From: Escherichia phage V18 | Sequence record: NC_041937.1 | DNA: 64,000 nucleotides | Direction: 5' to 3' (one strand) | The notes under the pieces: generated by a model | What the model saw: only the letters and a program-made list of their open reading frames with translations | Databases searched by the model: none | What the model was told of the DNA's origin: nothing | Made by a program: the position numbers and the translations under genes | In this document: positions 1-64,000 of the stretch, in pieces | Numbering within the stretch: the stretch's first letter is position 1 | Layout of the letters: the number at the start of each line of letters is the position of its first letter

Positions 1-8780: not shown

Positions 8781-9394
8781 TGGATATTATTGTTCTTAAC
8801 GCCCCACCCAGCAGTGGTAAGGATCACATTGCAGATCTCTTGTTGGAAGCTATTCCTAACTCACACCACCGTGAGGTTAAGGAAATGCTCTTCAGTGTGG
8901 CAATTAAGGCAGCTGGTGTAACTCCTCAACTCTGGAATGCACTTTATGACCGCCACTACAAAGAAGAGCCTTGCCCTTTCTTAATGATAGACGGCAAGCA
9001 TGTTTCTCCGCGAGAATGGATGATCCATTGTAGTGAAAATCTGATTAAACCTATCTTTGGTGAAGATGCTTTCGGTAAAGCCGCAGTCGCATCTTTGAAG
9101 AAAGATTTCCCTGAAGGTAAAGGGGTTATTGTTTACTCCGATGGGGGATTCAAAGAGGAGCTGGCATGCCTTAGCGAGTACGCATACAGCACAGGTGGAG
9201 ATCTGTTGTTGTTCCGTATTCACCGTGTAGGATATGACTGGGGAAATGATTCCAGAACCTATCTAAGTCTGGAAAAGAACGGAATAAAAGGGGTTGAGTT
9301 TGATGTTGTAAACCCTGAAGGTGCACCTTGGGAGTGTGCATCGGAGATTGTGTGCAAGTATATTGATGTTAAAGAGGCCCAAGAAGAATGTTAA
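8780..9394 (+). CDS. P-loop kinase, possibly deoxynucleoside monophosphate kinase
   Basis: 204 aa; N-terminal Walker A-like LNAPPSSGKD; nucleotide-metabolism neighbourhood. Confidence 0.45.
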   Translation: MDIIVLNAPPSSGKDHIADLLLEAIPNSHHREVKEMLFSVAIKAAGVTPQLWNALYDRHYKEEPCPFLMIDGKHVSPREWMIHCSENLIKPIFGEDAFGKAAVASLKKDFPEGKGVIVYSDGGFKEELACLSEYAYSTGGDLLLFRIHRVGYDWGNDSRTYLSLEKNGIKGVEFDVVNPEGAPWECASEIVCKYIDVKEAQEEC

Positions 9395-9981
9395 TCGGAA
9401 TTGATGTAGATCTGACACTGGTAGATTCAGGAACAGCATGGTGGGAGTGGTTGGAGCGTTTGTATGGTCCAGCCAGTAAGACAGTAGCTAAACCTTCTAA
9501 TGGGCTAATGTATTACGATCTGTCAAAGTATTGGCCTGATCGTCCCAAAGAAAACATCATAGGACCTTTTGATTTCTGGAGTGATCCGTTCCTCTACGAC
9601 TTCCTTAAGCCTGAAGAGGGGGCTATTGAGGTTATGAAAGATTTGGTGGCTCGTGGTCACAAGCTTGCATTTATCTCGGTATGCAAGAAAGGTCACCTTG
9701 CATCTAAATCAAGGTTCTTAAAGCGTTGGACCAGTGATTTTATGGATCTGGACGACCACACCCAGGGCCACGGCTTCTACGCCACACATTTCAAAGGGAA
9801 TGTGGCTGTAGATGTTATAATTGACGACAGGCATGAATACCTGAACCAATTCGCTTCACGACCTGAAGTTATTAAAATCCTAAAAGATACGCCTTATGAG
9901 CAATTCGAGGAGTTAAAGGTCAGTGTTGACTATACCGCTAATAGCTGGTATAAAATAGGAAAATTTTTAGAAGGTATTTGA
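9388..9981 (+). CDS. HAD-superfamily phosphatase, possibly 5'(3')-deoxyribonucleotidase
   Basis: 197 aa; N-terminal IGIDVDLTLV (DxDxT motif I). Confidence 0.45.
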   Translation: MLIGIDVDLTLVDSGTAWWEWLERLYGPASKTVAKPSNGLMYYDLSKYWPDRPKENIIGPFDFWSDPFLYDFLKPEEGAIEVMKDLVARGHKLAFISVCKKGHLASKSRFLKRWTSDFMDLDDHTQGHGFYATHFKGNVAVDVIIDDRHEYLNQFASRPEVIKILKDTPYEQFEELKVSVDYTANSWYKIGKFLEGI

Positions 9982-9982
9982 A

Positions 9983-10183
9983 ATGGGCAGATGTTCTAAA
10001 GGTGGCGATCCTGTAGTCAGATATGGTGACTGGCTAGAGGTGTATGATCTAGAAGGTAAGCTAGTGTATGCCTCTAGGATCACCCAAGATATGTGCTCTG
10101 ACATGTTCAACAGATACCTTGCATTTAAGGCCAACATAAACCCAGACGAAATTTCCAAAATTAAAACAAGGAGAGCTAAATAA
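9983..10183 (+). CDS. hypothetical protein
   Basis: 66 aa ORF coupled to thyX. Confidence 0.3.
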   Translation: MGRCSKGGDPVVRYGDWLEVYDLEGKLVYASRITQDMCSDMFNRYLAFKANINPDEISKIKTRRAK

Positions 10184-11166
10184 TGCTAAAACTGTGCACT
10201 GCAAAGATTATTGCTGACAGCATTTCCGAGAAAGGTAAGCGTATCACCACTTTTGAACTAGAGTATCCTCGAATTATTCACTCAGAGCTTATGACGCACC
10301 GAGTGTTCAGCCGAAACGCCATGTCTTCCCGTGCAGTACCTGTCGGCAAGATGCTGCAACAGATTGTGGAGAATCCGGCAATGCCAGTTCGCTTCGGTGT
10401 AAATAAGCGAGGAATGGAAGATGGTGGGGAACACGATCAAAAGATCCGTGTAGAGTACACTGACATGGAGCTAACTCCTGAAGAGTTTTGGAAAGAAGCT
10501 GCAAAAAACGCCGCTTGGCATGCAGAGAAGTTCGCCCTTGCTGGTTACCATAAGCAAGTATGTAACCGCTTAGTGGAGCCGTTCCAGCGCATGAAAACAG
10601 TTGTAACAAGCACCGAGTGGAATAATTTTTTCCACCTCCGTTGCTGGCACGATGCGGATCCTACGATTCAGATGTTAGCTAATTGTATGTGGGAGGCTCT
10701 TGAGAATAGCACTCCTGAAATCCTTAAACCGGGTCAATGGCACACCCCATATGTAGAGCACGTTTATTTGGACGGAGAGTTTAACTACGCTGTACGTGAC
10801 ACAGAAGGAAAGCTTTGCATTCTCGATACTAAAGAAGCTCTGTCTATCAGTGCTAGTTGCTGTGCACAAGTATCTTATCGAAATATTGACAGCACGTTTG
10901 AAAAGGCAGATAGTGTTGCTAAAAAATTGATTGGTGGGGATCGTATTCATGCAAGCCCTTACGAGCACCAGGCAACACCTATGGATCACGATAATGCAAT
11001 GGAACGTTTAAACTACTACCTGTCTTCATGTGAAATCACACAAGACATCAGTACTTGGCAGGAAGGTGTAACCCATCAAGACCGTGATGGTAAATTCTGG
11101 TCTGCCAACTTTTGTGGGTGGGTTCAGCACAGACAACTGCTTAATAACCACTTCGTGAAAGGTTAA
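10183..11166 (+). CDS. thyX: flavin-dependent thymidylate synthase ThyX
   Basis: 327 aa; ThyX signature RHR-x7-S-x-R seen as MTHRVFSRNAMSSRA. Confidence 0.8.
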   Translation: MLKLCTAKIIADSISEKGKRITTFELEYPRIIHSELMTHRVFSRNAMSSRAVPVGKMLQQIVENPAMPVRFGVNKRGMEDGGEHDQKIRVEYTDMELTPEEFWKEAAKNAAWHAEKFALAGYHKQVCNRLVEPFQRMKTVVTSTEWNNFFHLRCWHDADPTIQMLANCMWEALENSTPEILKPGQWHTPYVEHVYLDGEFNYAVRDTEGKLCILDTKEALSISASCCAQVSYRNIDSTFEKADSVAKKLIGGDRIHASPYEHQATPMDHDNAMERLNYYLSSCEITQDISTWQEGVTHQDRDGKFWSANFCGWVQHRQLLNNHFVKG

Positions 11167-11195
11167 TCCTATCACAGCGATAGGTAACTTTTGTG

Positions 11196-11224
11196 TTGAC
11201 TAATAGTATCAGATAATCTATAAT
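11196..11224 (+). promoter_or_regulatory. sigma70-like promoter (TTGACT-17-TATAAT)
   Basis: -35 at 11196-11201, -10 at 11219-11224. Confidence 0.6.
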
Positions 11225-11264
11225 AATGGCTCACTTTGTTAGTGAGCCAGAAATGGAGACAGAT

Positions 11265-11726
11265 ATGAGTAATGTTATGATTCCTAAAAAGACATTTATT
11301 TCAGTTACTTTGGATTTCCTATCTACCGTTCCAGGGTTTAACGTTCGCACACGAAACGGTCTCCGAGCTGCACTCTTTGCCGTAGGGTTTGATTTAAAAA
11401 GTATTGATGTTCTTCGTGGAAAAAACGTTCGATGCAAAAATAAGCCAACACATTATCGAAAGGCAGATGTATTTGCTGGTGTCATGCGTGCAGACTTTAG
11501 ATACCCGCAAATGTATAACGGTGTAGATATTTTAGATGTAGATAAAGCACCCGGTGAGGCAATGCTTGTTCAAGATCTTCCGTATGATATCCCTGTAGAG
11601 GATCGTGTTAATGTAAGAAAGTATACAAAACAATCTGAAAAGGCTGAAGATATTCATATTGTTGATGAACCTTTCAATTTTGAAGATCTGCATCGCCTGG
11701 AAAAATTATTCGGTATTGAAAGCTAA
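11265..11726 (+). CDS. hypothetical protein
   Basis: ORF frame opens at 11226 directly after the -10 box; first RBS-preceded ATG is 11265. Confidence 0.4.
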   Translation: MSNVMIPKKTFISVTLDFLSTVPGFNVRTRNGLRAALFAVGFDLKSIDVLRGKNVRCKNKPTHYRKADVFAGVMRADFRYPQMYNGVDILDVDKAPGEAMLVQDLPYDIPVEDRVNVRKYTKQSEKAEDIHIVDEPFNFEDLHRLEKLFGIES

Positions 11727-11736
11727 GGTGGTGAAG

Positions 11737-11967
11737 ATGAGTCATAACTCCAAGTGGAAGGATCTTGGTTTTGCAAGTCGGGCAGAGTATGTTGGTTGGC
11801 TTTGGTTCAACGGCCTGACAAACGATATTAAAATGTATGATGATGTTTATTATGACGAGTATACAGGTAAAATTATAAATATCTCTGTAGAAGAGGATAC
11901 CTTTATCCAGCAAGATACTGATACCTGCCTTGATAAATACGTTAATGAAGTGGAGGAAGCAAATTGA
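11737..11967 (+). CDS. hypothetical protein
   Basis: RBS AAGGTGGTG before ATG 11737; stop overlaps nrdA start. Confidence 0.35.
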   Translation: MSHNSKWKDLGFASRAEYVGWLWFNGLTNDIKMYDDVYYDEYTGKIINISVEEDTFIQQDTDTCLDKYVNEVEEAN

Positions 11968-14279
11968 TCACCAAGGTAATTAAAAGCAACGGATGTGAAG
12001 TGGCATTCGATCCAGAACGTTTAAATAAGGCAGCTATTTTCGGTGACGACGGTAACGGCAATTGGTCACATATTGCACTGGATGCCTACAAGCGGTTGTA
12101 TGATGGATGTACAACCAAAGAAGTTAACCAAGCTATTATAGACTCTTGTGTTAGCCGTAAAGACGAAGCACATTCCCGTATGGCTGGTCGTGTTCTTATT
12201 GGTCAGATCTATAAAGAGGCTTTTGGAGGGTTTACAAAGATCCCTTCCTTACCATCATTTTACAATGACATGGTTGAGAAAGGTTATTGGGAGGATATGG
12301 GTTATAGCTTTACCGAGCTAAACACTTTAGACGCTGTTATTGACCACAGTAAAGATCTCGGTTATGGCTATGCAGTCCTTAAACAGTTTCGCGACAAATA
12401 CGGGATCAAGGATACTCTTAAAGACACCTTGTTTGAATCTCCCCAGATGATGTTTATGGGGATAGCAATGGCTGTCATGAAGAATATGCCGAAAGAACGT
12501 CGTATCAACGATGTTGTAAAATTATACACTTATCTGTCCGACTTAAAGATCAATGCCCCGACACCGTACTTAAACGGGCTGCGCACAGGTAAGACAGGGT
12601 ATGCATCTTGTTGTGTAATAAAAGCTGACGATACAGCAAAATCTATTGGTGTGGCACGTGAAGTTGCGTACACAATGACGGTTAACCAAGCAGGTATCGG
12701 CTACTACTTATCCTCAAGATCTGCAGGCGATGGTGTTCGTGGTAACACTATTAAACATATGGGTAAGATTCCATATTATCGAGGTATTGATGCTGGTGTT
12801 AAGGAGAACAGACAACAATCACGTGGCGGTTCTGCAACAGTATCATTCCTTGCACTGGACCCGCAGATTGATGAGCTAATCCGTTTGAGAAACCCTATGA
12901 CTGTTGCTTCAAAAAGAATCAACACCATGGACTACTCCATCGGTATTAATAGGTCGTTTATCAACCGTGTGGCTAAGAATTTAGATTGGATGCTTGTTTC
13001 TTATAAGCACGCTCCTCAACTGCATGAGGGTATCTTCACCATGTCTATGGAGGAGTTCGATGCAGAGGTTGAGCGTATTGCTAAAGATGACAGTATTCCT
13101 AAGACATGGATCCGGGCTAGAGATCTTGCTGTTGAGCTGATCACGCAGCGTACTGAGGTGGGAAGACTGTACGTATACTGGACAGATGAGATGAATAGAC
13201 ATACACCTTTTAAAGATGTGATCTATTCAAGCAACCTGTGTGCAGAAATAGCCCTCCCGACAAAAGGCTATTCAGATATGCGTAATATCTTCAAGTACGA
13301 TGTTGATGATGGTGAGGTTGCATTGTGCTTCCTGTCATCTCTTGTAGCTGGAAGGGTTACCCCAGAGGAGTATGAGGATGTTGCATACTACACGGTGCTT
13401 ATGATTGACAATGTTATGGAAATCATGACATATCCGTATGAAAACATGGAGAGTACTGTTAAAAAACGCAGATCCATCGGGGTTGGCCTTACCAATGTTG
13501 CACATTTTATTGCCAGCCACAAGGTTACTTACGGATCTCCTGAAAGTAAACAGCTTGTTCACGATCTTGCAGAACTTCACAGCTACAGCTTGCATAAGGC
13601 AAGTTTACGGTTGGCAAAAGAGCGTGGTGTCTGCGAGTGGATGTATAAAACAAAATATCCAGAAGGTTGGTTACCAATCGACACTTATAACAAAGAGGTC
13701 GATAGTGTGGTGAAAGATCCTTCTCTTAAACAGGATTGGGAAGGGTTACGTAAAGAAATCATTGAAAATGGTGGGCTACGTAATAGCGTTCTTGAAGCAT
13801 ATATGCCTAATGAAAGCTCTTCGCTGGCAACAAACACCACTAACGGGGTTTATCCTGTCCGTGAGCACATTATCTTTAAAAAGTCGCCACAAGGGCAGGT
13901 GCTGTTTATCGTTCCTGAATACGATGAGTTGAAAGAGTATTACACTTCGGCTTGGGACGTTGATACTAACGACATGATCGATATGTATGCTGTGATTCAA
14001 AAATTCACAGGTCAGGCAATCAGCGCGGATTTATACATAGACTACACCAAGTTGAAAGATGGTAAAATTTCAATGAAGGAGCAGCTAGGGTACCTTATCC
14101 GTGCCACTAAATTCGGGATGAAGACATGGTATTATTTAAACTCTAGGGTTGGTGCTGGTGACTCCTTGGCAGAGGAACTTCATGCCAAGAAACAGGCTGA
14201 AGATGAAACCAGAAAGAACTATCCTTTGATTGCAGATAGTTCAGTTGAAGATCCGTATTGCGAAAGTTGTGCACTATAA
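11964..14279 (+). CDS. nrdA: ribonucleoside-diphosphate reductase large subunit (class Ia)
   Basis: 771 aa; N-terminal ATP-cone, active-site NLCAEI, C-terminal CESCAL. Confidence 0.9.
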   Translation: MITKVIKSNGCEVAFDPERLNKAAIFGDDGNGNWSHIALDAYKRLYDGCTTKEVNQAIIDSCVSRKDEAHSRMAGRVLIGQIYKEAFGGFTKIPSLPSFYNDMVEKGYWEDMGYSFTELNTLDAVIDHSKDLGYGYAVLKQFRDKYGIKDTLKDTLFESPQMMFMGIAMAVMKNMPKERRINDVVKLYTYLSDLKINAPTPYLNGLRTGKTGYASCCVIKADDTAKSIGVAREVAYTMTVNQAGIGYYLSSRSAGDGVRGNTIKHMGKIPYYRGIDAGVKENRQQSRGGSATVSFLALDPQIDELIRLRNPMTVASKRINTMDYSIGINRSFINRVAKNLDWMLVSYKHAPQLHEGIFTMSMEEFDAEVERIAKDDSIPKTWIRARDLAVELITQRTEVGRLYVYWTDEMNRHTPFKDVIYSSNLCAEIALPTKGYSDMRNIFKYDVDDGEVALCFLSSLVAGRVTPEEYEDVAYYTVLMIDNVMEIMTYPYENMESTVKKRRSIGVGLTNVAHFIASHKVTYGSPESKQLVHDLAELHSYSLHKASLRLAKERGVCEWMYKTKYPEGWLPIDTYNKEVDSVVKDPSLKQDWEGLRKEIIENGGLRNSVLEAYMPNESSSLATNTTNGVYPVREHIIFKKSPQGQVLFIVPEYDELKEYYTSAWDVDTNDMIDMYAVIQKFTGQAISADLYIDYTKLKDGKISMKEQLGYLIRATKFGMKTWYYLNSRVGAGDSLAEELHAKKQAEDETRKNYPLIADSSVEDPYCESCAL

Positions 14280-14283
14280 TTTT

Positions 14284-14306
14284 AAAGGGGCTTCGGCCCC
14301 ATTTTA
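14284..14306 (+). terminator. intrinsic terminator
   Basis: ggggc-ttcg-gcccc hairpin then atttt. Confidence 0.6.
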
Positions 14307-14318
14307 GAGGTTAGAATA

Positions 14319-15407
14319 ATGGCTGTATTTAATGCTGAGAACACCGCTCATAAAACTGGTGACTATCCGCTGTTTTTAGGACAGCAAATGGGTATGTACG
14401 ACTCTATCAACAAAAAATATCCACAACTGTTTGAACTATACAAAAAACAAAAAGAACAAGATTGGGCAGAGGATGAAGTGGATTTGTCGCAATCTATTTC
14501 AGATTTTGTAACATGCTCAAAGTCAACTTATGACGTGATGGTACAGACCTTGATGTGGCAATGGGAGGCTGATAGCGTTGCGGCAAGATCGATCATCTGC
14601 CTCTTTTCACCGTTCATCACTAATAGTGAGCTTTTCACTCTATTGATGAAACAGTCGGAGATTGAAGTTCTTCACGCACTAACTTACTCAGAGATTGTTA
14701 GACAATGCCTCCCCAATGCCCGTGAGATTATAGAAGAGATTCAGGAAAACCAAAACGTTCTGAGCAGATCCGGTGTTATTGTCAAATACATGCAAGAGCT
14801 AGAGGTTATTGGTGCAAAATACCGACTGGATCCTTCTAGTGTTGAAGAAGATGTTGTGCGGAAATGCATTCTTAGAGCGCTTTTTGCACTTTTAGCTCTG
14901 GAAAGTATTGAGTTTATTGCAAGTTTTGCATGCACTTTCGCAGTAGCTGAACAGGGTATCTTTGTTCAGGTGGCGCAGCTTGTTCAAAAAATCATGCTTG
15001 ACGAAATGCTACATTCGAAAGGTGATTTTGCCATCATTGATATCTTGCTTAACGATCCCGCATGGGAGAAAAGCTTCCTGGAGATAAAAGGGGAGTTAAA
15101 AGAGATTCTTGATGAAGTACGAACCAAAGAGTACGGTTGGAGTGACTATATTTTCAGCGAAGGAAGAGCGATTATAGGTCTTAACTCACCGTTGCTTAAA
15201 GAATGGGTTGACTATAACTGCTCACCGATTTATGATTACTACGACATCGACAAAGACTTTGTGCCGCCAACAAAGGACCCGCTACCGTTTATGCAGGTGT
15301 GGATGAAACCTTCATTGCAACAGACGGCGAACCAAGAAATGTCGAACACTGACTACCGCGTCAACACAACTGTTAACGACGCTGAAGAAGAAATTTGGGA
15401 GTTTTAA
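14319..15407 (+). CDS. nrdB: ribonucleoside-diphosphate reductase small subunit
   Basis: 362 aa; follows nrdA; iron-ligand helix pattern (ESIEFIASFACTF). Confidence 0.85.
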   Translation: MAVFNAENTAHKTGDYPLFLGQQMGMYDSINKKYPQLFELYKKQKEQDWAEDEVDLSQSISDFVTCSKSTYDVMVQTLMWQWEADSVAARSIICLFSPFITNSELFTLLMKQSEIEVLHALTYSEIVRQCLPNAREIIEEIQENQNVLSRSGVIVKYMQELEVIGAKYRLDPSSVEEDVVRKCILRALFALLALESIEFIASFACTFAVAEQGIFVQVAQLVQKIMLDEMLHSKGDFAIIDILLNDPAWEKSFLEIKGELKEILDEVRTKEYGWSDYIFSEGRAIIGLNSPLLKEWVDYNCSPIYDYYDIDKDFVPPTKDPLPFMQVWMKPSLQQTANQEMSNTDYRVNTTVNDAEEEIWEF

Positions 15408-15410
15408 TAT

Positions 15411-15689
15411 ATGAGCTGCGAAAAATCTTTTTTCATCATCATTTACGGTAAGGATAACTGCCCACACTGTGTCAGAGCAAAAGAATTTGCAATCAGCAAA
15501 GGTCTGCCTTTTGTATATAAGACACTTGGCGATGGCTACACAAAAGAAGAGCTTATTGAGAAGTGTAGTCCAATTGTCCCCAGAACGTTGCCGCAGATCT
15601 TCTTAGAAAGCGATCTTGACAGTATCCATATAGGCGGTGCCGACGATTTCATCTCTTTTGTTAAGAATGGTTTTGGAGAGAAAAAGTGA
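15411..15689 (+). CDS. glutaredoxin-like protein (NrdH/NrdC-type)
   Basis: 92 aa; CPHC redox motif near N-terminus. Confidence 0.75.
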   Translation: MSCEKSFFIIIYGKDNCPHCVRAKEFAISKGLPFVYKTLGDGYTKEELIEKCSPIVPRTLPQIFLESDLDSIHIGGADDFISFVKNGFGEKK

Positions 15690-16597
15690 AAGTTGTAAAA
15701 CGGGACGGTAGAGAAGAGTTCTATAACGGAATTAAGGTGATCAAGGCGGCAGAGTCCGCCTTACTTGAGTCTGGACATACTGAAGAAGAAGCTTACCGGA
15801 TCGCCTGCGCGGTTAATGAAGTTGTTGCTAACAATCTACCAACCGACCAGTGCACGATCTCTGTAAAAAATATCCATATCCTTGTTGAAGATGCTCTTAT
15901 GGATATGGGTTTAAAATGTGCAGCCAGAGAATACATCCAGTATAGACAGACAAGAGATAATAACAGAGAGGCAGGTGGAAAACTGCTTGCAGATATTAGT
16001 GGCTTCTTGGATCGAACTTGTGATGAATTTACAAAAGAAAACGCAAATAAGCCCACTAATCATGTACACACTCATCGTGACCTGCTTGCAGGCATCCTTA
16101 GCAAACACCTTGCATCAACACAGATCCTGCCAGACCGTGTTTCAGAAGAGCACAATAAAGGCTTCATCCATGTGCATGATCTTGACTACTTGATCAGTCC
16201 GTTAACAAACTGTTGTTTGGTAAATTATCCAGATATGTTGGAAAACGGATTCAACATTGGCAACGCCCATGTCAGTAAGCCGAAGTCAATAGGGGTTGCA
16301 ACAACAATCCTTAGCCAAATCTCTAGTGCGGTAGCTAGTGCTCAATATGGTGGTCAGACTATGAGCCATATTGATCATTATCTGGCACAGTATGCTGAAG
16401 CGACCTATGAGAAGAACCTTAAATTTTGCCAGGAACATTGGTTGCCAGATGCTGAGACTGTTGCAATGCAAATGACAGATAAAGACGTGTTTGACAGCAT
16501 GCAGACGTTGCTTTATCAGATCAACACACTAACCTCGGTAAACGGTAACCCCTTTTATCACATTAAGTTTAGGTTTGGACACTTCGGTCTTTGGTAG
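15686..16597 (+). CDS. nrdD: anaerobic ribonucleoside-triphosphate reductase, N-terminal segment
   Basis: ATP-cone N-terminus and NrdD-like body; frame lost near 16547, the last residues before the stop are out-of-frame. Confidence 0.8.
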   Translation: MKVVKRDGREEFYNGIKVIKAAESALLESGHTEEEAYRIACAVNEVVANNLPTDQCTISVKNIHILVEDALMDMGLKCAAREYIQYRQTRDNNREAGGKLLADISGFLDRTCDEFTKENANKPTNHVHTHRDLLAGILSKHLASTQILPDRVSEEHNKGFIHVHDLDYLISPLTNCCLVNYPDMLENGFNIGNAHVSKPKSIGVATTILSQISSAVASAQYGGQTMSHIDHYLAQYAEATYEKNLKFCQEHWLPDAETVAMQMTDKDVFDSMQTLLYQINTLTSVNGNPFYHIKFRFGHFGLW

Positions 16598-16796
16598 AAT
16601 GATTACCAAAAACTACCTGAAAGTCCACAAAATGGGTCTTGGTGAAGAACGTATTACACCTGTGTTCCCTAAAGTGCTGTTCTTCCTAGAAGAGGGTGTC
16701 AACATGAACCCTGGGGATCCTAACTACGATTTGAAACGATTAGCTCTGGAATGCTGTGCAGAACGTATCTACCTGACTTCGTATCTGTACCACTAA
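16575..16796 (+). CDS. nrdD: anaerobic ribonucleoside-triphosphate reductase, internal segment in a second frame
   Basis: GLGEERITPVFPK...GDPNYDLKRLALEC matches the NrdD core; frame lost again near 16773 and 16843. Confidence 0.6.
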   Translation: MDTSVFGRMITKNYLKVHKMGLGEERITPVFPKVLFFLEEGVNMNPGDPNYDLKRLALECCAERIYLTSYLYH

Positions 16797-16941
16797 ATAG
16801 AAAAGTGACAGGCTCGACAGATGGCAAAGTAACGAGCATGGGATATGTAGAAGTTTCTTATCGAAATATAGCGACCCTGTAACAGGCGAGGAGAAATACC
16901 TTGGCAGATTTAACTTAGGCGTTGTTAGCCTTAACCTGCCA

Positions 16942-17808
16942 ATGATTGCGGCAAAAGCTAAGACGGAAGGTGTTGATTTCTTTGCAGTTCTTGACGAATA
17001 CTTGGATCTTGCATACGAGGCTCACCTTGTAAGGGTTAATCGTCTAAAAGGAACAAAGGCGGGGCAGAACCCCATCATGTGGTGTGAAGGCGCTCTTGCT
17101 CGCCTGGATCCCGAAGAGAGTATTGATAAACTCTTCTATGACGGGTACGCTTCCATCAGTATTGGGTATATCGGTGTGTATGAAACCTGTCAGATTTTGG
17201 GTAGAGAAGGCGACAAGGCTTTAGCTCTTGGAATCCTTCAGCACATGAGAGATGCTTGTGAGCGATACAAGAAGGAAAGTAGACTAGCATTTAGCTTGTA
17301 CGGCACTCCTTCTGAGAGTCTATGCTATAAAGCTGCAACCTGTCTGGATCGTGAATATCCGGAAGTGTTGAAGCACGAGCATGAATATCTCACCAACAGT
17401 TTCCATCAGCCAGTATGGATAAATAGCTCTCCTTTTGATAAGTGGGAGTATGAGGAAGGTTTTGCTATGATCTCCTCTGGTGGCAACATCGGATACGTAG
17501 AGACACCTAACCTGAAAAACAACCTGGATGCTTTAGAGGCCCTTGTTGACTTCGGGTATAAACACATTATGTATTTTGGTATTAACCAACCTGTAGATAA
17601 ATGTCTCAAGTGTGGTTTCTCTGGTGAGTTCAGTGCAACAGCTAAAGGCTTTGTATGCCCAGAGTGTGGAAACCATGAAGAGGGAACGATCAGTGTAATT
17701 CGACGTGTGTCTGGATACCTTTCCAGTCCTAACTCCCGTCCTTACAATAAAGGTAAGCAAGCGGAAGTTATCGAGCGAGTTAAGCACTACGGAAGTTGTG
17801 GTTGCTGA
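16942..17808 (+). CDS. nrdD: anaerobic ribonucleoside-triphosphate reductase, C-terminal segment
   Basis: CLKCGF...CPECG zinc site and glycyl-radical region IRRVSGYL. Confidence 0.8.
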   Translation: MIAAKAKTEGVDFFAVLDEYLDLAYEAHLVRVNRLKGTKAGQNPIMWCEGALARLDPEESIDKLFYDGYASISIGYIGVYETCQILGREGDKALALGILQHMRDACERYKKESRLAFSLYGTPSESLCYKAATCLDREYPEVLKHEHEYLTNSFHQPVWINSSPFDKWEYEEGFAMISSGGNIGYVETPNLKNNLDALEALVDFGYKHIMYFGINQPVDKCLKCGFSGEFSATAKGFVCPECGNHEEGTISVIRRVSGYLSSPNSRPYNKGKQAEVIERVKHYGSCGC

Positions 17809-17871
17809 TTCTTGACAAAAGCCACAAGGATGTGGCATATTATTGACACACAGTGAGCTAGGAGGTGCAGT

Positions 17872-17988
17872 ATGTCATCAGGTATTTATAAAATTTGCAA
17901 GTGTGGTTGTCGTTGCAATCTTCGTTGGTGCAAGGCACTAGACGATTTTATTTGGCATTGCCCTAAATGTGATGCGGAGTATCTATGA
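17872..17988 (+). CDS. small cysteine-rich protein (38 aa)
   Basis: GGAGG RBS; MSSGIYKICKCGCRCNLRWCKALDDFIWHCPKCDAEYL; ATGA overlap with nrdG. Confidence 0.3.
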   Translation: MSSGIYKICKCGCRCNLRWCKALDDFIWHCPKCDAEYL

Positions 17989-18458
17989 ACATTGTCGGAT
18001 ACACAGAAATATCTTACACCGAAGGGCCAGGTATTAGAACTGCCTTGTGGGTATCTGGGTGCCCACACGCTTGCCCTGGTTGCTTTAATCAGGCATTTTG
18101 GTCAAAAGATAAGGGGAGGGAGTTCACTGAAGAAGATTTGCAAAAAATCTTGTCAGATTTAGATAACCTGTCTGTGTGCGGTATCTCTCTGCTGGGTGGA
18201 GAACCCTTAGCATACTATAATGAGCCAGATATTATTAGCCTGATGGAGAAAATTAAGGAAAAATTTGGTGACAAGAAAACTATTCTTGTATATACTGGGT
18301 TCACATTTGACCATATCTCTAGTGATGTTCTTAAACTGGCTGATATCATCATTGACGGTAAGTATGTAAAAGATTTACCAACCAAGAAACCGTTCCGAGG
18401 CAGCGATAACCAAAGAATGTTTAAAAAAGTAGCAGGCGGTTGGGTTCAGGTAGACTAG
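17985..18458 (+). CDS. nrdG: anaerobic ribonucleotide reductase activating protein (radical SAM)
   Basis: 157 aa; CPHACPGC cluster near N-terminus. Confidence 0.85.
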   Translation: MNIVGYTEISYTEGPGIRTALWVSGCPHACPGCFNQAFWSKDKGREFTEEDLQKILSDLDNLSVCGISLLGGEPLAYYNEPDIISLMEKIKEKFGDKKTILVYTGFTFDHISSDVLKLADIIIDGKYVKDLPTKKPFRGSDNQRMFKKVAGGWVQVD

Positions 18459-18461
18459 TTG

Positions 18462-18491
18462 TTGACAAAGCTTGGTTTAGATAGGTATAAT
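18462..18491 (+). promoter_or_regulatory. sigma70-like promoter (TTGACA-18-TATAAT)
   Basis: -35 at 18462-18467, -10 at 18486-18491. Confidence 0.6.
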
Positions 18492-18522
18492 TATCGTAAA
18501 ATGAAAGCAGAGGAGGTGCCAA

Positions 18523-18636
18523 ATGGCTAAAAAAGCCTTGAAGAAGGCGTACAAAAAAGAGATTGCGCTTGAGCTTAAGAAAAAACACAAGCGTGAAAAG
18601 AAACATCATGAAGATGAAGAGGGGGTGCAACAGTGA
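18523..18636 (+). CDS. small lysine-rich protein (37 aa)
   Basis: GAGGAGG RBS 7 nt upstream; MAKKALKKAYKKEIALELKKKHKREKKHHEDEEGVQQ. Confidence 0.3.
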   Translation: MAKKALKKAYKKEIALELKKKHKREKKHHEDEEGVQQ

Positions 18637-18983
18637 CACAAGAACGTATCGATTTGGCTAATAAGTTTGTAGATCTCATTTTGCCACGGTTAGTTACTCA
18701 ACATGCAGATGCTATTTCTACTAATCTTGATGGCTTACGCCTAATGCTGAATCGCACAGATGACCCTCGTATTCGGGCTGATTTAGAAGCCTCTGCCAAC
18801 AAACTGGAAAAGTTCTTGCAAGTAGACACGCAAGAAGCCTTACACAAGATTATGGTGGAAGGTTTCTCTAAAGAATTTACCATTAAAGAGCTTAAGGAGC
18901 TGATCCACCAAGAAGAGATGAATATCCGAGTTCAGGCTGTTGCAAGCAGCATGGAAGCGGCTATTGAAAAACTGTTGCAGTAA
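18633..18983 (+). CDS. hypothetical protein
   Basis: 116 aa ORF, GTG start overlapping previous stop. Confidence 0.4.
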   Translation: MTQERIDLANKFVDLILPRLVTQHADAISTNLDGLRLMLNRTDDPRIRADLEASANKLEKFLQVDTQEALHKIMVEGFSKEFTIKELKELIHQEEMNIRVQAVASSMEAAIEKLLQ

Positions 18984-19021
18984 AAGTACTTGGCACATCT
19001 CAATCTGAAAGGAGTCCCAAC

Positions 19022-19387
19022 ATGGGTCGAGCTAAAGAAACAAAACGCATGCGTGATGAAGCTAGAGAGGCTCGCAAATCTGATCGCCTGCGTAAGGCTG
19101 CTGAGAAATTTGCTGACGAACGAGAGCACACTGCTCCAGCTCTCCGACCAATGAATAAGAAGCAGCAAAAGTATCTTGATTACCTAGGGTCGCGTAAAAT
19201 TATCATTGTAAACGGAGTGTTTGGGTCTGGTAAAACATTCATGGCATCTGCTATGCAGGTGACCTTCTGCGTAAGAATGAAATTGATAAGATCATTGTTG
19301 CACGTCCTTACGTTCAGACAGGAAAGACTTCAGGATTTAAACCTGGAAATGCAATGCAGAAACTGTGGCCCTATCTTCGAAGCATGA
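19022..19387 (+). CDS. phoH: PhoH-like ATPase, N-terminal segment (frame broken near 19255)
   Basis: Walker A GVFGSGKT; sequence after AMQ is out-of-frame. Confidence 0.7.
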   Translation: MGRAKETKRMRDEAREARKSDRLRKAAEKFADEREHTAPALRPMNKKQQKYLDYLGSRKIIIVNGVFGSGKTFMASAMQVTFCVRMKLIRSLLHVLTFRQERLQDLNLEMQCRNCGPIFEA

Positions 19388-19809
19388 TGGACACGATTTG
19401 TCGTCGTGTTGGCAAAGGTGCTTTTGCCGCAATGCTGGGAGACGGTCAGAACAGCCGTATCGAGATTTGTGAAGTTGAAAGCATTCGTGGTCGTAGTTTC
19501 GATGAGCGATGCTTTGTCCTGATTGACGAGGCACAGCAAACTAACCCTGAAGAAATGTTGTCAATTATCACAAGGATCTCTGATCAAGCCACCCTTGTAA
19601 TTATGGGTGATAATAGCCAACGTGACATCCCTGGTAAATCTGGCCTTGCATGGGTGACGGATTTCTTTACTCGTCATCCAGATCCTGAGGTTGGAATGAT
19701 CAGCTTTGATAGTCCAGACGATGTCGTTCGTTCTGGGTTGGGTCGTCAGATCGCACTCAATCTTATTGAGGATCGTGCAAATCATATTTGGACCCCTGTT
19801 TCCGAGTAA
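19354..19809 (+). CDS. phoH: PhoH-like ATPase, C-terminal segment
   Basis: VLIDEAQ (Walker B) and IMGDNSQRDIPG match PhoH; this frame extends upstream to ~19258. Confidence 0.7.
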   Translation: MQKLWPYLRSMMDTICRRVGKGAFAAMLGDGQNSRIEICEVESIRGRSFDERCFVLIDEAQQTNPEEMLSIITRISDQATLVIMGDNSQRDIPGKSGLAWVTDFFTRHPDPEVGMISFDSPDDVVRSGLGRQIALNLIEDRANHIWTPVSE

Positions 19810-19816
19810 TACAGAA

Positions 19817-19833
19817 GGGTGGTTATTCCACCC
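19817..19833 (+). terminator. hairpin, possible weak terminator
   Basis: gggtgg-ttatt-ccaccc followed by ttaaatatct. Confidence 0.4.
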
Positions 19834-19853
19834 TTAAATATCTAAAACAGTTG

Positions 19854-19882
19854 TTGACAAATAGGTAAGCTTTAGATATTAT
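19854..19882 (+). promoter_or_regulatory. sigma70-like promoter (TTGACA-17-TATTAT)
   Basis: -35 at 19854-19859, -10 at 19877-19882. Confidence 0.6.
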
Positions 19883-19910
19883 TATCGGACAAAACAGAGA
19901 GAAGGACAGT

Positions 19911-20222
19911 ATGGCTACAATACAAGAGAAACTGAATAAAATATACTGCCTGTTTGTCTATAACGGCGAGACAATTTTGGCAAATAAAGGATCCAAGAAT
20001 GTGTGGACCAAGGACAGCGGTGGTAATATAATTAACTTAGCGTTGCTACGTGAGCGCCGACACAGATTCTTTATCGAGTCTCGAATTATTGAAAGCAGCA
20101 CTTGCTACAGAACAGGCGATAAAGTAATTGTTGACAATGATACGTGGTATGTGGTAGACTGGCAATCATTGAGTTGTGATGCTTCTGACAATCGTAAGTA
20201 TTCCATAGTGATTGCTAAATAA
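19911..20222 (+). CDS. hypothetical protein
   Basis: 103 aa ORF downstream of promoter. Confidence 0.4.
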   Translation: MATIQEKLNKIYCLFVYNGETILANKGSKNVWTKDSGGNIINLALLRERRHRFFIESRIIESSTCYRTGDKVIVDNDTWYVVDWQSLSCDASDNRKYSIVIAK

Positions 20223-20282
20223 AGGTAAATGTGAATCAGGTTTAAATAAATAGCTTTCAACTTCCAATATTAAGGATTTCTC

Positions 20283-21329
20283 ATGAATTTAACACCTCGC
20301 AGCACCATGGTACACGGCATGAAAGAAAAACAGAACGGTTTCGAACCTATGAGTAATAAAATGTTTGGTATGCCGGGTGGTATCATGGAAACATACAGCT
20401 ACCCAACACCTGTTGTTGACCACGTTCTTTATATCGACGATTTGGAAGACCTGCAGGATCATATGTCTCGTCTGCAGACGATCCGTATGGCTCAGCCGGA
20501 AGAAAGCATTCGGGTGATCATCAATAGCCCTGGGGGTTGCGTGCACATTGCAATGGCTTATCTACAGGCATTCCGCGAGTCTCAGGCAAGCGTTGTTGCA
20601 CATGCTGAAGGGATGTGCTGCTCTGCGGGAACAATCTTATGGCTGGGTTGTAAAGAACGCACTGTGGCTCCGGACACAGAATTTATGTTCCACTACTATC
20701 AAGGTGGCACTTATGGTAATGGTGTGAACATGAATACTCAGGTCAGCTACTGGAAAAAACGTTTTGAACGCCTGATCGAAAAATACTACGGTGGGGTGCT
20801 GACAGAAGATGAGATCGCATCCATCACAGCTGGTGGTGAAGTGTGGTTGGACGGAGAGGAGCTGGCAGCTCGAACTGGAGCCATCATTCTGGATGAAGGC
20901 AACATACAACGCATCCAGAATGGACAAAAACCTAAAAAGCTTCTGGCAAAAGGTGATGAAGGCGTGTTAGGTGAAGCAGGTCTTCCGGAGATTCACCAGT
21001 GCACCTCTTTAGATGAGCTAGTTCATGCTGTTGAATCTGCGAAAGCGGTTGGTTCGAAAGGTGATGTTCACACTGTGTTCCTGAATCTGCAGATGGAAAG
21101 TGGTGAGACCATTAAGATTGCCTTAGGTGAGATTACCTCAGAAGATCTGCAGCGATTCTCTGTCGTTGAACTTCAAGACATTCTGTCCCAATTGAAGACA
21201 ACCCTGAACGGCGGTGAAGAGGTTAAGGTAAAAGATAAGACTCGCAAGCGTCTGGTGGACAATATTATTAAAACAGCAAAAGAACTCAATGAAAAAATCC
21301 TGGGTGCAGGAATTGTCGAAGAAGCTTAA
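20283..21329 (+). CDS. ClpP-like serine protease with C-terminal extension
   Basis: INSPGG, GMCCSAG (Ser) and FMFHYYQGG (His) match ClpP catalytic blocks; 348 aa. Confidence 0.75.
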   Translation: MNLTPRSTMVHGMKEKQNGFEPMSNKMFGMPGGIMETYSYPTPVVDHVLYIDDLEDLQDHMSRLQTIRMAQPEESIRVIINSPGGCVHIAMAYLQAFRESQASVVAHAEGMCCSAGTILWLGCKERTVAPDTEFMFHYYQGGTYGNGVNMNTQVSYWKKRFERLIEKYYGGVLTEDEIASITAGGEVWLDGEELAARTGAIILDEGNIQRIQNGQKPKKLLAKGDEGVLGEAGLPEIHQCTSLDELVHAVESAKAVGSKGDVHTVFLNLQMESGETIKIALGEITSEDLQRFSVVELQDILSQLKTTLNGGEEVKVKDKTRKRLVDNIIKTAKELNEKILGAGIVEEA

Positions 21330-21342
21330 ACATTAATTCTAA

Positions 21343-21365
21343 AGCCCTCTTCGGAGGGCTTTTAT
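21343..21365 (+). terminator. intrinsic terminator
   Basis: agccctc-ttcg-gagggct hairpin then tttat. Confidence 0.6.
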
Positions 21366-21380
21366 GATCTGGAGATTTGC

Positions 21381-21914
21381 ATGACTTGTGCTAGAAAACC
21401 TGATGAACAACGTAACGCCTACGATGAGTATGTGACACCGGAGTGGTGTGCAGAAGGGCTGTATGACCTTATTCCGTTCCCAGAAGACTGGACCTACTTA
21501 GAGCCTTGCAGGAATAGTGCCTCAGGTGTGTTCTACTCCCGTATGCCGTTAGGATCTGCATGGGGAGAAATCCAAGAAGGTGTTGACTATCTGAATACAG
21601 AATACAACCATGTTGACTGTATTATCACCAACCCACCATACAGTTTGGCTCGTGAGTTTGTAGACAAGGCGTTGAAAGATGCTGACGTAGTTATTATGCT
21701 TTTGCGTCTTAATTTTCTGGAAAGCAAAGCCAGATTTGAATGGTGGCTTGATAATGCACCTACCACTGTGATCACAATATCTAAGCGTCCATCTTTTCAA
21801 TCAAATGGCAGAACTGACGGGCAAGCATATGCATATTTTGTGTGGGATAAGAAAAACCGTTTAGGCTTGCCGCCATTTATGTGGTTGGCACCACCAGAGG
21901 TAGACCTGAAATGA
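21381..21914 (+). CDS. small N6-adenine DNA methyltransferase
   Basis: 177 aa; YVTPEW, LEPCRNSASG, IITNPPY motifs; paralog of 7316-7830. Confidence 0.6.
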   Translation: MTCARKPDEQRNAYDEYVTPEWCAEGLYDLIPFPEDWTYLEPCRNSASGVFYSRMPLGSAWGEIQEGVDYLNTEYNHVDCIITNPPYSLAREFVDKALKDADVVIMLLRLNFLESKARFEWWLDNAPTTVITISKRPSFQSNGRTDGQAYAYFVWDKKNRLGLPPFMWLAPPEVDLK

Positions 21915-22195
21915 AGATGAGTGCTAAGGACAAATTACACCAGTTAGCGCTAAAACGTCCTGTAACGCTCCCTGACGAGCTTAACTCCATTTATGATGCG
22001 ATTGTAGGGGAGATACAAAATAAAGCGTTAGCAGGCTTTCTGGGATGCGGATTTTCGATAAATCTACCCTCGCATCTCTCAGATTACTTCCCGCACATTG
22101 TTGGAGATTTGAGAGCAGGAGGTCTGCAGGTAGATGTTGTTGGCATCTCCCCAGAGAAAAATAACACGGTTGCCTACTTGACAGTAACCTGGTAG
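21881..22195 (+). CDS. hypothetical protein
   Basis: 104 aa ORF overlapping previous gene end; start uncertain. Confidence 0.3.
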   Translation: MVGTTRGRPEMKMSAKDKLHQLALKRPVTLPDELNSIYDAIVGEIQNKALAGFLGCGFSINLPSHLSDYFPHIVGDLRAGGLQVDVVGISPEKNNTVAYLTVTW

Positions 22196-22231
22196 TTGTG
22201 TATTGTTGTTCTCAACAAGGGGGAGTCATTT

Positions 22232-22471
22232 ATGTACAAGTCATTTTCAATTTACTCAAGACAGGGGAAACACTACACAGAGATCCTGATCACTCAGAAA
22301 AAATCTGTAGAAGGTGAGTGGGAATATCACCATAAAATGTTGCGTCCAGATTGGGTTTTTGATAGACTTATTGCCATGATCCCTCTTGGAGAAGTATATC
22401 CTCTGACAGGCGGGAGGGATGTTTGGGATTTAATTGCTTACATAGATTCATTTAAGGAGCCCAGTGTATGA
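22232..22471 (+). CDS. hypothetical protein
   Basis: RBS AAGGGGGAG before ATG 22232. Confidence 0.35.
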   Translation: MYKSFSIYSRQGKHYTEILITQKKSVEGEWEYHHKMLRPDWVFDRLIAMIPLGEVYPLTGGRDVWDLIAYIDSFKEPSV

Positions 22472-22869
22472 AGATTGAGATCACCAAAGAAGGCAAGAAA
22501 GTGTCTGGCGACTATGCAACAGTAATTCGGGATTTAATGTTTGAAGCCACCAAGATCGGTACATCTAAAGTTGGTCAAACTGTTAGTGTGCAAAGTAATA
22601 TCGCCACAGGAGAGAAGGTATTCATTGTGGTCAAAGGGCAGGATCCTGTGGAAGGAACAGTGGGCCGAGGAGGTTACCTGTGCATTTCTGAAGAGCCTCG
22701 TATGCTAGTGGCTGACTCCGCTACTATAGGTGGGAAACGTGTGTGCGAGGCGGATGAGGTAATGATTATCCAGCCTGTTGACCCAGATGATCCAGCAACT
22801 TGGGTGGTAGGAAATGAAATCTTCTCTTTAGAAGAGTTATCCTTCCCAGCCCCGCGCTCTGTTCAGTAA
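22468..22869 (+). CDS. hypothetical protein
   Basis: 133 aa, ATGA coupling, N-terminus MKIEITKEG. Confidence 0.4.
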   Translation: MKIEITKEGKKVSGDYATVIRDLMFEATKIGTSKVGQTVSVQSNIATGEKVFIVVKGQDPVEGTVGRGGYLCISEEPRMLVADSATIGGKRVCEADEVMIIQPVDPDDPATWVVGNEIFSLEELSFPAPRSVQ

Positions 22870-22908
22870 TAATTTATCTTACCAGGGACGGTAGAAGCAG
22901 GAGGTAGC

Positions 22909-23142
22909 ATGAAAGTTAAATTTCTTACAGATTTAGGGTACCCTTCCTTGGTTGACTGTGTTGGTAAAATTGTGGAAGCAAAACGGCTATCTGCAAACGA
23001 GAATGTTGTCCTGGTTAAAGGGAAGGATTTACTAGCTGCAGGTGCAGAGTCTGGCAGGATCTCTCCTGATTATATGTATTACCTATCTTTAAGTAATCTG
23101 CCAGAGCGAGGCGGTAAAGGCCTTGAAGTTGTGGAGGAGTGA
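22909..23142 (+). CDS. small acidic protein, MK[VI]K...VEE paralog family
   Basis: 77 aa; MKVKFL start, LLAAGAESG core, ends EVVEE. Confidence 0.45.
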   Translation: MKVKFLTDLGYPSLVDCVGKIVEAKRLSANENVVLVKGKDLLAAGAESGRISPDYMYYLSLSNLPERGGKGLEVVEE

Positions 23143-23344
23143 CAGGTATGCTTCTGATTAACTGGGAAGACCTCTATGGGCCTTTATGGGAAAAGAGCAT
23201 GTATTTAAAATGGTGCGTTAATTTAGGGAGGCCTTCCAGTGTTTCAAGCCATGTTTATTGAGATGCTATCTGGGGTATTGTTACTGGTAGCCATCTTAGG
23301 TGGTGCAGTTCTGATGTATAACTATCTTGAAAAAGGAGACAGCA

Positions 23345-23530
23345 ATGGTAAAAAATAAATCTTTAGAGCAGGCTGAAAACCTTCTCCACGAGCTGGTAAA
23401 GGAGTGGAAAGTTGAATACTCAGATTTTAATGCACGAGAGGGTGAAGATTATTGGCCTACGGAGCGCTCAGAGGGCGAATGGTATCAAGATTTTATAGAG
23501 TGGTTATATCAGACGTGCGATGAGGGGTGA
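23345..23530 (+). CDS. hypothetical protein
   Basis: RBS AAAGGAGA before ATG 23345. Confidence 0.35.
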   Translation: MVKNKSLEQAENLLHELVKEWKVEYSDFNAREGEDYWPTERSEGEWYQDFIEWLYQTCDEG

Positions 23531-23991
23531 CGATGTTTGTTAAATATGTAAAAACGTGCCTCAACAGTCTTGGCAGAGAGCATTGGTACACCTTGCTTGA
23601 AAAAGGGGAAATTTTAACAAAATCTGGAAAGATAACTTTTATACATAGTAAAGGTAAAGACCCGTCACGACTTGTTATAGATGATTACGTTACAGGTGTG
23701 ACGTTCGAGGTCTCTGTGGAGAGGTTAATACGCAGAGCTGGCGGCCCTTATGACCGAAGAGAGTATGTTTTCGATTCCGTTACAGAGATGGGGGAGCATC
23801 CGTCTTTAATGTTCAGGATGGTAATCAGAGATATGAGGTCATCTATAGATAGGATTGTAAAGGACATTAAGGAACCTTTTAGAGTAAAAGTTAAGAAGTT
23901 TTTCGATTCTAAGATTAACATACTCGCCGTTGCACTAGGTGTAGTTCAACTTCTGTTAATTTTGCACTATTTTGAACTACTATTTAAGTAG
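23527..23991 (+). CDS. hypothetical protein with C-terminal hydrophobic anchor
   Basis: 154 aa; C-terminal ILAVALGVVQLLLILHYF. Confidence 0.4.
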   Translation: MTMFVKYVKTCLNSLGREHWYTLLEKGEILTKSGKITFIHSKGKDPSRLVIDDYVTGVTFEVSVERLIRRAGGPYDRREYVFDSVTEMGEHPSLMFRMVIRDMRSSIDRIVKDIKEPFRVKVKKFFDSKINILAVALGVVQLLLILHYFELLFK

Positions 23992-24053
23992 TAGTTGAGA
24001 TATGGCACAAAGGATGTGCCATAGTGAAATAAACTAAGAAAGAGGTAGAGAGA

Positions 24054-24401
24054 ATGCCAAAGATTAAAACGTTATTACTGTGGGTAACTGTTTTAGCTTT
24101 TATAGGGTACTGGACTTGGGAAACTGAATTAAAAGATATAGGATATACCAGTCTTGAGAGCAAGGCGTGCATTGGCATAACCGATGCGTTCAGGCAAAAT
24201 GCTATGGATCACGAATGTGTTGATGCAGATATAGATGAGAAACTGTCTAAGGACAAAGATTTTTACCATGGGCATGCTTTACTTGATAGTGGTGACACTG
24301 TAGAGTTCTGGTCGTGGTTTCGTGAAGATGGAACAATAAAAACAGCAGTAAAGATCTCTAACAAAGAGTTAATGCTGTTGCAGCAAAAGGAGGCTCAATG
24401 A
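24054..24401 (+). CDS. hypothetical protein with N-terminal transmembrane segment
   Basis: 115 aa; LLLWVTVLAFIGYW. Confidence 0.4.
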   Translation: MPKIKTLLLWVTVLAFIGYWTWETELKDIGYTSLESKACIGITDAFRQNAMDHECVDADIDEKLSKDKDFYHGHALLDSGDTVEFWSWFREDGTIKTAVKISNKELMLLQQKEAQ

Positions 24402-24685
24402 TCTGGATATCCTATGCTGATGGCACCATGCTGTATACTGCAGGTACCAGATATGAAGTTCAGGAGAACGATAAAAAATTTATCGTAAAAACATTTGACA
24501 AGGACGACAACCTTTTGCTAGAATTGACTTACAAGGTTGGAGAGGTATCCAATATCCAATTGGATTGTGGTCATAAAGATAACCCACTCAAAAAACCTGG
24601 AATAGGCAAGGCTTCAGAAGAACGTTTGTCTCGTATTGCAGAAAGCGTTTCTACACAAAAATCTAAGAAGGGGACTAGAAAATGA
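24398..24685 (+). CDS. hypothetical protein
   Basis: 95 aa, ATGA coupling. Confidence 0.35.
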   Translation: MIWISYADGTMLYTAGTRYEVQENDKKFIVKTFDKDDNLLLELTYKVGEVSNIQLDCGHKDNPLKKPGIGKASEERLSRIAESVSTQKSKKGTRK

Positions 24686-24750
24686 AAAACTTACGTTTTA
24701 ACACTGGCGCAATGGAAGAAGCAATATTCTAAACCAGGCGGGAGGGTTTT

Positions 24751-24936
24751 ATGAAGCACTATTGCCTGTCTGGTAGAATGGGTACAGATTGTGATTGGGT
24801 TTTCTTAAAACTTGTCAGCATTCGAGAGTTCATCCCAGAGGAAGAGCAAGAAAGCGAGCTGATGTCATGGATCAACCATTACGGTAACACTTTTCGGCAT
24901 GTTAAGGTAGAAGAGTTGCCAAGCGAGGCTGATTGA
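24751..24936 (+). CDS. hypothetical protein
   Basis: 61 aa ORF. Confidence 0.3.
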   Translation: MKHYCLSGRMGTDCDWVFLKLVSIREFIPEEEQESELMSWINHYGNTFRHVKVEELPSEAD

Positions 24937-25031
24937 CTATGATTGCATCAATATTAACGTTTATGGGTGGCGTGGCATTCGGATTCATTGTTTGCCTGTT
25001 TATAGTGATTATGTCTATGCGAGGCTGAATT

Positions 25032-25403
25032 ATGAAACTTTTTGAGTGGTTTAAAAAGTTTAAATATAAAGCTGTAGCCATCGTGCCGTGGTCAATTCAG
25101 TGGGTTGATGAAGGTGGTCTACCAATACCTGGTGACAAAGATACTGGGTACTGGATTATGATGGAGAACGGGTTTGGAAAGCGAAAGTATACGTGCACAA
25201 ACTCTACTCGATCTGCCACTAACTGGTCTAAATTCTACTGGGGAGCCAACGAGTGGGGAAGATACGCCACCAAATCAATGGCACTTATTGGTATAGCAGA
25301 GTACATTGCAGCCAGAGATAGGGTTGGAGACACTTATTACTATACTGCGGACGATATTCGTAACAGTGTTTACGTCCCACAACCACCTGATGGAGACCGT
25401 TGA
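25032..25403 (+). CDS. hypothetical protein
   Basis: 123 aa ORF. Confidence 0.4.
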   Translation: MKLFEWFKKFKYKAVAIVPWSIQWVDEGGLPIPGDKDTGYWIMMENGFGKRKYTCTNSTRSATNWSKFYWGANEWGRYATKSMALIGIAEYIAARDRVGDTYYYTADDIRNSVYVPQPPDGDR

Positions 25404-25627
25404 TGAAAGTTAAAGTTTTAGATTCAAGCTTCTATATTGGTCAGGAGCCCTTAGTGGGGAAAGTGTTTACTGCTGTCCCTAACGAAGATTACCCCGACCT
25501 TTTAAAAATAAAAGGGGCAGATCTTATTGCCGCTGGTGCATCTCATGAATGCTTTGACAGTCAGTGGACCTACAACTTTGCCCTAGGTGAGGATGTAGAG
25601 ATAGTGGAGGACGATCATGAAGGTTAA
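25400..25627 (+). CDS. small acidic protein, MK[VI]K...VEE paralog family
   Basis: MMKVKVLDSSFYIGQ...GADLIAAGAS...EIVEDDHEG. Confidence 0.45.
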   Translation: MMKVKVLDSSFYIGQEPLVGKVFTAVPNEDYPDLLKIKGADLIAAGASHECFDSQWTYNFALGEDVEIVEDDHEG

Positions 25628-25871
25628 AATTCTTGATTCTAACGTCTACTTGGGACAATCCTTCCTGAAGGGAAAGGTAGTTCCTGCGGTATACTTTGAA
25701 GGGTTGCCGTGGGATGATCCTGTGCGGCAACATCACAGTTATGTAGGCCACAACGTAGTGTTTATCTTAGGATCAGACCTGATCGCTGCTGGTGCACCGG
25801 AATATTATTTCGGGGAAGAATCCTATTATGCCTTTGGGGCAGGGTCAGATGCAGATATTGTAGAGCTGTGA
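25617..25871 (+). CDS. small acidic protein, MK[VI]K...VEE paralog family
   Basis: MKVKILDSNVYLGQ...GSDLIAAGAP...DIVEL; tandem to previous. Confidence 0.45.
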   Translation: MKVKILDSNVYLGQSFLKGKVVPAVYFEGLPWDDPVRQHHSYVGHNVVFILGSDLIAAGAPEYYFGEESYYAFGAGSDADIVEL

Positions 25872-25883
25872 TGGGTAACCGTT

Positions 25884-26279
25884 GTGAAAAATAAACTGTT
25901 CAAAGTTACAATGAAAATTCGCGGAGCTTGGAGCGTAAAGCAAGGGCGTATCCCAGAATTTGAGAAAGACTTCTACGTAGTCTCCACCTCGGAGGAGGCT
26001 GCATGCTGGCAGGCTGGCTATGCCTATGCAAGAACCTGGTACGAAGGATACCAGACTGGGGGCTATGACGGAGAAATTATCAGCAAGGGTGTGGAAGAAA
26101 TTAATGTGTTGACAAGTAAAAATTTTGTTATAGTGCATCCAGATTCCAGAGTGAAGCATTACTGGAATGCCAGAACAAAAACTTGGACACCGTTTGCAGA
26201 TTCTGCTACACCACTTTTAAACCAAAAAGCTCTTGACTCTGCCCCGAGCTACGGGGTTGTTGAAGAAAAGCTAGACTGA
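25884..26279 (+). CDS. hypothetical protein (paralog of 28089-28484)
   Basis: 131 aa; shared block HP-S-xxYW-xxxx-WTP. Confidence 0.45.
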   Translation: MKNKLFKVTMKIRGAWSVKQGRIPEFEKDFYVVSTSEEAACWQAGYAYARTWYEGYQTGGYDGEIISKGVEEINVLTSKNFVIVHPDSRVKHYWNARTKTWTPFADSATPLLNQKALDSAPSYGVVEEKLD

Positions 26280-26296
26280 AACAGTGAGGTGCCACT

Positions 26297-26587
26297 ATGA
26301 TGGATTTAGTTCTGAATATTGATAACGCAGGGGAGTTTAAAGACGATGGTGTAACAAGCATTGACCAACCATGCTCTGCCAAGATTGACTCAAAATGGGC
26401 CTACAAGTTTGACGGAGAGATCTTCGCAAATGATGAGAAGGTTGTAGATGCTGCAGCCATTTTGAACGCTCTAGGGTACGACCCTGTGAATTCTTTGATC
26501 AAGGATCCTGTTGAGTTTGCAGAGTATGTTCGAAAAATGGCAGATCTTGCTGTAGATATTTTAGATACTATCGATAATAAGCTGTAA
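26297..26587 (+). CDS. hypothetical acidic protein
   Basis: 96 aa ORF. Confidence 0.4.
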   Translation: MMDLVLNIDNAGEFKDDGVTSIDQPCSAKIDSKWAYKFDGEIFANDEKVVDAAAILNALGYDPVNSLIKDPVEFAEYVRKMADLAVDILDTIDNKL

Positions 26588-26593
26588 AAACTG

Positions 26594-26622
26594 TTGACAC
26601 AACGCTTCAGATTTAGTATCAT
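26594..26622 (+). promoter_or_regulatory. sigma70-like promoter (TTGACA-17-TATCAT)
   Basis: -35 at 26594-26599, -10 at 26617-26622, immediately upstream of the HPF-like gene. Confidence 0.6.
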
Positions 26623-26671
26623 TGTTTTCAAAGAGAGATAGTTATTCCCTCTTCCTTAAAAGGAACACGTT

Positions 26672-26992
26672 ATGCAAATTGAAATCACTGGCAACAATGT
26701 AGAAATCACAGAAGGTATGGTATCTTTTATTTCCCGCAAAATGTCCAAGCTGGAGCGTTTACATCCCTCTGTCAACTATGCACGTGTGAGTGTAAAAGTT
26801 GAAAATGATCACCAGGAAGTTATGGCGTTCATTTTTGACAATTCTGGAAAAGAAGTTATTGCCAAAGCTAAAGGCAGTGATGCTTACGAGGCAACTGACC
26901 GTATGGTAGATGTTGCAGCACGTCAGCTGGCTAAATGCGGTGGAAAGAAAGGTAAGGGGAAAGGCAAAGTAAAGATTGACTTTGGAGAATGA
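26672..26992 (+). CDS. hpf: ribosome hibernation promoting factor / RaiA-like protein
   Basis: 106 aa; MQIEITGNNVEITEG...KLERL nearly identical to the bacterial HPF N-terminus MQLNITGNNVEITEA...KLE; similarity continues through VKVEN...ARQLAK. Confidence 0.8.
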   Translation: MQIEITGNNVEITEGMVSFISRKMSKLERLHPSVNYARVSVKVENDHQEVMAFIFDNSGKEVIAKAKGSDAYEATDRMVDVAARQLAKCGGKKGKGKGKVKIDFGE

Positions 26993-27129
26993 GGTGCTAC
27001 AATGGGTGTGATTAAGAAATTAGTCACAAATGTAGAGATTGCATGCTTTGAAATTATGTTTGCAATCGCAGTTGTAGTTAATGTGTTAGGTTACGGCTAT
27101 TAATATCAAATAATTGAGGAGACCTCTAA

Positions 27130-27399
27130 ATGAAAATTAAATTATTCAAAACTGAGCTGGCAGACAAAAACTGTGGACTGGTTGAAGGCATGATTGTTGA
27201 AGCACAACCAGTGGACTATATGAAGGTGGTTCGTGATGCCCTAGGTGAAGGTTTTGATCTGATGGAGCCAGCTCTGCGAGAAGATGTTATCGAGATGGCT
27301 AAAAAGCACACACCTGAAGGTTTGGTGGTGTTTGTTGCACCGGGTAACGGAGAAGAGTTGATTGTAACTCCGGATGTGTATGAGATTGTAGAGGAATAA
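27130..27399 (+). CDS. small acidic protein, MK[VI]K...VEE paralog family
   Basis: MKIKLFKTE start, ends YEIVEE. Confidence 0.45.
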   Translation: MKIKLFKTELADKNCGLVEGMIVEAQPVDYMKVVRDALGEGFDLMEPALREDVIEMAKKHTPEGLVVFVAPGNGEELIVTPDVYEIVEE

Positions 27400-27490
27400 T
27401 CCTGCTTGGATTAGCATACTTCCTCGATAAGGAAGATTTGTAATTATTTGTGGGAAAGGAATCCCAATCTCTTACCAGAGGTGATACTAT

Positions 27491-27670
27491 ATGATTGTTT
27501 ATTTTAAAACTTCAGGTGGATACCCTGATTCTCAAAGCTTGATCGGAAAAACGTGCACAGCATACTCACCTCTTGATGAGGAGGTAAGCGATATTCTACG
27601 AAATATGTATCGGATTGACCCCCAAGAAGCTTTGATCAAAACCTTGTATTTGTCAAGGGCTCAGATATGA
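27491..27670 (+). CDS. hypothetical small protein (59 aa)
   Basis: RBS GAGGTGA before ATG 27491; below the ORF-track size cutoff. Confidence 0.3.
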   Translation: MIVYFKTSGGYPDSQSLIGKTCTAYSPLDEEVSDILRNMYRIDPQEALIKTLYLSRAQI

Positions 27671-27757
27671 AGTCTTTGGGAGCATTCCCTGAAGCAGATG
27701 ATGATGCCGTTTATTCGTTCATGACTCCTTTTGAAGCTATGGTTGTTGGGTGATAAT

Positions 27758-27949
27758 ATGAAAGTACGCTTTATTGGTGAAACAATTCCTGTGCATCTCC
27801 GGTCTCCTGAGGATTCTGCAGATCTTGCATCTCAAAAGGCGAGAGGTTATGATAAGAAAGTAACCTCAACCGATGTAGTGCTTGAGGCTACTAGCTACCT
27901 GACCCTGCTGCATTCTTTAATCATTATGGGTACTATTTCAGCAACCTGA
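27758..27949 (+). CDS. hypothetical protein
   Basis: ATG 27758 (MKVRFIGE) inside the 27731 ORF frame. Confidence 0.3.
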   Translation: MKVRFIGETIPVHLRSPEDSADLASQKARGYDKKVTSTDVVLEATSYLTLLHSLIIMGTISAT

Positions 27950-28088
27950 TGAATATCGGTGAGCTTGTATTTATTAGTGGTGGAGAAATTGTTAGCAAGC
28001 TCGGTGGCGATCCAGATGTCTTTCATGAAACCTGTCCTTTTGCATTTGTGGTAGGTTCAGATGTGGAAGTTATTGAGGAGGTGCGGTA

Positions 28089-28484
28089 ATGGTAAGCCTA
28101 TACCGTGTCGAGTATAGCTCGGATACTGTATACAACGTAAGAAGCAAAGATCGCAGCGACAGAGTGCAAGAAATGTATGTTCTTGCCGACAGTCCGTTAT
28201 CTGCAGCGTTCAAGGCAGGGGCTCTTGCATCTCGTTGGAAATTTGAAGGTGGATCTTTCTATGAAGAAACCCTTGAAGATTCTGTTGTTATTTCTTCTGT
28301 AGAGGTTTCAGATGACTACGAAGGGAAAAAGTTCGTAATGCGGCACCCACACAGCAATATTGCGTACTACTGGGACGTTCTGAACAACGAGTGGACCCCA
28401 GATCTTCAGAAGGCTACTGTGCTAACACCGTTTTTGGCAGATAAGTTCCCACCAGAAGGTAATTTATCTGCACTGTTTCAGTAA
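28089..28484 (+). CDS. hypothetical protein (paralog of 25884-26279)
   Basis: 131 aa; FVMRHPHSNIAYYWDVLNNEWTP versus FVIVHPDSRVKHYWNARTKTWTP. Confidence 0.45.
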   Translation: MVSLYRVEYSSDTVYNVRSKDRSDRVQEMYVLADSPLSAAFKAGALASRWKFEGGSFYEETLEDSVVISSVEVSDDYEGKKFVMRHPHSNIAYYWDVLNNEWTPDLQKATVLTPFLADKFPPEGNLSALFQ

Positions 28485-28502
28485 TTTTCTTGCACACAGG
28501 TG

Positions 28503-28531
28503 TTGACAACGCCAACCCTGTGTGAAATAAT
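28503..28531 (+). promoter_or_regulatory. sigma70-like promoter (TTGACA-17-AATAAT)
   Basis: -35 at 28503-28508. Confidence 0.55.
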
Positions 28532-28563
28532 ACCTTCATCTTAACAAGACAGGAGACCGATTG

Positions 28564-28821
28564 ATGAAGATTAAATTGAAAAACCTTGAAACGGCAGAGA
28601 TTCAGGACGGTGTTGATTTCCGTTCTAAAGATGGTGACATCTTAGAGGTAAATATTCCAACCTACGATCTGATCAAAGGTTTTGGCAACGTCCCCGAGGA
28701 AGGTATCGCAGACGTTCTTCTAATGTTAATCGTTAGTGGGACAGTGTTCTTGGGTGAAGGTGAGAACGCTATTGCAATCCCAAGCCATTTTTATGAAGTA
28801 GTTGACGAAGAGGTGCTGTAA
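28564..28821 (+). CDS. small acidic protein, MK[VI]K...VEE paralog family
   Basis: MKIKLKNLE start, ends YEVVDEEVL. Confidence 0.45.
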   Translation: MKIKLKNLETAEIQDGVDFRSKDGDILEVNIPTYDLIKGFGNVPEEGIADVLLMLIVSGTVFLGEGENAIAIPSHFYEVVDEEVL

Positions 28822-29172
28822 ATGAAAGTAGAAATTACTGGTTTTGATGTGAATGCGGTTCCGGAAGATATTTTAGCTAAACTTCCGGAAGGTTTTGGTA
28901 ACGGTGTTGTGGTGGATGCTGTTCCTCCTACCAAAGACATTCTGCTGCAGTATGGTGTAGCAGAGGAAGATGTCGATAAAGTTCTTACAATGATGGCAAT
29001 CGATCGTGTTGTCGTTGTTAAAGGTCTCGATAATTTTGAGAGTGATCCCCTGATTATTCGTGGAGATGACTACAAAATCATCGATAATGAAGGCCAAGAG
29101 TTCTATGAACCTTGTGCAGAAGATATTCTTAACTTATTACTGGAAGCAGGCACCGAAGAGGAGGACGAATAA
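28822..29172 (+). CDS. hypothetical acidic protein
   Basis: 116 aa; MKVEITGFD start, very acidic C-terminus. Confidence 0.45.
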   Translation: MKVEITGFDVNAVPEDILAKLPEGFGNGVVVDAVPPTKDILLQYGVAEEDVDKVLTMMAIDRVVVVKGLDNFESDPLIIRGDDYKIIDNEGQEFYEPCAEDILNLLLEAGTEEEDE

Positions 29173-29501
29173 TGAAGATTGACCCGTTACTGAAGGCTCG
29201 TGCAGAAAAAGCGTACACCATTAAGCTGACCACCCTGGTTCCTGCTTGTCATCCGGATGTAGGTTGGCCCGAAGGTCTGGTAGAGGGGACTGTAACAGCC
29301 GCATACCTTCCTAACATCAAATACCTTATGGAAATCTTAGAGATGGATGAGGAAACTGCAGAACAGTTCCAGTTGGATATGAAACAAAGTGGGACTTTGG
29401 TTATTCACGGGTGGTATAATACTAAAGATGCAGAAGACCCTCTGGTAACTTCTAATCTGGCATATGAAATCTTAGGGCCTTTGAACCTGGGGGAAGACTA
29501 A
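29172..29501 (+). CDS. hypothetical protein
   Basis: 109 aa, start/stop coupled. Confidence 0.4.
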   Translation: MKIDPLLKARAEKAYTIKLTTLVPACHPDVGWPEGLVEGTVTAAYLPNIKYLMEILEMDEETAEQFQLDMKQSGTLVIHGWYNTKDAEDPLVTSNLAYEILGPLNLGED

Positions 29502-29788
29502 TGAAAGATCTGGTTAAGATTAAGATTAAAGATACCAATGGAGAACTCAGCCATTTTGGAATTAATGATGGTGACGAGCTGATCGCACACTTGCCTACCA
29601 AGGAAGTTGTAAGCAAAGCGGTTGCCGGAGAAGAAGCTGCAATGCAGGCTGCAGGTGTGGATGAAAACTATGTAGCCATGTGCATGTGCCGAGATCAGGT
29701 TGTTCTGTATAAAGCGTATCGACCAAACGGAGCCACGGAGTGGCTTGTATTCCGACCTGAAGGATATGAAATCTTAGAGGCACTATGA
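29501..29788 (+). CDS. hypothetical protein
   Basis: 95 aa, start/stop coupled. Confidence 0.4.
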   Translation: MKDLVKIKIKDTNGELSHFGINDGDELIAHLPTKEVVSKAVAGEEAAMQAAGVDENYVAMCMCRDQVVLYKAYRPNGATEWLVFRPEGYEILEAL

Positions 29789-29877
29789 TAAATCTTGCCA
29801 AGGTTGCAATGGTCCTGCTAATTATTTGCTGGTCAGTAACCTTAACACTGTGTCTTGTATTTCAGTAAGGTGCTTAT

Positions 29878-30075
29878 ATGAACATCCTGATGTGGGTTGT
29901 AGCAGTGGCGTTTGTTGCATGTTTTTGCTGCTGGGTTGCGGTGAGGATTTCTGTAGCTACCTTCGGAAGTTGGGGTTCTCAGAGTGGGATATTAATATCC
30001 TTTCTTTTCGCAATGAAACAATCTCAGCCGCCCTGCTCTGTAAGAAATTCAAGTGGGAACCTTGTGAGGTCATGA
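29878..30075 (+). CDS. small membrane protein
   Basis: RBS TAAGGTG before ATG; hydrophobic WVVAVAFVACFCCWVAV. Confidence 0.35.
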   Translation: MNILMWVVAVAFVACFCCWVAVRISVATFGSWGSQSGILISFLFAMKQSQPPCSVRNSSGNLVRS

Positions 30076-30295
30076 ACTATCTAAGAACGGGGGATATCCC
30101 TGAAAGATTTAAAAAAGTTCTTGACGGCAAGGATAAATGATAGTATAGTGACTAACAAGAGGTGAGGAATGACTGATTTTACTGAAGCTTTGATGATGGC
30201 CTTGTCTGTTTTAGCGCTATCGGTATGTTTTGGGGCGTTATTCACATCTCTGGTTAAAGTTTTACATACAGTATTATTACCCAAGGAGCGCAGTA

Positions 30296-30547
30296 ATGAC
30301 GAAGATTGACTTGAATGCTGGCGACCATGTTGTTGTCAAATGCATCGGAGATTATCTTGGATTCACAATCGGCAATACTTACGAGGCGGTAGTGTCGAAG
30401 GTTTATCATGATAAAGTCCTCAGTCTTGTATTTGACTGCGATGATGATGGGGATGACCGATACGTCTGTGAGGTGCTGGCACGAGACGATAGTGAAGACC
30501 AGAAATTCCTGGTTATTGAACTGAACGGTATTTTTGTAGAACGTTAA
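30296..30547 (+). CDS. hypothetical protein
   Basis: RBS AAGGAG before ATG 30296. Confidence 0.4.
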   Translation: MTKIDLNAGDHVVVKCIGDYLGFTIGNTYEAVVSKVYHDKVLSLVFDCDDDGDDRYVCEVLARDDSEDQKFLVIELNGIFVER

Positions 30548-30575
30548 TTTAAAACAACATAAGGAGACTCTTACT

Positions 30576-30881
30576 ATGGCTAAATCTAAAGTTGAACTGT
30601 TCACCTCTCTTCCTTCTGACACTGCAGAACGTGATCGCCTTCGCAAAACAATCGAAGAACTGGTGGAACTCCAGCTTCAGATTAAAGACCTGAAAGATGC
30701 CATCAAGGATATCATTCTCGTTGAGAAGCAGGATCATCTATATTCTCCTAAATTCATCAAATCTCTGGTGGCTACAGAGTTTGATATCCGCTACGAAGCT
30801 GAAAAACGTCGCGCTAAGATTGAAGAAGAGGTTGAGCACATGTCTGAGGCAGACATTCTGTTCAAACGCTCTGTAGAATAA
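30576..30881 (+). CDS. hypothetical coiled-coil protein
   Basis: 101 aa; RBS AAGGAGA; followed by strong terminator. Confidence 0.45.
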   Translation: MAKSKVELFTSLPSDTAERDRLRKTIEELVELQLQIKDLKDAIKDIILVEKQDHLYSPKFIKSLVATEFDIRYEAEKRRAKIEEEVEHMSEADILFKRSVE

Positions 30882-30886
30882 TGACA

Positions 30887-30913
30887 AAAAGAGGGGCCCA
30901 AGCCCCTCTTTTT
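30887..30913 (+). terminator. intrinsic terminator
   Basis: agaggggc-ccaa-gcccctct hairpin then ttttt. Confidence 0.65.
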
Positions 30914-30936
30914 ACTATCTATGAAGGAGATTTGAG

Positions 30937-31263
30937 ATGGGTATACCGATCACTGTAAAAGAATTGAATGAACGTGATGCAGGCGGTCTATGGCCTGCAC
31001 GAAAAATACGCTGCGTCTATATGAAAGAGAATCTTGAACATCTTGATCAACAGATAAAGGTCGGCGATATTTTCGAGGTCTTCTATTCCAATCGGCGCAA
31101 CTGGGAAACCATTCAGCCTTCTGGTTTTGTTCTTGCCAAACTTGACACTGGAGAAGTGATTATCCCTGGGTTGGATATTGTCTTCGAAATTATCCAGGAG
31201 TGGGATCCGGATAAGATTAGATACGAAGAACTATTCGGTAAAGGTATTATCAAACCTGTGTGA
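30937..31263 (+). CDS. hypothetical protein
   Basis: 108 aa; RBS GAAGGAGA. Confidence 0.4.
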   Translation: MGIPITVKELNERDAGGLWPARKIRCVYMKENLEHLDQQIKVGDIFEVFYSNRRNWETIQPSGFVLAKLDTGEVIIPGLDIVFEIIQEWDPDKIRYEELFGKGIIKPV

Positions 31264-31271
31264 GGTGGATT

Positions 31272-31655
31272 ATGTCTACAAAGGCGGCTAAATACTCTTA
31301 CATGCCATCAACCTCTGCAGAGGTAGACTTTAGTTTCGATGTGTTTCCACTGTTTGAGGTGGTTCTGGCATACCCAACAATACTATCTACTCCTGAATCA
31401 CTTGTGCCTGTTAAGTTGCAGAACGCTATGCATTCTATGCACTACAACAATAAATGTAGGCACAGATGGTGTCAAGACGAGGAAAAAGATTTGGATAGTT
31501 TGAGGGATTTTGACAGTCACCTTTTGACACCTTTCAGCTACTCCAACCTTGATAAGCCTCATGGGTATAGCAAAATATCAAATTTAAGACACCTAGGACG
31601 CTCTGTGGCGTCCTTTTCTTTATCTGGTGCACGATTGCATACCTTGGACAGATAA
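31272..31655 (+). CDS. hypothetical protein
   Basis: RBS GAGGTGG before ATG 31272. Confidence 0.4.
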   Translation: MSTKAAKYSYMPSTSAEVDFSFDVFPLFEVVLAYPTILSTPESLVPVKLQNAMHSMHYNNKCRHRWCQDEEKDLDSLRDFDSHLLTPFSYSNLDKPHGYSKISNLRHLGRSVASFSLSGARLHTLDR

Positions 31656-31928
31656 TCCCGTTACAGAGCGTTTAAGAGCTTCCTACAAACAAATCTCTCT
31701 TTCGAGCGTAGCGAGAACGCACGTCCGTTTTGACCCAAATCACCATACGCTCGGATTTTAACCAAACCCTCGCGGCGTTTCTGTTGACACATTACCGCTA
31801 CCGTGATAGTATCCACACAGTTTGGAGAATATGGAATACACAATGAGAACATTGTCTGAAGTTTTAGTGGTGATCCTGATGATCATTACGTCTATAGCGG
31901 CTGTTGCCGGAATACTCACGGGTGGAAC

Positions 31929-32129
31929 ATGATCAACACACATGCATCTGAAGGAGTGACGACATGTAGCCTGGATGAGCCAGTTAAAGAGGAAAACTTA
32001 GATTCTGATGACTCTTCATCTTCGTCCCAGACAGATCCTGAGGCTGATGACCTAACGTGGGAAGACATCGTAGACATCTGGTTCTCTATTATGCCTGAGC
32101 ACGAAGAGTTCAGAGGTGGTAGACTATGA
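31929..32129 (+). CDS. hypothetical acidic serine-rich protein
   Basis: 66 aa ORF. Confidence 0.3.
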   Translation: MINTHASEGVTTCSLDEPVKEENLDSDDSSSSSQTDPEADDLTWEDIVDIWFSIMPEHEEFRGGRL

Positions 32130-32250
32130 AGCACCGAGCCCACACAGATTCCTCATGCTAAAGCATGGCCTGAAGAGGCAAACGTGCATAATTCCAGCGT
32201 ATTGGAACGTATAAAACCCTGTTCACACTCTCATTTCCAGAGGAGATTTC

Positions 32251-32466
32251 ATGAAGATAGAAATATTTGGTGGAGCTGACAACACTCGTGGCCTGATTTA
32301 CCTTGAATTTGATGAATCATACCTGCCAGAGGTGTTAAATATAGACTCTGTTGCTGAGGCTTTGGGAGTAAACCCTAAAGAACTCCACTCTTGTGCTGAG
32401 ATCGATGGTTGGGAAGAGACCATGAACATTGATTTCAGTGAAGTGGAGGATGAACCGCTAGACTGA
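32251..32466 (+). CDS. hypothetical acidic protein
   Basis: 71 aa; RBS AGAGGAG; MKIEIFGG start; last plus-arm gene. Confidence 0.4.
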   Translation: MKIEIFGGADNTRGLIYLEFDESYLPEVLNIDSVAEALGVNPKELHSCAEIDGWEETMNIDFSEVEDEPLD

Positions 32467-32593
32467 CGCACAATTAGCTGCCCGGCTAAAGTGCTGGAAG
32501 CACCTATAACACATCTTTCAACTAAATTTCCTACCACCACAATCACTTACCTCCCGCACATGACTGTTTGCTTGTTTAGTGAGCAGTCATGCC

Positions 32594-32621
32594 TTGACAT
32601 TCTTGCCTATCCTGATAAAAT
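32594..32621 (+). promoter_or_regulatory. sigma70-like promoter (TTGACA-16-TAAAAT) firing into ORF-free DNA
   Basis: -35 at 32594-32599, -10 at 32616-32621; no credible ORF downstream. Confidence 0.5.
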
Positions 32622-33160
32622 TAAGTTCTTCTCTTTTCTTTTACCGAGTAATTCGGGTTTTCTGTTCTCTTCGGTTTGAAGGGGTATGGAGATACACCTG
32701 AGTGAACAGGGTGAACAACCGAACCATTAGCTATGGCATTAGCATGGCGAAGCGGACGGGTGACGAAAGAGGGGCCGGAGGACACCAGTCACTGCCATAT
32801 GATATATGGGTGATAACCTGAAGAGTCTGAATAAGTGTTTAAGTACCAGTCAGAGGAAAAGGTGAATGGTAGCCGAAGGGGGGAGGGGGGTTTCTTGTAT
32901 CTTTAATTTGTATATTATGTATACACTTGTAAACCAATCTAATCTGAATCTGTTTACCACACAAAGCGGATAGAGACAAATATTGCCTATTAAACTTGAA
33001 TTATTTATAGAAAATACCACAACACCCCTTAAGTCTTTGATTTACACACAAATCCTACAGATATTCAACCTCCATATTTAACATACTTGTAACATATTCC
33101 ATACTCTACCTGTCTGATCAATTTCCCAACTACATTCTCATATTTTCCCTGTCTGTACTA

Positions 33161-33356
33161 CCCCTGCCCCGCCGGGAGTCCCGTCATATCTGGCTTTCCA
33201 GCAAATATCACACCCACAAATATCATTGCCTGAAGAGGGTTTCATCCCATAATACCTGCCTTACCTGAAGAGCGCTTCATACACCACGTAAATTTTTTAA
33301 TTGACCTCCCCCTGCCCCTCCGGAGAGGTTGGCTTTTCCCACACAGACCTGAAGAG
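33161..33356. repeat. cluster of short direct repeats
   Basis: cccctgcccc-g/t-ccgg-g-ag at 33161 and 33308; cctgaagag at 33229, 33264, 33348. Confidence 0.5.
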
Positions 33357-33976
33357 TCAGCCAGAAATATCTGAATAGGCCCGATCTGCCCAGTCAGGAG
33401 CCAGTAGCGACTGGAGTGCTGCCAGGCGGACGGAATGGGAATACTTCTCATTCTTATAACAATTCTCAAATATCGAGGCAGTGAGAGAAATTAATAGGCC
33501 AGGCCGTTCACACAGTGGCACAACATTTGCAACCTATCCTGTGGGGATGAATGAGAATACCTATCATTGTGAGAACTATTATCATTACGGGCAATTTAAC
33601 ATAATACCCATTATGCGCACCACTGGCGATACATACAGGGATTGATACCATGAGTTACAGTTTACACACATAACAATTATATTTCTTACTATTTGTGTGG
33701 GATATAGTTAGCAGCCAATAGATTAGATATTGACCTGTAGACTTCCAACCGTCTGGACGTCTAAACGCCCACACACCAAGGGTTATACATACATCGCTGA
33801 ATGTAAACAGGGCCGCAAAAATGCTACCATACCAGTTTGTAAATTTTTCATGCAGCACTTGACAAAGAGGAGAAAAACTTGTCTGACACAATGTCACACA
33901 ATATGACACTTTACACTGGACACACTAGGCACAAAAAAAAAAAACTGCAGTGACTAGGTCACCCCTTCAGGTGTTT

Positions 33977-34171
33977 CTATGACATAATATAAAAGCAGGG
34001 CAACTATTACAAATCTAAAGTTGCCTTGCTTGTTATGTCATGATTAACTAAATACAAGGCAACTATGATCTGATTAATAGTTTGCAGACAAACTATCACG
34101 GGGGTGATGGTTACTGCTTTTATATTATGTCGCGACTCCGTCGCGCCATGCCATTCGTTTGCATAGTTGCC
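33977..34171. repeat. palindrome-flanked iteron cluster
   Basis: 19-bp inverted arms at 33980-33998 and 34114-34132; GGCAACTAT copies at 33999, 34048, 34087 (variant) and inverted at 34017, 34163. Confidence 0.55.
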
Positions 34172-34824
34172 TTATTGTTACAGATAAAATAATTGTATTG
34201 TTAATTATTTCTTATCTTTCTATTAGTCATCTAATGATTCCAGTTAGTATAGTAACGTATAGTAAACATTAGACGACTAAATATTTCTCTGTTTATGATA
34301 ACTCACCGTAATAATTTCGGACTGTTTACGAAAAATGTTGACACCCTGGCTGATTTATGTTATGCAATTTAAACGAATAATTATTTTATGCAGGTATTGA
34401 CTATTCCGTTATTCTATGGTTGGAATAAATACTTAGCAGGCTATAGAATGGTGAGCGTACGTAAATTCTGAGATCTGTCGGCTATAGTTATACCCGATTT
34501 TTCACGTAGAACACGCTTTCGATGCTGTGTAAGTGTATGACTTATAAAGATTTTTAGTTGTTGACAAGATATTGGAGATGTGCATCAGGTTAAAATTTGT
34601 GCAATAGCGGCATTACGTGCACTTTTGGGAGAGAAAACGGGTAAAAATGGACTTGCTACCACACAATGAAAAATTATGCAATAGCTATTTTACATGTATG
34701 TTTGTACAGTGCGGGCAATTGATGGCTCGTCAATTATTCCACTTGCCAGGTAGGGCCGTTTATGGTAGGGGGAAGAGCAGACAAAAAGAAAGGGGCCTAA
34801 GCCCTTGATAATTCAGTTAAAAAA

Positions 34825-35244
34825 TTATAATGATTCGTATATTTCAAAAATCCGATTTGCCAGGTCGTTACGGTAGCGGAATTTTTCCTCACGTTTGATC
34901 ATCAGATCTTTAAAGCCATATTCTTTAAGCACTTCATTAACTTTATGGCGGCACACCTTCATATTATCTTGAGCGTCACCAATAAACTTGTTGCTGTGGT
35001 GCATTGCTTTAATTTCTTCTTCCAGGACCAGGGCAACTACCCGGACCGGATCAAGCTGGTAGGCGGTAACATCGATGCGGCATTGTAGACGGCTTTTAAC
35101 GTCTGCCACCGGATATACTGCAACCTCTTCCCCGTCAACATTGACAATAACTAGTTTACCATCGATCTCGAATCCTTTCGCCGCCGGACCGTGACAAAAA
35201 GCGTTATCAAAGCTATATGCCGGATTATTAGATTTAATGTTCAT
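34825..35244 (-). CDS. hypothetical protein (last gene of minus arm)
   Basis: 139 aa; RBS AGAGGTAAA upstream. Confidence 0.4.
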   Translation of the reverse strand: MNIKSNNPAYSFDNAFCHGPAAKGFEIDGKLVIVNVDGEEVAVYPVADVKSRLQCRIDVTAYQLDPVRVVALVLEEEIKAMHHSNKFIGDAQDNMKVCRHKVNEVLKEYGFKDLMIKREEKFRYRNDLANRIFEIYESL

Positions 35245-35388
35245 GGTGTTTTTACCTCTTAGTTAATTTTCTTACAACTTCCCTTCAAAAAAGAATATAG
35301 CAAAACTGCCGATCCCTGTCAACCAAGGATGGCATAATTTTTATGTGATCAAGGGGCTTTATTGCCCCTGACCATGTAACTTGTTGTA

Positions 35389-35652
35389 TTATTTGTTATT
35401 CATCCAGTTTTCCCAAGCTGCCTGATAATCTGCCTCACTGCGGCGGATCTCTTCTTGCTCTTCAAGCCGGATCTCTTCTTCCAGGTACCCCAAGATATCG
35501 GCTTTTTTGGTCTGGCGTAACATCCAATCATCTTTTTTACGGGTAAAGATCTTATATGCTTTCTCGCAAACCTCTTTTTTGCTACCTTTTTGGACTTTAA
35601 GAACTTTGTAGGCCATGTACTGAACTAGTTTGAGCTGATCAAGACGTTTCAT
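35389..35652 (-). CDS. hypothetical protein
   Basis: 87 aa; RBS AAAGAGGTAAA; GC hairpin in leader. Confidence 0.4.
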   Translation of the reverse strand: MKRLDQLKLVQYMAYKVLKVQKGSKKEVCEKAYKIFTRKKDDWMLRQTKKADILGYLEEEIRLEEQEEIRRSEADYQAAWENWMNNK

Positions 35653-35744
35653 GATGTTTACCTCTTTATGAGGTTCTGGTTTGGTGTGGGCCTTTTGGCC
35701 CGTGTCATTATCTTATTACTTACGGCGGCAAAATTCAAGTGTTT

Positions 35745-35987
35745 TTAATTGATAATCTTCCTCAGCTTGGAGTACAACCGCTCGATCATTTCGTTGGCAT
35801 TGGTGAAGCCATACCCTTGAGCGAACTCATCCGCGCCACCTTCGTGATCATGTTCTGCGTTCATCGCTTCCACAAAATGGAATTCAAGATTATTGAGGTA
35901 AGGGCTTGATGTTCCGTCCTCTTTTTCGATGAGATCCCAGATAGCATTAAAACGTGATTCAACTTCTTGATTAATCCAGCTTGACAT
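35745..35987 (-). CDS. hypothetical acidic protein
   Basis: 80 aa; RBS AGAGAGGAAA. Confidence 0.4.
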   Translation of the reverse strand: MSSWINQEVESRFNAIWDLIEKEDGTSSPYLNNLEFHFVEAMNAEHDHEGGADEFAQGYGFTNANEMIERLYSKLRKIIN

Positions 35988-36197
35988 AATGTTTTCCTCT
36001 CTTCTGGTTGTTGTGTGGGCACTTTTGCCCCTTCAAGATAAATAATATCCCACCACCTGGCAGATGTCAACGGTTTTTATAGTTTTTATATAACAGGCAC
36101 CCCCGGTGATTGTCTCCCCCCGTCGCCAGGTGCCACCCGTGAAACAAGTATAACAAAAAACAGGACAAAAACAAGCCCTGTTTTGTAGATATAAGGA

Positions 36198-36389
36198 TTA
36201 TATTTTTTCGCCTATGTAGTCCGGCCTATTCTTTTCGGTCATACGCTTAAGCATTTTTTGCAAAGAGTTAATATATAACACCAGATCGCTGACTACCAGG
36301 ACAACATTAATCAGCACATACCTAACCATAAAGGGAAAGATCGCCAACATTGCCGCCACGATCCCCATGGTAATAATTACCTTTCTCAT
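36198..36389 (-). CDS. small membrane protein
   Basis: 63 aa, two hydrophobic segments. Confidence 0.35.
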   Translation of the reverse strand: MRKVIITMGIVAAMLAIFPFMVRYVLINVVLVVSDLVLYINSLQKMLKRMTEKNRPDYIGEKI

Positions 36390-36399
36390 GGTTAGCGGT

Positions 36400-36675
36400 T
36401 TACGTAGCTTTACCGTTTACGGTTATCGGCAGATCCTCCAGGTCTGGATCTTCTTTAAGGTCGCGAGCAAGTTCACCGCACCGAACGCCCTCGAATCCGT
36501 AGTACTCTGTCGTGCCATCCTGGAAAGTTTTAGCGGCAAGGCATAGGCGATAAGTAACACCGATTTGATTGACGGCATGGATATCAGTTAGATCTACCTC
36601 TTTTGCCAGCTCTTTGGCCATTACAGGCGCATTAAGTCCAACAACCAGGGCAACCACTGCGATCATCTTTTTCAT
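36400..36675 (-). CDS. small secreted protein with signal peptide
   Basis: MKKMIAVVALVVGLNAPVMA signal-like N-terminus. Confidence 0.45.
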   Translation of the reverse strand: MKKMIAVVALVVGLNAPVMAKELAKEVDLTDIHAVNQIGVTYRLCLAAKTFQDGTTEYYGFEGVRCGELARDLKEDPDLEDLPITVNGKAT

Positions 36676-36766
36676 TGTATCTATCCTCTTTCTGCTACGT
36701 TTAAGGCGGCGGCAACCGCCTGTTTATGCTTTGTTGGTTAATTTTCGGGTATCGGTATAAATTAAA

Positions 36767-36982
36767 CTATGCTGTACGCTCAACTATAACAACGGCTTGA
36801 GGGATCTCACCTTCCACCACTATCAAGGCTTTTTTCTGCGTAATGGATATCTTTACCCGCTTCAGCGTGGCGGTAAAGTCTTTCATTTCGTCACGTGGTG
36901 TTTTAGTGCAATACCAGATCTCAGGCTTGCCGATCTGTAAGTTGCGTAAAAATTCCGTTTTGCCTGTTTTGTTAGTGATCAT
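36767..36982 (-). CDS. hypothetical protein
   Basis: 71 aa ORF. Confidence 0.35.
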   Translation of the reverse strand: MITNKTGKTEFLRNLQIGKPEIWYCTKTPRDEMKDFTATLKRVKISITQKKALIVVEGEIPQAVVIVERTA

Positions 36983-36991
36983 TTGCCAACC

Positions 36992-37096
36992 TCACCCGAT
37001 ACCGTTGGAAGACAAGATCACATTAGCCATGGTTGCAATCAGGCCAATACCCAGGGCAATAACCAGGATCACCGCATCAATTAATTTCTGTTTCAT
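36992..37096 (-). CDS. small hydrophobic peptide (34 aa)
   Basis: RBS AGGAAGAGGATAAA; MKQKLIDAVILVIALGIGLIATMANVILSSNGIG. Confidence 0.3.
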   Translation of the reverse strand: MKQKLIDAVILVIALGIGLIATMANVILSSNGIG

Positions 37097-37240
37097 GGTG
37101 TTTATCCTCTTCCTGTTGCGTTTAATGGGGCGCTTGTCTCCCCTACTTATTATGTTTTAATCTTCTTGTTCCAGGTGGCGGACCATTCCACCGCCTTATG
37201 TATTATGCTTTGTAAGATGGTTGTTTGTTTTCAAACTATT

Positions 37241-37420
37241 TTAACGATAATCATCGTACGCTTTATTAACCTGGCGAATATAACATTCAAAAGCCAGATC
37301 AATAGATTTATATTCACGGATATACTCACCATAGGAAACCACATACATTTCTATAGCTTCCTCATATGCGAGGAGAGTAGAATCCAAGCCTACGATCTCA
37401 GTCTTTGCAATAATAGCCAT
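37241..37420 (-). CDS. hypothetical small protein (59 aa)
   Basis: RBS AAAGAGGA before ATG; below ORF-track cutoff. Confidence 0.35.
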   Translation of the reverse strand: MAIIAKTEIVGLDSTLLAYEEAIEMYVVSYGEYIREYKSIDLAFECYIRQVNKAYDDYR

Positions 37421-37490
37421 GATTTTTATCCTCTTTGTGGTTGGTGGGCTTGCCCCTTTGATTTATATACTACAGTCTTATATGGTCATG

Positions 37491-37724
37491 TCAACTATTT
37501 TCAAAAAATTTTTCTGCCGTGATATTCTTCCCGGTGGGGTTCGCCACCTTCAAAATTTTATCATGCACTGGACGCCCAAAAGAATAAGCGCCGTACGCAG
37601 TAAGCCAATAATCCCCGTCAGGCTGTACTATTACCGCCGCATATGGTACGCCTTTTTCGTTTTTGCTGACAAAATAGATCACATTGCCATTAATAGCCTC
37701 AGCGCGTTTAATTTGTTCCATCAT
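37491..37724 (-). CDS. hypothetical protein
   Basis: 77 aa ORF. Confidence 0.4.
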   Translation of the reverse strand: MMEQIKRAEAINGNVIYFVSKNEKGVPYAAVIVQPDGDYWLTAYGAYSFGRPVHDKILKVANPTGKNITAEKFFENS

Positions 37725-37780
37725 GATGATTCACCTATCTTTATTTTTAATAGTTTCAGGCCTTTTTGGCCCCGCCAGGT

Positions 37781-38065
37781 TTATTTATTGATAGCGTGCA
37801 ACGGGAAAGGTACGCCAGGTTGATAGATAACTTTTACAACCTCATCGGGGCAAAAGAAATTACAAAATTCACCCCGATAAGCTTCATCTTCTTTTAATTC
37901 TTCATCAACATACTCAAAAAAGTAGTCGATGCTTGGATAATCCTGACCGGGATTATAGTCAACCATTGTCAGGACTAGTTCAAGATCGTTGCGTAGGATA
38001 TGCATACCTGCTTTTAAGTATTTTGCTTCCATTTCTACTACATCGCCAACGGTAACAATAGCCAT
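37781..38065 (-). CDS. hypothetical protein
   Basis: 94 aa; RBS TAGGAGTTAAAA; leader contains the G17 tract. Confidence 0.4.
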   Translation of the reverse strand: MAIVTVGDVVEMEAKYLKAGMHILRNDLELVLTMVDYNPGQDYPSIDYFFEYVDEELKEDEAYRGEFCNFFCPDEVVKVIYQPGVPFPLHAINK

Positions 38066-38101
38066 GATTTTAACTCCTATCTATCCGGTTAATGATTGGA
38101 G

Positions 38102-38118
38102 CCCCCCCCCCCCCCCCC
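38102..38118. repeat. homopolymeric C17 tract (G17 on the coding strand)
   Basis: 17 consecutive C residues counted in the sequence, 37-53 nt upstream of the 38065 start. Confidence 0.9.
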
Positions 38119-38298
38119 GACACCCTTTATTATCCATATTGTAGGGCTTGATGCAAGTACTTCTTTAAAAATTTTTTAAGCGCCTTGGGGGCCGCTGTAG
38201 CGCTAAAATAATAAAGGCCATGCAACCGCATAGCTTTATGTGATTATATCGCTGCAGGCCCTACCATGGGCCTTATTTTGCATCATTTGCTGGAATTA

Positions 38299-38616
38299 TT
38301 AAGAGAAAACATCGTTCACAATAGCGATCACAATGCCGCCCACCTTGTCACGGTCAACAATGCACAAATCACCATAGATCATGTGGTAGTCTGGATGATC
38401 TTTCACGGAATAGTCAATGAGTGTCTTCTTATCGTCCAGCTTACTAACTTCCATTCTCATAAAGATATGAGAATCATCAAAGGCATTATTCCGAAAAGTC
38501 ATAACCTGACCGCCAGGGCACCCGGTGATTTCCACCTCCACGCCGTCTACGATCTGACCATCAAAGAAATAAAGATTATTAGCGGGTATAAACATGATCA
38601 TTGCTCCTTTTTGCAC
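38299..38616 (-). CDS. hypothetical protein
   Basis: 105 aa; RBS AAAAGGAG. Confidence 0.4.
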   Translation of the reverse strand: MQKGAMIMFIPANNLYFFDGQIVDGVEVEITGCPGGQVMTFRNNAFDDSHIFMRMEVSKLDDKKTLIDYSVKDHPDYHMIYGDLCIVDRDKVGGIVIAIVNDVFS

Positions 38617-38640
38617 TGATTATTTTAACAGGGTTTAAAT

Positions 38641-38689
38641 TTACTTTATTGATGGCCCTGGAGTCAAGGCCATCTAAAAATAAATTTTA
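38641..38689. repeat. copy 1 of a conserved ~50-bp intergenic element
   Basis: ttactttattgatggccctggagtcaaggccatctaaaaataa; near-identical to copies at 42367 and 42987. Confidence 0.7.
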
Positions 38690-38694
38690 CAGGC

Positions 38695-38886
38695 CTACAA
38701 TCTCTTTATTCGTTTTACTGCTGCCTCAGCGCCTTGAGGGTAAAAATTATGGTAACCAATCACGCGGGTAATACTGATCGCCGCCTGATGATCTTCATAA
38801 TACCCCTTGAATATTTCTTGACCATCAACCAGCACAGCAATTTTTTCTTCTTTTTTGAAGTTAATAACGCGGATATTGTTGCTCAT
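38695..38886 (-). CDS. hypothetical protein
   Basis: 63 aa ORF. Confidence 0.35.
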   Translation of the reverse strand: MSNNIRVINFKKEEKIAVLVDGQEIFKGYYEDHQAAISITRVIGYHNFYPQGAEAAVKRIKRL

Positions 38887-39364
38887 TTTGTTTCTCCTTT
38901 TGGAACTTTGTCTGTGTGGTGGGGAGTGTCTCCCCGTTGATTGTTATTATCCATATTCAGGACCGGATTGCAACACCCAGGGAGAAAAAATTTGAAAAGT
39001 TAGGCCCCAGGGATCGGGGCCGTTATCAGGCACGTACAGCGATAAAATACATCCCTACGCCTAACAATATTTCAAGGGCGATGATCTCCAGCCATACCAT
39101 AACACGGCGCGCCTTATCGGTGCTGGGCTTATCCTTGGGTGTCATCGTCTCCCCCTTTCCTCCTGTTAGTAGTGACGTGGTTTGTAATGGTCCCCAGGAG
39201 TATTATCACCACGCACATTACAAGAAAAATTATCTCTGTCGTTGTTCGATCCATTGTTATAAAACTCCTTAAGATCAGGCCTGAAAATAAAGCTTTCGTT
39301 ATTGAATCCATCCCGCCAGGCGGCTGGCTTCAAATCTTCACTAAATGGATTAATTAACGTGGTA

Positions 39365-39736
39365 TTATTTAAACGGCTGGCCCACATATTTTCTATTCCT
39401 CTCAAATAAGCGATCCGCCTCAGTTAAACAAATCTCATGGGCGTGATCTCTGGTTTTAGCTTCATCGAAAACCTGTTGTGCAAGGCTGCAACGTAGGGAG
39501 ACTGGAAGATCACTATAATAGGCGTTGACAAACGTTTGAGCGTCGTACAGGTCTGAAAATACTTTACCCTTTCTATTATTCCCCTTGTCAACAATTGCAA
39601 GGATAACCAATACAATAGTTGCAACCACCCCCAGGAAAATAGATATAATAAACCATAAAAAGGCGGATCTTCCCATCTTGCCAGCGATCCAGGCGTTAAA
39701 CAAGGCAACCAATACAGCCAAAATAATAAATTCCAT
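39365..39736 (-). CDS. membrane protein
   Basis: RBS AAGAGG before ATG 39736 (MEFIILAVLV); two transmembrane segments. Confidence 0.4.
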   Translation of the reverse strand: MEFIILAVLVALFNAWIAGKMGRSAFLWFIISIFLGVVATIVLVILAIVDKGNNRKGKVFSDLYDAQTFVNAYYSDLPVSLRCSLAQQVFDEAKTRDHAHEICLTEADRLFERNRKYVGQPFK

Positions 39737-39877
39737 TCTATGTACCTCTTTTACAGTTCTGATTAACAATAAGGCGGCAAATATGCCGCCTGTTACCTGA
39801 TTAAAAATTATCGCCGTAAAGCTTTCCGCTTTCTGCCCATACCACCACGCGAGGCATACTATCCCACACGTCTTGTT

Positions 39878-40180
39878 TTAGATTAACGCGTGCAATTCTT
39901 CGGTGGTGCTCATACCGGGCACGGGCTGATTGTATACTGCAAAACGACCGCCTGCATAATCATAGGCCAGGGTTAAATCACACTGGATCATCTTTTTGAT
40001 CATGGCATTAAGCATGGCGTTAGCCGCATATTGATCACGTTTTAAAGGCAACTCTTTGATTAGTTTGCGATAGTTTTCGATATGGTCGCACACTGTTTCA
40101 CGAGGAAGATCTTTCATATCCTCGCGAAAGGTAACCAGGTTAAACATAACGGTGTCAATAGCTTTGGTAGTGTTTTTCAT
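39878..40180 (-). CDS. hypothetical protein
   Basis: RBS AAAGAGGA before ATG 40180. Confidence 0.4.
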   Translation of the reverse strand: MKNTTKAIDTVMFNLVTFREDMKDLPRETVCDHIENYRKLIKELPLKRDQYAANAMLNAMIKKMIQCDLTLAYDYAGGRFAVYNQPVPGMSTTEELHALI

Positions 40181-40268
40181 GATGTTATCCTCTTTGTTTT
40201 GTGTGGGGCAAATCATCGCCCCCTTGAGTTTTAATATAGCAGGTTTTTAGGTTATTGCAACACTTTAT

Positions 40269-40478
40269 TTATGAAAAAGTCATCTCACCATATTCATCGA
40301 CATCAAACCGCCAATCATTGGCCTCGATAAGGCCGATCAGGTTTTCTGCGGTGAACTGTTCTAGATAGGCCTCCTCCAGGTCTACGTAAACCTTGCGGGA
40401 TAGCTCCCGTACCGTCTCGGTGATCAGTTCTTCCAGTCTTCCACTTTGTTTTCTTGTTTGGCGGTCAGATCTAGCCAA
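40269..40478 (-). CDS. hypothetical acidic protein
   Basis: 69 aa ORF. Confidence 0.35.
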   Translation of the reverse strand: MARSDRQTRKQSGRLEELITETVRELSRKVYVDLEEAYLEQFTAENLIGLIEANDWRFDVDEYGEMTFS

Positions 40479-40497
40479 GTGGTATCAATGTACCCGC

Positions 40498-40890
40498 TTA
40501 CAGTGTTTTCATGGCTGTAATGGCTGTACTTGTCGCGTTCAACACTGGCTGATAACTCGCATCGTGCATTGTGCCGAACAAGTGACGAATTGATCGGAAC
40601 TTGGTCAGGGCCCTTACTTTACGCAAAAATTTTTCTAAATCCACGTTTTCAGCACTGATTGAAGCGCCGTCACCCTGGCACCAAAAGCCGGACCAATGTA
40701 CTTCGGTATCTTCAAGGCCGTACTCTGGAAAGATATATTCTTTGTAGTGTTCAATTACACTTTCTGCAAAAAAGTCATCCCCGCTGCGTTCTTCTCTTTC
40801 GCGGACCATTTCAATGGCTTTTTCTTTTTGTTCGTCGGTCAGCACGTCGAAAGATAAATTGCAACCTGTAGTAATGTTAACGGTAGTCAT
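40498..40890 (-). CDS. hypothetical protein
   Basis: 130 aa; RBS ATAGGAGAAAA; promoter and leader hairpin upstream. Confidence 0.4.
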   Translation of the reverse strand: MTTVNITTGCNLSFDVLTDEQKEKAIEMVREREERSGDDFFAESVIEHYKEYIFPEYGLEDTEVHWSGFWCQGDGASISAENVDLEKFLRKVRALTKFRSIRHLFGTMHDASYQPVLNATSTAITAMKTL

Positions 40891-40946
40891 GATGTTTTCT
40901 CCTATTTTCTTTGTTAGTGGCGGGAAGTTTTCCCGTTTACGTGTTT

Positions 40947-40975
40947 AAGTATACTTATCAAGATTTACTTGTCAA
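40947..40975 (-). promoter_or_regulatory. sigma70-like promoter (TTGACA-17-ATACTT)
   Basis: plus-strand tgtcaa at 40970-40975 and aagtat at 40947-40952. Confidence 0.5.
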
Positions 40976-41225
40976 CACTATTTTTTAAATTATTGTGGCG
41001 CAAAATGTTTAAAATCTCCTCAACGTCATCAACACGGCGGCAATTTTTAAACGCTACCAATTGCCCCATGATTTTAATCACTGGGCGGCCTTGCCAGTGC
41101 CCCTGGAGAAAGCGCGCCTTGACTTTATCGGTGGAACTATCACGCCACCAAATAGCCTTGTTGTTGCAGTAGTAAAAATTATTCAGGACAACATCAACTT
41201 TATCAAAATTTTTTAATTTACGCAT
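40965..41225 (-). CDS. hypothetical protein
   Basis: 86 aa ORF. Confidence 0.35.
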   Translation of the reverse strand: MRKLKNFDKVDVVLNNFYYCNNKAIWWRDSSTDKVKARFLQGHWQGRPVIKIMGQLVAFKNCRRVDDVEEILNILRHNNLKNSVDK

Positions 41226-41430
41226 GGCGTTTACTCCTTTCTCTCTTTGATGTGGTTAGTATAGCTAACCTGTTGACGATGTCAAGGTTAAATAAAAAAC
41301 TGTCAATGATATTTTTAACGCCATAAAACGGCCCTAAGCGATGTTTTCAGGTTAAAGGGGGGGCGATTGCATAGGTGGGGCCTTTTTGGCGCTTACAGGG
41401 CCAACCAGGGGCGCTATTCGTAGGATAGAA

Positions 41431-41457
41431 ATAAAAAGCCCCGCACAATGGCGGGGC
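41431..41457 (-). terminator. intrinsic terminator
   Basis: gccccgc-6 nt loop-gcggggc then U5 on the minus-strand transcript, just after the 41466 stop. Confidence 0.6.
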
Positions 41458-41465
41458 GTTGGTTG

Positions 41466-41687
41466 TTATTTGTCTTTATGGCGGTATCGTTCTGCCTGTC
41501 GTTCACGTTCCAAAAGTAGGCCGGGCAATTTACGATCATAATGATTGCGCCAGATCTTCCCAAACCTTTTTGGCTTATTCAGTTTATTGTTACGCTGGCG
41601 GCGTTCTGGCAGCTCTTCGGAATCATGAGGGCGCTTTACAATTTTCTCGAAATTAATTTTCATATATTCCCCCCTTGCTAACTTCAA
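41466..41687 (-). CDS. hypothetical basic protein
   Basis: 73 aa, Arg/Lys-rich. Confidence 0.4.
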   Translation of the reverse strand: MKLARGEYMKINFEKIVKRPHDSEELPERRQRNNKLNKPKRFGKIWRNHYDRKLPGLLLERERQAERYRHKDK

Positions 41688-42004
41688 TATTGGCCTGAAT
41701 AGCCGATACGGCGCTTTATAACTTCCTGATCTGTGTGGTCATATCCCCAAAAGTCTACGATTTTTGCGCCTCCAGCCTTTAGGCGGTATAGTGTTTCTTG
41801 CATCTTGTAAGCTGGGATCGGTCGCGGTGTTACCTGGTCGCCTCTCTCATCCTTGTACTTGATAATGTAGTCTTCGTTGTCGTTGAATGCCCAAAATGGG
41901 TATTCTGTGAGCGCGTTGCTATCTTTTTCGTTTTTAGATTGGATCTTGTTTACAATTAAAGCCGTAGCAATAGCGCCAATGATAAAACTAGCCCCGCTAA
42001 TCAT
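41684..42004 (-). CDS. membrane protein
   Basis: 106 aa; N-terminal SFIIGAIATALIV. Confidence 0.4.
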   Translation of the reverse strand: MISGASFIIGAIATALIVNKIQSKNEKDSNALTEYPFWAFNDNEDYIIKYKDERGDQVTPRPIPAYKMQETLYRLKAGGAKIVDFWGYDHTDQEVIKRRIGYSGQY

Positions 42005-42079
42005 GTACTTTCTCCTTTCATGGTGTTAATAAATTATCTTTATAGATGGCCCTGCAACCAGGACCACCGAAAAAACAGC

Positions 42080-42325
42080 TTATTTGACGATACCGACAAA
42101 ACAGATCCCGCCTTCCCCTATATAGGCAATATCGGTAATTTTATAATTTGTCAAGATCTGCTTATTTAGTTCATTAATAAAATCGGTCATTGCGTTGGTG
42201 TAGTTGTCTTCCGTGTCTAAGGCATAATCCCAGGTGTACACCTTTTTACGTCCGAAGCCTTTTACCATGATACGGGCGCTTTTGGTGTTGGTAGGGGCAT
42301 AATATTTGGTGATTAGTGCTGCCAT
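42080..42325 (-). CDS. hypothetical protein
   Basis: 81 aa ORF. Confidence 0.4.
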   Translation of the reverse strand: MAALITKYYAPTNTKSARIMVKGFGRKKVYTWDYALDTEDNYTNAMTDFINELNKQILTNYKITDIAYIGEGGICFVGIVK

Positions 42326-42366
42326 GGTTTTAACTCCTATGCATTAGTTCAGTGTTAACAGTATAA

Positions 42367-42417
42367 AGTTTACTTTATTGATGGCCCTGGTGTCAAGGCC
42401 ATCTAAAAATAAGCTTA
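42367..42417. repeat. copy 2 of the conserved ~50-bp intergenic element
   Basis: 51 nt identical to 42987-43037. Confidence 0.8.
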
Positions 42418-42755
42418 CTCGTTTTCTTCCAGCTCCGCAAGCTCTTCTTTTGCTTCTTCCAACCCTGTCTGTAATTCCTGGTATTCTTCATCGTCCTCAA
42501 TATCCAGCTGTCGATGTAGTCGCTAAATCCGCAGCGGTAAGCGATAGGATCTAGCTCCTTGAGGATACGCGACGGAAGAAAAGAAATGTTTCCGATCATA
42601 ATTTCGCCGTAGATCTCGTCTAACCATTCATCATAGTTTTCGTCGTACTTGTCCTCGTCGATTTCAAAGTTATCGATCTTATTCTCAAGGTCTGCGATCT
42701 GTTTTTTCAGCGCGGCGATCTGCATGGCTTTTTCTGCGGCGGTCATAGTAGTCAT
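42393..42755 (-). CDS. hypothetical coiled-coil acidic protein (3' end probably frameshifted)
   Basis: tracked frame ends in a K/R-rich tail; an alternative frame gives an acidic end LDIEDDEEYQELQTGLEEAKEELAELEENE with stop at 42416. Confidence 0.4.
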   Translation of the reverse strand: MTTMTAAEKAMQIAALKKQIADLENKIDNFEIDEDKYDENYDEWLDEIYGEIMIGNISFLPSRILKELDPIAYRCGFSDYIDSWILRTMKNTRNYRQGWKKQKKSLRSWKKTSKLIFRWP

Positions 42756-42806
42756 GGTGTTTTTCTCCTTTTGTGTGTTCTGGGAAGTTTTCCCGTTTAT
42801 GTGCTT

Positions 42807-42834
42807 ATTATAGCGATTTAAGTTAGCTTGTCAA
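42807..42834 (-). promoter_or_regulatory. sigma70-like promoter (TTGACA-16-TATAAT)
   Basis: plus-strand tgtcaa at 42829-42834 and attata at 42807-42812. Confidence 0.5.
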
Positions 42835-42954
42835 TTAAAAGTTTAAGAAAAATTTTGCGACACCGTTGGCGCTACCCATCAACATTTGCGCCAGGATGTA
42901 CCCAATGATGCAAACGATGATGGTTACCTTTGTGTGCTGGCGTGTAGTGCTCAT
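42835..42954 (-). CDS. small hydrophobic peptide (39 aa)
   Basis: MSTTRQHTKVTIIVCIIGYILAQMLMGSANGVAKFFLNF. Confidence 0.3.
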   Translation of the reverse strand: MSTTRQHTKVTIIVCIIGYILAQMLMGSANGVAKFFLNF

Positions 42955-42986
42955 CTTCAAGCCTCCTTTTTCGCTTAATTGAGATT

Positions 42987-43037
42987 AGTTTACTTTATTG
43001 ATGGCCCTGGTGTCAAGGCCATCTAAAAATAAGCTTA
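42987..43037. repeat. copy 3 of the conserved ~50-bp intergenic element
   Basis: 51 nt identical to 42367-42417. Confidence 0.8.
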
Positions 43038-43183
43038 GTAAATTTTCAGTACTTTACCGTCCAACCTGTCAAGCTGGATCTCGATAGCTGCAGAAAACCT
43101 ATTGTACACCACGTCGCCCATAGAATCCAACCAGTCTATGACGTTATACACTTGCTCTTTGTTCTTGCAGGTCCGGATCCGTT

Positions 43184-43396
43184 TCATGATGTAAGCCGGA
43201 TCAATATTGGTACTCTCGTTGGGGCCTTTACCACCACCTGGAATGGCTTTAAGGTGCCTTTTGCGTTCATCTCACGCGCTTTTGCGGCGCGGTTGTTATA
43301 TGTTACACAACGGCGGCAAATGTTGATCAAATGCATGTCAATAATTTTTTCATCGTTTGCCAACTCGTTCATGATGCGGCGTACGTTCTTATTCAT
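43184..43396 (-). CDS. hypothetical protein
   Basis: 70 aa ORF; C-terminal part may be out of frame. Confidence 0.3.
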   Translation of the reverse strand: MNKNVRRIMNELANDEKIIDMHLINICRRCVTYNNRAAKAREMNAKGTLKPFQVVVKAPTRVPILIRLTS

Positions 43397-43443
43397 GATC
43401 TTTTTCCTTTGTGCTGGCGGGAAACATTCCCGCCTTTTGTGTC

Positions 43444-43472
43444 TAGTTTACTTAAATTTTGCAGCGTGTCAA
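43444..43472 (-). promoter_or_regulatory. sigma70-like promoter (TTGACA-17-AAACTA)
   Basis: plus-strand tgtcaa at 43467-43472. Confidence 0.45.
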
Positions 43473-43478
43473 TGATTT

Positions 43479-43877
43479 TTATTCGTGGGCGCATGTTACA
43501 ATGTGCTTTTTATAACCCAGGTGGTCAGCAAGTGCCGACAAAAACTCTTCTTCGTAGATCCAGCCGTCGGCAGTGATCCCCATAGCATCTAATGCGCTTT
43601 CAAGTGCTGCGTTGGCTTTATCGTAACCGTGACCGCTCGCCTTGCCGCCAGTATAACCGTACTTATTGTTCTTGTTGTCGTGAATCCAAAACACGCAGTA
43701 GTAAGTGTTCCCGCTGGCTGCGGCATAATACCGGATCTCAGCTACTTCGTGCAAATTATTGTCATCGTCCAGGCCCACCAGATTATAAGCCTTGTAAAAT
43801 CCACGATCACGGCGGCAGTTCTTAACATCAGAAAAAGAGAAGTTAGCATTATCAAAATTAAAGGTAGTGGTTTTCAT
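43479..43877 (-). CDS. hypothetical protein
   Basis: 132 aa; RBS AAGAGGATAAA. Confidence 0.4.
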   Translation of the reverse strand: MKTTTFNFDNANFSFSDVKNCRRDRGFYKAYNLVGLDDDNNLHEVAEIRYYAAASGNTYYCVFWIHDNKNNKYGYTGGKASGHGYDKANAALESALDAMGITADGWIYEEEFLSALADHLGYKKHIVTCAHE

Positions 43878-43941
43878 GATTTTATCCTCTTAGTGTCTTT
43901 TGTGCTTTCAGTGTATTTTGTGTCAGACTATATGTCAATAC

Positions 43942-44139
43942 TTATTTTTTATTAAACCAGTGGTTGATCTGACCTTTTGTCAGGGCGCAACGGTTAAGCT
44001 GTTGCAGGGTATAGCTATGACCGCGACGGAATTTATAAAGGCCTTGCCCGTTGTTGATGGTTACATCCACCCGGCAAATCACTTGATTGGTGACCACCTG
44101 GCGAGTATTGCGACGTACTTTAATTCCGTAGGCGTTCAT
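43942..44139 (-). CDS. hypothetical basic protein
   Basis: 65 aa; RBS AGAGGATAAA. Confidence 0.35.
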   Translation of the reverse strand: MNAYGIKVRRNTRQVVTNQVICRVDVTINNGQGLYKFRRGHSYTLQQLNRCALTKGQINHWFNKK

Positions 44140-44215
44140 GATTTTTATCCTCTCTGTTAATTAGTGTGGTGTTGTTCACCTTGCGAGGATAAGAATAACA
44201 GAACTATCCGAGCTG

Positions 44216-44386
44216 TCAACCATTGGTTAGAATTATTTTTTGGGCAGAATCCCCGCCCAGGTTAACCATCATTTTTTCGTACTCTTCTTTATGTTCCAAT
44301 GCTTCCGTTTTAGCCTTTTCGACCAGGGTGATAGCCTCAGCGTCATTAATCGCTACATTTCCCAGGTGAGTAGCATTACCTTTCAT
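44216..44386 (-). CDS. hypothetical small protein (56 aa)
   Basis: strong RBS GAGGAGGT 7 nt before ATG; translation checked by hand. Confidence 0.4.
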   Translation of the reverse strand: MKGNATHLGNVAINDAEAITLVEKAKTEALEHKEEYEKMMVNLGGDSAQKIILTNG

Positions 44387-44544
44387 TTTTGTACCTCCTC
44401 TTCAATTGTTTACCCTACAGCATGGGCCTACCAGGTTTGCAAGATTTCACCCTCTCCCACCTGGTCAGTTAGGTCCTGCCAGGCTGGCCCCGCCAGGTTG
44501 CAGCGGTTGGCGCATTATGTTAGAAAAAAAATTTTGAAAAGGTG

Positions 44545-44573
44545 TTGACAGCGGCCCCGCCAGGTGGCACAAT
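44545..44573 (+). promoter_or_regulatory. sigma70-like promoter on the plus strand inside the minus arm
   Basis: TTGACA at 44545-44550, 17-nt GC-rich spacer, CACAAT. Confidence 0.4.
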
Positions 44574-44670
44574 ATACCTATCGAAAGGACGGCAGGCACC
44601 GGTGACGGGGGAGACAACCACCGGGGATGGGCGCTGCATAAAATGAGAACGGTTATCATTATCATTTAAA
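44574..44670 (+). ncRNA. candidate small non-coding element, copy 1
   Basis: no ORF; GGGAGACAACCACCGGGG core and GAGAACGGTTATCATTATCATT tail; paralogous to 44720-44800. Confidence 0.3.
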
Positions 44671-44719
44671 AATTTATGCAAAAAATCCTTGCTTTCTTTG
44701 TCCTGTGTGATACTATAAT

Positions 44720-44800
44720 AACAAGCCGGGGCAACAGGGGCCGGGAGACAATCACCGGGCCTGCCCGTTATTCTGCAAACGAGAATGATTATCATTCAAA
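44720..44800 (+). ncRNA. candidate small non-coding element, copy 2
   Basis: TATAAT at 44714-44719 upstream; GGGAGACAATCACCGGG core and palindrome GAATGATTATCATTC. Confidence 0.3.
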
Positions 44801-44913
44801 ATTCTAAATGAGAACTCCTCGCATTTAACAAATTTAATTAGCATGCTAATTACCTTCCGTAACAATTTCCTATAAAATAGTACCCCATAAAATATTCCCA
44901 TATAGAAATTTTA

Positions 44914-45089
44914 AAAATCCATTTCTGAAAACGAAAAATCGATTTCGTTCCCAAAAATTTTAGACCTGGTGCTGGACCAATTTCAAGAAAATCCGATTCA
45001 GAAAACGAAAAACAGATCGAGTACCGAAAAATTTATCGAGAAAAATTTTCAGAAAATTCAATCTTTGAAACGAAAAACAGATCGAGTAC
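44914..45089. repeat. tandem direct repeats (three units of ~66-74 bp)
   Basis: gaaaacgaaaaa(c/t)... at 44927, 45001, 45067; a 23-mer is identical between units 2 and 3. Confidence 0.7.
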
Positions 45090-45401
45090 TTGGAAAGCTG
45101 TGCCGCAACTTCAAGATAGTGGTTGGATTATTACCATAAAAGGTCAAGGGTAAGCGGAGGAAGTTCCCGTAGAAGGGTGTGAGCATGTGCGGGAAATCTG
45201 TAATGGTGATCTGGAATATGGTGCAAACGATAGGATGAGTGATTCATCTCGTCGTGCCTGCTCTGAAAAATCCATTTTAGTTTTCGATCCATTTTCTGAT
45301 TTTCTAAGGATTTTAAAATATCCGGGCAGGTAAAATATCAAAAGGAGGAAATCCATTTTAGAAATCCCCCTTACACTTGATATGCCAGGAATTTTCAAGT
45401 A

Positions 45402-45728
45402 TCAGCTGTTTTTGTTTTTAGGTTTGTACATGCGCAGAGGTATGGTCGTAACAGTCCATCTCCCCAGCCCTTCCCAGTTCCAGTTGTAGGCATGGTACCC
45501 GGTTATGCATGCACTGCTAGAGTGGTCATAGGCATAAGAGAACGCTATACGCACCAAATGGAACCAGTCTTTCCACGGTTGTGGTCCGTAAGCTTTTCTC
45601 CAACACCGACACAAACTAAATGTCTCAAGAATAGGCAGGATAACAAATCCATACACCGCCACCAGAATAGCCAGCGCAATGATTGTCAGGAATACATACC
45701 CTGCAGTTGAAACGATGATCTCTGTCAT
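45402..45728 (-). CDS. membrane protein
   Basis: 108 aa; N-terminal YVFLTIIALAILVAVYGFVILPIL. Confidence 0.4.
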   Translation of the reverse strand: MTEIIVSTAGYVFLTIIALAILVAVYGFVILPILETFSLCRCWRKAYGPQPWKDWFHLVRIAFSYAYDHSSSACITGYHAYNWNWEGLGRWTVTTIPLRMYKPKNKNS

Positions 45729-45928
45729 TTGTCGTCCCCTTTCTTACGGATATAGATGTGAGAGCCTGCCTGTATATAAATTTCTCGACCATCTTCTGCA
45801 AAGATATGAAATACACGATCACCTTCATACTCGATACGTGATATCTTCATAATGGTCTTTCCACCTGGGATGCGGATCTCGTCCCCCACAGCGATGTTCC
45901 ATGCAGATTTAAGCTTAAACATCTGCAC
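45725..45928 (-). CDS. hypothetical small protein
   Basis: 67 aa ORF. Confidence 0.4.
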   Translation of the reverse strand: MQMFKLKSAWNIAVGDEIRIPGGKTIMKISRIEYEGDRVFHIFAEDGREIYIQAGSHIYIRKKGDDK

Positions 45929-46160
45929 CCTCCTTTGGGAGCTCTAACTCTGGCATAGCCATATACGCCACAACAGGGTTGTAATCAAAGTAGAAATGAC
46001 CGTTAATTATCCCAGTTTTGTGAGCATAGTCACCAGATCCTGCAAGAACAACCTCGCAAACTCCGAAATCCACCTTGCCATTCTCATCTGCCATGGCTAC
46101 AATATACTTTCCTAGAGGCATGTTTTTAACGCCGTCTACAAATGTCCACCCTTTGTTCAT
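45915..46160 (-). CDS. hypothetical protein
   Basis: 81 aa ORF. Confidence 0.4.
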   Translation of the reverse strand: MNKGWTFVDGVKNMPLGKYIVAMADENGKVDFGVCEVVLAGSGDYAHKTGIINGHFYFDYNPVVAYMAMPELELPKEGADV

Positions 46161-46180
46161 ACTTTATCTCCTGCATTCTC

Positions 46181-46513
46181 TTAAGGTAACCAGTAAACAA
46201 TCTCGCCTTTCAGCTTCATGTCGTTTCCAACATAAATTTGCCAGCCATCCATCTTAGCAGCTGCAGGCCCAAAGTCATCCGCACCCCTTACCTCTTTCCA
46301 GGTCCCGTAGTCAGGTTGCCAGATGTAAAATCCACCATCTTTATCCCATGCTCCGTACACTACGTTTAACAGGTTTCCCATTGCAACAATGGTGGGCCGT
46401 GGGAATAATACATCTACAGATGCGCCACAATTTCTGGTATCTTTTAAGTTGCAATCCCAAAAGATGTCTGCCAGTGTGGCGGCGATAGCTTTACGTCTTT
46501 CCAATGTTACCAT
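46181..46513 (-). CDS. hypothetical protein
   Basis: 110 aa ORF. Confidence 0.4.
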   Translation of the reverse strand: MVTLERRKAIAATLADIFWDCNLKDTRNCGASVDVLFPRPTIVAMGNLLNVVYGAWDKDGGFYIWQPDYGTWKEVRGADDFGPAAAKMDGWQIYVGNDMKLKGEIVYWLP

Positions 46514-46710
46514 ATCATACTCACTTTGTTAATAAGTTCTAAAACTTTCTGTCTTACTTTGTCAAGGTCTGTGGATTCAAAAACTGTACGGTATCCCCAA
46601 CTTTGCCCATAGGAGTGACTGCAATCCCCGTAGCACCATTGCTCAATTTGATAGTATTCAAGGAACGGGTGCTGTCTAACTATGATACCATCTCGGTTAA
46701 AAATTACCAT
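46507..46710 (-). CDS. hypothetical protein
   Basis: 67 aa ORF. Confidence 0.35.
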   Translation of the reverse strand: MVIFNRDGIIVRQHPFLEYYQIEQWCYGDCSHSYGQSWGYRTVFESTDLDKVRQKVLELINKVSMIW

Positions 46711-46773
46711 AATACATCGCTCTCTGTTAGTTTATGCGTATATTATACACTGCAGTCTTCAGATGTCAACCTC

Positions 46774-46968
46774 TTACAGATTGCTCCAGTACAATCGGCA
46801 TTTACATTTTGGGCAATGAGGTTCTTTTATGTAATAACCGTCAGTCTTTGGAACACTTTTTGGTGCAGTTTTAAGATTGTACCTGGTAAAACATCGGAAG
46901 CAGGTTACCTCTCCCACCTGTTGATCGTTGATCCACTCACCAGAGTAAAGTTCTTTCTTGTTTCTCAT
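46774..46968 (-). CDS. small zinc-ribbon protein
   Basis: RBS GGGAGAG before ATG 46968; CFRC...CPKCKC. Confidence 0.4.
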   Translation of the reverse strand: MRNKKELYSGEWINDQQVGEVTCFRCFTRYNLKTAPKSVPKTDGYYIKEPHCPKCKCRLYWSNL

Positions 46969-47164
46969 AATTCTCTCCCAAATCATCTGCAATCTTATAC
47001 CAAAATCTCCAGCCAGAAAGCACACGGGAACACTTTGAGGATTGAATCTTTACTTGGCTCGGAAGTTCTTTTCCGTATGGTAGGTAGAAATACCCTCCTG
47101 CAGATTCGAATATAGCTCCTTCGGTTGTATCTACCACAGCAAGAATTAAGATTTTAGTCTCCAC
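46937..47164 (-). CDS. hypothetical protein
   Basis: 75 aa; own promoter-like TTGACG-17-TATAGT upstream. Confidence 0.4.
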   Translation of the reverse strand: METKILILAVVDTTEGAIFESAGGYFYLPYGKELPSQVKIQSSKCSRVLSGWRFWYKIADDLGENYEKQERTLLW

Positions 47165-47252
47165 AGTGCTCTCCTCTCTTAGTTGTTGTGGAAACTATAT
47201 CACCTCAGAAGATGGTCGTCAACACTTTTAACCTTTCATGATTGAAAAGTAT

Positions 47253-47543
47253 TCAGCATTGGGTCCTGGGTAGAACTGGGTATACAGCTAGATTGCCATA
47301 AGCAGTCTCTTTGTCGGCTGCCAGTGCTTGAGGGAACTCACGGGCAATATCTTTCGCTATACCTGCACCCATTGTGTGAAAGCAGTTACAACCGTGGATC
47401 ATGTGGCCTGACCCTTTCTTGAAAATGGAGATTAGATCTCCCTTTACAGTATCAATAATCACGGTATGCCAACTCCTCTTCCGCAATTTCAAAAAACTCA
47501 GTCCAGCACTGTGGCATATTGGAGTTACCGAAGTGGCTTTCAT
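47253..47543 (-). CDS. short protein with TARG1/DarG-type macrodomain-like N-terminal motif (possibly truncated)
   Basis: VKGDL...HGCNCFHTMGAGIAKD resembles the TARG1 block VKGDL...HCISEDCRMGAGIA; only ~96 aa. Confidence 0.3.
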   Translation of the reverse strand: MKATSVTPICHSAGLSFLKLRKRSWHTVIIDTVKGDLISIFKKGSGHMIHGCNCFHTMGAGIAKDIAREFPQALAADKETAYGNLAVYPVLPRTQC

Positions 47544-47877
47544 AGTAAAGGTTCTCACCACTTGGAAGGTAGAAATCTGTTACCTCATAGAATCCACAAT
47601 CGTCGCACTCACCTTCTTCAAACTTGGCCTCAACCTTAATACCGAGGAAGGTAAAAAGTTTATGGATATCTTCAGTTTCGAACTCCCAGTGAATGTTGTT
47701 TTCCGCATCGGTATAGAACTGGATCAGCAGACCATTGTCCAGTTTACCAAAATACTCTGTGAAGTAACTTCCTTCCCAGAAATCTTTATGACAAATAATA
47801 TCCATGCGTTTACCCATAATAATGGTGTGAGCGTTTTGGGCATCGTCACGAATCAGTTTTGGCATTTCATAGCTCAT
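47452..47877 (-). CDS. hypothetical acidic protein
   Basis: 141 aa ORF. Confidence 0.4.
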   Translation of the reverse strand: MSYEMPKLIRDDAQNAHTIIMGKRMDIICHKDFWEGSYFTEYFGKLDNGLLIQFYTDAENNIHWEFETEDIHKLFTFLGIKVEAKFEEGECDDCGFYEVTDFYLPSGENLYYESHFGNSNMPQCWTEFFEIAEEELAYRDY

Positions 47878-47945
47878 CTTAGTTCTCCGGGTTCAACAGG
47901 TGGTGGCGCTACAGGAAGATCATAAAACATGGCTATCACAGTCTC

Positions 47946-48143
47946 TTACACAGGAATTGCTTCAAATAGACCGTTATCTATACCGTCCTTCAGGTAGAGG
48001 TTATATTCTATGTCGGTATCTGTATAAAGGGCAGCATCCAGCATTCTATCCGTGAGTCCATCCATCGGGGGGAGAAACCACCACCCACGCCAGTCAAAGT
48101 AACAGCCTGGTGCATCTTCTCTTACACGGATTCGATAAATCAT
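47946..48143 (-). CDS. hypothetical protein
   Basis: 65 aa ORF. Confidence 0.35.
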   Translation of the reverse strand: MIYRIRVREDAPGCYFDWRGWWFLPPMDGLTDRMLDAALYTDTDIEYNLYLKDGIDNGLFEAIPV

Positions 48144-48239
48144 GAGCAGTGGCCTCCTGTTAGTTATACATCCCAGTTTTCTTCGTTCATCACGTCCTCC
48201 CGTTCTATGAAGTTATAATTGCACACCTTTCAACCTGTG

Positions 48240-48656
48240 TCAACAGAAAACTTCAACAAATTCTTCCACAGTTTTAATGTCGTGGGAAAAAGGTTTACGG
48301 CTATAACGGGCAATAGCACTATCAACCACCGCCCGGTACTCCAAATCTTCAGAATATTTCATGAAGCATTGTAGCGTCTCTGGACAGATAGCTAAATAGC
48401 TCCACCACCCCTCTTCAGATTGGTAGTCGAATCCCATACTCTCCAACCATGAAGCATATACGCCTGCACCCTCAAGCCAGTGAGTGTTTTCATCCAGGAA
48501 CTTGTTAACAGACATGTGGGCTTCCAAGCATTTATCCAACTCTTTTCCGTTAACCAGCCACGCACTGACCGTGGCGCATCCAAGGTCTACAGATTGAGTT
48601 GACAGGTTGTATTGGTCATAGTTCTCAGGCTTAACAATGATATCTTCTAATGTCAT
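48240..48656 (-). CDS. hypothetical protein
   Basis: 138 aa ORF. Confidence 0.4.
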   Translation of the reverse strand: MTLEDIIVKPENYDQYNLSTQSVDLGCATVSAWLVNGKELDKCLEAHMSVNKFLDENTHWLEGAGVYASWLESMGFDYQSEEGWWSYLAICPETLQCFMKYSEDLEYRAVVDSAIARYSRKPFSHDIKTVEEFVEVFC

Positions 48657-48718
48657 TTTTCAGATCTCCTTATACAAAAATGCCCCACCCTTTCGGGCAG
48701 GGCTATGTCAGTTAGGTG

Positions 48719-49153
48719 CTAAAAGTATTCATAGAAGTATCCATCTGGAGCTGGAATTTTTTCATGAATGTAGTAACCAATATATATTCCGGTTTCTCTG
48801 CTACAAGAGTTGTGGGATACCCATTCTTTAAGAACGTTACCATTCATGTCCAACCTCCTTACATTTTTGCACCGTCTACCGCTGGTGCTTCTATGCAACA
48901 GAATATCCTCCGTCTGCTTATCTTTATTTTCTCCCCAAGTCGTTAAACGGATATTATCAAAAGAGTACCCTTTGAAATCATCTATCCTGTCACAAGAAGG
49001 CTTTTTCCTTTTGTCGTATCCGCTGGCTACCCACTGATCATACAACTCTTTGTAACCGTTTAGGTATAGCCACTCCTTAAACTCTTTTTTGGTGTAAGTC
49101 GGAGGAGGGTGACCTCTTTGCTTGCTGTTGCACTTTTGAGCCTTGTACAACAC
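48719..49153 (-). CDS. putative HNH-family endonuclease
   Basis: PSCDRIDDFKGYSFDNIRLTTWGEN resembles the HNH_3 core (DxID...DN...EN). Confidence 0.35.
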   Translation of the reverse strand: MLYKAQKCNSKQRGHPPPTYTKKEFKEWLYLNGYKELYDQWVASGYDKRKKPSCDRIDDFKGYSFDNIRLTTWGENKDKQTEDILLHRSTSGRRCKNVRRLDMNGNVLKEWVSHNSCSRETGIYIGYYIHEKIPAPDGYFYEYF

Positions 49154-49263
49154 ACGTATTACACCTTTTTCTGAAGAGTCTTTAGCAAATTGGTCAGCCT
49201 CCCTGCTGGCCTTCTTGCAACACTCTTTGCACGTTGATTTGTTGCTGGTATAGAAGTCGGACC

Positions 49264-50490
49264 TTAGAAAGGGATCGAGTCATCGAACTCATACTGTGCT
49301 GGATTCTGATCCATTGGGTCATCTTCCTCATCATTTACAGGAGGAGCGTCTACAGTGTTTTGCTGTGGAGCTGCTTCCTGTTTGGCAGCTTGAGGTTCTT
49401 GATGGTCAGTGGACCCAGCACCGTTCTTGATCCAATCGTACAACGGCTCAGCCAGATTAGTCAAGACATCTTTTGCTTCTGCAGTAATTGCCGCTGCAAA
49501 ATCATCAACTTTCGTTTTCTTGTCAATACGGCGACAAGCGTTCAACACCGCATTGCCGACACTGGCACCTACTTCATCTTCAGTTCGGTTGGTGGCTTGA
49601 GCATACTCTTTCTTAAGCTCAATGGTGACTACGTGCAGTGTTTTAGCCACGCCTAGTGGGTCGTCCACCTTAAACCCGCGATCCAGGATGATCTGCAACG
49701 CATTGATGCTATGTCCCGTCTCCACACCGATAGGGTCGTAAGAGGATTTACGCTTGCCACCAGAGCCTTGAGTGCCGTTCTCTGCCTTAGGAGGATAGGC
49801 CTTGAAACCACTGATAATGTTTCCGGTGTCTTTGTCAACAATGGCTGCAACACGACCACCTACCACCAGGTCTTTAAGCTGCTCATCAGTGACAACCATA
49901 GCACCTTCGCCAATCTTGTGGTCATTAACAGTAACCACGTTGCCAACAATCTGAGTCACATCACCATAGATGCGTAAAACGTCCTGATTGGCATTCTGCT
50001 GAGGTTTCTGCTTCTGGCCTTGTGATTGTGCACCTTGTTGCTGTTTTTGCTGCTGAGTCGCTGCTGGAGCCTCTCCTGCACCCAGCTTAACCATCTTAGC
50101 CAGTGAGCCTTTGTAATAGGTCTTACCGTTATGCTCGTTTGCCTTCAAAGGGATATTTACGATCCATCCTGGCGTTACGGTTTCCCACTTGTCATCAATC
50201 TTAACAGAGACAGAGTCTTGATGACCCGGTTTAAGCAGTTTATCACCCATGCTGATCCAGACTTCTTCACCACCTTGAAGCAGGTTATCAGAGGAATCCA
50301 GTTCAGAAATCAGTAAAGAGATGGTGTGGCTGGATTCAATTTTCTTACCTTGCCACACAGTGGTTTTAATACCTGTTGTAGGATCAGTACCTTTGATAGG
50401 CTTGATGCTGACACGTTTAATCATGCCGTGAGCCAGTAAAACAGTTTCACGCGGATTCATCGGGTTAGCGAATTGTTGAATAACGCTCAT
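49264..50490 (-). CDS. SSB-like protein with conserved acidic C-terminal tip
   Basis: 408 aa; Gln-rich linker; C-terminus EFDDSIPF like bacterial SSB DFDDDIPF. Confidence 0.5.
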   Translation of the reverse strand: MSVIQQFANPMNPRETVLLAHGMIKRVSIKPIKGTDPTTGIKTTVWQGKKIESSHTISLLISELDSSDNLLQGGEEVWISMGDKLLKPGHQDSVSVKIDDKWETVTPGWIVNIPLKANEHNGKTYYKGSLAKMVKLGAGEAPAATQQQKQQQGAQSQGQKQKPQQNANQDVLRIYGDVTQIVGNVVTVNDHKIGEGAMVVTDEQLKDLVVGGRVAAIVDKDTGNIISGFKAYPPKAENGTQGSGGKRKSSYDPIGVETGHSINALQIILDRGFKVDDPLGVAKTLHVVTIELKKEYAQATNRTEDEVGASVGNAVLNACRRIDKKTKVDDFAAAITAEAKDVLTNLAEPLYDWIKNGAGSTDHQEPQAAKQEAAPQQNTVDAPPVNDEEDDPMDQNPAQYEFDDSIPF

Positions 50491-50855
50491 TATTTGTCTC
50501 CTTGTTCTTCGTTAGTGTTTGCCGTGTGTGCAAACCCTGCCTGAATTAATTTGTCCTGAACTTGAGCCAACAGGCCCATTGCAAAACTTGTGGTCCCAGA
50601 GAGAGCCATCAGCATATCTCGTTGTTGAGCTACCCAACCTAAGGCATAGTCCAAACGACGATATTTTTCTTCTTCGCGCAGAGCCTGAAATAATTGTTCA
50701 GCCTCCGGTTGTTGTGTGAGCTCCTGAAGTCTTCCCATGAAAGAAGAAAGCACTAGCAAAAGAGACACTTGATCTTTACTTAACCCTAAGAAAAATTCTT
50801 GAGGTTGTTCTTGCTCGTTCATTGCAACCGACGTTTGATCGTTCATTTGTTCCAT
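50490..50855 (-). CDS. hypothetical protein
   Basis: 121 aa ORF. Confidence 0.4.
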   Translation of the reverse strand: MEQMNDQTSVAMNEQEQPQEFFLGLSKDQVSLLLVLSSFMGRLQELTQQPEAEQLFQALREEEKYRRLDYALGWVAQQRDMLMALSGTTSFAMGLLAQVQDKLIQAGFAHTANTNEEQGDK

Positions 50856-50938
50856 TATGGAATCTCCGATTTTATTTGAACAACATAGAAGGAGACACTA
50901 TTTTAGCATCCCCTTCTGCAAATTACAATAGGTATTTG

Positions 50939-51184
50939 TTAGCCAATCACTTCAAAAGTTCCCCAATTCCCGTCCAGCAGGCAGGTGATCGGATCCCCAT
51001 CGTCGTCAAAGATTTCAAAGTTTTCAGCATCCAGGATGTGACCCTCGAACACGATACTTTCGTCTCCACCACCAGAAATAACAGCGTATTCCTTACCTTG
51101 AGTCAAGTTTTGACACCCTTTGCCACCAAAACCTACTTCAACACAACGTACTTTCTGTCCTGCGCGAGCAACTGCTTCAGTCAT
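50939..51184 (-). CDS. hypothetical protein
   Basis: 81 aa ORF. Confidence 0.4.
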   Translation of the reverse strand: MTEAVARAGQKVRCVEVGFGGKGCQNLTQGKEYAVISGGGDESIVFEGHILDAENFEIFDDDGDPITCLLDGNWGTFEVIG

Positions 51185-51201
51185 CTTAAGGTCTCCTGAT
51201 A

Positions 51202-51522
51202 TTAATCGTCAAGTTCAAAATAGATTTTAACAGCTTCATCAAAGATTGGAATCCCGATGTTGTTGATAAGCTGCCAAACTACCATATCTTTACCTGGATC
51301 TGGGAGAATGTCAACCTTTCTCCATGCGCTGTATACCCAGTTCGGACCGCCTTCTGCACTAACTGGCAGATTTTCACCAGCTTCTTGTAGATACTTATAC
51401 AGCAAAAGATATTCTGGATACTCTAGAACACTGTCCTCTGTAGTATATAGCAGTTCACGGTATACTTTTAAGAACCCTGCTGGGGTAATGTTTTCAGTCT
51501 TCATTTGCCGCTTCTCCTGCAT
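51202..51522 (-). CDS. hypothetical protein
   Basis: 106 aa ORF. Confidence 0.4.
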   Translation of the reverse strand: MQEKRQMKTENITPAGFLKVYRELLYTTEDSVLEYPEYLLLYKYLQEAGENLPVSAEGGPNWVYSAWRKVDILPDPGKDMVVWQLINNIGIPIFDEAVKIYFELDD

Positions 51523-51676
51523 TCATCAGGTCTGCCATAGCGTCACCCACGAAGAGGACAACCACATCGTTGACAGCGTCAGCATCATCTTTGTTGACGT
51601 TGCTGAATTTAGGACACACAGCAATGATCATATAGACACCGTTACCAACCTGAACTGTCCGTGTGGTGCACATCAT
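51494..51676 (-). CDS. hypothetical protein
   Basis: 60 aa ORF starting ATGATG. Confidence 0.35.
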   Translation of the reverse strand: MMCTTRTVQVGNGVYMIIAVCPKFSNVNKDDADAVNDVVVLFVGDAMADLMNAGEAANED

Positions 51677-51882
51677 GGCGGTATTTGTGCCTTCTTTGAA
51701 GGCGAAGCTTGAAGACGCTCCTCTAAAGTGTTACCGGTAGATTTCAGAAGCGCCAGCTCGTCCAAGGCATAGATGATATCTCCGGAAGTTAGTGTTGCCT
51801 TGCCATCAGACACCATAATCACTCCATCAGCACCGTCAAGCTTAGAGGCTTCAAAGATATCAATATCCCAAATATTTTTCAT
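51673..51882 (-). CDS. hypothetical protein
   Basis: 69 aa ORF, ATGA coupling. Confidence 0.35.
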   Translation of the reverse strand: MKNIWDIDIFEASKLDGADGVIMVSDGKATLTSGDIIYALDELALLKSTGNTLEERLQASPSKKAQIPP

Positions 51883-52214
51883 TACGCTTCCTCGTCGTCT
51901 AAGTAATCATCAAGAGAGGTGAAGATTTCACCGAAGTATTCTAAGATTTCTAGCTCACGTGTGGTGCAGCAAACATAATCTCCTTGGTCGTCCTTAATAG
52001 TGGCCTCTTTACCCAGAACATCTACTTCAAATTCATCGTTCAGCAGGACGGCCCCTGTGTAAACTTTGTCAGCTGTGCAGTCCCGAAAAGCAGAGTCCTT
52101 TTCCAGATAGTCTGGCTTAACCTTGGCTTTAATTCGTTGATATTGTTTGGTCATTGCTGTGGTCTCCTTTCGTTTTGATAGGGCCATTATATTAGGCCCC
52201 ATCACTGTTGTCAA
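51882..52214 (-). CDS. hypothetical protein (paralog of 52218-52472)
   Basis: shared KP(D/E)...D-AF(R/K)DCT...KDD(Q/E)GD. Confidence 0.4.
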   Translation of the reverse strand: MTTVMGPNIMALSKRKETTAMTKQYQRIKAKVKPDYLEKDSAFRDCTADKVYTGAVLLNDEFEVDVLGKEATIKDDQGDYVCCTTRELEILEYFGEIFTSLDDYLDDEEA

Positions 52215-52217
52215 GTA

Positions 52218-52472
52218 TTAATGTTCAGGTTTTACAAAAACTACTTCATTAACAGTGCACCAGACAGAGTCTCCTTCGTCATCTTTAAAGGTAAGGCACT
52301 GTGCTGAGTTTTCCAGCTCATCAATCTCTTCTTGTGATAAAGGGGCCCCTTCTTCCAGAAGGGCTTTTACCAGAGGGTTCTCACAAAACTCTGCTTCATA
52401 AATTGCACCGACTGTGCAATCTTTAAAAGCTCGGTCATTTGCAACGCATTCTGGCTTCAAAGTAATTTTCAT
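52218..52472 (-). CDS. hypothetical protein (paralog of 51882-52214)
   Basis: 84 aa; tandem paralog. Confidence 0.4.
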   Translation of the reverse strand: MKITLKPECVANDRAFKDCTVGAIYEAEFCENPLVKALLEEGAPLSQEEIDELENSAQCLTFKDDEGDSVWCTVNEVVFVKPEH

Positions 52473-52548
52473 CTTGGCAGTCTCCTTAGTTATTTAAAAA
52501 TCAACGCTCTGTTTGTGTGAAGCATCTTATATCTAATCTTACTTCTTG

Positions 52549-52947
52549 TCAATGACTATTTTCAATCAGCCACACAGGGTCGAGGTAGATTTGTTGGCGT
52601 GTTGCCCAATGACAAACTTCATTGTACATCTGCACCTCTTTGTCTGTCAATTCACGAATAGGCTCATCTATACCCTCATTTTTGTGGTAATCCCAGTCGG
52701 CATCGATTTCCCACAGCCATGACTTGTTGTCACCACGCTTACGCACACAGAAGTCACCAGGACGGCCTGCCAGTGCATTTAAGAACTCGTTCTCTGCTCG
52801 CTCTTGAAGAATGCTAAGGAGCAAAACGTTGGAGCATGACCGTAAAATATGCTTCAGCTCACAATCATCAATCTCAACTTCAATACGTTGTTTGACTGTG
52901 TGGGTACCTTTTACTAACATCCTACCTCCTCTAAACGAACTCTGCAA
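52549..52947 (-). CDS. hypothetical protein
   Basis: 132 aa ORF. Confidence 0.4.
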   Translation of the reverse strand: MQSSFRGGRMLVKGTHTVKQRIEVEIDDCELKHILRSCSNVLLLSILQERAENEFLNALAGRPGDFCVRKRGDNKSWLWEIDADWDYHKNEGIDEPIRELTDKEVQMYNEVCHWATRQQIYLDPVWLIENSH

Positions 52948-53125
52948 GGGTTGTGTTGTTCACTGCACCACAGTAAATGGAGTATCCCAGCCCATTAGAG
53001 TGCAGAAACCACGGCGTGCCGAAATTATCTTTCACGTAGACATCGCCGTTGCTTGTAAAGGGCCAATATTCTTCACCAAGGGTGAAATACCTACTCATAC
53101 CCTCAGCCAGATACTTTACTTTCAT
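52931..53125 (-). CDS. small protein of a tandem paralog family
   Basis: LGEEYWPFTSNGDVYVKDNFGTPWFLHSNG. Confidence 0.4.
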   Translation of the reverse strand: MKVKYLAEGMSRYFTLGEEYWPFTSNGDVYVKDNFGTPWFLHSNGLGYSIYCGAVNNTTLAEFV

Positions 53126-53349
53126 AGGTCCTCTTCAACAGCTACAAACTTGGCAAGCAGGGTGGTTCCGTAGATATGATACTCACCGTTTGCCAGATGG
53201 GAGATAAACCAGGCAATCCCTTCCTCGTCTTTAATCATCTTGTTTGCACGATTTTTATCGTAATAAACCTCGTAGGTCTTTCCTTCTTTAAAGAAGGACA
53301 GGTCTGTCATCTTTTCTTCTACAAAAGTAGCTTTAACCAAAGTTGTCAT
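53122..53349 (-). CDS. small protein of a tandem paralog family
   Basis: EGKTYEVYYDKNRANKMIKDEEGIAWFISHL. Confidence 0.4.
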   Translation of the reverse strand: MTTLVKATFVEEKMTDLSFFKEGKTYEVYYDKNRANKMIKDEEGIAWFISHLANGEYHIYGTTLLAKFVAVEEDL

Positions 53350-53720
53350 TGATCGGTCTCCTTCTTGTTAAGTCTGAATACTGCAATAATAGCATTCCCA
53401 AGGTGCAGTGTCAAATCATTTCCAAGATACCACAGCATCCCACGGTCATCTTTAATGAAAGGGTAACAATCTGGTGCCTTCCAGACATTGTACACTTTGC
53501 CAACCTGAAAGAAATCAGGCCCTGTTGGGATTTTAGTTCCAGGCCACACTTGAGATACCTGAACACATTCCACCTGCATAATAACAGGGATAGTCATGGA
53601 TGTAAATGTTTTTGTTGGTTCTACTACCATAAAAGTCTCCTCTTTGCTCAACAACACTTCCATGTGTTGATAGTTTACATTAGTGACAATCACCCCAATT
53701 ACGACCACACAAGTATTCAC
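53346..53720 (-). CDS. small protein of a tandem paralog family
   Basis: VGKVYNVWKAPDCYPFIKDDRGMLWYLGND. Confidence 0.4.
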   Translation of the reverse strand: MNTCVVVIGVIVTNVNYQHMEVLLSKEETFMVVEPTKTFTSMTIPVIMQVECVQVSQVWPGTKIPTGPDFFQVGKVYNVWKAPDCYPFIKDDRGMLWYLGNDLTLHLGNAIIAVFRLNKKETDQ

Positions 53721-56457
53721 CTGTGATCTGGAACGGGACTCCCATCATTTTAGAAGCTTGCCAGAAGCAATGCACCACCATTTCACCCACAGGGCTCCAG
53801 ATAAGCTCAAGCTTTCCGTCATCGTTCAGGATAGGATCGTACACCGTGTTTCCGTCTCTGTCAACCACTTCGTTTCCGTCCTCATCCTTGCGTGCCTTTT
53901 TGTACTTATGACCGTCGAACACATGAAGTTTGGCCTCCTGCTCTGCCTTAAATGCTTCCAGTTCTTCGATTGTGTCGAAGGTGTACACAGTCTTATACTT
54001 CGGTGTGTCAGGGACTTGAAGCTGATATTCGTCATGGTAATAGATAATACGACGAACACCTTCATCGTACCACCCACGCTTCACCATTTGGTGGTGCATG
54101 AGTATCCCAACTAAGTCACACAGCGATGCACCACCATTCTGTTGGTATGCATTAAGTAAAGAGTGTTTAGATCGGGTCCAGATAGCATGACCATCAAAAG
54201 AGTAGATAAACTTCTTACCCGTTGCTTCCCAGAATTTCTCCAGATCTTCTTTACGCCCCTTAAGACCGGGGTTGGCATCCCAAAGTGCATCGATTACCCT
54301 TTGTCCCAACTCTGGAGAGATGTCCAGCATATCTGCAACTTTATCTTTTTGTGCCCCATACATAACCCCATACGTGATAGGTTTACCGTCGTTACGAGAC
54401 ACCTCTCTGCCTGCTACTTTTGTATATGCTTCAGCATTGTTTTGGTGTGCGTCCCCGTTACTTACAACATCATAATACAATCCGTTGTCGAACTCAAAGG
54501 CACCCCAAGCCCCGATAAGCTGCTCTAAGTTGGACCCGTCAATACCGATCTCAAAGTATCCTGGAGGAACACCCCACAGACTACGCATCTCTTTACCCAT
54601 GACCACTTTAGGAGATGGTTTAGGCATGTTTGCACAAATACTGTGTTTCTGTCGGGAAGTGTTTGTTAACCCAGAGCTTTTAGCAGGAAGCTTATGGTCA
54701 ATCTTCAAACGTGGATGATTAAGAAGACCAGTATCAACCTTATCCTCCTTGATTGGATCAAGTACCGATCTGCGGTTTCGCAATGATAACCACAAGACGA
54801 TATCTTTAGCCATCTCTCCGTTCAATTTTTCAAGATTCGGGCATAGGTGTCCAAACGTATCTTTCAGTTGCGGAGAAGTAATAAGTGCCCTAGCTTTTCT
54901 ACGTATTTTCCCGAATACTTCCTTTTTAATCCTTTCGGAGTTAGGAAAGCTTCGGAACTTGTGCACGGTTGTCTGGAACTTAGCATCAGTTTTGTTCCAG
55001 AAGTTGATAATCAGGTCACAATACTCTGACTCTAAAAGCTCGTCCATATATGCATATACTCGTGCATCAACATCTGCATCAGGTAGAGCTTTCTTCTTGC
55101 TGTCTTTAGTTACATCCTTAGTTCTCCACATTGTCGGAAGCCAACCAGCACTGATCAGGTATCGCTTAATGTCGTCCTGGTTGCTGATTTTCATAGGTAT
55201 CTTGCAGTCCGGCATTCGCTTCTGCTGTAGATCACTTATTGCCTGATCCATTAGCTCTTTAGGTAAAGGTTGTGGTGTGGAGGTGCCCTTAATATAGCCT
55301 CTCAAGAAATCAGCCATCTTATCGGGGTCTTTGCAGCCCATCTCTTCACACCATTTTATCCCCATCTTACTGACATCTCCTGTAGAGGTAAATGCTCGCT
55401 TAGGCGGGGCTTTGAACTCTAAAGCGCTCATATCTACAGGATAGCCAAGCTTATCTTTTAACCATTTCCAACCATTATTGGAGATTGTCCCATCTTGGTT
55501 AAACGGCTTTTCAGGGAACTTGGGCCGCTGAGACATTGACAGCTCTTTTAAAGGTAGTTGCGGTTCAACACGATCAGCGATTTCTTTCATCCACGCATCG
55601 CAACGGTCACGTAAAGCAATAGCTCCATCTATGTCAAAATACACACCCTGACGGGCCTGCAGCTCCATCAGGAAGTGCTGCAGCATGCCTCGGCGTAATG
55701 CGTTCTTCCAGGTGATCTTCTTGAACCCTTTCGGCTTCTCTTTGGCAGGATCGTACATAAAGTTCTGCATGTCAGATTTGCCGTAGAATACACCTTTTGA
55801 TTCCGCTACCAGCTCTTTCCAGAGCAGCTCCTGGATGATAACGTCCTCGAATACACGATCCACATACTTCCACAACGGAAGATCGCGCCAGTCATCAATT
55901 TGAACTTTCTGGTTACCAAGGGCGTAGCCCCATGCCATAAGGCCGTGAGGACCAACAGGTTGCATTTTCTTAGTAACCGGGTTGAATACAGCGTCCGGAC
56001 AACCTTTTGGTAAAGGGCGATCAGGCCACAAGATTCGGCTCATAGCCAACGTATCAAACAGGTTAACCTGGTGGTCGTTGATAGTCCCCATGCATTTAGG
56101 ATCACGGAACATATCAAAATGAATACCGGATAATCTTTCCATCAGCATAAAGTCATAACTGTAGCAGTTATGGCAGTTCAAAGCTGTTGGTGACCAGTCG
56201 GAATTGCCTGTAAGCCAACCTTCCAACTCCGAAAAATCTGCTATGCGAACTTCAAAATCTTTATAAAGAGTTTTCTTTGCCAGAATAAAGTTCTTAGCCT
56301 TTTCTATATCCTCCTCGGAGTAGTGTGTGCGGCTATTTAGAGGAAGGAACAGCATAAAACGGTTCTTATTCAGCTCTTTAAACAGACCGCAGTGATAATA
56401 AAGATCTGGGTCTTCCAGCAAACCGGATGACTCAAAATCGAACGACCACATACTCAT
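53680..56457 (-). CDS. DNA polymerase, family A (Pol I/T7-like) with 3'-5' exonuclease domain
   Basis: 925 aa; N-terminal FDFESSGL (Exo I), motif B-like KPITYGVMYGAQ, motif C YYHDEYQ. Confidence 0.9.
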   Translation of the reverse strand: MSMWSFDFESSGLLEDPDLYYHCGLFKELNKNRFMLFLPLNSRTHYSEEDIEKAKNFILAKKTLYKDFEVRIADFSELEGWLTGNSDWSPTALNCHNCYSYDFMLMERLSGIHFDMFRDPKCMGTINDHQVNLFDTLAMSRILWPDRPLPKGCPDAVFNPVTKKMQPVGPHGLMAWGYALGNQKVQIDDWRDLPLWKYVDRVFEDVIIQELLWKELVAESKGVFYGKSDMQNFMYDPAKEKPKGFKKITWKNALRRGMLQHFLMELQARQGVYFDIDGAIALRDRCDAWMKEIADRVEPQLPLKELSMSQRPKFPEKPFNQDGTISNNGWKWLKDKLGYPVDMSALEFKAPPKRAFTSTGDVSKMGIKWCEEMGCKDPDKMADFLRGYIKGTSTPQPLPKELMDQAISDLQQKRMPDCKIPMKISNQDDIKRYLISAGWLPTMWRTKDVTKDSKKKALPDADVDARVYAYMDELLESEYCDLIINFWNKTDAKFQTTVHKFRSFPNSERIKKEVFGKIRRKARALITSPQLKDTFGHLCPNLEKLNGEMAKDIVLWLSLRNRRSVLDPIKEDKVDTGLLNHPRLKIDHKLPAKSSGLTNTSRQKHSICANMPKPSPKVVMGKEMRSLWGVPPGYFEIGIDGSNLEQLIGAWGAFEFDNGLYYDVVSNGDAHQNNAEAYTKVAGREVSRNDGKPITYGVMYGAQKDKVADMLDISPELGQRVIDALWDANPGLKGRKEDLEKFWEATGKKFIYSFDGHAIWTRSKHSLLNAYQQNGGASLCDLVGILMHHQMVKRGWYDEGVRRIIYYHDEYQLQVPDTPKYKTVYTFDTIEELEAFKAEQEAKLHVFDGHKYKKARKDEDGNEVVDRDGNTVYDPILNDDGKLELIWSPVGEMVVHCFWQASKMMGVPFQITGEYLCGRNWGDCH

Positions 56458-56515
56458 ATACAGTTCTCCTTAAAGGGGAGGCGGTTGTACTACCCCTCCC
56501 ACTCTTTGTTAAACA

Positions 56516-58222
56516 TTAAAAAGGCGTTTCATCATCCTCAAAACCAGGGACCGGGTCAGAGGATGGATCATCGTACTGGAGGTCTTCCTGCGTGTCAACA
56601 GGCTTAACAGTAGGAGTTACAACCTTATCAGCCACAACCTTGCCCATAGGTGTTTCTACAACTGCATGCTCCTGATCCTCAAACATAGCCTGAGGTCTCC
56701 AAACAACCTCCCCGCCTTCTCCGTCTGTAAACATTTGCATTTCTTTGTCCCAGTACCAATTACTGGCATCATGGAACTTACCTGTGTGCGGGTCCATAAC
56801 CAAAGTGTCAGCAATACCTAGAGTTTTTGCTGGACGGTTTTTAAGACCTACCAGACGGACACGTCCACGAGAACGATCCACCATTTCTTCGGCCTCGACA
56901 CCTATGACTACCCAACTCAACTGTTCAAGCCCAGCCGATCCTCGCAAATTCTCTTTTCGCACAGGATACCAGAAAGGTAACGGGTTACCATCCTTGTCCT
57001 TAGGAGGCACAATCTCTGTACGTTTGAGGTGAGCGATCACCAAGATAAACACATTAAACTGCTTACAAAACGCAGCCAGTTGGGTCATAGCCATGTCCAG
57101 TTCTTTTCGCTCATCCTTAACATTAAGCCCTGAAATTACCATGGACAGGTGATCCAGCACAATATAACGACAATGGTACAGGCAAACCATTTGCTTAAGC
57201 TTGGTAATCAACTCGTCCACCGGAATAGACCCGAAATGTTTGAACACTTTGATTTTTCCAGCTTTTGCCCATGATTGGTGAATCTCTGCGTGTTCTTGAT
57301 CAGTTAAAAACTGGCTAGGATCTTCAACAAACTCTTTAACATCAAACCCTAACTGGTTTGCATACAAGGAGTTAATTGCTTCCTCTGGGTCCTCCTCAAG
57401 ATGGATCATGCATAGACGATCATCCTCTTCATAGTCATCAGCCTTCGGGCATGTCGGGTCCATTAGGTATCTTGCAATACAGTGTTCCAGTTTTTTAGCC
57501 ACGGTTGTTTTACCGCCCCCTGATGGCCCTGTAAGCATTACGAGTGTCCCTTTGTGCAAGCCTTTTAGCATTTTTTGCAGTTTTGGGAACTCTGCGCTGA
57601 TATCTACCCCGTTGGAAGTCTTTTTCCGCAAAGACTCGATAGAGAAGTCTTCTAAATCCGACACAGCATCAGGCACATATTTAACAGGATGCCGGAACAT
57701 GTTGACAATATCTTCCAGCTTTTTAGCCTTCAGCATGTCACGGATATCTTTTACACCGTCAGGATCGTTTACCTCACCGGGGTATTCTACGTGGTAAACG
57801 TTATCAGCCATCAAAAATGCTGCAATATTGTGCGTGGCCTCGACACCTTTAATGACGTGTTTTTGCTTCTCTACCTCGTTAGCTGCATCGTTATCCATTG
57901 CCAGCACAACTGTTCCATAGCTACGGATAAACTTCTCATTGTTTGCAAAAGTATCTACTGCGTTTGCACATCCACAGTTAATTCCAACAAAAGGTAGGCA
58001 AGGTTTTCCTGCCAGATCACCACCGTTGATAACTGCGTCGATCCCGTCCTGGACCTCTTTAGCCCACTGCTTCACCTTTGCCGGGGCTTTAGCGTTGGTG
58101 AGAATCCCTTTTACTTGTATCTGATATGCAGCCTGCCATGCTGCAATAACATCACCTTCTCCCTCACAAACGTTAATCTGCTTACGGTTGTTGGAAGATG
58201 CACACAGCTTTTGACCAAACAT
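56516..58222 (-). CDS. primase-helicase (T7 gp4-like): TOPRIM plus DnaB-family helicase
   Basis: 568 aa; TOPRIM VLAMDNDAANE; Walker A TGPSGGGKT; acidic C-terminus ending EDDETPF. Confidence 0.85.
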   Translation of the reverse strand: MFGQKLCASSNNRKQINVCEGEGDVIAAWQAAYQIQVKGILTNAKAPAKVKQWAKEVQDGIDAVINGGDLAGKPCLPFVGINCGCANAVDTFANNEKFIRSYGTVVLAMDNDAANEVEKQKHVIKGVEATHNIAAFLMADNVYHVEYPGEVNDPDGVKDIRDMLKAKKLEDIVNMFRHPVKYVPDAVSDLEDFSIESLRKKTSNGVDISAEFPKLQKMLKGLHKGTLVMLTGPSGGGKTTVAKKLEHCIARYLMDPTCPKADDYEEDDRLCMIHLEEDPEEAINSLYANQLGFDVKEFVEDPSQFLTDQEHAEIHQSWAKAGKIKVFKHFGSIPVDELITKLKQMVCLYHCRYIVLDHLSMVISGLNVKDERKELDMAMTQLAAFCKQFNVFILVIAHLKRTEIVPPKDKDGNPLPFWYPVRKENLRGSAGLEQLSWVVIGVEAEEMVDRSRGRVRLVGLKNRPAKTLGIADTLVMDPHTGKFHDASNWYWDKEMQMFTDGEGGEVVWRPQAMFEDQEHAVVETPMGKVVADKVVTPTVKPVDTQEDLQYDDPSSDPVPGFEDDETPF

Positions 58223-58239
58223 CTGGGAGTTGGCCTTTA

Positions 58240-58509
58240 CTATGCTACTACAGACCAGTGCCCTTTCTGCTCTTTCGGCTTAGACCAGTCACGCTTTTTG
58301 AAACCAGACAGATTTCCGTAGCGGTCGTAATATGGGAAATATGTTGCAGTGACTGTCACACCGTCTTCTTGGGACAATGCTGATCGCACACCAAAATATT
58401 GTGCAGCCATCAGACCGATATTTTGTTGTGGGACAGGGACAATTTTAGTATTTTCTAAAACAGTCTCTACAGTTTCAACCTCTTTTTCATCACGATAGTC
58501 TCGTTTCAT
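58240..58509 (-). CDS. primase RNA-polymerase-domain N-terminal segment, frame-separated from the primase-helicase
   Basis: RSALSQEDG...YDRYGNLSGFKKRD resembles the T7 gp4 segment YSALTARGIS...YRDQNGNIVSQKVRD; no Cys4 zinc-binding domain. Confidence 0.55.
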   Translation of the reverse strand: MKRDYRDEKEVETVETVLENTKIVPVPQQNIGLMAAQYFGVRSALSQEDGVTVTATYFPYYDRYGNLSGFKKRDWSKPKEQKGHWSVVA

Positions 58510-58582
58510 ACTACCCCCACTTTTGTATCTTGTTGCAACTGGGTTAGGTTCTCCATAGCGGCTATATGCAGAGGATATAAAC

Positions 58583-59368
58583 TTATTCCCCTCTCCTTAC
58601 TACAGGCTCGTTTGCTAAGAATACAGCTTTTGCCCAGCCACGTGGTGTGAGGCTTCGAATCATCTTCGTTCTTGCACTCTTTCCACCAAGCTTGGCGTGT
58701 TGCATGGAATACCCGCTAACCACGTCAACTATTTGCGGGACAGGTTTTGTGTCCGGGATTATAAATCCATTACCTATCCAGCCGCAAGTTATTTTTGGAT
58801 AGGCATCACGTGGAGCTATAAATTCAGGAAACCATGGGTTTACATCATCCTCAGGTAAATACCCGCCATAGTCAGAAGGATGAAAACGGTAATCAGGTTT
58901 GCGCCACAGTGTGGACATAACACCAACAGGATTCTCTACATGCCACGGGCAATCGTAAATCTCTCCCAGCTCTTCCGCAACCCGAGCATCCTTTACAGCA
59001 TTAATTTGGATCATGGGGTCCTTAGCCAGCTTTTTCTTAAAATGTGCAGCACCCGATACCGCTAAATGCGTGCACGGAGGAAATGCAAGAATAAAGTCTG
59101 GAGCTGGATACATGCAAAAAGTTTCCTGAGGGAACCACGGGTCAATCCAATAGTCAACATAGTGAATGTTGGGATGATCGGTTATCACCTCTGCATAACT
59201 GCCGTGATCAGCACCTTCTGCGTTAAAGCACAGGCACAGATATCCAGCTTTTGCCCAGTCAATGACTGCACCACCAGACCCGTCAAATAGACTCCACACA
59301 ACACCTTTGTGGTAGTGTTCTTTGTAGATAAATTTCAATTTGCTGTCTCCTAATGCAAAAAGCCCCAC
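58583..59368 (-). CDS. putative DNA cytosine-5 methyltransferase-like protein
   Basis: 261 aa; SLFDGSGG (motif I-like), FPPCTH (PC motif), HVENPVG (ENV motif). Confidence 0.5.
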   Translation of the reverse strand: MGLFALGDSKLKFIYKEHYHKGVVWSLFDGSGGAVIDWAKAGYLCLCFNAEGADHGSYAEVITDHPNIHYVDYWIDPWFPQETFCMYPAPDFILAFPPCTHLAVSGAAHFKKKLAKDPMIQINAVKDARVAEELGEIYDCPWHVENPVGVMSTLWRKPDYRFHPSDYGGYLPEDDVNPWFPEFIAPRDAYPKITCGWIGNGFIIPDTKPVPQIVDVVSGYSMQHAKLGGKSARTKMIRSLTPRGWAKAVFLANEPVVRRGE

Positions 59369-59389
59369 CCTTTCGGGCAGGGCCTAGTG

Positions 59390-59872
59390 TTAAACCCGGA
59401 TACCTATTGTATACTCGGTGGATACCAATGTCAAATCTAAATTTAAAATTTCTTGCATCTCATAATATGCGTCCAGGGTGAGATACATTTCCCCATCCTT
59501 TTCTACATACTTGTCCAAGTGCTTGAGGCATTTCGGATAACTATCAAGTGCAGCTTTCAGACACTCAAATTCTGTGCTGTTGATGAATCCTTCCATCTTA
59601 GCTACCCGTTCTGGAGTAACGATAGCACTGTAGTGAGATTTAGCTTCCTGAATGCAATGGGTCCAAGCATCAACTTTCTCTTCAAAAAGTCCGAAGAACT
59701 TCTTTTTGGTGAGCTTCAGATTCTTTAAGTGCTTAAGCACTCGGTTGCCGATCACAGCTACATCACGAAACTTAAGGATCACTTTGTCGATATCCTCGCG
59801 GCCTATTTTCACAAAGCAAGCCTCGCACATTTCAGGAGTGGCATAGCCTACTTTCCACATAAAATCTGACAT
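59390..59872 (-). CDS. hypothetical protein
   Basis: 160 aa ORF. Confidence 0.4.
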   Translation of the reverse strand: MSDFMWKVGYATPEMCEACFVKIGREDIDKVILKFRDVAVIGNRVLKHLKNLKLTKKKFFGLFEEKVDAWTHCIQEAKSHYSAIVTPERVAKMEGFINSTEFECLKAALDSYPKCLKHLDKYVEKDGEMYLTLDAYYEMQEILNLDLTLVSTEYTIGIRV

Positions 59873-59884
59873 AGCACTCTCTCC

Positions 59885-60280
59885 TTATTCCTGAAAAGCA
59901 ACGATATCATATGAACTTGCAGATGATCCTGGTGAAGAATGACTCCAGTCTAGGTCATCAGAGTAGTCAGCGTACTGTGCACCACTACGTAGTTTGTATT
60001 TTACCCACTTACCTGGTGCAGGGTTTTCACCACCTTCCCATACTTCCCAGCCTTCTGGCAGGCCGTCCTGGGGGTAGTCATCCACCTCACTAATAATCTT
60101 AGGGTTTGGCACCAAGATCCCCGCAGGCTCTTCCTTCCGGATAAGTGTCCACACAGCGCAGGTGTCTGAGCAGGCGCATGATAGCAAAGTATATCCACTA
60201 TTCAGAACTTCTGCAAGCTCTTTTTCAGCATCTTCTAATTTGGTTAAGTGGTATTGGATAATCTTCACACCTGTAATCAT
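59885..60280 (-). CDS. hypothetical protein
   Basis: 131 aa ORF. Confidence 0.4.
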   Translation of the reverse strand: MITGVKIIQYHLTKLEDAEKELAEVLNSGYTLLSCACSDTCAVWTLIRKEEPAGILVPNPKIISEVDDYPQDGLPEGWEVWEGGENPAPGKWVKYKLRSGAQYADYSDDLDWSHSSPGSSASSYDIVAFQE

Positions 60281-60624
60281 CAGAAACCTCCCACTTCTTC
60301 AGCAAATGCAGCTGCTGTCGTCGCTGCATCCAGATAGGACTCTAGTTCACGGGATGCACGTTTGTAAATTGAGTGGCGCATATCGTTTGGCAGTTGGTGG
60401 AAGTCCACCTCTTCACCGTTGTGGTAAACATGCACATCGGTAATTTGTCTAAATCCGTAATAGTCAACATCAGAATCACGGCACTCTGGGTCTGGCAACT
60501 GGACAACTGCCTGAGCTTCCACAGTGAACATATCGTCAAGTTCGAAATCGATTTCAAAAGTGTATGGTTTATAACGTTTCATCATTTGATTGTGCTCTTT
60601 ATTGATCAGACTTATCTTTCGCAA
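60280..60624 (-). CDS. hypothetical protein
   Basis: 114 aa ORF. Confidence 0.4.
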   Translation of the reverse strand: MRKISLINKEHNQMMKRYKPYTFEIDFELDDMFTVEAQAVVQLPDPECRDSDVDYYGFRQITDVHVYHNGEEVDFHQLPNDMRHSIYKRASRELESYLDAATTAAAFAEEVGGF

Positions 60625-61924
60625 TTAAGGTCGGGGTAAGTTTGTAATAACGGAAGCCACCACCACCTTTCCAGTTTACAGACTTAGAAATACCACCTTG
60701 ATCTTCGCCATCGATCACTTTTTCCAAGCGCGGAATAATATGGGTATGACAATGATCACCTAGCTCGATTGAGATCCAACGTCTTTTCATCTTGTGAGCT
60801 ACAGCAGCAGTAGTTCCCGAACCACCGAATGAATCCAATACCAAATCGCCTTCTCGCGTACACATTTCTAAAATCCGCTTCAAAAGAGCTTCTGGTTTTT
60901 TCCCATTTTTGAAACTGACGCCGCCTTCATTTGCTATTCCATTCCAACTAATGTCTGTCCAAACATCAGTTATTAGTTCCGCAGGTTGCATCTCACCGTC
61001 AATTTCCAAAAGTCTATTGGAGTAAAAGACCATTTGCCTACCATTTGCGATATAAAATCCTTCAACATCCTCATTTGGATGTACATAAACCTTATCCCTA
61101 TCTTTCTTTGACTTCTCGATAGTTTCTTTTCTCTTTATTTTAGCACCACCACCAATTGCAACAGATTGAAATACACGTTCTGCATTATCAGTTGCGAATT
61201 GTGCTAATTCATCATCGAATGTATCAGGCAGTTTTTTCTTGGCTTCTTTTGCATCTTTATAACCATTGGCCTTTGCAAACGCATCGGCAATACCGCACCA
61301 CGTCCAATTTTTATAATGGTCATCCGGGTTTAATAGGTATTTGTTATATCCTGTATCATACCCTTTAGGTATATAGATTTTGTTAAGCGGTTTCTGGGTG
61401 CGATCTTTTGCATATACAAGCAAAAAGTTTGCTGTGGAGAAAACTGTGGCTCCTGTTGCCTTAAATCCCGAAGGGGAATTTGTGGTCATCGATATGGTAT
61501 TTAACTGATTTGCACGACCAAAAATCTCGTCCATCAAAACTTTTAAATACGCCATTTCGCAATCATCTAAGTGAACGAATATTACCCCATCATCACTTAG
61601 AAGATTACGAATTATTTCTAACCTATCCCTCATTAAGCCCAGCCAAATGGAATGCTCCAGGCTATCATCGTAGTGCTCAAAAGCCCTTCCGGTATTGAAT
61701 GGTGGGTCTATGTAAACACACTTCACTTTGCCTGCATACTCTTGCTCTAGCGCCTTCAATGCTAATAAGTTATCTCCAAAAATCAGTTTATTATCAAAAA
61801 TATCGTTTTCGGTCACTTTCTGGCTGTGGTAAGACTTGCTAGAATCCTCTAACAAAATGTGCGGCTCTAACTTTTTGCGCTCGTTTTTACCTATCCAGGT
61901 AAGTTCTAATTTGGTTTTGCTCAT
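60599..61924 (-). CDS. DNA N6-adenine/N4-cytosine methyltransferase, type III Mod / ParB-methylase-like
   Basis: 441 aa; YIDPPFNTG (DPPF motif) upstream of LDSFGGSGTT (SAM-binding); N-terminal ELTWIGK. Confidence 0.8.
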   Translation of the reverse strand: MSKTKLELTWIGKNERKKLEPHILLEDSSKSYHSQKVTENDIFDNKLIFGDNLLALKALEQEYAGKVKCVYIDPPFNTGRAFEHYDDSLEHSIWLGLMRDRLEIIRNLLSDDGVIFVHLDDCEMAYLKVLMDEIFGRANQLNTISMTTNSPSGFKATGATVFSTANFLLVYAKDRTQKPLNKIYIPKGYDTGYNKYLLNPDDHYKNWTWCGIADAFAKANGYKDAKEAKKKLPDTFDDELAQFATDNAERVFQSVAIGGGAKIKRKETIEKSKKDRDKVYVHPNEDVEGFYIANGRQMVFYSNRLLEIDGEMQPAELITDVWTDISWNGIANEGGVSFKNGKKPEALLKRILEMCTREGDLVLDSFGGSGTTAAVAHKMKRRWISIELGDHCHTHIIPRLEKVIDGEDQGGISKSVNWKGGGGFRYYKLTPTLIAKDKSDQ

Positions 61925-61985
61925 CGTTTGGTGCTCTCCTTAGTTTTTGTGGGGAGGAGTGCCTCCCCTTTATACTCACATCTTA

Positions 61986-62327
61986 CTACTCAAGGTCTTC
62001 AGAGTCAAGCTCAAAAAGAATCAAACTGTGCATGCCTGCAGAGAGATTAACACACCCTGCAACAATAAGGGTTTGATAGTAAGGTTCAGCACCCTCAATG
62101 TCTTCGTTAAAATCCACAACAAGGTAGTCACCTTTGTTAAAGGTGTATTTGTCCGATGTAAACGCAAAACCTGCCCAGTCCCCTACTGCAGGATCTTTAT
62201 CAGTCACCTTTGTTAGCAGTAGATCTTTTTCACGAGATCTTTTAGTAAAATCGTGAATCACAACATCCTTCTCTTCAGGAGTCGGATTGCCACACACGTA
62301 GTTAACGATATTTCTCCACAAACTCAT
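61986..62327 (-). CDS. hypothetical protein
   Basis: 113 aa ORF. Confidence 0.4.
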   Translation of the reverse strand: MSLWRNIVNYVCGNPTPEEKDVVIHDFTKRSREKDLLLTKVTDKDPAVGDWAGFAFTSDKYTFNKGDYLVVDFNEDIEGAEPYYQTLIVAGCVNLSAGMHSLILFELDSEDLE

Positions 62328-63694
62328 ACGTCCCCCTCTTCTGCTCTGGTTTCAAAATCTTTCCTGACAATTTTGTCTAAGTCAGGGAATGTTGTATTGT
62401 AAAACTCTACGACTCGCGGGTCAACAATAATGTCAACTTCTCTTAGCGGACGCAACAAGTTTATTCCTTGTATTGTCTTAACTCTACTCAAAGCGACATA
62501 CGTCATCCCAGGAGAGAAAGCTCCGTTCTTTCCAAGGTCTAGGTTGTAACAATCTAGCGTAAGTCCTTGACTTTTATGAGATGTTACGGCGTACCCAGAT
62601 TTCAGAGGAAGTTGCTTGTATGACCCAATCACTACCCTCTCTATAAACTTCTCCATCTTCCTTTCTGCAATGTTGTATCTCTGAGATGGCTTATACTCGT
62701 TATTCTCCCACAACCTCTGCTCTATGTCAACCTGTGTTCCATCTTCAAGCTCTACCACCACCGCCTTGTTCTTAAATTTAACAATCGTGGCACGTGTTCC
62801 GTTAACATAATAAGGTACTTTGTGCGTCGGGTCAACATCGTTGGCGGTTATCATAACTTTCATGCCAATTTTCAACTTCATCTCCTGCTCAACTGGCAGG
62901 GTGGAGGGAAACTTACCCTTCATTTCACCAGTGTATACCTTCTCTGGGGCGTTGATGGCATCATAGAACCTTCTGTTCACTTCCTCTGCTTGTTTGTTGG
63001 TGGCGCAAATTGTGAGAGCATCTGTTGGTACACCACCTTTGTAACAGCGAGCATTAAGTTCTGCTACAACCTCTTTTATGCGACGACCCTCACGAACACA
63101 GTTGAGCATTGTGGCAAATCGAATAGACTCCTGTCGGAACTGATCTATTAGGGCTATGTTGTGGAGGTCAAGCTCTTTCCAAGATTCGGTATAGCAACAC
63201 AGGTCCGTATGGTAGAAGTTGAAATAGGCTTCCTTCTCCATAGAAGAGACAACAGGAGGTGCCTGGTAAAAATCGCCAAACAATATGACCTGTATGCCTC
63301 CGAAAGGTTTGTCATTTTTTCGAAGGAAGCGGAGTTTCCTATCCATCTCTATAAACTTATCAGCGCGGATCATAGAGATTTCATCGATAATTAGGATGGT
63401 AAATGCCTTGCTTTTCAAAGGCTTTGCTGTTTTTGCCCTTATTGCGGTCCAGTCTGACTCCATGCTCACACCTGCTGCAAGATCGAAGGTTCGGTGTGCT
63501 GTTGCTCCATTAACGTTTAAAGCGGCTACCCCTGTCGGGGCAACCGTTATGCAAGAGTCTCCATACATTGACTGGATCATGTTGATGAGATACGTCTTCC
63601 CACAACCTGCAGGCCCTGAAACGAAGACATTCTCACCACTCATGATTGCAACGAGGGCAGCATCTGTGCCTACATCATACTGCCCTTTTTCCAT
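62324..63694 (-). CDS. SF1B DNA helicase (Dda/RecD-like)
   Basis: 456 aa; Walker A VSGPAGCGKT, IIDEISM, TSHKSQGLT, YVALSRV. Confidence 0.8.
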   Translation of the reverse strand: MEKGQYDVGTDAALVAIMSGENVFVSGPAGCGKTYLINMIQSMYGDSCITVAPTGVAALNVNGATAHRTFDLAAGVSMESDWTAIRAKTAKPLKSKAFTILIIDEISMIRADKFIEMDRKLRFLRKNDKPFGGIQVILFGDFYQAPPVVSSMEKEAYFNFYHTDLCCYTESWKELDLHNIALIDQFRQESIRFATMLNCVREGRRIKEVVAELNARCYKGGVPTDALTICATNKQAEEVNRRFYDAINAPEKVYTGEMKGKFPSTLPVEQEMKLKIGMKVMITANDVDPTHKVPYYVNGTRATIVKFKNKAVVVELEDGTQVDIEQRLWENNEYKPSQRYNIAERKMEKFIERVVIGSYKQLPLKSGYAVTSHKSQGLTLDCYNLDLGKNGAFSPGMTYVALSRVKTIQGINLLRPLREVDIIVDPRVVEFYNTTFPDLDKIVRKDFETRAEEGDV

Positions 63695-63972
63695 TACGCC
63701 TCCTCGTAAAGAATGTCGATAGTGTTACCGTCACGATCAACTACATATTCAATAGGGTCTCCATCTTTGCGTGCTTCCGGAGCTACCACAATCTCATAGC
63801 GGCATGCACGGCACTTAGCGCTATTGTGTTGGTATGGCACACTAACCACATCTGCAGGGTCAACCATAACAGTCATTACAGTGCCGTAGCTCTTTGCATA
63901 CTCTTTGCTGGCGCAGTGTAGGCCATAGGAGCACGCAGCTTCAGGATCATCCTCTACAAAGTTACGAGGCAT
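63694..63972 (-). CDS. hypothetical protein
   Basis: 92 aa ORF. Confidence 0.35.
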   Translation of the reverse strand: MPRNFVEDDPEAACSYGLHCASKEYAKSYGTVMTVMVDPADVVSVPYQHNSAKCRACRYEIVVAPEARKDGDPIEYVVDRDGNTIDILYEEA

Positions 63973-64000
63973 GGATACAAAAGCACCTTGGTATTGTGGG

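Follow-up and report, generated by a model that had tools for sequence, protein, structure and literature searches.

The closest described systems are the nrdD introns of other Vequintavirus phages (nom, navn, CM1, slur16, A140 and VB-EcoM-WM), which lie in the same gene and at the same two sites as the breaks described here, between exons at least 95% identical to the present ones, and which are annotated as a split nrdD with or without an HNH gene. No paper on the Vequintavirus nrdD introns specifically was found in the literature, and it is the GenBank records that show the split nrdD genes. Introns in the terminase gene were reported in the rV5 paper (PMC3606486), and HNH-containing introns in other genes of phage CB7, a related subfamily member, were shown to splice (PMC7344957). 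The intron of T4 nrdD (sunY), which carries I-TevII, is a self-splicing group I intron that, too, lies in a conserved region of a phage nrdD. It differs in its site, as T4 exon 1 ends near residue 273-277 of the present protein, about 10 codons upstream of the first Vequintavirus site, and in its endonuclease, which is of the GIY-YIG type in T4 and HNH/I-HmuI-like in the Vequintavirus introns. The intron ORFs of slur16 and navn share HNH_3 and a NUMOD-like domain with the I-HmuI-type HNH enzymes of the SPO1 and SP82 DNA polymerase introns; these are weak Pfam matches, the NUMOD-like one being under the cut-off and HNH_3 being under the cut-off for the navn ORF. As in I-HmuI-type systems, co-conversion tracts appear to adjoin the insertion sites, and homing by the Vequintavirus ORFs is putative.

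The window, by which we mean the whole 64,000-nt stretch of DNA analysed, was assigned to an rV5-like (Vequintavirus) phage of E. coli. Unlike the intron-bearing Vequintavirus genes, its nrdD has no intron at either site and carries 2-nt defects at both junctions. With frameshift-rich, low-accuracy phage assemblies the window shares deletion-biased one-nucleotide indels in short runs and private frame-split genes, but two of the nrdD breaks (breaks 1 and 3 below), unlike the homopolymer under-calls of such assemblies, are tied to missing mobile insertions.

Frame breaks in nrdD

The region 11964-18458 contains nrdA, nrdB, a glutaredoxin gene, nrdD, an ORF for a 38-aa Cys-rich peptide and nrdG. 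The nrdD gene, for the large subunit of the class III anaerobic ribonucleotide reductase, spans 15686-17808 on the plus strand and was identified by homology and by matches of its fragments to the Pfam families ATP-cone, NRDD and Gly_radical. At 2123 nt it is one nucleotide short of the 2124 nt of intact relatives (net -1), and its nucleotide identity to the intact 2124-nt genes of rV5-like phages is 97%. In the phage collection 119 records matched the nrdD stretch with a top identity of 97.4%, and no near-identical genome was found there, identity peaking at about 98% in the first 25 kb and at about 95% between 30 and 50 kb; a search of the E. coli genomes gave no match. The nrdG gene for the activating enzyme (17985-18458, plus strand) encodes 157 aa as in relatives and is intact, as the preliminary description had stated. 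The conserved 38-aa ORF between the two genes (17872-17988; CxC...CxC...CxxC) had no match in Pfam, and the annotation of some relatives labels it a "putative anaerobic reductase" fragment. Relatives also carry free-standing endonuclease-like genes (DUF723/T5orf172; L014 11815-12942, L005 5495-6427, L013 13541-14470) directly after nrdD or directly after phoH, and where such a gene follows phoH, phoH itself is of a diverged allele over its 3' two-thirds. The nrd-phoH block is a mobile-insertion hotspot.

Three-frame translation and alignment to relatives located a change at each of the places, near 16547, 16773 and 16843, where the preliminary description had seen the frame lost, and the flanking segments 15686-16546 and 16846-17808 are open, also in agreement with it. 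At break 1 (16546-16547, plus strand), which coincides with the intron 1 junction of relatives, GTAAACGGT reaches 16546 and is followed by AACCCC, and the frame passes from mod 2 to mod 0. The relatives read GGT or GGG, then CAA, then ACC or ACT, encoding N-G-Q-T-P-F, and the CA absent after 16546 is the start of the conserved Gln codon. At break 2 (16771-16772, plus strand) CGTATCTA reaches 16771, CCTGAC follows and the frame returns to mod 2; relatives read TCTA(C/T)CCTGAC, the window is 1 nt shorter, and the alignment places the loss in TCTACCCTGAC (CCC to CC). The nearest allele, that of an ENA scaffold with intron 1 (L019), reads TACCCTGAC there. At break 3 (16843-16845, plus strand), the junction of a 762-nt intron 2 in relatives, AGCATGGG reaches 16842 and is followed by ATA and then by TGTAGAAG, in place of the single T with which exon 2 of relatives closes (ATG GGT, then TGT or TGC and AGA or AGG); the net change of +2 takes the frame to mod 1. 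Across the three breaks the window reads GGTAACCCC, TCTACCTGAC and GGGATATGTAG, respectively, and the junction strings are GGTAAACGGTAACCCCTTT and CATGGGATATGTAGAAG.

All three indels were private to the window among 15 aligned relatives taken from GenBank, ENA, Logan and NCBI assemblies. When they were repaired in silico (CA and C restored, ATA replaced with T), a single ORF of 707 aa with one terminal stop was obtained, and the alignment of the repaired protein to an NrdD reference, which the preliminary description had proposed, gave 702 of 707 residues identical to that of phage rV5_ev168. The five amino-acid differences all fall in two flank patches common to the relatives with the corresponding intron. 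Outside the indel columns nrdD has six private substitutions, all of them synonymous, for which we estimate a probability of about 2e-4 under neutrality. As these substitutions are all synonymous and the repaired protein is nearly unchanged, nrdD was, we conclude, under purifying selection until essentially now. Three of the private synonymous substitutions lie within 10 nt (17202-17211), a cluster that may stem from recombination with an unsampled relative over a small patch.

The preliminary description had offered a decaying nrdD pseudogene beside an intact nrdG as one of two readings. The three disabling indels and the intact nrdG would suit a long-standing pseudogene, but the privacy of these indels among the 15 relatives, the 99% identity of the repaired protein to functional homologues and the synonymous nature of every private substitution speak against such decay, and we consider it very improbable. 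Programmed recoding by ribosomal frameshifting or bypassing, or repair at the RNA level, would restore NrdD from the frame as it stands, and the frame changes themselves are all that could be put forward for it. In relatives this protein is encoded in a single frame or reached by intron splicing, with all three positions in frame, and the changes are private, are of -2, -1 and +2 in size, and in one case remove a conserved Gln codon; this explanation is scarcely credible. Given about 20 frame-breaking indels per 64 kb, the chance of three breaks within 300 nt was calculated by us as about 0.03-0.06, with all 300-nt windows allowed for, and thus the clustering alone is only marginally unusual.

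Intron sites and exon flanks

Breaks 1 and 3 were found to be, to the nucleotide, the exon junctions of two probable group I introns of sibling phages, inserted in protein terms between NG and QTPF (site 1) and between SMG and CRSFL (site 3). The first nrdD piece of slur16 and nom is 864 nt long and the insert starts right after GGT (window 16546). Intron 1 occurs as a short form of 257 nt with no ORF (nom, navn and CM1) and as a long form of 797 nt with an HNH ORF (slur16). Intron 2, of 762 nt with an HNH ORF (navn, A140 and VB-EcoM-WM), lies between …AGCATGGGT and TGTAGAAG…, which is equivalent to window 16843. Examples of the intron sequences are TAACAAACTGGCCGTTTTAAAACTC and AAACTATAACTGCTCATGTAAAATC. 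Intron 1 sequence was present in 53 phage records, 14 of them with the full short form, and full-length intron 2 was present in 29. The long (L002 2362-3158) and short (L003 2362-2618) forms of intron 1 occupy one site and are about 87% identical at their 5' and 3' ends; around the long form the exon flanks are of ev168 type, and the short form has a flank haplotype to itself.

The inserts scored 35.3, 30.1 and 29.3 bits with the Rfam Intron_gpI model (E = 4.9e-6, 1.9e-4 and 3.2e-4), which is below the gathering score of 50, so that the match is suggestive of group I introns and not of curated grade. A P1 helix with a U-G pair at the 5' splice site could be read at both sites, AAACGGU with GCCGUUU for intron 1 and CAUGGGU with GCUCAUG (intron nucleotides 12-18) for intron 2; the 3' ends are ...ACCG or ...ACAG in intron 1 and ...AAUG in intron 2. 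Conceptual splicing yielded a single ORF with one terminal stop in nom (2124 nt), slur16 (2124 nt) and navn (2139 nt). By these features the inserts of the relatives behave as group I introns, and their self-splicing is predicted. The window nrdD holds no insert (2123 against 2124 nt), and no Rfam match was found anywhere in the window at E <= 0.1. The preliminary description, which had set introns aside, was thus correct about the missing insert and about the T4 intron, whose site lies some 10 codons upstream, but it overlooked that breaks 1 and 3 fall on the junctions of other probable group I introns. Break 2 was also considered as a third intron site, as matches to distant T4-like genes stop at 16771-16773. 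A Klebsiella phage nrdD, the one distant phage checked, is uninterrupted and 2124 nt long, and the end of these matches is therefore taken as decay of similarity.

The exons bordering both sites in the window were found to be like those of intron-bearing alleles. By alignment, 15686-16546 (plus strand) corresponds to exon 1 and closes with ...AAACGGT, which in relatives forms the context of the intron 1 5' splice site, and 16441-16590 (plus strand) carries the exon-flank haplotype tied to the 257-nt intron 1 in a table of haplotypes. All 14 phage records at least 95.9% identical to 16440-16660 are split by a 259-nt gap (480-nt span), and uninterrupted records of the phage collection are at most 91.0% identical over this stretch. 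Over 15686-16842, L019 differs from the window in four substitutions and in having the CA and the C at 16772, and is otherwise the same. Downstream of break 3, a recoded patch at 16846-16882 (plus strand; TGTAGAAGTTTCTTATCGAAATATAGCGACCCTGTAA...) is the same as the exon-3 flank of intron-2 alleles in the alignment; within these 37 nt the catalytic-site motif GCRSFLSKY is recoded by synonymous changes, and after it NDLE is replaced by SDPV. Over 16700-16960, the records that lack intron 2 do not exceed 93.2% identity. Exact-pattern scans that tolerated 0-6 free bases at the junctions found no intron-less allele with the window flanks in IMG/VR (both junctions), in GTDB genomes (junction 1) or in JGI metagenomes (junction 3). 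Copies of the scars were sought in E. coli genomes, and the two large nrdD fragments were looked up as exact proteins, with none found.

The presence of intron-linked flanks on both sides of each site indicates descent from an insertion-bearing allele, and on this sequence evidence the nrdD of the window appears to derive from an allele that once held both introns. The chance of two breaks falling within 1 nt of two independent intron sites was estimated by us as about 1e-5 to 1e-7, which argues against coincidence. Because they coincide with the intron junctions and lie in flank haplotypes seen only with introns, the breaks at 16546 and 16843 mark missing introns and are not random errors.

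Frameshift load and a third missing insertion

About 16 of the 127 CDS that the window shares with rV5_ev147 are frame-split, including those for an HNH endonuclease (2610), a Dam-like methyltransferase (7690), NrdD, a PhoH-like protein (19252) and the primase/helicase. About ten small genes carry further private frame-breaking indels, many of them within 27634-51709. Phage navn, whose divergence is similar to that of the window, was chosen as control, and for the same 83 ev147 proteins 12 were frame-split in the window and 1 in navn. The indels of the 6-23 kb stretch were private when compared with eight further assemblies. Relative to ev147, one-nucleotide deletions outnumber insertions by 28 to 7 in clean alignment context and are mostly in runs of 2-7. 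Break 2, a private 1-nt length change inside a run, belongs to the class of homopolymer errors, while breaks 1 and 3 are complex 2-nt changes outside that class.

A local cluster of sequencing errors, the other reading in the preliminary description, is therefore broadly supported: the window is rich in frameshifts and break 2 is a typical CCC to CC homopolymer loss, but breaks 1 and 3 stand at intron junctions. A stronger form of it, in which the phage truly has a precise intron-less nrdD and three unrelated random errors struck it, could draw on the general frameshift load and on break 2. It leaves two of three breaks within 1 nt of intron insertion sites as complex 2-nt changes, and a precise intron-less allele with these flanks is absent from the collections scanned; we find this improbable.

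Some other irregularities were observed in the window. Two runs may be oddities of assembly or base calling: 12 A at 33933-33944, and 17 C at 38102-38118, an intergenic place at which the sequence of rV5_ev147 is GC-rich and ordinary. An 8-nt tandem duplication (ATGACACA) at 8579-8588, private against nine relatives, lies at the start codon of a small gene, and its second ATG leaves that gene readable.

A third locus, on the minus strand, was compared with its closest relatives. The records nearest to the window over 58120-58640 are EmilHeitz (98.7%) and ECO121 2-1-1 (98.3%), and both have a free-standing homing-endonuclease gene of 666 nt between the genes for a dcm-like methyltransferase and the primase/helicase; the records lacking this gene are at most 93.8% identical. 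The window has EmilHeitz-type flanks at 58588-58591 and lacks the endonuclease gene. The CCCC at this position joins the upstream Shine-Dalgarno sequence to codon 2 of the primase/helicase, whose ATG is gone. In addition, a private 1-nt loss at 58246-58247 (minus strand; CC to C) splits the primase/helicase into ORFs of 89 and 568 aa. The junction at 58588-58591 repeats the pattern of nrdD, with insertion-type flanks, the insertion absent and the junction damaged. At three loci, then, the removal of an insert appears from the alignments to have followed exon homology to within about 2 nt. Such guidance by exon homology would point either to a computational step on an insertion-free backbone or guide, or to a DNA event templated by an insertion-free partner.

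Origin of the junction scars

We infer that an error of consensus or assembly probably lies behind the broken nrdD, a preference held with some reserve. The technical cause is favoured because frameshifts are in excess, the primase/helicase is damaged twice and no other sign of decay is present. Under this explanation the sequenced phage probably has two self-splicing group I introns in nrdD, and the record would give an intron-less and slightly damaged version of it. Breaks 1 and 3 would be junction scars at intron sites, where intron-type flanks meet with the introns absent and 2 nt wrong in each, and break 2 would be an ordinary 1-nt homopolymer under-call of the class seen in many other genes of the window. 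Such a record could arise when a low-accuracy consensus, such as a guided one or one of long reads from mixed strains, is built on a backbone or template without the mobile insertions. The insertion-bearing molecules would have passed their small variants on to the backbone, the insertions of 257 to about 800 nt would not have been transferable, and the bases adjacent to the gaps would have been mis-called. De novo assembly from a pure stock, if clean, could not lose the introns, which counts against an artefact and restricts it to mixed populations or to assemblies that were guided or edited.

Also against an artefact, the junction scars differ from the usual 1-nt homopolymer losses of the window, no collinear candidate for a reference exists among about 120 Vequintavirus records, and a guided consensus with local alignment, worked by hand, predicted clean junctions and did not reproduce the scars. 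The possibility that the introns broke the assembly as intragenomic repeats was also rejected, as each intron query matched one place per genome.

The gene order of the window, for which no collinear match was found among these records, speaks for the main alternative, a real, recent and imprecise loss of both introns and of the primase-adjacent endonuclease gene from an insertion-bearing ancestor; an unmatched order is expected of de novo assembly, which cannot drop inserts. The loss could have proceeded by endonuclease VII excision of heteroduplex loops after recombination with an insertion-free co-infecting phage or by microhomology-mediated deletion, and it would have left a freshly inactivated nrdD, tolerated as NrdD is dispensable in aerobic culture. 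The insertion-bearing-type flanks on both sides of each site, and deletion ends that at three loci are set within 2 nt by exon homology, agree with it. So do the CCC(C) microhomology of 3-4 nt that bounds the endonuclease-gene deletion, junction 1, which is readable as an AAC-repeat deletion plus the loss of one T, and the endonuclease VII homologue and ligase encoded in the window, as annotated in the homologous region. However, real loss would need three independent imprecise deletions and a third nrdD frameshift, all very recent, in a gene that shows no other decay and whose private substitutions are all synonymous. The deleted primase ATG together with the primase/helicase frameshift is hard to square with a viable phage, the load of about 16 frame-broken genes against about 1 in the control genome suggests poor sequence rather than biology, and the allele is absent from every other assembly searched. 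Real loss is thus possible but unlikely. Its particular form, in which the DNA is real and homology to an insertion-free partner guided an imprecise purge of both nrdD introns and the endonuclease gene, with donor-type flanks and scars of 1-3 nt, is rated slightly lower still; cleavage and re-ligation of large heteroduplex loops by endonuclease VII in a mixed infection would be a candidate for such a purge.

Several simpler models of the scars were examined and rejected. A CAAAC-repeat deletion at intron 1 would yield GGTTAACAAACCCC where the window has GGTAACCCC, and an AAC-repeat deletion fits only with the extra T loss. At site 3 no single-deletion model accounts for GGGATATGTAG. Loss mediated by spliced RNA (cDNA) explains the joint loss of the introns, but it does not explain the altered 5' exon end at site 3 and leaves the loss of the non-intronic endonuclease gene unexplained. 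Homing-endonuclease cutting, as a putative source of the scars, was set aside on the position and nature of the known cuts: I-TevIII, a characterised double-strand cutter, cuts 14-16 bp away from its insertion site, and I-HmuI-type enzymes only nick (PMC1865063).

With the technical cause preferred, the main value of the finding is in quality control: the nrdD "pseudogene" is not to be read as gene decay, and two introns and one homing-endonuclease gene are probably missing from the record. An exon-flank haplotype that otherwise occurs only with an insertion is diagnostic of a dropped mobile element when precisely the insertion site shows a small defect. The loss of introns and homing endonucleases in phages is usually inferred from patterns of presence and absence alone; scars that proved real would offer a rare direct view of the mechanism and the imprecision of such loss.

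Follow-up and report, generated by a model that had tools for sequence, protein, structure and literature searches.

The window (the whole 64,000-nucleotide stretch of DNA that was analysed) contains, directly downstream of nrdG, a series of plus-strand features that begins with a promoter and runs through two short genes towards a gene for a PhoH-like ATPase. The promoter consists of a −35 hexamer (TTGACA, 18462..18467), a spacer of 18 nt (18468..18485) and a −10 hexamer (TATAAT, 18486..18491), and its first base lies 3 nt past the nrdG stop codon (TAG, 18456-18458). If transcription is assumed to start ~7 nt past the −10 hexamer, the predicted 5′ untranslated region (UTR) is short (18498..18522), and it contains the Shine-Dalgarno (SD) sequence GAGGAGG (18510-18516) located 6 nt before an ATG. 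This start codon opens a reading frame of 37 codons (18523..18636, with the stop codon TGA at 18634-18636) that encodes the basic protein MAKKALKKAYKKEIALELKKKHKREKKHHEDEEGVQQ. The second gene (18633..18983) encodes a partner protein of 116 aa, and the likely third cistron is that of the PhoH-like ATPase (19022..19809), which is split in the window by a 1-nt deletion near 19251. The initial annotation had proposed the TTGACA-18-TATAAT promoter, the GAGGAGG motif and the 37-codon ORF, and every one of these elements was found in its proposed place.

The region matched 119 records, and its identity to the best-matching rV5-like Escherichia phages (genus Vequintavirus) was 97.5-98.3%, with phages Murica and JeffSchatz ~98% identical to the window. 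The order of the locus (nrdG, small ORF, gene 119, phoH) is the same as in the type phage rV5, whose GenBank record (DQ832317) annotates a 'Sigma70-type promoter; P118' and an 'ORF 118, hypothetical protein' (ABI79183.1) at the homologous position. The window is that of an rV5-like Vequintavirus, its promoter is rV5 P118 and its small ORF is rV5 ORF 118. Both were published with the rV5 genome by Kropinski et al. 2013 (PMC3606486), where P118 is listed in Table S4 (88816..88845, sequence TTGACAAAGCTTTGTTAAGTTGGTTATAAT) as one of 33 sigma-70-type promoters predicted from sequence across the genome, and where Table S3 describes the product of gene 118 as a protein of 37 aa, 4482 Da and pI 9.8 with no homologues, and that of gene 119 as a protein of 116 aa and pI 5.1. 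The mass spectrometry in the same paper covers the phage particle only (PMC3606486).

Comparison of the window with rV5 revealed a few base differences in the spacer and 5′ UTR, including one 2-nt indel, and identical promoter hexamers. The encoded 37-aa protein is the same as in Murica and JeffSchatz and differs from that of rV5 by one change, at residue 28 (H vs Y). A 37-aa CDS is annotated in Murica, JeffSchatz, Gotham and other annotated records that were retrieved, the Gotham record additionally carrying a PhagePromoter prediction, while Alma is annotated with a frameshifted CDS of 45 aa. Members of PHROG 7670, the family to which the protein belongs, include Murica gp106, JeffSchatz bas55_0178, PVP-SE1 gp143, KB57_139 and Hena1 gp045, annotated as 'hypothetical' throughout. 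The promoter and the gene are thus a rediscovery, published in 2013 and represented by an existing PHROG family. The statement that the ORF had been missed by a 60-aa cutoff holds for the mechanical list of ORFs, but not for the database records, since the CDS is annotated in rV5 and in many of its relatives.

The two hexamers of P118 match the sigma-70 consensus at 12 of 12 positions and are separated by an 18-nt spacer. Within the 64-kb window, four perfect sites of the form TTGACA-N16-18-TATAAT were observed, compared with 0.06 expected from dinucleotide-preserving shuffles (~70-fold enrichment), indicating that the match at P118 is not due to chance. The other three perfect sites all lie upstream of minus-strand genes; for two of them these are ordinary genes (120 and 90 aa), and downstream of the third a search for a start codon with a Shine-Dalgarno sequence was negative.

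To assess conservation at the base level, 15 Vequintavirus genomes were aligned and variable columns were counted for the promoter and the ORF. Both hexamers were invariant in 15/15 genomes (0/12 variable columns), and the −35 hexamer agrees with the rV5 annotation and with Table S4 of the genome paper (PMC3606486). Variable columns amounted to 11/18 in the spacer, whose length was always 18, and to 10/19 in the UTR. Hexamers and spacing that are fixed while the sequence of the spacer varies are the pattern expected of a selected promoter. Upstream of the SD the UTR was variable and contained a 2-nt indel; the SD itself did not vary, except for one inserted G in a single genome (L013). Judged by this alignment, the hexamers of P118, their spacing and the strong ribosome-binding site are demonstrably under selection, in support of the promoter as proposed.

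In three distant lineages, the homologous gene is likewise preceded by a comparable promoter: TTGACA-17-TATGAT in L007 and KB57, and TTGACA-17-TATCTT in L033. No promoter was found directly 5′ of the peptide gene in L024, Hena1 and L031, where the gap to the preceding gene is 22-32 nt. The peptide gene is therefore kept in several lineages without a promoter of its own, and P118 is not essential to the module: the promoter is a frequent but optional addition, and the conserved unit is the pair formed by the peptide gene and its partner. No terminator was found between nrdG and P118 in the window, so P118 probably adds to transcription that reads through from nrdG. A search of the literature by titles and abstracts returned no Vequintavirus transcriptome.

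No significant RNA structure was detected over 18498-18600 (z = −1.5), and the SD is unpaired in the predicted minimum-free-energy fold. A terminator-like hairpin on the minus strand (18548-18535) was rejected, because there is no minus-strand gene for it to terminate, its stem is broken in L013 and it adds no significant folding energy. An attenuation or ribosome-stalling leader was rejected likewise, given the lack of significant RNA structure, the loss of the hairpin at 18535-18548 in L013 and the strong constraint on the peptide sequence.

The small ORF evolves as coding sequence. Among the 15 Vequintavirus genomes, 14 of its 18 variable columns fall at the third codon position, and the codon variants comprise 11 synonymous and 6 non-synonymous changes over 18.7 and 92.3 sites, respectively, giving a ratio of ~0.11. 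Between genera, synonymous sites in the first 19 codons are saturated (pS 0.74-1.05) and pN is 0.21-0.34, with many exchanges of lysine for arginine. An ORF of 72 aa on the opposite strand (18421-18639) was considered as the true coding sequence and set aside, since in this in-register antisense frame the same changes fall at the first codon position, and the substitutions fit the plus-strand frame. By this pattern of substitution, the 37-codon ORF is demonstrably a protein-coding gene under purifying selection, and the peptide gene proposed by the initial annotation is borne out both by the bias towards third positions and by conservation across genera.

The protein matched the profile of its family over its full length (phrog_7670, E = 2e-20, with residues 1-37 aligned to positions 1-37 of the 46-position profile). 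Homologues were found in more than 10 Vequintavirinae-like lineages, comprising phages of Escherichia, Klebsiella, Proteus, Salmonella and Erwinia together with metagenomic contigs. The homologues of L024 (MAKKLLKKLYKRELAMEHKKKRKQNDKSKDYFEEEFK), L007 (MSKKSRKAKRAYDKEFKLEIKRLKKAAEERKRKEKEEEDEL), KB57 and Mydo (MSKKALRKAYTKELALELRGKKPKNKRSSDEELQQLAADAAARGGY) and Hena1 (MSKRTLRKAYQKELAMALRTTKRGRKDRRENDNSFVAAGERDGWEPTNG) illustrate their range, and further variants occur in PVP-SE1, GEC_vB_MG, pEa_SNUABM_56 and many metagenomic contigs. The profile search gave 41 clusters at 90% identity, and seven related loci, six distant and one close, were found in IMG/VR. When 1.84 billion representative proteins were searched exhaustively with an HMM, only eight clusters were returned, all of 32-49 aa, from which it follows that the family is narrow and never part of a larger protein. 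Within the reach of these searches, the gp118 family is confined to Vequintavirinae-like phages, has no cellular relatives and does not occur as a domain of any larger protein.

The gene that follows is a constant companion of the peptide gene. The 116-aa partner corresponds to rV5 gene 119 (PHROG 7650; match to phrog_7650, E = 2.5e-57), and a gp119-family gene of 114-137 aa comes immediately after the small ORF in all lineages inspected. This arrangement of peptide and partner was seen in L024, L007, KB57, Mydo, Hena1, L028-L031, L032 and L033; for the last two, the homology of the partner was assigned by hhalign with probabilities of 78.5% (L032) and 97.8% (L033).

In the window the two genes share four bases, GTGA (18633..18636), in which the GTG that starts the partner runs into the TGA that ends the small ORF. 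An SD-like sequence for the partner, GAGGGGG (18619..18625), lies inside codons 33-35 of the small ORF (E-G-V), and equivalent purine-rich motifs are found just before the partner start in L024, L007, KB57 and Hena1, in each case within the final codons of the small ORF. Stop and start codons overlap by 1-11 nt in 10 of the 11 non-rV5 lineages inspected, the exception being L029, in which they are separated by a gap of 9 nt. Overlapping codons and a downstream SD within the upstream ORF are the sequence hallmarks of a translationally coupled pair, and from these we infer that the peptide gene would be the first cistron of such a pair. Because the SD of the partner is encoded in the last codons of the small ORF, the Glu/Gly-rich tail of the peptide may be partly shaped by this dual coding. 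It had been proposed that the promoter drives the 37-aa peptide. The peptide gene does lie directly downstream, but it is not alone there, for its stop codon TGA shares bases with the GTG that opens the 116-aa gene, and the PhoH gene follows. The small ORF is the first cistron of an operon and not the sole target of P118, and the locus is described more aptly as a coupled two-protein module headed by this cistron than as a single peptide with a promoter reserved for it.

The PhoH gene lies downstream of the pair in the 11 lineages with contigs that reach that far (those of L030 and L032 end too early for a judgement). In Mydovirus, Henunavirus and L033 the pair is separated from PhoH by one or two genes, among them one for an endolysin. 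In L007 the pair is set apart from nrdG by two unrelated genes, and the pair and its promoter are still together. Searches of Pfam with the phage PhoH protein matched only PhoH and AAA-type ATPase families, and no PIN domain was reported. A link of the pair to lysis, to which the endolysin gene after the pair in Mydovirus and Henunavirus had pointed, was dropped, as transmembrane segments are absent from both proteins and no endolysin gene adjoins the pair in the rV5-type, L024 and L007 loci.

The peptide is divided into two parts that differ in conservation and in predicted structure. Codons 1-20 (18523..18582) encode a conserved amphipathic basic helix, recognisable throughout the family by M-[AS]-K-[KR]-x-L-[KR]-K-[AL]-Y-x-[KR]-E-[IL]-A-[LM]-x-[LH]-[KR] and the run rich in lysine and arginine that comes next; the window peptide conforms to this pattern. 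Residues M1, K3, L6, K8, A9, Y10, K12, E13, A15 and L18 are invariant or nearly so in the family alignments. Across eight lineages with paired genes, mean identity was 0.59 for residues 1-20, a value somewhat inflated by composition in a K/R-rich 20-mer, compared with 0.28 for the remaining residues, 0.33 for the partner protein and 0.57 for PhoH. By this measure, the N-terminal helix is conserved like an enzyme and about twice as conserved as the partner protein.

AlphaFold2 (AF2), run with an alignment of 34 sequences, predicted a single helix spanning residues 2-35, with pLDDT of ~90 for residues 1-20, 62 for residues 21-30 and 50 for the tail. Net charge in the gp118 family is +5 to +7, divided between +8 to +10 on the first 28 residues and −2 to −4 on the tail; the window peptide has a net charge of +6 and a pI of 9.8. 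A type I toxin or small membrane protein was rejected, as the peptide has no hydrophobic stretch and is predicted to be a soluble amphipathic helix. The partner was predicted by AF2 with high confidence (pLDDT 94.2) to consist of four helices (3-41, 45-61, 64-81 and 84-115). It is mildly acidic, with a pI of 5.2 in the window, and net charges of 0 to −6 and pI values of 4.8-6.6 across its family.

At the border between the two parts of the peptide gene lies a run of six adenines (18580..18585), preceded by AAG and making up lysine codons 20-21, whose length varies. The loss of one base from this run in Alma leads to the frameshifted product of 45 aa, and the same form is present in other assemblies (the P0107 cluster); in P0103 an in-frame insertion at the run adds two lysines. 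The frameshifted variants retain only residues 1-20. Either the C-terminal half and the exact coupling are dispensable, or these forms are homopolymer sequencing errors.

Searches for distant homologues placed neither protein in a characterised family. The peptide and its profile gave no meaningful match in Pfam, NCBIfam or the sequences of the PDB, and on the grounds that it matched no family profile, identification as a small basic ribosomal protein (bL34-36, bS21 and the like) or as a known nucleic-acid-binding domain was rejected. Neither protein was matched by profile searches of PDB sequences; for the peptide, the top result was a 14-residue chance match to a GTP-binding protein (E = 0.47). 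When the predicted partner fold was compared with the PDB, no structure was found at E ≤ 0.001, the best being the DUF2059 protein PA0856 (TM 0.53, E 1.3), a generic helical bundle; in BFVD the fold matched uncharacterised proteins only, and the significant ones belong to the partner's own family. PADLOC returned no match for three variants of the small protein and only a sub-threshold one for the partner (Cas8g, E = 0.016), and with no valid match for either protein a toxin-antitoxin, defence or anti-defence module was not retained. Weak matches to Phage_TAC_19, Endonuc_Holl, S30AE and Cas8g in Pfam, NCBIfam and PADLOC were all far below cut-offs and were disregarded.

The reading that we consider probable is that the locus comprises gene 118 and the host-type promoter P118 of an rV5-like Vequintavirus, with gene 118 coupled to gp119. 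We are highly confident of the genetic anatomy of this module, and only tentatively propose how it might act. Host RNA polymerase would fire P118, probably early in infection, and transcription from P118 together with read-through from nrdG would yield mRNA for gp118, gp119 and PhoH. Ribosomes terminating on the small ORF would then re-initiate at the overlapping weak GTG, such that gp118 and gp119 would be made together and in proportion. The peptide would adopt a single alpha-helix, of which residues 1-20, followed by a patch of lysine and arginine, may be the functional part; an amphipathic face formed by L6, A9/Y10, I/L14, L16 and L18 would be set among lysine and arginine side chains. It is possible that this basic helix and gp119 act jointly, either in a complex or with the helix as a chaperoned ligand, and that their target is a polyanionic one conserved in Enterobacterales hosts, either nucleic acid or machinery bound to nucleic acid. 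The roughly twofold higher conservation of the helix relative to gp119 suggests constraint not by the partner alone but also by something that does not co-evolve with the phage, for example nucleic acid or a conserved host machine. Nucleic-acid binding or inhibition of a host factor, as raised by the initial annotation, would fit the charge of +8 to +10 on residues 1-28 and the enzyme-like conservation of residues 1-20, although neither homology nor fold searches lent it support. A stronger version, which we think doubtful, casts the N-terminal 20-residue helix as a host-targeting 'warhead' directed at the ribosome, RNA polymerase, nucleoid proteins or RNA, and gp119 as its co-translated chaperone or neutraliser; binding to such an invariant host machine would then account for the conservation of the helix across phages of Escherichia, Klebsiella, Salmonella, Proteus and Erwinia. 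If true, the Vequintavirinae would possess a host-takeover module of two proteins that is new and peculiar to them.

Several alternative explanations were weighed against this model. That the ORF is a chance frame or annotation artefact in an AT stretch rich in lysine codons, beside a fortuitous promoter, is what its shortness and low complexity would suggest, and the 72-aa antisense ORF spans the same stretch; this explanation is effectively refuted by the codon-position bias in favour of the plus-strand frame, by conservation of the family across genera, and by the ~70-fold enrichment of perfect promoters in the window and the invariance of the P118 hexamers. Another alternative is that the small ORF is purely a leader for translational coupling, delivering ribosomes to the weak GTG of the 116-aa gene through a peptide that has no function of its own. 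The GTGA overlap, its conservation in nearly all lineages, the partner SD inside the small ORF and the GTG start of the window partner are all as such a leader would have them, and the C-terminal half of the peptide is indeed poorly conserved (0.28) and predicted with low confidence by AF2. A leader would have no need, however, for residues 1-20 to be conserved as protein (0.59) despite saturated synonymous sites (pS ~0.9-1.0), or for L6, K8, A9, Y10, K12, E13, A15 and L18 to be nearly invariant; moreover, the partner has an ATG and its own SD in the other lineages compared, and so should not need a leader. We regard this alternative as quite improbable.

The conservation that speaks against a mere leader could equally be claimed for an effector of host takeover that acts autonomously, its basic helix binding the ribosome, RNA polymerase, the nucleoid or RNA without gp119, with the adjacency of the two genes reflecting shared timing. 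Conservation of the helix at about twice the level of gp119, and at that of PhoH, is compatible with a target that evolves independently of the phage, and the charge of +8 to +10 on the first 28 residues and the host-type promoter point in the same direction. Against this, the pair is never split in the lineages inspected, even where its surroundings differ (L007), and the peptide resembles no known effector, no ribosomal protein and no family of nucleic-acid-binding proteins, making an autonomous role rather unlikely. The constant neighbour further downstream raises one more alternative, a toxin-antitoxin-like or PhoH-regulatory module with the small protein as regulator of the PhoH ATPase, by analogy with phoAT-phoH2. 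PhoH lies downstream of the pair in all 11 lineages with sufficiently long contigs, and the mycobacterial PhoH2 toxin-antitoxin system provides a precedent with a small upstream ORF. It is gp119 rather than PhoH, nevertheless, that the small ORF overlaps; in Mydovirus, Henunavirus and L033 the pair and PhoH are separated by one or two genes, an endolysin gene among them, and the phage PhoH has only PhoH and AAA-type ATPase matches in Pfam, with no PIN domain reported. As the small protein has no PADLOC match, that of the partner is far below threshold, and all loci come from one phage group in which synteny may be simple inheritance, we hold a module of this kind to be highly unlikely.

Comparison with known systems places the preferred model, a coupled pair in which the helix acts together with gp119, in context. 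Small proteins made early by lytic phages and used in host takeover include T7 Gp2, an inhibitor of RNA polymerase, the products of T4 early genes, and LUZ24 gp4/Mip. Like these, gp118 is very small, phage-specific, expressed from a host-type promoter and without cellular homologues, and by analogy it is a plausible binder of a host macromolecule; unlike them, gp118 invariably occurs as one member of a coupled pair of proteins, and there is no similarity in sequence or fold. Coupled gene pairs with ATGA, TAATG or GTGA junctions are exemplified by trpE-trpD and trpB-trpA of E. coli. Genes 118 and 119 resemble these in their four-base GTGA overlap, embedded downstream SD and weak start, and differ in that their coupling is deduced from sequence only and in that L029 has a gap of 9 nt. 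In the mycobacterial phoAT-phoH2 locus, a PhoH2 toxin-antitoxin system, a small ORF lies upstream of a PhoH-family protein. The likeness is limited to a small ORF in an operon with a PhoH-family ATPase: the phage PhoH has no reported PIN domain, the small ORF is not next to phoH, there is no homology, and genes are inserted between them in some lineages.

The value of the locus as a discovery is small, given its annotation in DQ832317, its publication in 2013 and its existing PHROG family. What is added here is that gene 118 is a true gene rather than annotation noise, that residues 1-20 of its product match an ATPase in their conservation across several genera, and that the peptide never occurs without its four-helix partner and has no relatives outside Vequintavirinae-like phages. 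Phages of the rV5 type are common in collections for the biocontrol of E. coli O157 and for phage therapy, and with such wide use a conserved pair of genes, often provided with its own promoter, is a reasonable, although not urgent, target for functional study.

Besides P118, the sigma-70-type promoter of the 37-aa lysine-rich small ORF, the window contains three perfect TTGACA-N16-18-TATAAT promoters, all of them on the minus strand. The match at 42807-42834 is followed by an SD-preceded gene of 120 aa starting at 42755, and that at 52186-52214 by an SD-preceded 90-aa gene starting at 52154. For the third, an exact consensus match at 46742-46769, no obvious SD-preceded start was found within 200 nt. 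On the plus strand, an 11/12 promoter (TTGACA-17-TATTAT, 19854-19882) lies directly 3′ of phoH, ahead of a 103-aa gene of unknown function (19911-20222, PHROG 5456), and the record of the related phage Gotham carries an annotated predicted promoter at the equivalent site. The P118 unit (small ORF, gp119 and, as likely third cistron, PhoH) probably ends at this promoter.

In other lineages the region upstream of the small ORF takes different forms. KB57 and L033, distant lineages that both have a promoter ahead of the small ORF, carry a GC-rich hairpin in the 5′ UTR, downstream of the -10 hexamer and ahead of the SD (KB57, 1778-1805; L033, 893-914, GGGCCTGT-actgaa-ACAGGCCC), whereas the rV5-type UTR lacks such a structure. 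The hairpin might serve in mRNA stabilisation or regulation. Three related lineages (L028, L029 and L030) are without an intergenic promoter before the small ORF; in all three, an 11/12 match, TTGACA-17-TATGAT, lies towards the 3′ end of nrdG, within its coding sequence and 91 nt ahead of the small ORF. This match may act as an internal promoter, or it may reflect codon conservation.

The small ORF itself contains an A6 run (18580-18585) whose length differs between relatives. Phage Alma has a -1 nt frameshift at this run that yields a 45-aa product, the same frameshift and product length are found in the P0107 cluster from other assemblies, and P0103 has two additional lysines inserted in frame. 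This variation could be either homopolymer sequencing error or real slippage.

Two larger genes, nrdD (15686-17808) and phoH (19022-19809), are in pieces in the window but whole in relatives. Relative to the sequences of Murica, JeffSchatz and Gotham, three indels break the nrdD frame (-2 nt at about 16545, -1 nt at about 16771, +2 nt at about 16843) and one breaks that of phoH (-1 nt at about 19251); no homopolymer is present at these sites. Since both frames are fragmented here and unbroken in relatives, either nrdD and phoH are pseudogenes or NC_041937.1 contains assembly errors at these points.

Another gene too short for the 60-aa cutoff (17872-17988, plus strand) is placed between nrdD and nrdG, overlapping the start of the latter. 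Its 38-aa Cys-rich product, MSSGIYKICKCGCRCNLRWCKALDDFIWHCPKCDAEYL, looks like a zinc ribbon, matches phrog_20137 ('ribonucleotide reductase', E = 3e-31) and is kept in L024-type phages.

Finally, 19 unannotated GenBank records (MG0656xx) titled 'Campylobacter phage', with C. jejuni as the stated host, share about 93-99% identity with E. coli rV5-like phages across this region. These records probably represent mislabelled or contaminating coliphages.

Follow-up and report, generated by a model that had tools for sequence, protein, structure and literature searches.

The PhoH-like gene of the vequintaviruses is already known. In Murica (CPT_Murica108, AKU44200.1), JohannBauhin (bas53_0176), FV3 (ORF112) and rV5-type phages, the PhoH-like ATPase is encoded by the same 262 codons at the same locus, between the small ORFs on the nrdG side and a ClpP-like protease, and the V18 gene is placed likewise. 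PDB entry 3B85, a 'phosphate starvation-inducible protein' of Corynebacterium glutamicum that belongs to PF02562, has the same P-loop NTPase core, with GSGKT in Walker A and DEAQ in Walker B. The phage PhoH-like protein differs from these bacterial proteins in carrying a basic N-terminal extension of roughly 40 residues and in lacking PIN and KH domains.

Phage V18 (KY683736.1, 129 kb) comes from patient faeces in Moscow and has been used in phage-therapy studies (PMC13304965; PMC7431101). The window analysed here is a stretch of 64,000 nucleotides of its RefSeq record, NC_041937.1, and all coordinates refer to it. V18 is an rV5-like member of the genus Vequintavirus, and the DNA around its phoH shows 98.5-99% identity to that of more than 100 such phages. 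In the deposited record the gene is listed as two separate CDSs, V18_00118 and V18_00119.

The lesion was placed by alignment with nimi, Murica, JohannBauhin, rV5_ev147, JES2013, Mangalyan and FV3. From start to stop the V18 gene spans 788 nt, against 789 nt (262 codons) in the relatives, and the missing base lies between 19251 and 19252, where it would be the third base of Ala77 (GCA), five codons past the Walker A motif GVFGSGKT. At the junction V18 reads GCATCTGC^TATGCAGG and the relatives read GCATCTGCATATGCAGG (GCC in JES2013); in codons, GCA TCT GC^ TAT GCA GGT stands against GCA TCT GCA TAT GCA GGT. The original prediction, made from the letters of the window, had proposed that phoH is split by a single-base frame change right after the Walker A motif, within 19245-19265, and that a one-nucleotide deletion near 19255 accounts for both ORFs. 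Both proposals hold, with the exact place now set at 19251^19252 and the repaired product having the amino acid sequence of the relatives.

The gene is on the + strand, as are all the features around it described here. Its 5' part in the original frame (19022..19251) comprises codons 1-76 and the GC of Ala77, whereas the 3' part (19252..19809), which comprises codons 78-262 and the stop, is displaced by -1. The first ORF in the record (ORF1, 19022..19387, 121 aa) starts as MGRAKE...NGVFGSGKTFMASAM and then passes into out-of-frame QVTFCVRMKL..., with a stop at 19385-19387; it corresponds residue for residue to the 'hypothetical protein' V18_00118 (ASJ80468.1, YP_009602340.1). Its residues 78-121 are out of frame, in keeping with the earlier reading of this ORF as GVFGSGKT followed by sequence from the wrong frame. 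One base back, the frame is closed by TAA at 19231-19233, is open from 19234 and reads ...YAGDLLRKNEIDKIIVARPYVQTGKTSGFKPGN... until the stop at 19807-19809, so that the frame of the second ORF does extend upstream to give the expected PhoH continuation. From its first ATG this second ORF (ORF2, 19354..19809) has 151 aa and no P-loop, and the GenBank CDS V18_00119 starts at the ATG at 19384 (141 aa).

Restoring one A gives a 262-aa product. Membership of PF02562 (PhoH) was judged by the Pfam gathering score of 27 bits together with a match over most of the domain; for the repaired protein the match reaches 160.9 bits (E 3.6e-47) and takes in positions 2-201 of the 205-position profile. Unrepaired, ORF1 scores 29 bits over positions 2-49, which are matched by the 5' part, and ORF2 scores 87 bits over positions 74-201. 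A chance pairing of the two ORFs is ruled out by these matches, which fall on successive parts of the profile and become one stretch upon repair. The repaired protein also matches PHROG 170, 'PhoH-like phosphate starvation-inducible' (E 3.8e-75). Its residues 40-221 align to PDB 3B85 (E 2.8e-27) with no gap over the junction, where GSGKTFMASAYAGDLL... faces GSGKTYLAMAKAVQAL...; the alignment to PhoH that had been suggested as a check thus runs end to end in Pfam and continuously against 3B85. The pattern GxxxxGK[ST] of Walker A is present as GVFGSGKT (codons 65-72, 19214..19237), which aligns to GPAGSGKT of 3B85. Walker B, four hydrophobic residues and DE with a conserved Q, is present in the downstream frame as VLIDEAQ (19516-19536); its core VLIDE (19516..19530) lies within CFVLIDEAQ and aligns to VILDEAQ of 3B85. 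The repaired product is, on these matches, a full PhoH-like P-loop ATPase of predicted activity. In the record as it stands, the two Walker motifs do not share one uninterrupted frame, the frame changing at 19251^19252.

Upstream of the gene, a Shine-Dalgarno-like AAAGGAG (19009..19015) lies 6 nt 5' of the phoH ATG at 19022, and Murica has an annotated RBS at the homologous place. A perfect sigma-70-type consensus, TTGACA-18-TATAAT, is found at 18462..18491 as a consensus match only, and it is likely the promoter of a small operon made up of an ORF at 18523..18636, an ORF at 18633..18983 and then phoH. The gene order of small ORFs followed by phoH is as annotated in the relatives, with phoH the third ORF after 18462-18491. 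A second strong promoter-like site, again a consensus match only, lies at 19854, ahead of the next gene.

Across the relatives the gene is whole. More than 100 of them carry an intact PhoH-like gene of 789 nt (262 codons), and a single 789-nt CDS is annotated in every relative inspected, under a PhoH-like label in seven. When 211 nt of V18 (19150-19360) were used as the query, all 60 of the full-length phage matches listed spanned 212 nt. The four IMG/VR loci are likewise intact, with residues 1-262 matched contiguously. No indication that the split is common to relatives was found in 119-175 phage records, in IMG/VR or in JGI/ENA metagenome contigs, and the inspected relatives all have the one 789-nt CDS; the split is therefore no shared feature of the group, which would have spoken for a true pseudogene. 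When the palindrome described below was looked for as an exact pattern with 2 nt between its arms, no match was found in IMG/VR or in the metagenome collection. The 49 matches of the metagenome scan all had 3 nt between the arms, and the majority came from unrelated sequences centred on GAT or AAT.

Several labels near this gene are displaced in other records. By an annotation slip, the records of nimi (nimi_32) and magaca (magaca_40) give the name 'PhoH-like protein' to the 103-aa ORF downstream of phoH as well. Product names are shifted by one gene in rV5_ev147 and rV5_ev168, where a 116-aa ORF bears the name 'PhoH-like protein' and the real phoH is called a 'hypothetical protein'.

Two overlapping frames, the second at -1 relative to the first, could in principle be joined by programmed recoding, either a -1 ribosomal frameshift or transcriptional slippage that fuses both ORFs into a functional PhoH. 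A canonical heptamer, T_TTA_AAC, does occur at 19336-19342 in the register of ORF1, inside the 154-nt zone in which both frames are open. It is, however, the only slippery heptamer of the form X_XXY_YYZ in that zone and lies 85 nt past the junction; none is present at the junction itself (19234-19260), and the zone contains no homopolymer of 5 or more bases. With a shift at 19336, out-of-frame sequence would stand in place of 29 conserved residues (YAGDLL...GKTSGF). Moreover, TTTAAAC simply supplies the codons of a conserved Gly-Phe-Lys-Pro (GFKP) and is found in all of the unsplit relatives, where no shift is called for. A single frame encodes the protein in more than 100 relatives, so the two-frame arrangement is not conserved, and in the sole other split allele a different base is affected. 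A programmed frameshift was rejected because its sole heptamer is misplaced and is present in unsplit relatives, and recoding of either kind is considered extremely improbable.

Hardly any credence is given, either, to the view that the two CDSs listed by GenBank and RefSeq are genes with functions of their own, whose products, an N-terminal piece with the P-loop and a C-terminal piece, act together as a split ATPase. The annotation of V18_00118 and V18_00119 as two CDSs is what speaks for it. Against it, the final 44 residues of ORF1 are out of frame, ORF2 has neither a convincing RBS nor a Walker A motif, and the architecture is absent from the relatives, except in one metagenomic contig that has its own independent deletion.

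This contig is ENA ERZ27290372 k141_1044056 (L008; 137,975 bp), and P0002 is its phoH product; a word-based protein search with ORF1 gave P0002 and P0018 only and added little. Other candidates were rejected as further split alleles: ERZ28614541 (L009), in which the apparent break is a scaffold gap of Ns, and P0018 (98 aa) and L072-L074, whose genes are cut by contig ends. In L008 the frameshift lies at 3225-3240 of the contig and reads GCAT-TGCAGG, the A of TAT having been deleted 2 nt downstream of the V18 deletion (GC-TATGCAGG in V18). Both deletions hit the middle of CTGCATATGCAG, a perfect palindrome of 12 bp that has CATATG within it and is found intact in the relatives; in V18 its remnant is CTGC-TATGCAG (19248..19258), with the A missing at 19251/19252. 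Judged by its MEGAHIT-type contig name, L008 appears to be a short-read-style assembly, and no further private frameshift was found in the 5.2 kb that was compared. At 868-1800, between nrdD and a small ORF upstream of nrdG, L008 also carries a 310-aa ORF with DUF723 / T5orf172 matches (homing-endonuclease-like), which has no counterpart in V18 at that place.

To weigh the missing base in V18 as a record error, the whole window was compared with rV5_ev168, Murica and EmilHeitz, each genome in turn being taken as focal. Over the 38.4 kb or so that the three other genomes all cover, V18 has 24 private frame-breaking indels (18 deletions and 6 insertions), against 3, 9 and 6 in the relatives. Private indels that break an ORF under a symmetric repair test number 10 in V18 and 0, 1 and 1 in the others, and conserved ORF families split over two or more frames number 8-9 against 2, 0 and 0. 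In a 24-kb sub-region compared with four relatives, four 1-nt deletions are strictly private to V18, and every one of them lies in a conserved ORF, whereas the relatives have none or one, located between CDSs by their own annotation. Two larger genes are among those affected in V18. The replicative primase/helicase (56516-58600, - strand) has a private 1-nt deletion after 58244 (GCC to GC); the protein has 692 aa in rV5_ev168 and EmilHeitz, whereas V18 as deposited encodes a 568-aa ORF and an 89-aa upstream piece, and insertion of a C yields a 664-aa ORF from the first ATG. The anaerobic ribonucleotide reductase gene nrdD (15686-17808, + strand) has 2123 nt, against 2124 nt in Murica, and falls into three ORFs; set against the Murica gene, it is short of 2 nt at 16545 and of 1 nt at 16771 and has 2 extra nt at about 16843, and its surroundings are a divergent patch.

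Other observations were made in the course of this comparison. The 2-nt gap at 16545 lies within a few bases of the HNH homing-endonuclease insertion in EmilHeitz, magaca and bov10K2, by a coordinate estimate from the annotated exon boundary. Further V18-private 1-2-nt indels are found at 27633, 27894, 29959, 31556, 31813, 35727-35781, 39884, 40436/40559 and 43220, and the small ORFs that they split are intact in three or four relatives. At 8579-8585 V18 has a private 7-nt insertion relative to three relatives, where a small ORF of 71 aa as deposited would have 25 aa without the insertion.

Because the V18 record holds an excess of private frameshifts, an error is favoured, and we infer that the missing base is probably an uncorrected single-base deletion in the deposited assembly KY683736. 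An error-prone consensus is also the simpler account, since a viable phage with many broken conserved genes, a core replication gene included, is unlikely; a broken primase/helicase in the viable V18 suggests errors in the record. If the base was lost in this way, the true V18 phoH would be intact and its predicted 262-aa PhoH-like ATPase would be made normally. One base dropped in assembly would have moved the frame by -1, and gene callers would then have seen a 121-aa N-terminal and a 141/151-aa C-terminal piece. PMC13304965 and PMC7431101 give the accession, origin and 129-kb size only, and not the sequencing platform of V18.

Homopolymers are the classic context of indel errors. The base missing from phoH lies outside any homopolymer, which counts against an error and in favour of a genuine, very recent loss of function, in which the base is truly absent from the V18 stock, phoH has only just become a pseudogene and V18 can do without its PhoH-like ATPase under the conditions of its propagation. 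We regard such a loss as possible rather than probable. It gains from L008, which carries an independent deletion 2 nt away and is otherwise free of private frameshifts; as an independent short-read-style contig, it argues that real frameshifts occur at the phoH palindrome. The chance that a random V18 error would fall within 2 nt of the L008 deletion is estimated at about 0.3% (5 positions x 24/38,429). Of the 24 private indels of V18, 17 are concentrated between 32 and 48 kb, in a region of small accessory ORFs, and with such clustering some of them are probably real. On the other side, the same record has the primase/helicase and a further 8-9 conserved ORFs broken, which is hard to square with a viable phage if all of the breaks are real.

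Selection on the gene bears on the same choice. The repaired V18 protein has 100% amino acid identity to the PhoH proteins of nimi, JohannBauhin, rV5_ev147, JES2013, Mangalyan and FV3, and the 14-32 nucleotide differences between V18 phoH and those six genes are all synonymous. With no amino acid change despite 14-32 nucleotide differences, purifying selection on phoH must be very strong across the genus, and this extreme constraint, like the intact phoH of more than 100 isolates, weighs against a genuine loss. The 3' part of V18 phoH is likewise without decay, and there is therefore no relaxed selection downstream of the lesion. By this measure the V18 lesion would be either very young or not real, and the undecayed gene is also what a genuine but very young loss would leave.

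Under a genuine loss, a mutational hot spot may lie at the centre of CTGCATATGCAG. A stronger proposal is judged unlikely, namely that this centre is by nature prone to single-base deletions and gives rise again and again to PhoH-null variants, of which V18 and the ERZ27290372 phage would be two. Perfect palindromes of at least 12 bp are about as frequent as chance predicts (20 observed, about 16 expected), and CATATG shows no enrichment, with 9 occurrences against about 19 expected. Were the proposal true, the PhoH-null state might be favoured in certain settings, for example as an escape from a PhoH-sensing host defence or as relief from a costly accessory ATPase.

The lesion is surrounded by a patch of V18-private substitutions. 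Within 19121..19293 (173 bp) there are 14 of them, all synonymous, 13 being at third codon positions and one being a CGA/AGA exchange, whereas outside this interval no more than 2-6 differences in about 1,500 positions set V18 apart from its closest relatives. Equally dense V18-private patches occur at about 16700-17050, 22250-22600 and 30550-30950, with 10-13 private substitutions per 200 nt in a background that is otherwise 97-99% identical. Engineering of the 19121-19293 patch, or gene conversion around a nuclease cut, was rejected in view of the similar patches at three other places in 24 kb. The patches look like ordinary recombinational mosaicism from unsampled relatives, and the one in phoH does not appear to be linked to the deletion.

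For annotation, V18_00118 and V18_00119 of GenBank and RefSeq amount to one PhoH-like gene annotated as two. The main value of the case lies in curation, as the V18 record seems to hold many other frame-breaking single-base indels, and a record that is seemingly this rich in indels is due for resequencing before comparative or safety use. Should the lesion be real, an otherwise invariant PhoH-like ATPase would be dispensable for vequintavirus growth, which would be a small but useful fact.

Set beside the systems already described, the locus is a single, strongly conserved vequintavirus PhoH-like gene with an ordinary single-base lesion, and not a new kind of system. V18 differs from the other vequintavirus PhoH genes in having 788 rather than 789 nt, two ORFs in place of one, and a private patch of 14 synonymous substitutions. 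The phoH allele of L008 resembles that of V18 in its 1-nt deletion within the same 12-bp palindrome and in the resulting 121-aa and 141-aa ORFs, but differs from it in the base that is deleted and in a background that is free of the synonymous patch of V18.

Follow-up and report, generated by a model that had tools for sequence, protein, structure and literature searches.

The DNA analysed here, which we call the window, is a stretch of 64,000 nucleotides from Escherichia phage V18 (NC_041937.1). Positions 20283..21329 on its plus strand contain a real gene, an ORF with an ATG start that encodes a ClpP-like protease of 348 amino acids, orthologous to rV5 gp122 (PHROG 5410). Read from the sequence, a Shine-Dalgarno element (AAGGA, 20272..20276, plus strand) lies upstream of the ATG with a spacing of 6 nt. 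The preceding ORF (19911..20222, plus strand) encodes 103 amino acids and is the ortholog of rV5 gp121 (phrog_5456). A search of Pfam with this ORF gave no match, and its conservation is confined to Vequintavirinae, where a homolog in 4MG is found by tblastn with an E-value of 3e-5. Upstream of the 103-aa ORF is a sigma70-type promoter-like site, TTGACA-17-TATTAT (19854..19882, plus strand), that agrees with the consensus at 11/12 positions and might, on the strength of this consensus match, function as a promoter. Immediately 3' of the protease stop codon, the sequence contains an intrinsic terminator, AAAGCCCTC-TTCG-GAGGGCTTTT (21341..21363, plus strand), and in phage HdK5 a terminator is annotated at the equivalent site, after the ClpP-like protease gene. 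The 103-aa ORF and the protease gene are apparently co-transcribed as one unit that is bracketed by the promoter-like site and the terminator.

The surroundings of this unit are also conserved. A gene for a PhoH-like ATPase (19022..19809, plus strand) lies upstream and a DNA methyltransferase gene lies downstream, and this context is found in the window, rV5, JeffSchatz, pangalan, HdK5, 4MG and P7_Pc. The window corresponds to JeffSchatz coordinates 127,255 to 61,865, which is the half of the genome devoted to replication, nucleotide metabolism and early genes. In expression data for Barbavirus, the CLP_protease and PhoH genes belong to expression cluster 1 and are near-maximal at the first time point, and the genes for the portal, the peptidase and the major capsid protein (MCP) belong to the late cluster 2. 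From the promoter consensus match and this Barbavirus homolog, which is 25% identical, we infer that the V18 protease is expressed early or in the middle of infection.

The gene itself is already known. It is the annotated 'ClpP-like protease' of rV5-type E. coli phages, its annotation dates from the rV5 genome paper (2013), and it is catalogued as PHROG 5410. The PHROG 5410 profile covers residues 24-344 of the V18 protein (profile positions 4-322 of 323, E-value 2.3e-153), and the C-terminal part alone matches this profile with an E-value of 6.5e-43. The V18 protein is 100% identical to that of vB_EcoM_HdK5, and the protein is found at 96-99% identity in more than 100 Vequintavirus genomes. 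It is therefore a member of the PHROG 5410 family, represented by the rV5 gp122 'ClpP ATP-dependent protease subunit', with the same PhoH, 103-aa ORF and methyltransferase neighbours and no substantive difference. This family has been annotated by homology only, and the literature that we searched contains no experimental characterisation of it. Our search of the literature on phage-encoded ClpP-like proteins for functional, biochemical or genetic studies, activity or substrates found nothing relevant, and the gene is not discussed in the BASEL paper.

More distant relatives are the short non-structural ClpP-like proteins of other phages (PHROG 1827; ICP1, Otagovirus, Pakpunavirus, T5-like, Barbavirus, BS46 and Schizotequatrovirus). 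These proteins have the ClpP-fold core in common with the V18 protein, their Ser and His are invariant, and their genes lie in replication or nucleotide-metabolism regions, often right after PhoH. However, they are only 20-36% identical to the V18 protein and do not have a C-terminal domain of the V18 type. The homologs in T4-like and T5-like phages are located inside DNA-metabolism gene clusters.

The ClpP-fold protease domain comprises residues ~45-212 (20415..20918, plus strand). AF2 models it with a pLDDT of about 85-93, and Foldseek matches it to ClpP structures with a probability of 1.0 and a target-normalised TM-score of 0.65-0.73. The Pfam CLP_protease model, PF00574, matches residues 59-168 (E-value 2e-12, 47.7 bits, cutoff 20.2). 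The preliminary description had recognised ClpP in the N-terminal part of the protein and had pointed out three catalytic blocks, and both observations stand: the blocks are INSPGG at residues 80-85, GMCCSAG at 110-116 and HYYQGG at 137-142. We placed the catalytic Ser and His using HMMER alignments to solved ClpPs. In these alignments, the predicted nucleophile is Ser114 in GMCCSAG (codon 20622..20624, plus strand), aligned to ClpP Ser97, and the predicted general base is His137 in FMFHYYQGG (codon 20691..20693, plus strand), aligned to ClpP His122. Glu186 (codon 20838..20840, plus strand) aligns to the position of ClpP Asp171. Ser114, His137 and Gly84-Gly85, which occupy the ClpP oxyanion-hole position, do not vary among 27 family members or across 9 phage lineages, and such invariance of the catalytic site at 20-25% identity is a signature of retained catalysis. 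Judging from these alignments, the V18 protein is a serine protease that is probably active.

In the AF2 model, the ClpP fold stops at about residue 212 and is followed by a disordered linker and then by another folded region. The linker (residues ~213-240; 20919..21002, plus strand) has low confidence (pLDDT about 40), is length-variable and is rich in indels in the family alignment. The C-terminal domain (residues ~241-342; 21003..21308, plus strand) is an alpha/beta domain composed of a helix, a beta-hairpin and three helices, in which F292 and E296 are invariant. The preliminary description regarded this extension as a long unique domain. The extension is indeed real and folded, but it is not unique to this gene, as it is conserved throughout the Vequintavirinae family. 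A profile of the domain, searched against 1.84e9 representatives, found only 7 hits, namely five ClpP-like proteins (304-375 aa) and two short fragments, all of them attributable to the Vequintavirinae ClpP-like family; among the 1.84 billion representatives, this search found no other architecture that includes the domain. For Foldseek, the domain was modelled separately by AF2 (mean pLDDT 66.5). This model had nothing below an E-value of 0.5 in the PDB, and its one match in BFVD, a protein of 303 aa, probably belongs to the family. Comparison with Pfam gave no match, with MpsC and Scm3 weak and below threshold. The ClpP-like proteins of ICP1 and F99 have C-terminal extensions of their own, but these are not detectably homologous to that of V18 (no similarity by hhalign, probabilities ~0.1%). 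On its flexible linker, the V18 domain probably serves in the recognition of substrates or partners, or in regulation.

Because the protein has the ClpP fold with its Ser and His in place, and because GenBank and PHROG annotations use the name, it might seem that it is a true ClpP subunit. Such a subunit would form rings that are fed by host ClpX/ClpA, alone or mixed with host ClpP, and would redirect the host's ATP-dependent proteolysis. Bacterial ClpP (MEROPS S14; TIGR00493) does share with the V18 protein the fold (TM about 0.7), the Ser and His positions, the INSPGG oxyanion-hole motif and an acidic residue at the Asp171 position (Glu186 in V18), and a handle-like GG.YG.G and long-helix segment is present as well. 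However, the identity is only ~20%, and the V18 protein has an extra C-terminal region of 136 aa. Among ClpP models, it passes the broad Pfam domain model alone: it scores 33.2 bits with TIGR00493 clpP against a cutoff of 308.6 bits, and 21-39 bits with the remaining curated ClpP models, whose cutoffs are 228-361. Scores of 33-39 bits against curated cutoffs of 228-309 argue against a true ClpP subunit.

Features of ClpP that serve its assembly and its ATPase partners differ in the V18 protein. In ClpP, Glu169 and Arg170 form a ring-ring 'oligomerisation sensor'; the V18 residues at these positions, just before the triad acid, are the invariant Gly184-Gly185. A pLDDT of about 30 marks the N-terminal 42 residues as disordered, and their conservation is poor; the alignment to Pfam starts at profile position 32, and neither the alignment nor the AF2 model contains a counterpart of the N-terminal axial loop or helix A of ClpP. 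We also aligned the IGF/IGL docking-pocket residues of ClpP that are listed in bioRxiv 10.1101/820209, using an E. coli ClpP reference sequence that we checked to be identical to PDB 3mt6. Five alignable hydrophobic pocket residues, Y60, F82, I90, M92 and F112, correspond to R77, E99, H107, E109 and T127, all of which are invariant in the family, and two more, L48 and F49, fall in a deletion in the V18 family; at ~20% identity, this alignment can be trusted around the INSPGG, Ser and His motifs but not in the C-terminal strand (L189, R192). As neither the docking pocket nor the N-terminal gating loops are conserved, the protein most likely functions independently of the host unfoldases ClpX/ClpA, and we predict that it probably cannot dock these motors. 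We consider it unlikely that the protein is a true ClpP subunit. Given the failure of the curated ClpP models and the absence of the ATPase-docking surface, 'ATP-dependent Clp protease proteolytic subunit' is probably a misleading label.

The PhoH-like P-loop ATPase encoded upstream might instead be the partner of the protease. Together they would be a phage two-component machine for ATP-dependent proteolysis or for coupled RNA and protein turnover. We investigated this linkage in 10 lineages, sampled by hand from the phage collection. In 6 of these, PhoH is encoded upstream in the same orientation, no more than 2 kb away and with 0-4 small genes in between; the linked phages are Vequintavirinae (rV5, 4MG, P7_Pc), ICP1, Vibrio F99, Otagovirus, Barbavirus and BS46. 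The PhoH stop and the ClpP-like start overlap by 8 nt in Otagovirus, the gap between the genes is 54 nt in Barbavirus, and the shared early expression cluster in Barbavirus is also consistent with a partnership. However, PhoH was not found within ~4 kb in the other four lineages (Pakpunavirus, the T5-like phage, Schizotequatrovirus and the N4-like phage). Moreover, several of the linked lineages share a larger conserved module, with dCMP deaminase and DNA ligase downstream; inherited synteny, not functional coupling, may therefore account for the linkage. To our knowledge, PhoH is not an unfoldase. In rV5-type phages, the promoter-like site separates the PhoH gene from the protease unit, and in the window the PhoH gene is frameshifted (possibly a sequencing error) while the protease gene is intact. 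The chance that the two proteins form such a machine therefore appears to be small.

A bolder version is that PhoH replaces ClpX/ClpA as the partner of the ClpP-fold protease, and that lineage-specific C-terminal appendages choose the targets, e.g., substrates in host defence or takeover. We regard this version as a long shot. If it were true, a function in this machine could be assigned to phage PhoH, which is among the most widespread uncharacterised 'auxiliary' phage genes. The frequent linkage offers, in any case, a way of probing by experiment two phage genes that are both widespread.

The preliminary description had proposed that the protein could be a displaced prohead protease, encoded outside the structural module, having noted that the gene is not next to capsid genes in the window. 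The latter remark is accurate; there are no capsid genes within the 64,000-nt window, which represents the replication, metabolism and early half of the genome. In JeffSchatz, whose nucleotide identity is ~98%, capsid and scaffold genes can be located: the head module occupies 2.3-6.8 kb and the ClpP-like gene 105.9-106.9 kb, i.e., they are separated by ~34 kb across the genome ends or by ~99 kb on the linear map. This head module has a protease of its own, a Peptidase_S78_2/XkdF protein (E-value 9e-18, phrog_1530) that is encoded between the portal and the scaffold/decoration/MCP genes. By comparison, a genuine ClpP-type head protease is found in the layout terL-portal-protease-MCP in phage K283. 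The C-terminal profile has no similarity to the phage scaffold protein by hhalign (probability ~0.1%). With both adjacency to the MCP gene and a scaffold-like extension absent, the gene is non-structural, and its product is not the capsid-maturation enzyme.

It is conceivable that the protein is a second protease for capsid or virion maturation, with a C-terminal domain that targets the prohead as in other head proteases and in protease-scaffold fusions. Capsid-targeted proteases typically have a C-terminal extension, and the best curated match of the V18 protein is NF045542, 'head maturation protease, ClpP-related', although its score of 60.4 bits is half of the cutoff of 120. Several PHROG 'head maturation protease' families also match, with 53-79 bits. 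The ClpP-related head-maturation proteases (NF045542; PHROGs 1684, 94, 2976 and 133) share with the V18 protein the core fold, the Ser and His motifs and the lack of the ClpP N-terminal region; the V18 gene differs in lying outside the head module. Head proteases are often lost from the capsid after self-digestion. Mass spectrometry of the rV5 virion found 19 proteins and gp122 is not among them, but this absence is weak evidence because only 19 proteins were found. In the virion proteome of W70, the head-module protease (phrog_1530) is present and phrog_5410 is absent, and the sole protease entry in the virion table of CB7 is the head-module 'prohead core protein protease'. In view of the dedicated XkdF/S78 head protease of the relatives, these virion data, the distance to the head module, a C-terminal domain unlike the scaffold protein and the early Barbavirus homolog, the idea of a displaced prohead protease does not hold, and a second maturation protease is improbable.

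The third triad position is less conserved than the other catalytic residues: it is Glu in 5 and Gln in 22 of the 27 Vequintavirinae sequences, and Asp or Glu in 7/9 phage lineages. The frequency of Gln means that the triad is not strictly conserved, and that activity could be weak or dyad-based. That the protein is a catalytically inert ClpP-fold protein acting by binding, e.g., as a decoy, inhibitor or assembly factor, might be suggested by this Gln and by the large overall divergence from ClpP, but it is very improbable given the invariance of Ser114, His137 and Gly84-Gly85 across such divergent lineages.

We therefore favor, with a probability of about 0.62, the explanation that the gene encodes a non-structural ClpP-fold serine protease of early or middle expression that is independent of ClpX/ClpA and distinct from the dedicated prohead protease. 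In this enzyme, Ser114 would be the nucleophile and His137 the general base, and Glu186 occupies the third position of the triad. The protease is encoded in the nucleotide-metabolism and replication module, with another gene providing the dedicated prohead protease, and it would act on cytoplasmic proteins as a self-contained peptidase or processing protease. Targeting of host proteins, which the preliminary description had also raised, is compatible with all of our findings, but phage proteins are equally possible targets. The V18 protein is one of the 'second' ClpP-like proteins of phages, a group that is widespread and lies nearer to the ClpP-related head-maturation proteases of phages than to the ClpP of cells.

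Early 'second proteases' form a broad class, to which the ClpP-like protease belongs and which is represented in large lytic phages, including ICP1 and PAK_P1-like, T5-like, T4-like, N4-like and rV5-like phages. As several such phages are candidates for therapy or biocontrol, knowledge of the targets of an early phage protease would have practical value.

Some minor observations concern other parts of the window. The frameshift in the PhoH gene is caused by a 1-nt deletion at ~19251, and the gene is intact in pangalan and HdK5. We considered whether this frameshift is common to isolates, some of which carry 'PhoH-like protein (x2)' annotations, as a shared frameshift would speak against a partnership with PhoH; we rejected the idea, because the extra 'PhoH' is a 103-aa ORF with a wrong label. 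Split ORFs in nrdD, with apparent frameshifts at 16545-16863, might have been explained by an intron, but we favor small indels, because this gene aligns collinearly with its JeffSchatz counterpart and gave no Rfam hit. A further promoter consensus site, with a 12/12 match, is located at 18462-18491.

The gene at 20283-21329 (+), which has an ATG start with a Shine-Dalgarno sequence 5' of it (AAGGA, 20272-20276, +), encodes a ClpP-like protease of 348 aa. On the most likely reading the protein is a self-contained serine enzyme of the ClpP fold that is expressed in the early or middle phase of infection, that would be active in the infected cytoplasm independently of ClpX/ClpA, and whose targets would be host or phage proteins chosen with the help of its C-terminal domain. 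We considered this reading beside rivals ranked by our estimates, in the order of a ClpP subunit, a machine coupled to PhoH, an auxiliary capsid protease and an inert binder.

The preliminary description quoted three ClpP motifs, and the protein has all of them: INSPGG (residues 80-85), GMCCSAG (110-116) and HYYQGG (137-142), a match well beyond chance. The Pfam CLP_protease model matches residues 59-168 above its gathering score (E 2e-12), PHROG 5410 matches residues 24-344, including the C-terminal part (E 2.3e-153), and in HMMER alignments Ser114 and His137 fall exactly on the catalytic Ser and His of solved ClpP structures. The window comes from an rV5-type Escherichia myovirus (Vequintavirinae, Vequintavirus), and over 4 kb around the gene it shares 97-98% identity with more than 100 phage genomes. 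Neither the gene nor its annotation is new: its product is 100% identical to the deposited protein of vB_EcoM_HdK5, and it is the ortholog of rV5 gp122, which was named 'ClpP (ATP-dependent) protease subunit' in 2013 (PMC3606486, Table S3). GenBank names include 'ClpP-like protease' and 'ATP-dependent Clp protease proteolytic subunit'. Nothing in the gene itself would surprise a specialist; what is added here is a firm distinction between this protein and the head protease, grounds for regarding the ClpP-subunit name as a misnomer, and the linkage to PhoH. We found no experimental work on this class of ClpP-like phage proteins in the searchable literature.

A true ClpP subunit that depends on ClpX/ClpA, as the database names would have it, is quite unlikely. 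Among NCBIfam models the highest score is that of NF045542 ('head maturation protease, ClpP-related'), 60 bits where the cutoff is 120, while TIGR00493 (clpP) scores 33 bits against 308.6. Homologs in ICP1, Otagovirus, Pakpunavirus and a T5-like phage give the same pattern, so these ClpP-like phage proteins form their own group, one that by these scores stands somewhat nearer the head proteases of phages than cellular ClpP. We aligned the protein to E. coli ClpP (identical to PDB 3mt6), an alignment that can be trusted around the conserved motifs but not in the strand at the very C terminus. At the pocket where the IGL/IGF loops dock, as listed in a ClpAP cryo-EM study (bioRxiv 10.1101/820209), the replacements from E. 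coli to V18 are Y60 to R77, F82 to E99, I90 to H107, M92 to E109 and F112 to T127. These five polar or charged residues are invariant in 27/27 family members; at the other pocket positions Y62 is I or V, L114 is A or S, and L48 and F49 lie in a deletion. The region of the ClpP N-terminal axial loop and helix A has no counterpart in the V18 protease. Given these losses from the pocket and the N terminus, canonical docking of host ClpX/ClpA is unlikely, and 'ATP-dependent' in the database name is unsupported. In addition, Glu169 and Arg170, which precede the triad acid in E. coli ClpP and act as a ring-ring oligomerisation sensor, are replaced by an invariant Gly184-Gly185.

The sole recurring clue to a partner is PhoH. 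In 6 of the 10 lineages sampled, a gene for a PhoH-like ATPase precedes the protease gene in the same orientation, with 0-4 small genes between the two: Vequintavirinae (rV5, 4MG, P7_Pc), ICP1, Vibrio phage F99, Otagovirus (PhoH stop and protease start overlapping by 8 nt), Barbavirus (54 nt between the genes) and Acinetobacter phage BS46. The BS46 homolog is annotated 'hypothetical protein' (orf12, 1826-2650 of the BS46 locus), and we recognized it by tblastn with the PhoH of the related phage JeffSchatz (E 3e-29). In the other four, namely Pakpunavirus, a T5-like Klebsiella phage, a Schizotequatrovirus and an N4-like Dorisvirus, there is no PhoH gene within about 4 kb of the protease. A DNA methyltransferase gene lies directly 3' of the protease in Vequintavirinae and Barbavirus. 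However, several PhoH-linked phages share a larger module with a DNA ligase downstream, and the linkage may therefore be inherited gene order instead of functional coupling. A PhoH-coupled machine is no better a prospect than the ClpP subunit, and its specific form, in which PhoH would replace ClpX/ClpA and the C-terminal appendages would pick targets, is slightly less likely. The V18 PhoH-like gene itself (19022-19809, +) has lost one nucleotide at about 19251 (CTGC-TATG, not a homopolymer), which splits it into two ORFs, 19022-19387 and 19354-19809. It is intact, at 789 nt, in JeffSchatz, pangalan, HdK5 and rV5, so that the V18 copy is either a true pseudogene or a sequencing error.

A sigma70-like promoter match (TTGACA-17-TATTAT, 19854-19882) and a clean intrinsic terminator (AAAGCCCTC-TTCG-GAGGGCTTTT, 21341-21363, also annotated in HdK5) bracket the protease gene and the 103-aa ORF 5' of it (19911-20222, +; phrog_5456, no Pfam match), and the two are apparently transcribed together. 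Because this promoter is of host type, as judged by its consensus match, early or middle expression of the protease is suggested. A distant homolog lends independent support by analogy: in the transcriptome of a Rheinheimera Barbavirus (PMC9305737, supplementary files 5 and 6), CLP_protease gp072 and PhoH gp073 fall in expression cluster 1 and are close to their maximum at the first time point, and the late cluster 2 includes the portal gp096, the major capsid protein gp099 and, as a gene of its own, the 'peptidase' gp097. The 103-aa ORF is labelled 'PhoH-like protein' in pangalan (916-1227 of locus L016) and in the related records of magaca, nomo, inoa and naswa, where 'PhoH-like protein (x2)' is listed; the label appears to be an annotation error that has been propagated. 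Further upstream, a perfect 12/12 sigma70 consensus (TTGACA-18-TATAAT, 18462-18491, +) precedes a 116-aa ORF (18633-18983; phrog_7650, function not assigned), suggesting strong expression of this block by host RNAP.

It had been proposed that the protein is a prohead protease displaced from the structural module. As had been said, the window has no structural genes; it is collinear with JeffSchatz coordinates 127,255 to 61,865, a half of the genome with DNA ligase, exonuclease, thymidylate synthase, NrdAB/NrdDG, PhoH, early genes, DNA polymerase and helicase. In JeffSchatz (about 98% nucleotide identity), a canonical head module lies at 0.7-6.8 kb (terminase, portal, 'prohead protease', scaffold, decoration protein and major capsid protein) and the ClpP-like gene at 105.9-106.9 kb, a distance of about 99 kb along the linear map, or of about 34 kb when counted through the genome ends. 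The head-module protease matches Pfam Peptidase_S78_2 (XkdF; E 9e-18) and phrog_1530, and the same gene in rV5 is gp63, between the portal gp64 and gp62, a structural protein confirmed by mass spectrometry (MS). The rV5 gp122 protein (38,541 Da) is absent from the 19 proteins of a shallow virion MS list. In Septuagintavirus W70, the virion proteome includes the phrog_1530 protease and no phrog_5410 protein, and the Certrevirus CB7 virion table has only the head-module 'prohead core protein protease', a phrog_5410 gene being unconfirmed in both phages. Profile comparison shows no similarity between the C-terminal domain and the scaffold protein of the phage. Vibrio phage K283 has a genuine ClpP-type head protease, a weak match to the same query, but its layout of terL-portal-protease-MCP is unlike that of the V18 gene. 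With a separate XkdF protease in the head module, no gp122 among the listed rV5 virion proteins and no scaffold similarity, the proposal is not supported, and the ClpP-like protein is not the prohead protease. Head proteases can exit the capsid after maturation, which limits what absence from virions can say; even so, an auxiliary capsid protease is very unlikely.

An AlphaFold2 model built from 27 family sequences (mean pLDDT 74) is confident at residues 45-212 (about 85-93), disordered at 1-42 and about 222-236, and folded at about 241-342 (about 70-90). The N-terminal domain matches dozens of ClpP structures in Foldseek with probability 1.0 and a target-normalised TM of 0.65-0.73, at 17-23% sequence identity. 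Ser114, His137 and the Gly84-Gly85 pair of INSPGG, which sits at the oxyanion-hole position of ClpP, are invariant in the family alignment and remain so with 8 more phage lineages at only 20-36% identity. At the position of ClpP Asp171, V18 has Glu186, making a Ser-His-Glu triad plausible. This position is Gln in 22/27 and Glu in 5/27 Vequintavirinae, and Asp or Glu in 7/9 and Gln in 2/9 phage lineages. Since it is often Gln, the family does not strictly need an acid here, and the alignments suggest that Ser-His does the essential chemistry. An inert ClpP-fold binder is the least probable of the rivals.

In the C-terminal extension, a variable, disordered linker is followed by a helix, a beta-hairpin and three helices, with F292 and E296 invariant and L297, R321 and L324 nearly so. 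The preliminary description called this domain long and unique; it is indeed a folded extension with no relative in the PDB (Foldseek; top match E 0.5), but it is not unique to this gene and is conserved across the Vequintavirinae family. Its profile gave seven matches among 1.84 billion representative proteins: five are ClpP-like and 304-375 aa long, and the other two are short pieces of proteins of this kind. In BFVD, Foldseek gives one match, to a protein of 303 aa that probably belongs to the family. Homologs in ICP1 (326 aa) and Vibrio F99 (308 aa) carry C-terminal extensions of their own, with no Pfam domain and no detectable relation to that of V18. A conserved protease core with lineage-specific appendages would fit a targeting, adaptor or regulatory role.

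Elsewhere in the window, nrdD (15899-17808, +) has several small indels between 16545 and 16863, leaving ORFs at 15686-16597 and 16942-17808. Its collinearity with the intact copy in JeffSchatz (636 aa) rules out an intron or homing-endonuclease insertion, and the region has no Rfam match. An ORF-poor region of about 2 kb (~32800-34800), where two convergent transcription blocks meet, could be regulatory or replication-related; its JeffSchatz equivalent (90,967-93,522) is unannotated. We found no tRNAs or Rfam families in it. Its repeats are a perfect inverted one of 18 nt (33981-33998 / 34114-34131) and, interleaved, three copies of TAAAAGCAGGGCAACTAT (at 33990, at 34049 and, in inverted orientation, at 34163). 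Three segments missing from JeffSchatz, at 1595-2074 (+), 34825-35244 (-) and 48719-49153 (-), each contain one orphan ORF (159, 139 and 144 aa) with no Pfam match, and are probably strain-specific accessory genes.

Follow-up and report, generated by a model that had tools for sequence, protein, structure and literature searches.

Ten small genes between positions 22909 and 29788 of the window (the whole 64,000-nt stretch of Escherichia phage V18 DNA analyzed here) make up two five-member sequence families with a common predicted SH3-like fold, and it is in this form that the tandem expansion of small proteins proposed in an earlier note on this DNA is supported. Family 1 consists of A, B, C, K and E, and Family 2 of D, F, G, H and I. 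We infer that the ten encode fast-evolving, protein-binding accessory factors, and that K, E and the neighboring gene X2 form a host-specific counter-defence or host-adaptation unit, a reading to which we assign a probability of about 0.45.

The window derives from an rV5-like Vequintavirus that shares ~97% identity with the phages pangalan, inoa and Gotham, and the region probably represents the accessory end of the + strand arm of such a genome. All of its genes lie on the + strand, joined by ATGA, TAATG or TAAATG junctions or, in the case of B and C, by an 11-nt overlap, as expected from the single orientation and coupled genes described previously. The open reading frames listed at that time were all found in place. 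Transcription of the + strand arm seems to depend on the RNA polymerase of the host; 19 of 19 sigma70-type sites in the whole window are on the coding strand, and near-consensus promoter-like sites occur at 24495, at 26594-26622 and at 28503-28531. The second of these precedes a homologue of the ribosome hibernation factor (S30AE/HPF, 26672..26992, PF02482 4e-15), which sits between two gene blocks and belongs to neither family, and the third precedes F. Judged from promoter-like sequences alone, placement of the genes in an early region is plausible.

Family 1 is of the PHROG 5009 type and is without any Pfam or NCBIfam model. Its pattern comprises, in order, MKVKxL, GY, xGKVxxA, a variable loop, hVxIxGxDLIxxGA, YxF and ExEVVE. 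Gene A (22909..23142, 77 aa) runs from MKVKF through GKDLLAAGA to EVVEE, and matches phrog_5009 at 8e-36. B (25403..25627, 74 aa) has the domain in minimal form, while in C (25617..25871, 84 aa, phrog_5009 5e-32) the loop from strand 2 to strand 3 is longer; the core motifs are GADLIAAGA and GSDLIAAGA, respectively. These three are the members in which a GxDL[IL]AAGA-like core had already been noticed. They match phrog_5009 over their full length (on the order of 1e-32 to 1e-38), and blastp gives 1e-13 for B and C and 1e-5 for A and B, a likeness that exceeds chance. K (27491..27753, 87 aa if intact) and E (27758..28089, 110 aa if intact) are both frameshifted here and were delineated by alignment to Gotham, frame checks and HMMs. 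Against an HMM from which their orthologs were left out, they score 3e-5 and 1.6e-4, respectively; K additionally matches phrog_5009 at 1.5e-4, and E matches a broad 70-sequence profile built without it at 9e-7 (hhalign 96%). The PHROG collection, in which K and E have their own entries (phrog_13920 and phrog_13661) apart from phrog_5009, splits what the present profiles join as one five-member family, and phrog_5009 itself, for all its full-length match to A, B and C, carries no name, fold or function.

In K, a 1-nt deletion at 27630/27631 breaks the frame, and a second 1-nt deletion at 27894/27895 splits E; both were located by alignment to Gotham and by frame checking. The stretch spanning the two sites is intact in all 117 other genomes, and the deletions are seen only in the window genome. 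A short open reading frame near 27945 (27949-28089), which had been counted as a separate member, is instead the C-terminal fragment of the 110-aa E. K was absent from the earlier list and is the fifth Family 1 member.

The spread of Family 1 extends well outside the Vequintavirus genus. Eighty-seven clusters at 50% identity match its profile and keep its invariant positions. In lambdoid E. coli prophages, single copies occupy the interval from the Q antiterminator to the lysis genes, which is a classic slot for accessory genes, and the closest relative of one 75-aa prophage protein (P0031) is A. Five proteins of other phages (P0097, P0098, P0139, P0142 and P0170) contain two or three tandem copies of the domain, which is consistent with joint work of adjacent paralogs.

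Family 2 comprises D (27130..27399, 89 aa, from MKIKL to YEIVEE) and the F-G-H-I block, which opens with F (28564..28821, 85 aa) and continues with G (28822..29172, 116 aa, with an additional acidic C-terminal tail and a charge of -21), H (29172..29501, 109 aa) and I (29501..29788, 95 aa). Its members are linked by profile-profile scores alone, pairwise BLAST within the family giving no significant match. The hhalign probabilities are 85% for F-G (83 columns), 85% for G-H, 64% for D-I, 34% for H-I, 26% for G-I and 22% for D-F, compared with a maximum of 13% in 55 control comparisons against 11 unrelated small proteins. The F-G, G-H and D-I links are colinear and about full-length. Support for Family 2 membership is moderate.

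The single family originally described thus stands for A, B and C, which are related, whereas D (27130) and F (28564), which fall with G, H and I, show no detectable membership in it. The N-terminal signature that prompted the grouping is present (MKVKF in A, MKVKV in B, MKVKI in C, and MKIKL in both D and F), as are C-termini of the described kind (EVVEE, EIVEDD, DIVEL, EIVEE, EVVDEE and EVIEE). In its broader form, MK[VI][KRE][FLIVM], the N-terminus occurs in 7 of the 20 genes in the region and in 1 of 108 outside it (Fisher p = 6e-6). It may be that all ten genes constitute one divergent superfamily descended from a single ancestral barrel gene, a possibility with a fair share of the probability but one that we consider less likely than not to be correct. 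Family 2 does have the same first and last strands as Family 1, with helices inserted between strands 2 and 3 but without the GxDLIAAGA helix. However, alignments of Family 1 with Family 2 in hhalign cover only the first 7-30 residues, at probabilities of 21% or lower, Family 1 profiles find every Family 2 gene only at E > 2 in hmmsearch, and K and E fail to bridge the two groups. Small barrels of such topology arise often, and the common termini are possibly a structural necessity.

AlphaFold models of B and D (pLDDT ~92) are each a five-stranded SH3-like barrel, in that five antiparallel strands make up a barrel that structurally matches SH3, KOW or PsaE domains. The alignment supplied for the D model was a mixture of all five Family 2 groups, and the fold of F through I is therefore assumed from it, not separately predicted. 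In the models, strand 1 corresponds to MK[VI]K and strand 5 to [IV]VEE, and these two strands are inferred to pair, closing the barrel. The likeness to SH3 domains, the Spt5/NusG KOW domain, PsaE and the retroviral integrase C-terminal domain is one of fold class only, with identities of 4-27%. Compared with known SH3-like small barrels, Family 1 is distinguished by a short, conserved helix that follows strand 3, and Family 2 by an insert of three helices separating strands 2 and 3.

Several more specific assignments were considered and rejected. None of the ten proteins has any Pfam match at E values up to 1, the model of the KOW (NusG/Spt5/L24) family, PF00467, included. In the B and D models the first strand starts at residue 2, and the N-terminal helix of the Sm/LSm (Hfq-like) type is absent; nor is there a Pfam LSM match. 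Certain T4 proteins (GoF, MotB.1, Frd.2) are similar in being divergent, non-essential small SH3/LSm-like beta-barrel paralogs of a large virulent E. coli myovirus that are encoded in early or accessory regions, were recognized via structure prediction and have no established function (PMC12152347). They differ in their size (119-141 aa), their extra C-terminal domains, their scattered genomic locations and their lack of GxDLIAAGA, and sequence and profile comparisons detect no similarity; hmmsearch gives less than 5 bits, and hhalign probabilities are at most 0.9%.

Tandem and segmental duplication enlarged the two families, whose members evolve fast. A module consisting of a Family 1 gene followed by a 131-aa gene is present twice, as C-X1 and as E-X2. 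X1 (25884..26279) lies directly after C, and X2 (28089..28484) is joined to E by a TAATG junction; the two 131-aa proteins match each other by blastp at 1e-9, and both match phrog_7379. The X2 family is found only in Vequintavirus. Some phages carry a B/C hybrid gene that recombined at GADLIAAGA (P0014), and a contig of an unrelated phage has two adjacent copies (L005). In a distant 125-kb relative (L010), every copy is retained, the order of the ten genes and X2 being preserved at 29-74% identity; neighboring genes there (p93, p98 and p101) are 81-86% identical.

Evidence for function comes from Bas54, a sister phage for which Tn-seq data on K-12 and one clinical host, CFE311, are available in a preprint supplement (10.1101/2025.11.20.689424). 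Genes were mapped between Bas54 and the window by identical gene sizes and order and matching TA-site counts; the two Bas54 sheets of the supplement are duplicates of one analysis. On K-12, the Bas54 counterparts of the ten genes, and of X2, are classed as either non-essential or "intermediate". On CFE311, insertions in K (0152), E (0151) and X2 (0150) have log2FC values of -7.16, -6.17 and -6.77, with zero reads and an adjusted p of 0, X1 (0157) has a log2FC of -2.14, and no effect is seen for A, B, C, F, G, H and I (10.1101/2025.11.20.689424). Seven of the ten genes have no phenotype in either tested host, and the CFE311 phenotype concerns two of the five Family 1 genes.

A useful comparison is bas54_0140, a validated anti-DS-28 gene that likewise lies in the accessory arm (the ortholog is at 31272-31655 of the window), is dispensable on K-12 and is depleted on CFE311 in the same way as K, E and X2 (10.1101/2025.11.20.689424). 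It differs in having an unrelated sequence and in being paired with a cloned defence system, unlike K, E and X2. Only two CFE311 systems, DS-28 and Gao_Tmn, were cloned, the only knockouts tried against them being 0063 and 0140 (10.1101/2025.11.20.689424). What makes K, E and X2 necessary on CFE311 could be something other than a defence system.

In the model we favor, the ten small five-stranded barrels would act as protein-binding modules. Beside the face where SH3 domains usually bind their ligands lies the loop that joins strands 2 and 3, and since the paralogs differ mainly in this loop, each would bind a different partner, the loop serving as the specificity determinant for a distinct host or phage protein. 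The proteins would be accessory factors, needed on some hosts only. Because K, E and X2 are needed on the clinical strain only, they are candidate host-specific counter-defence factors; K, E and the translationally coupled X2 would be one unit needed on the clinical E. coli isolate, most likely to neutralize a strain-specific defence. The anti-defence or host-takeover arsenal suggested in the earlier note is indirectly supported, for some of the genes, by the loss of insertions in K and E (with X2) on CFE311, where A, B, C, F, G, H and I are unaffected. A more detailed version, in which K and E form a heteromeric adaptor that works with X2 to disable a uropathogenic E. coli immunity system, and in which the ten barrels are a diversified binder repertoire, is doubtful. 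There, the strand 2-3 loop would tune each paralog to a separate host defence or factor, and the two- and three-copy fusion proteins of other phages would be the single-chain form of the device.

Other explanations would place the phenotype or the function elsewhere. As K and E are upstream of X2, their depletion could be a polar effect on it, and it may be that X2 (and weakly X1) alone is functional on CFE311, the SH3-like paralogs being near-neutral duplicates with fast turnover. The three genes are consecutive, with a TAATG junction between E and X2; the paralog X1 is also depleted, while B and C upstream of it are not; the window phage has frameshifts in K and E and an intact X2; and seven of the paralogs lack a phenotype. 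[quoted passage not shown] The retention of ten genes in order in a relative at 29-74% identity, the intact K and E sequence across the deletion sites in 117 of 117 other genomes and the conservation of Family 1 over 87 clusters with invariant positions also run counter to near-neutrality, and we regard this explanation as quite improbable.

A role as modulators of gene expression is unlikely, if slightly less so. As small KOW/LSm-like barrels, the proteins would in this case target the ribosome, RNA polymerase, Rho/NusG partners or RNA in place of a counter-defence role, and together with the phage ribosome hibernation factor they could form a translation and transcription takeover block. However, the proteins have neither KOW nor LSM Pfam matches and no sequence relation to GoF, MotB.1 or Frd.2, the strong acidity of most of them (pI 4.0-4.8; A has 5.4) disfavors direct RNA binding, and a general takeover role would not be expected to matter on one clinical strain only. 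The same acidity could suggest that they mimic DNA and thereby block restriction or other defence proteins that bind DNA. Net charges are -6 to -21 in most members, as the acidic character originally ascribed to the family would have it, A being an exception at -1. Vequintavirinae are unusually sensitive to restriction-modification systems according to the BASEL study (PMC8594841), so they would profit from such a function. Neither a DNA-mimic fold nor that of a known inhibitor was found, and searches with PADLOC, whose models cover defence proteins and not anti-defence proteins, gave no match at E values up to 1. We consider DNA mimicry very improbable.

Phages of the rV5-like type are common and infect a broad range of hosts, which is of interest as they are therapy candidates, and most of their genes have no known function. 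Some ten of their "hypothetical proteins" can now be placed in two defined families for which a fold is predicted and a signature can be recognized. If the frameshifts in K and E are real, the window phage is predicted to fail on hosts such as CFE311. K, E and X2 offer a concrete three-gene target in the search for a new phage-host conflict.

The tandem expansion of small acidic proteins proposed in the earlier note takes the form of two families of five genes each, as delimited by profile and profile-profile comparison. Family 1 comprises the genes designated A, B, C, K and E, beginning at positions 22909, 25403, 25617, 27491 and 27758, and Family 2 comprises D, F, G, H and I, beginning at 27130, 28564, 28822, 29172 and 29501. 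All of the ORFs and motifs named in the note are present in the window, and so is the coupling of start and stop codons: an ATGA precedes B, B and C overlap by 11 nt, F and G are joined by TAAATG, and TAATG occurs at the G-H and H-I junctions and between E and X2, one of two genes for 131-aa proteins in the region. Of the 20 genes in the region, 7 begin with MK[VI][KRE][hydrophobic], against 1 of the 108 in the rest of the window (p = 6e-6). The note assigned A, B, C, D and F to a single family. This is borne out for the first three (blastp B-C 1e-13, A-B 1e-5, A-C 0.01), which match phrog_5009 end to end (1e-32 to 1e-38), and fails for D and F: Family-1 profiles never score better than E = 2 against any Family-2 protein, and profile-profile comparison of the families aligns only the first 7-30 residues (probability at most 21%), so that the likeness of D, F, G, H and I to Family 1 is limited to the N-terminal context.

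A short ORF near 27945, previously counted as a gene of its own, is really the second ORF of E, which is split by a single-nucleotide deletion. Alignment to phage Gotham places this deletion at 27894/27895, where it divides the 110-aa E into two ORFs, and a second 1-nt deletion at 27630/27631, within a T run, where it shortens K from 87 to 59 aa; the truncated K has exactly the sequence of V18_00141 from Escherichia phage V18. The full proteins are recovered by reading the parts 3' of the deletions in the shifted frame. None of 117 other Vequintavirus genomes has either deletion, the extra base being present at both sites, and the best matches among them differ from the window by exactly two gaps and one mismatch. 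The deletions are thus either sequencing errors or very recent inactivations, the latter amounting to a natural double knockout.

At the position of the GxDLIAAGA motif, restored K has VFVKGSDMKSLGA and restored E has LVFISGGEIVSKLGG. Searched against a database of 465 ORFs, a profile built without K or E orthologs recovers both K (3e-5) and E (1.6e-4), and a broader profile of ~70 sequences, again lacking E orthologs, matches E at 9e-7 with an hhalign probability of 96%. Direct blastp links also appear with the orthologs of a divergent relative (A-K 9e-4, B-E 4e-4). By these profile, hhalign and blastp links, Family 1 has five members.

With orthologs from L010, a 125-kb metagenomic relative, included in the profiles, hhalign connects F to G (85% over 83 columns), G to H (85%) and D to I (64% over 85 columns), with lower values for H-I (34%), G-I (26%) and D-F (22%). 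Every one of these alignments is colinear, and 55 control comparisons with 11 unrelated small proteins of the region reach at most 13% and usually stay below 1%. It can be said with moderate confidence that D, F, G, H and I form one family. A bridge to Family 1 via K, E or the broader profile was attempted and failed to connect the two.

AlphaFold models of B and D are both five-stranded SH3-like barrels, in which MK[VI]K forms predicted strand 1 and [IV]VEE predicted strand 5. Because the first and last strands adjoin in this fold, the shared start and end probably mark barrel closure, as a signature of structure. In C, K and E a variable insert falls, between strands 2 and 3, at the same modelled spot where Family 2 has its helical insert. 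Just upstream of A lies gene J (22468-22869; 133 aa, phrog_5748), which is acidic, starts with MKIEIT and is probably beta-rich; against the profiles of both families it is not a member, its top score being 6.7%, against I. The last gene on the + strand (32251-32466, 71 aa) has an MKIEIF start and an acidic EVEDEPLD tail, and is matched by neither family profile.

Beyond Vequintavirus, Family 1 is detectable only by profiles and structure comparison. Searches of 50,697 cultured-phage records by tblastn, with B and the family consensus as queries, return Vequintavirus only, and scans of all members against Pfam, NCBIfam and PADLOC match zero models. A PDB sequence search with both family profiles and the family of X2 likewise yields nothing significant. 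When 1.84 billion representative proteins are searched with a Family-1 HMM, 87 clusters match at E <=0.001; most are 63-80 aa long, and their consensus is MKVKLLNDGGYxGLxxVIGKVVEA...ILGSELIAAGA...F...YxFxLGxExEVVEE. Two or three tandem domains are present in several proteins (P0097, P0098, P0139, P0142 and P0170), and a Cys-rich tail in a few. In one (P0120) the domain is fused to DUF3310, which was dropped as a functional clue since DUF3310 is itself uncharacterised. Structural matches in BFVD are to uncharacterised proteins only, in many phages including RB49 and Merlin. Lambdoid E. coli prophages encode one copy of an A-like protein of 75 aa (P0031), annotated as hypothetical, among the small genes between the Q antiterminator and the holin; the protein occurs in 13 of 5,426 complete E. 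coli genomes, and genes like X2 and Family-2 genes are both absent around it. A scan of IMG/VR returns 28 lambdoid-prophage loci and one Vequintavirus contig. In an unrelated 8.6-kb phage contig with an SU10-type capsid and an SPP1-type portal (L005), two adjacent, overlapping Family-1 genes (3990-4518) lie beside an HTH regulator, and the domain has therefore been tandem-duplicated more than once.

Duplication within the region has extended past the barrels themselves. X1 (25884-26279, after C) and X2 (28089-28484, after E) are paralogs (blastp 1e-9) that both match phrog_7379, so a pair made up of a Family-1 gene followed by an X gene has been duplicated, giving C-X1 and E-X2. No X homologs were found outside Vequintavirus. 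Some phages encode a B/C hybrid (P0014) joined at the GADLIAAGA motif, as expected of unequal recombination between tandem copies. In L010, the order of the ten barrel genes, X2 and a ribosome hibernation factor gene is kept and X1 is absent. Identities there are 74, 66, 44, 58 and 52% for A, B, C, K and E, 57, 51, 29, 46 and 47% for D, F, G, H and I, and 40% for X2, as compared with 81-86% for three neighbour genes. This combination of kept order and low identity indicates that the barrel copies are fast-evolving yet individually retained.

Over the whole of 22400-30000, the surrounding sequence shares 97% identity with more than 110 rV5-like Escherichia phages (genus Vequintavirus), among them pangalan, inoa, Gotham and the BASEL phage CarlMeissner. 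Eighteen MG0656xx records titled 'Campylobacter phage', with Campylobacter jejuni as host, are also ~97% identical to the rV5-like coliphages here, and their host labels look doubtful. Genes run on the + strand to ~32.5 kb and on the - strand from ~34.8 kb, and the barrel genes lie at the far end of the + arm within a series of small hypothetical genes, downstream of genes for ribonucleotide reductase, thymidylate synthase and PhoH-like, ClpP-like and methyltransferase proteins. This arm is plastic: relative to Gotham it has lost 814 bp at 23180/23181, 144 bp at 24705/24706 and ~207 bp at 25222/25223, losses that together take out one gene for a 174-aa 'putative glycosidase' and another for a small membrane protein, shorten a gene of 64 aa and join two genes into ORF 25032-25403. 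At the convergence of the arms, ~32470-34820 (~2.3 kb) has no convincing genes and no tRNA or Rfam matches, and cumulative GC skew peaks there; the equivalent ~2 kb of the related phage Bas54 is reported to tolerate zero transposon insertions (10.1101/2025.11.20.689424).

The ribosome hibernation factor homolog (S30AE/HPF; 26672-26992, Pfam 4e-15) sits between two blocks of barrel genes and is preceded by a near-consensus promoter. A scan of the whole window for TTGACA-N16-18-TATAAT with at least 11 of 12 positions matching finds 19 sites, none of them on the non-coding strand; the 9 + strand sites are all below 33 kb and the 10 - strand sites all above 35 kb. This implies that both arms hold many real host-type promoters. 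Three sites fall inside the barrel region, at 24495, at 26594 (before the hibernation factor gene and D) and at 28503 (before F-G-H-I). Such sigma70-type sites point to host RNA polymerase and suggest, from sequence, that the region would be transcribed early. No transcriptome for the rV5-like group was found in the literature, and Rfam and tRNA scans give zero matches in or near the region.

Genetic data come from transposon-insertion sequencing of Bas54, a Vequintavirus (preprint 10.1101/2025.11.20.689424). Its genome was renumbered by the authors, and its genes were mapped to those of the window by size, order (compared with Bas48) and TA-site counts, the counts for the Bas48 orthologs agreeing with the Bas54 table. 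On this basis 0146-0149 are I, H, G and F; 0150, 0151, 0152 and 0153 are X2, E, K and D; 0155 is the hibernation factor; and 0157, 0158, 0159 and 0166 are X1, C, B and A. On K-12, E, K and D are 'intermediate' and the other mapped genes 'non-essential'. When K-12 BW25113 is compared with the uropathogenic isolate CFE311, K, E and X2 retain no reads on the latter at any TA site (log2FC -7.16, -6.17 and -6.77; adjusted p 0). X1 is reduced (-2.14, adjusted p 0) and D shows a non-significant change (-2.78); there is no change for A, B, C, F, G, H and I, and the hibernation factor gene is non-essential on both hosts. In Extended Data Table 8 the CFE303 sheet (S6) duplicates the CFE311 sheet (S7), with the same TRANSIT run, command line and values, so one clinical host is assessable. 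The authors made deletions of 0063 and 0140 only, matched to the predicted system DS-28, and K, E and X2 are unmentioned in their text. The ortholog of bas54_0140, the gene experimentally needed against predicted DS-28, is at 31272-31655; it agrees with the Bas48 ortholog at each of its first 96 residues, beyond which the C-terminus differs, the ORF running to ~127 aa.

In the best-supported reading, the ten barrels are accessory, host-specific factors, at least one clinical strain requires K-E-X2 as a unit, and the barrels would work by protein binding, with specificity set by the variable loop between strands 2 and 3. The CFE311 pattern could also arise if only X2 mattered and insertions in K and E were polar on it. 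This is a main rival; however, insertions in B and C at the barrel locus leave X1 undepressed, and the preprint authors argue against polar effects being widespread (10.1101/2025.11.20.689424). Another main rival concerns function: the barrels might modulate gene expression, as KOW- or LSm-like folds binding the ribosome, RNA polymerase, Rho/NusG partners or RNA. The proteins' acidity weakens that possibility, as do the strain-specific phenotype and the lack of any sequence relation to T4 GoF, MotB.1 or Frd.2. A third rival, a role in DNA mimicry, has little support.

K-E-X2 could serve in counter-defence. The multi-domain fusions in other phages suggest that adjacent copies cooperate. Small, fast-evolving accessory proteins are a well-known class in large virulent phages, and the genes themselves were already deposited as hypothetical proteins and grouped in unnamed PHROGs. 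No earlier statement was found in the literature of the two-family definition, the fold, the membership of K and E, the C-X1/E-X2 duplication, the wider distribution or the link to the CFE311 phenotype. If the deletions in K and E are natural, V18 would be a double knockout in a unit found to be conditionally essential in the sister phage Bas54.
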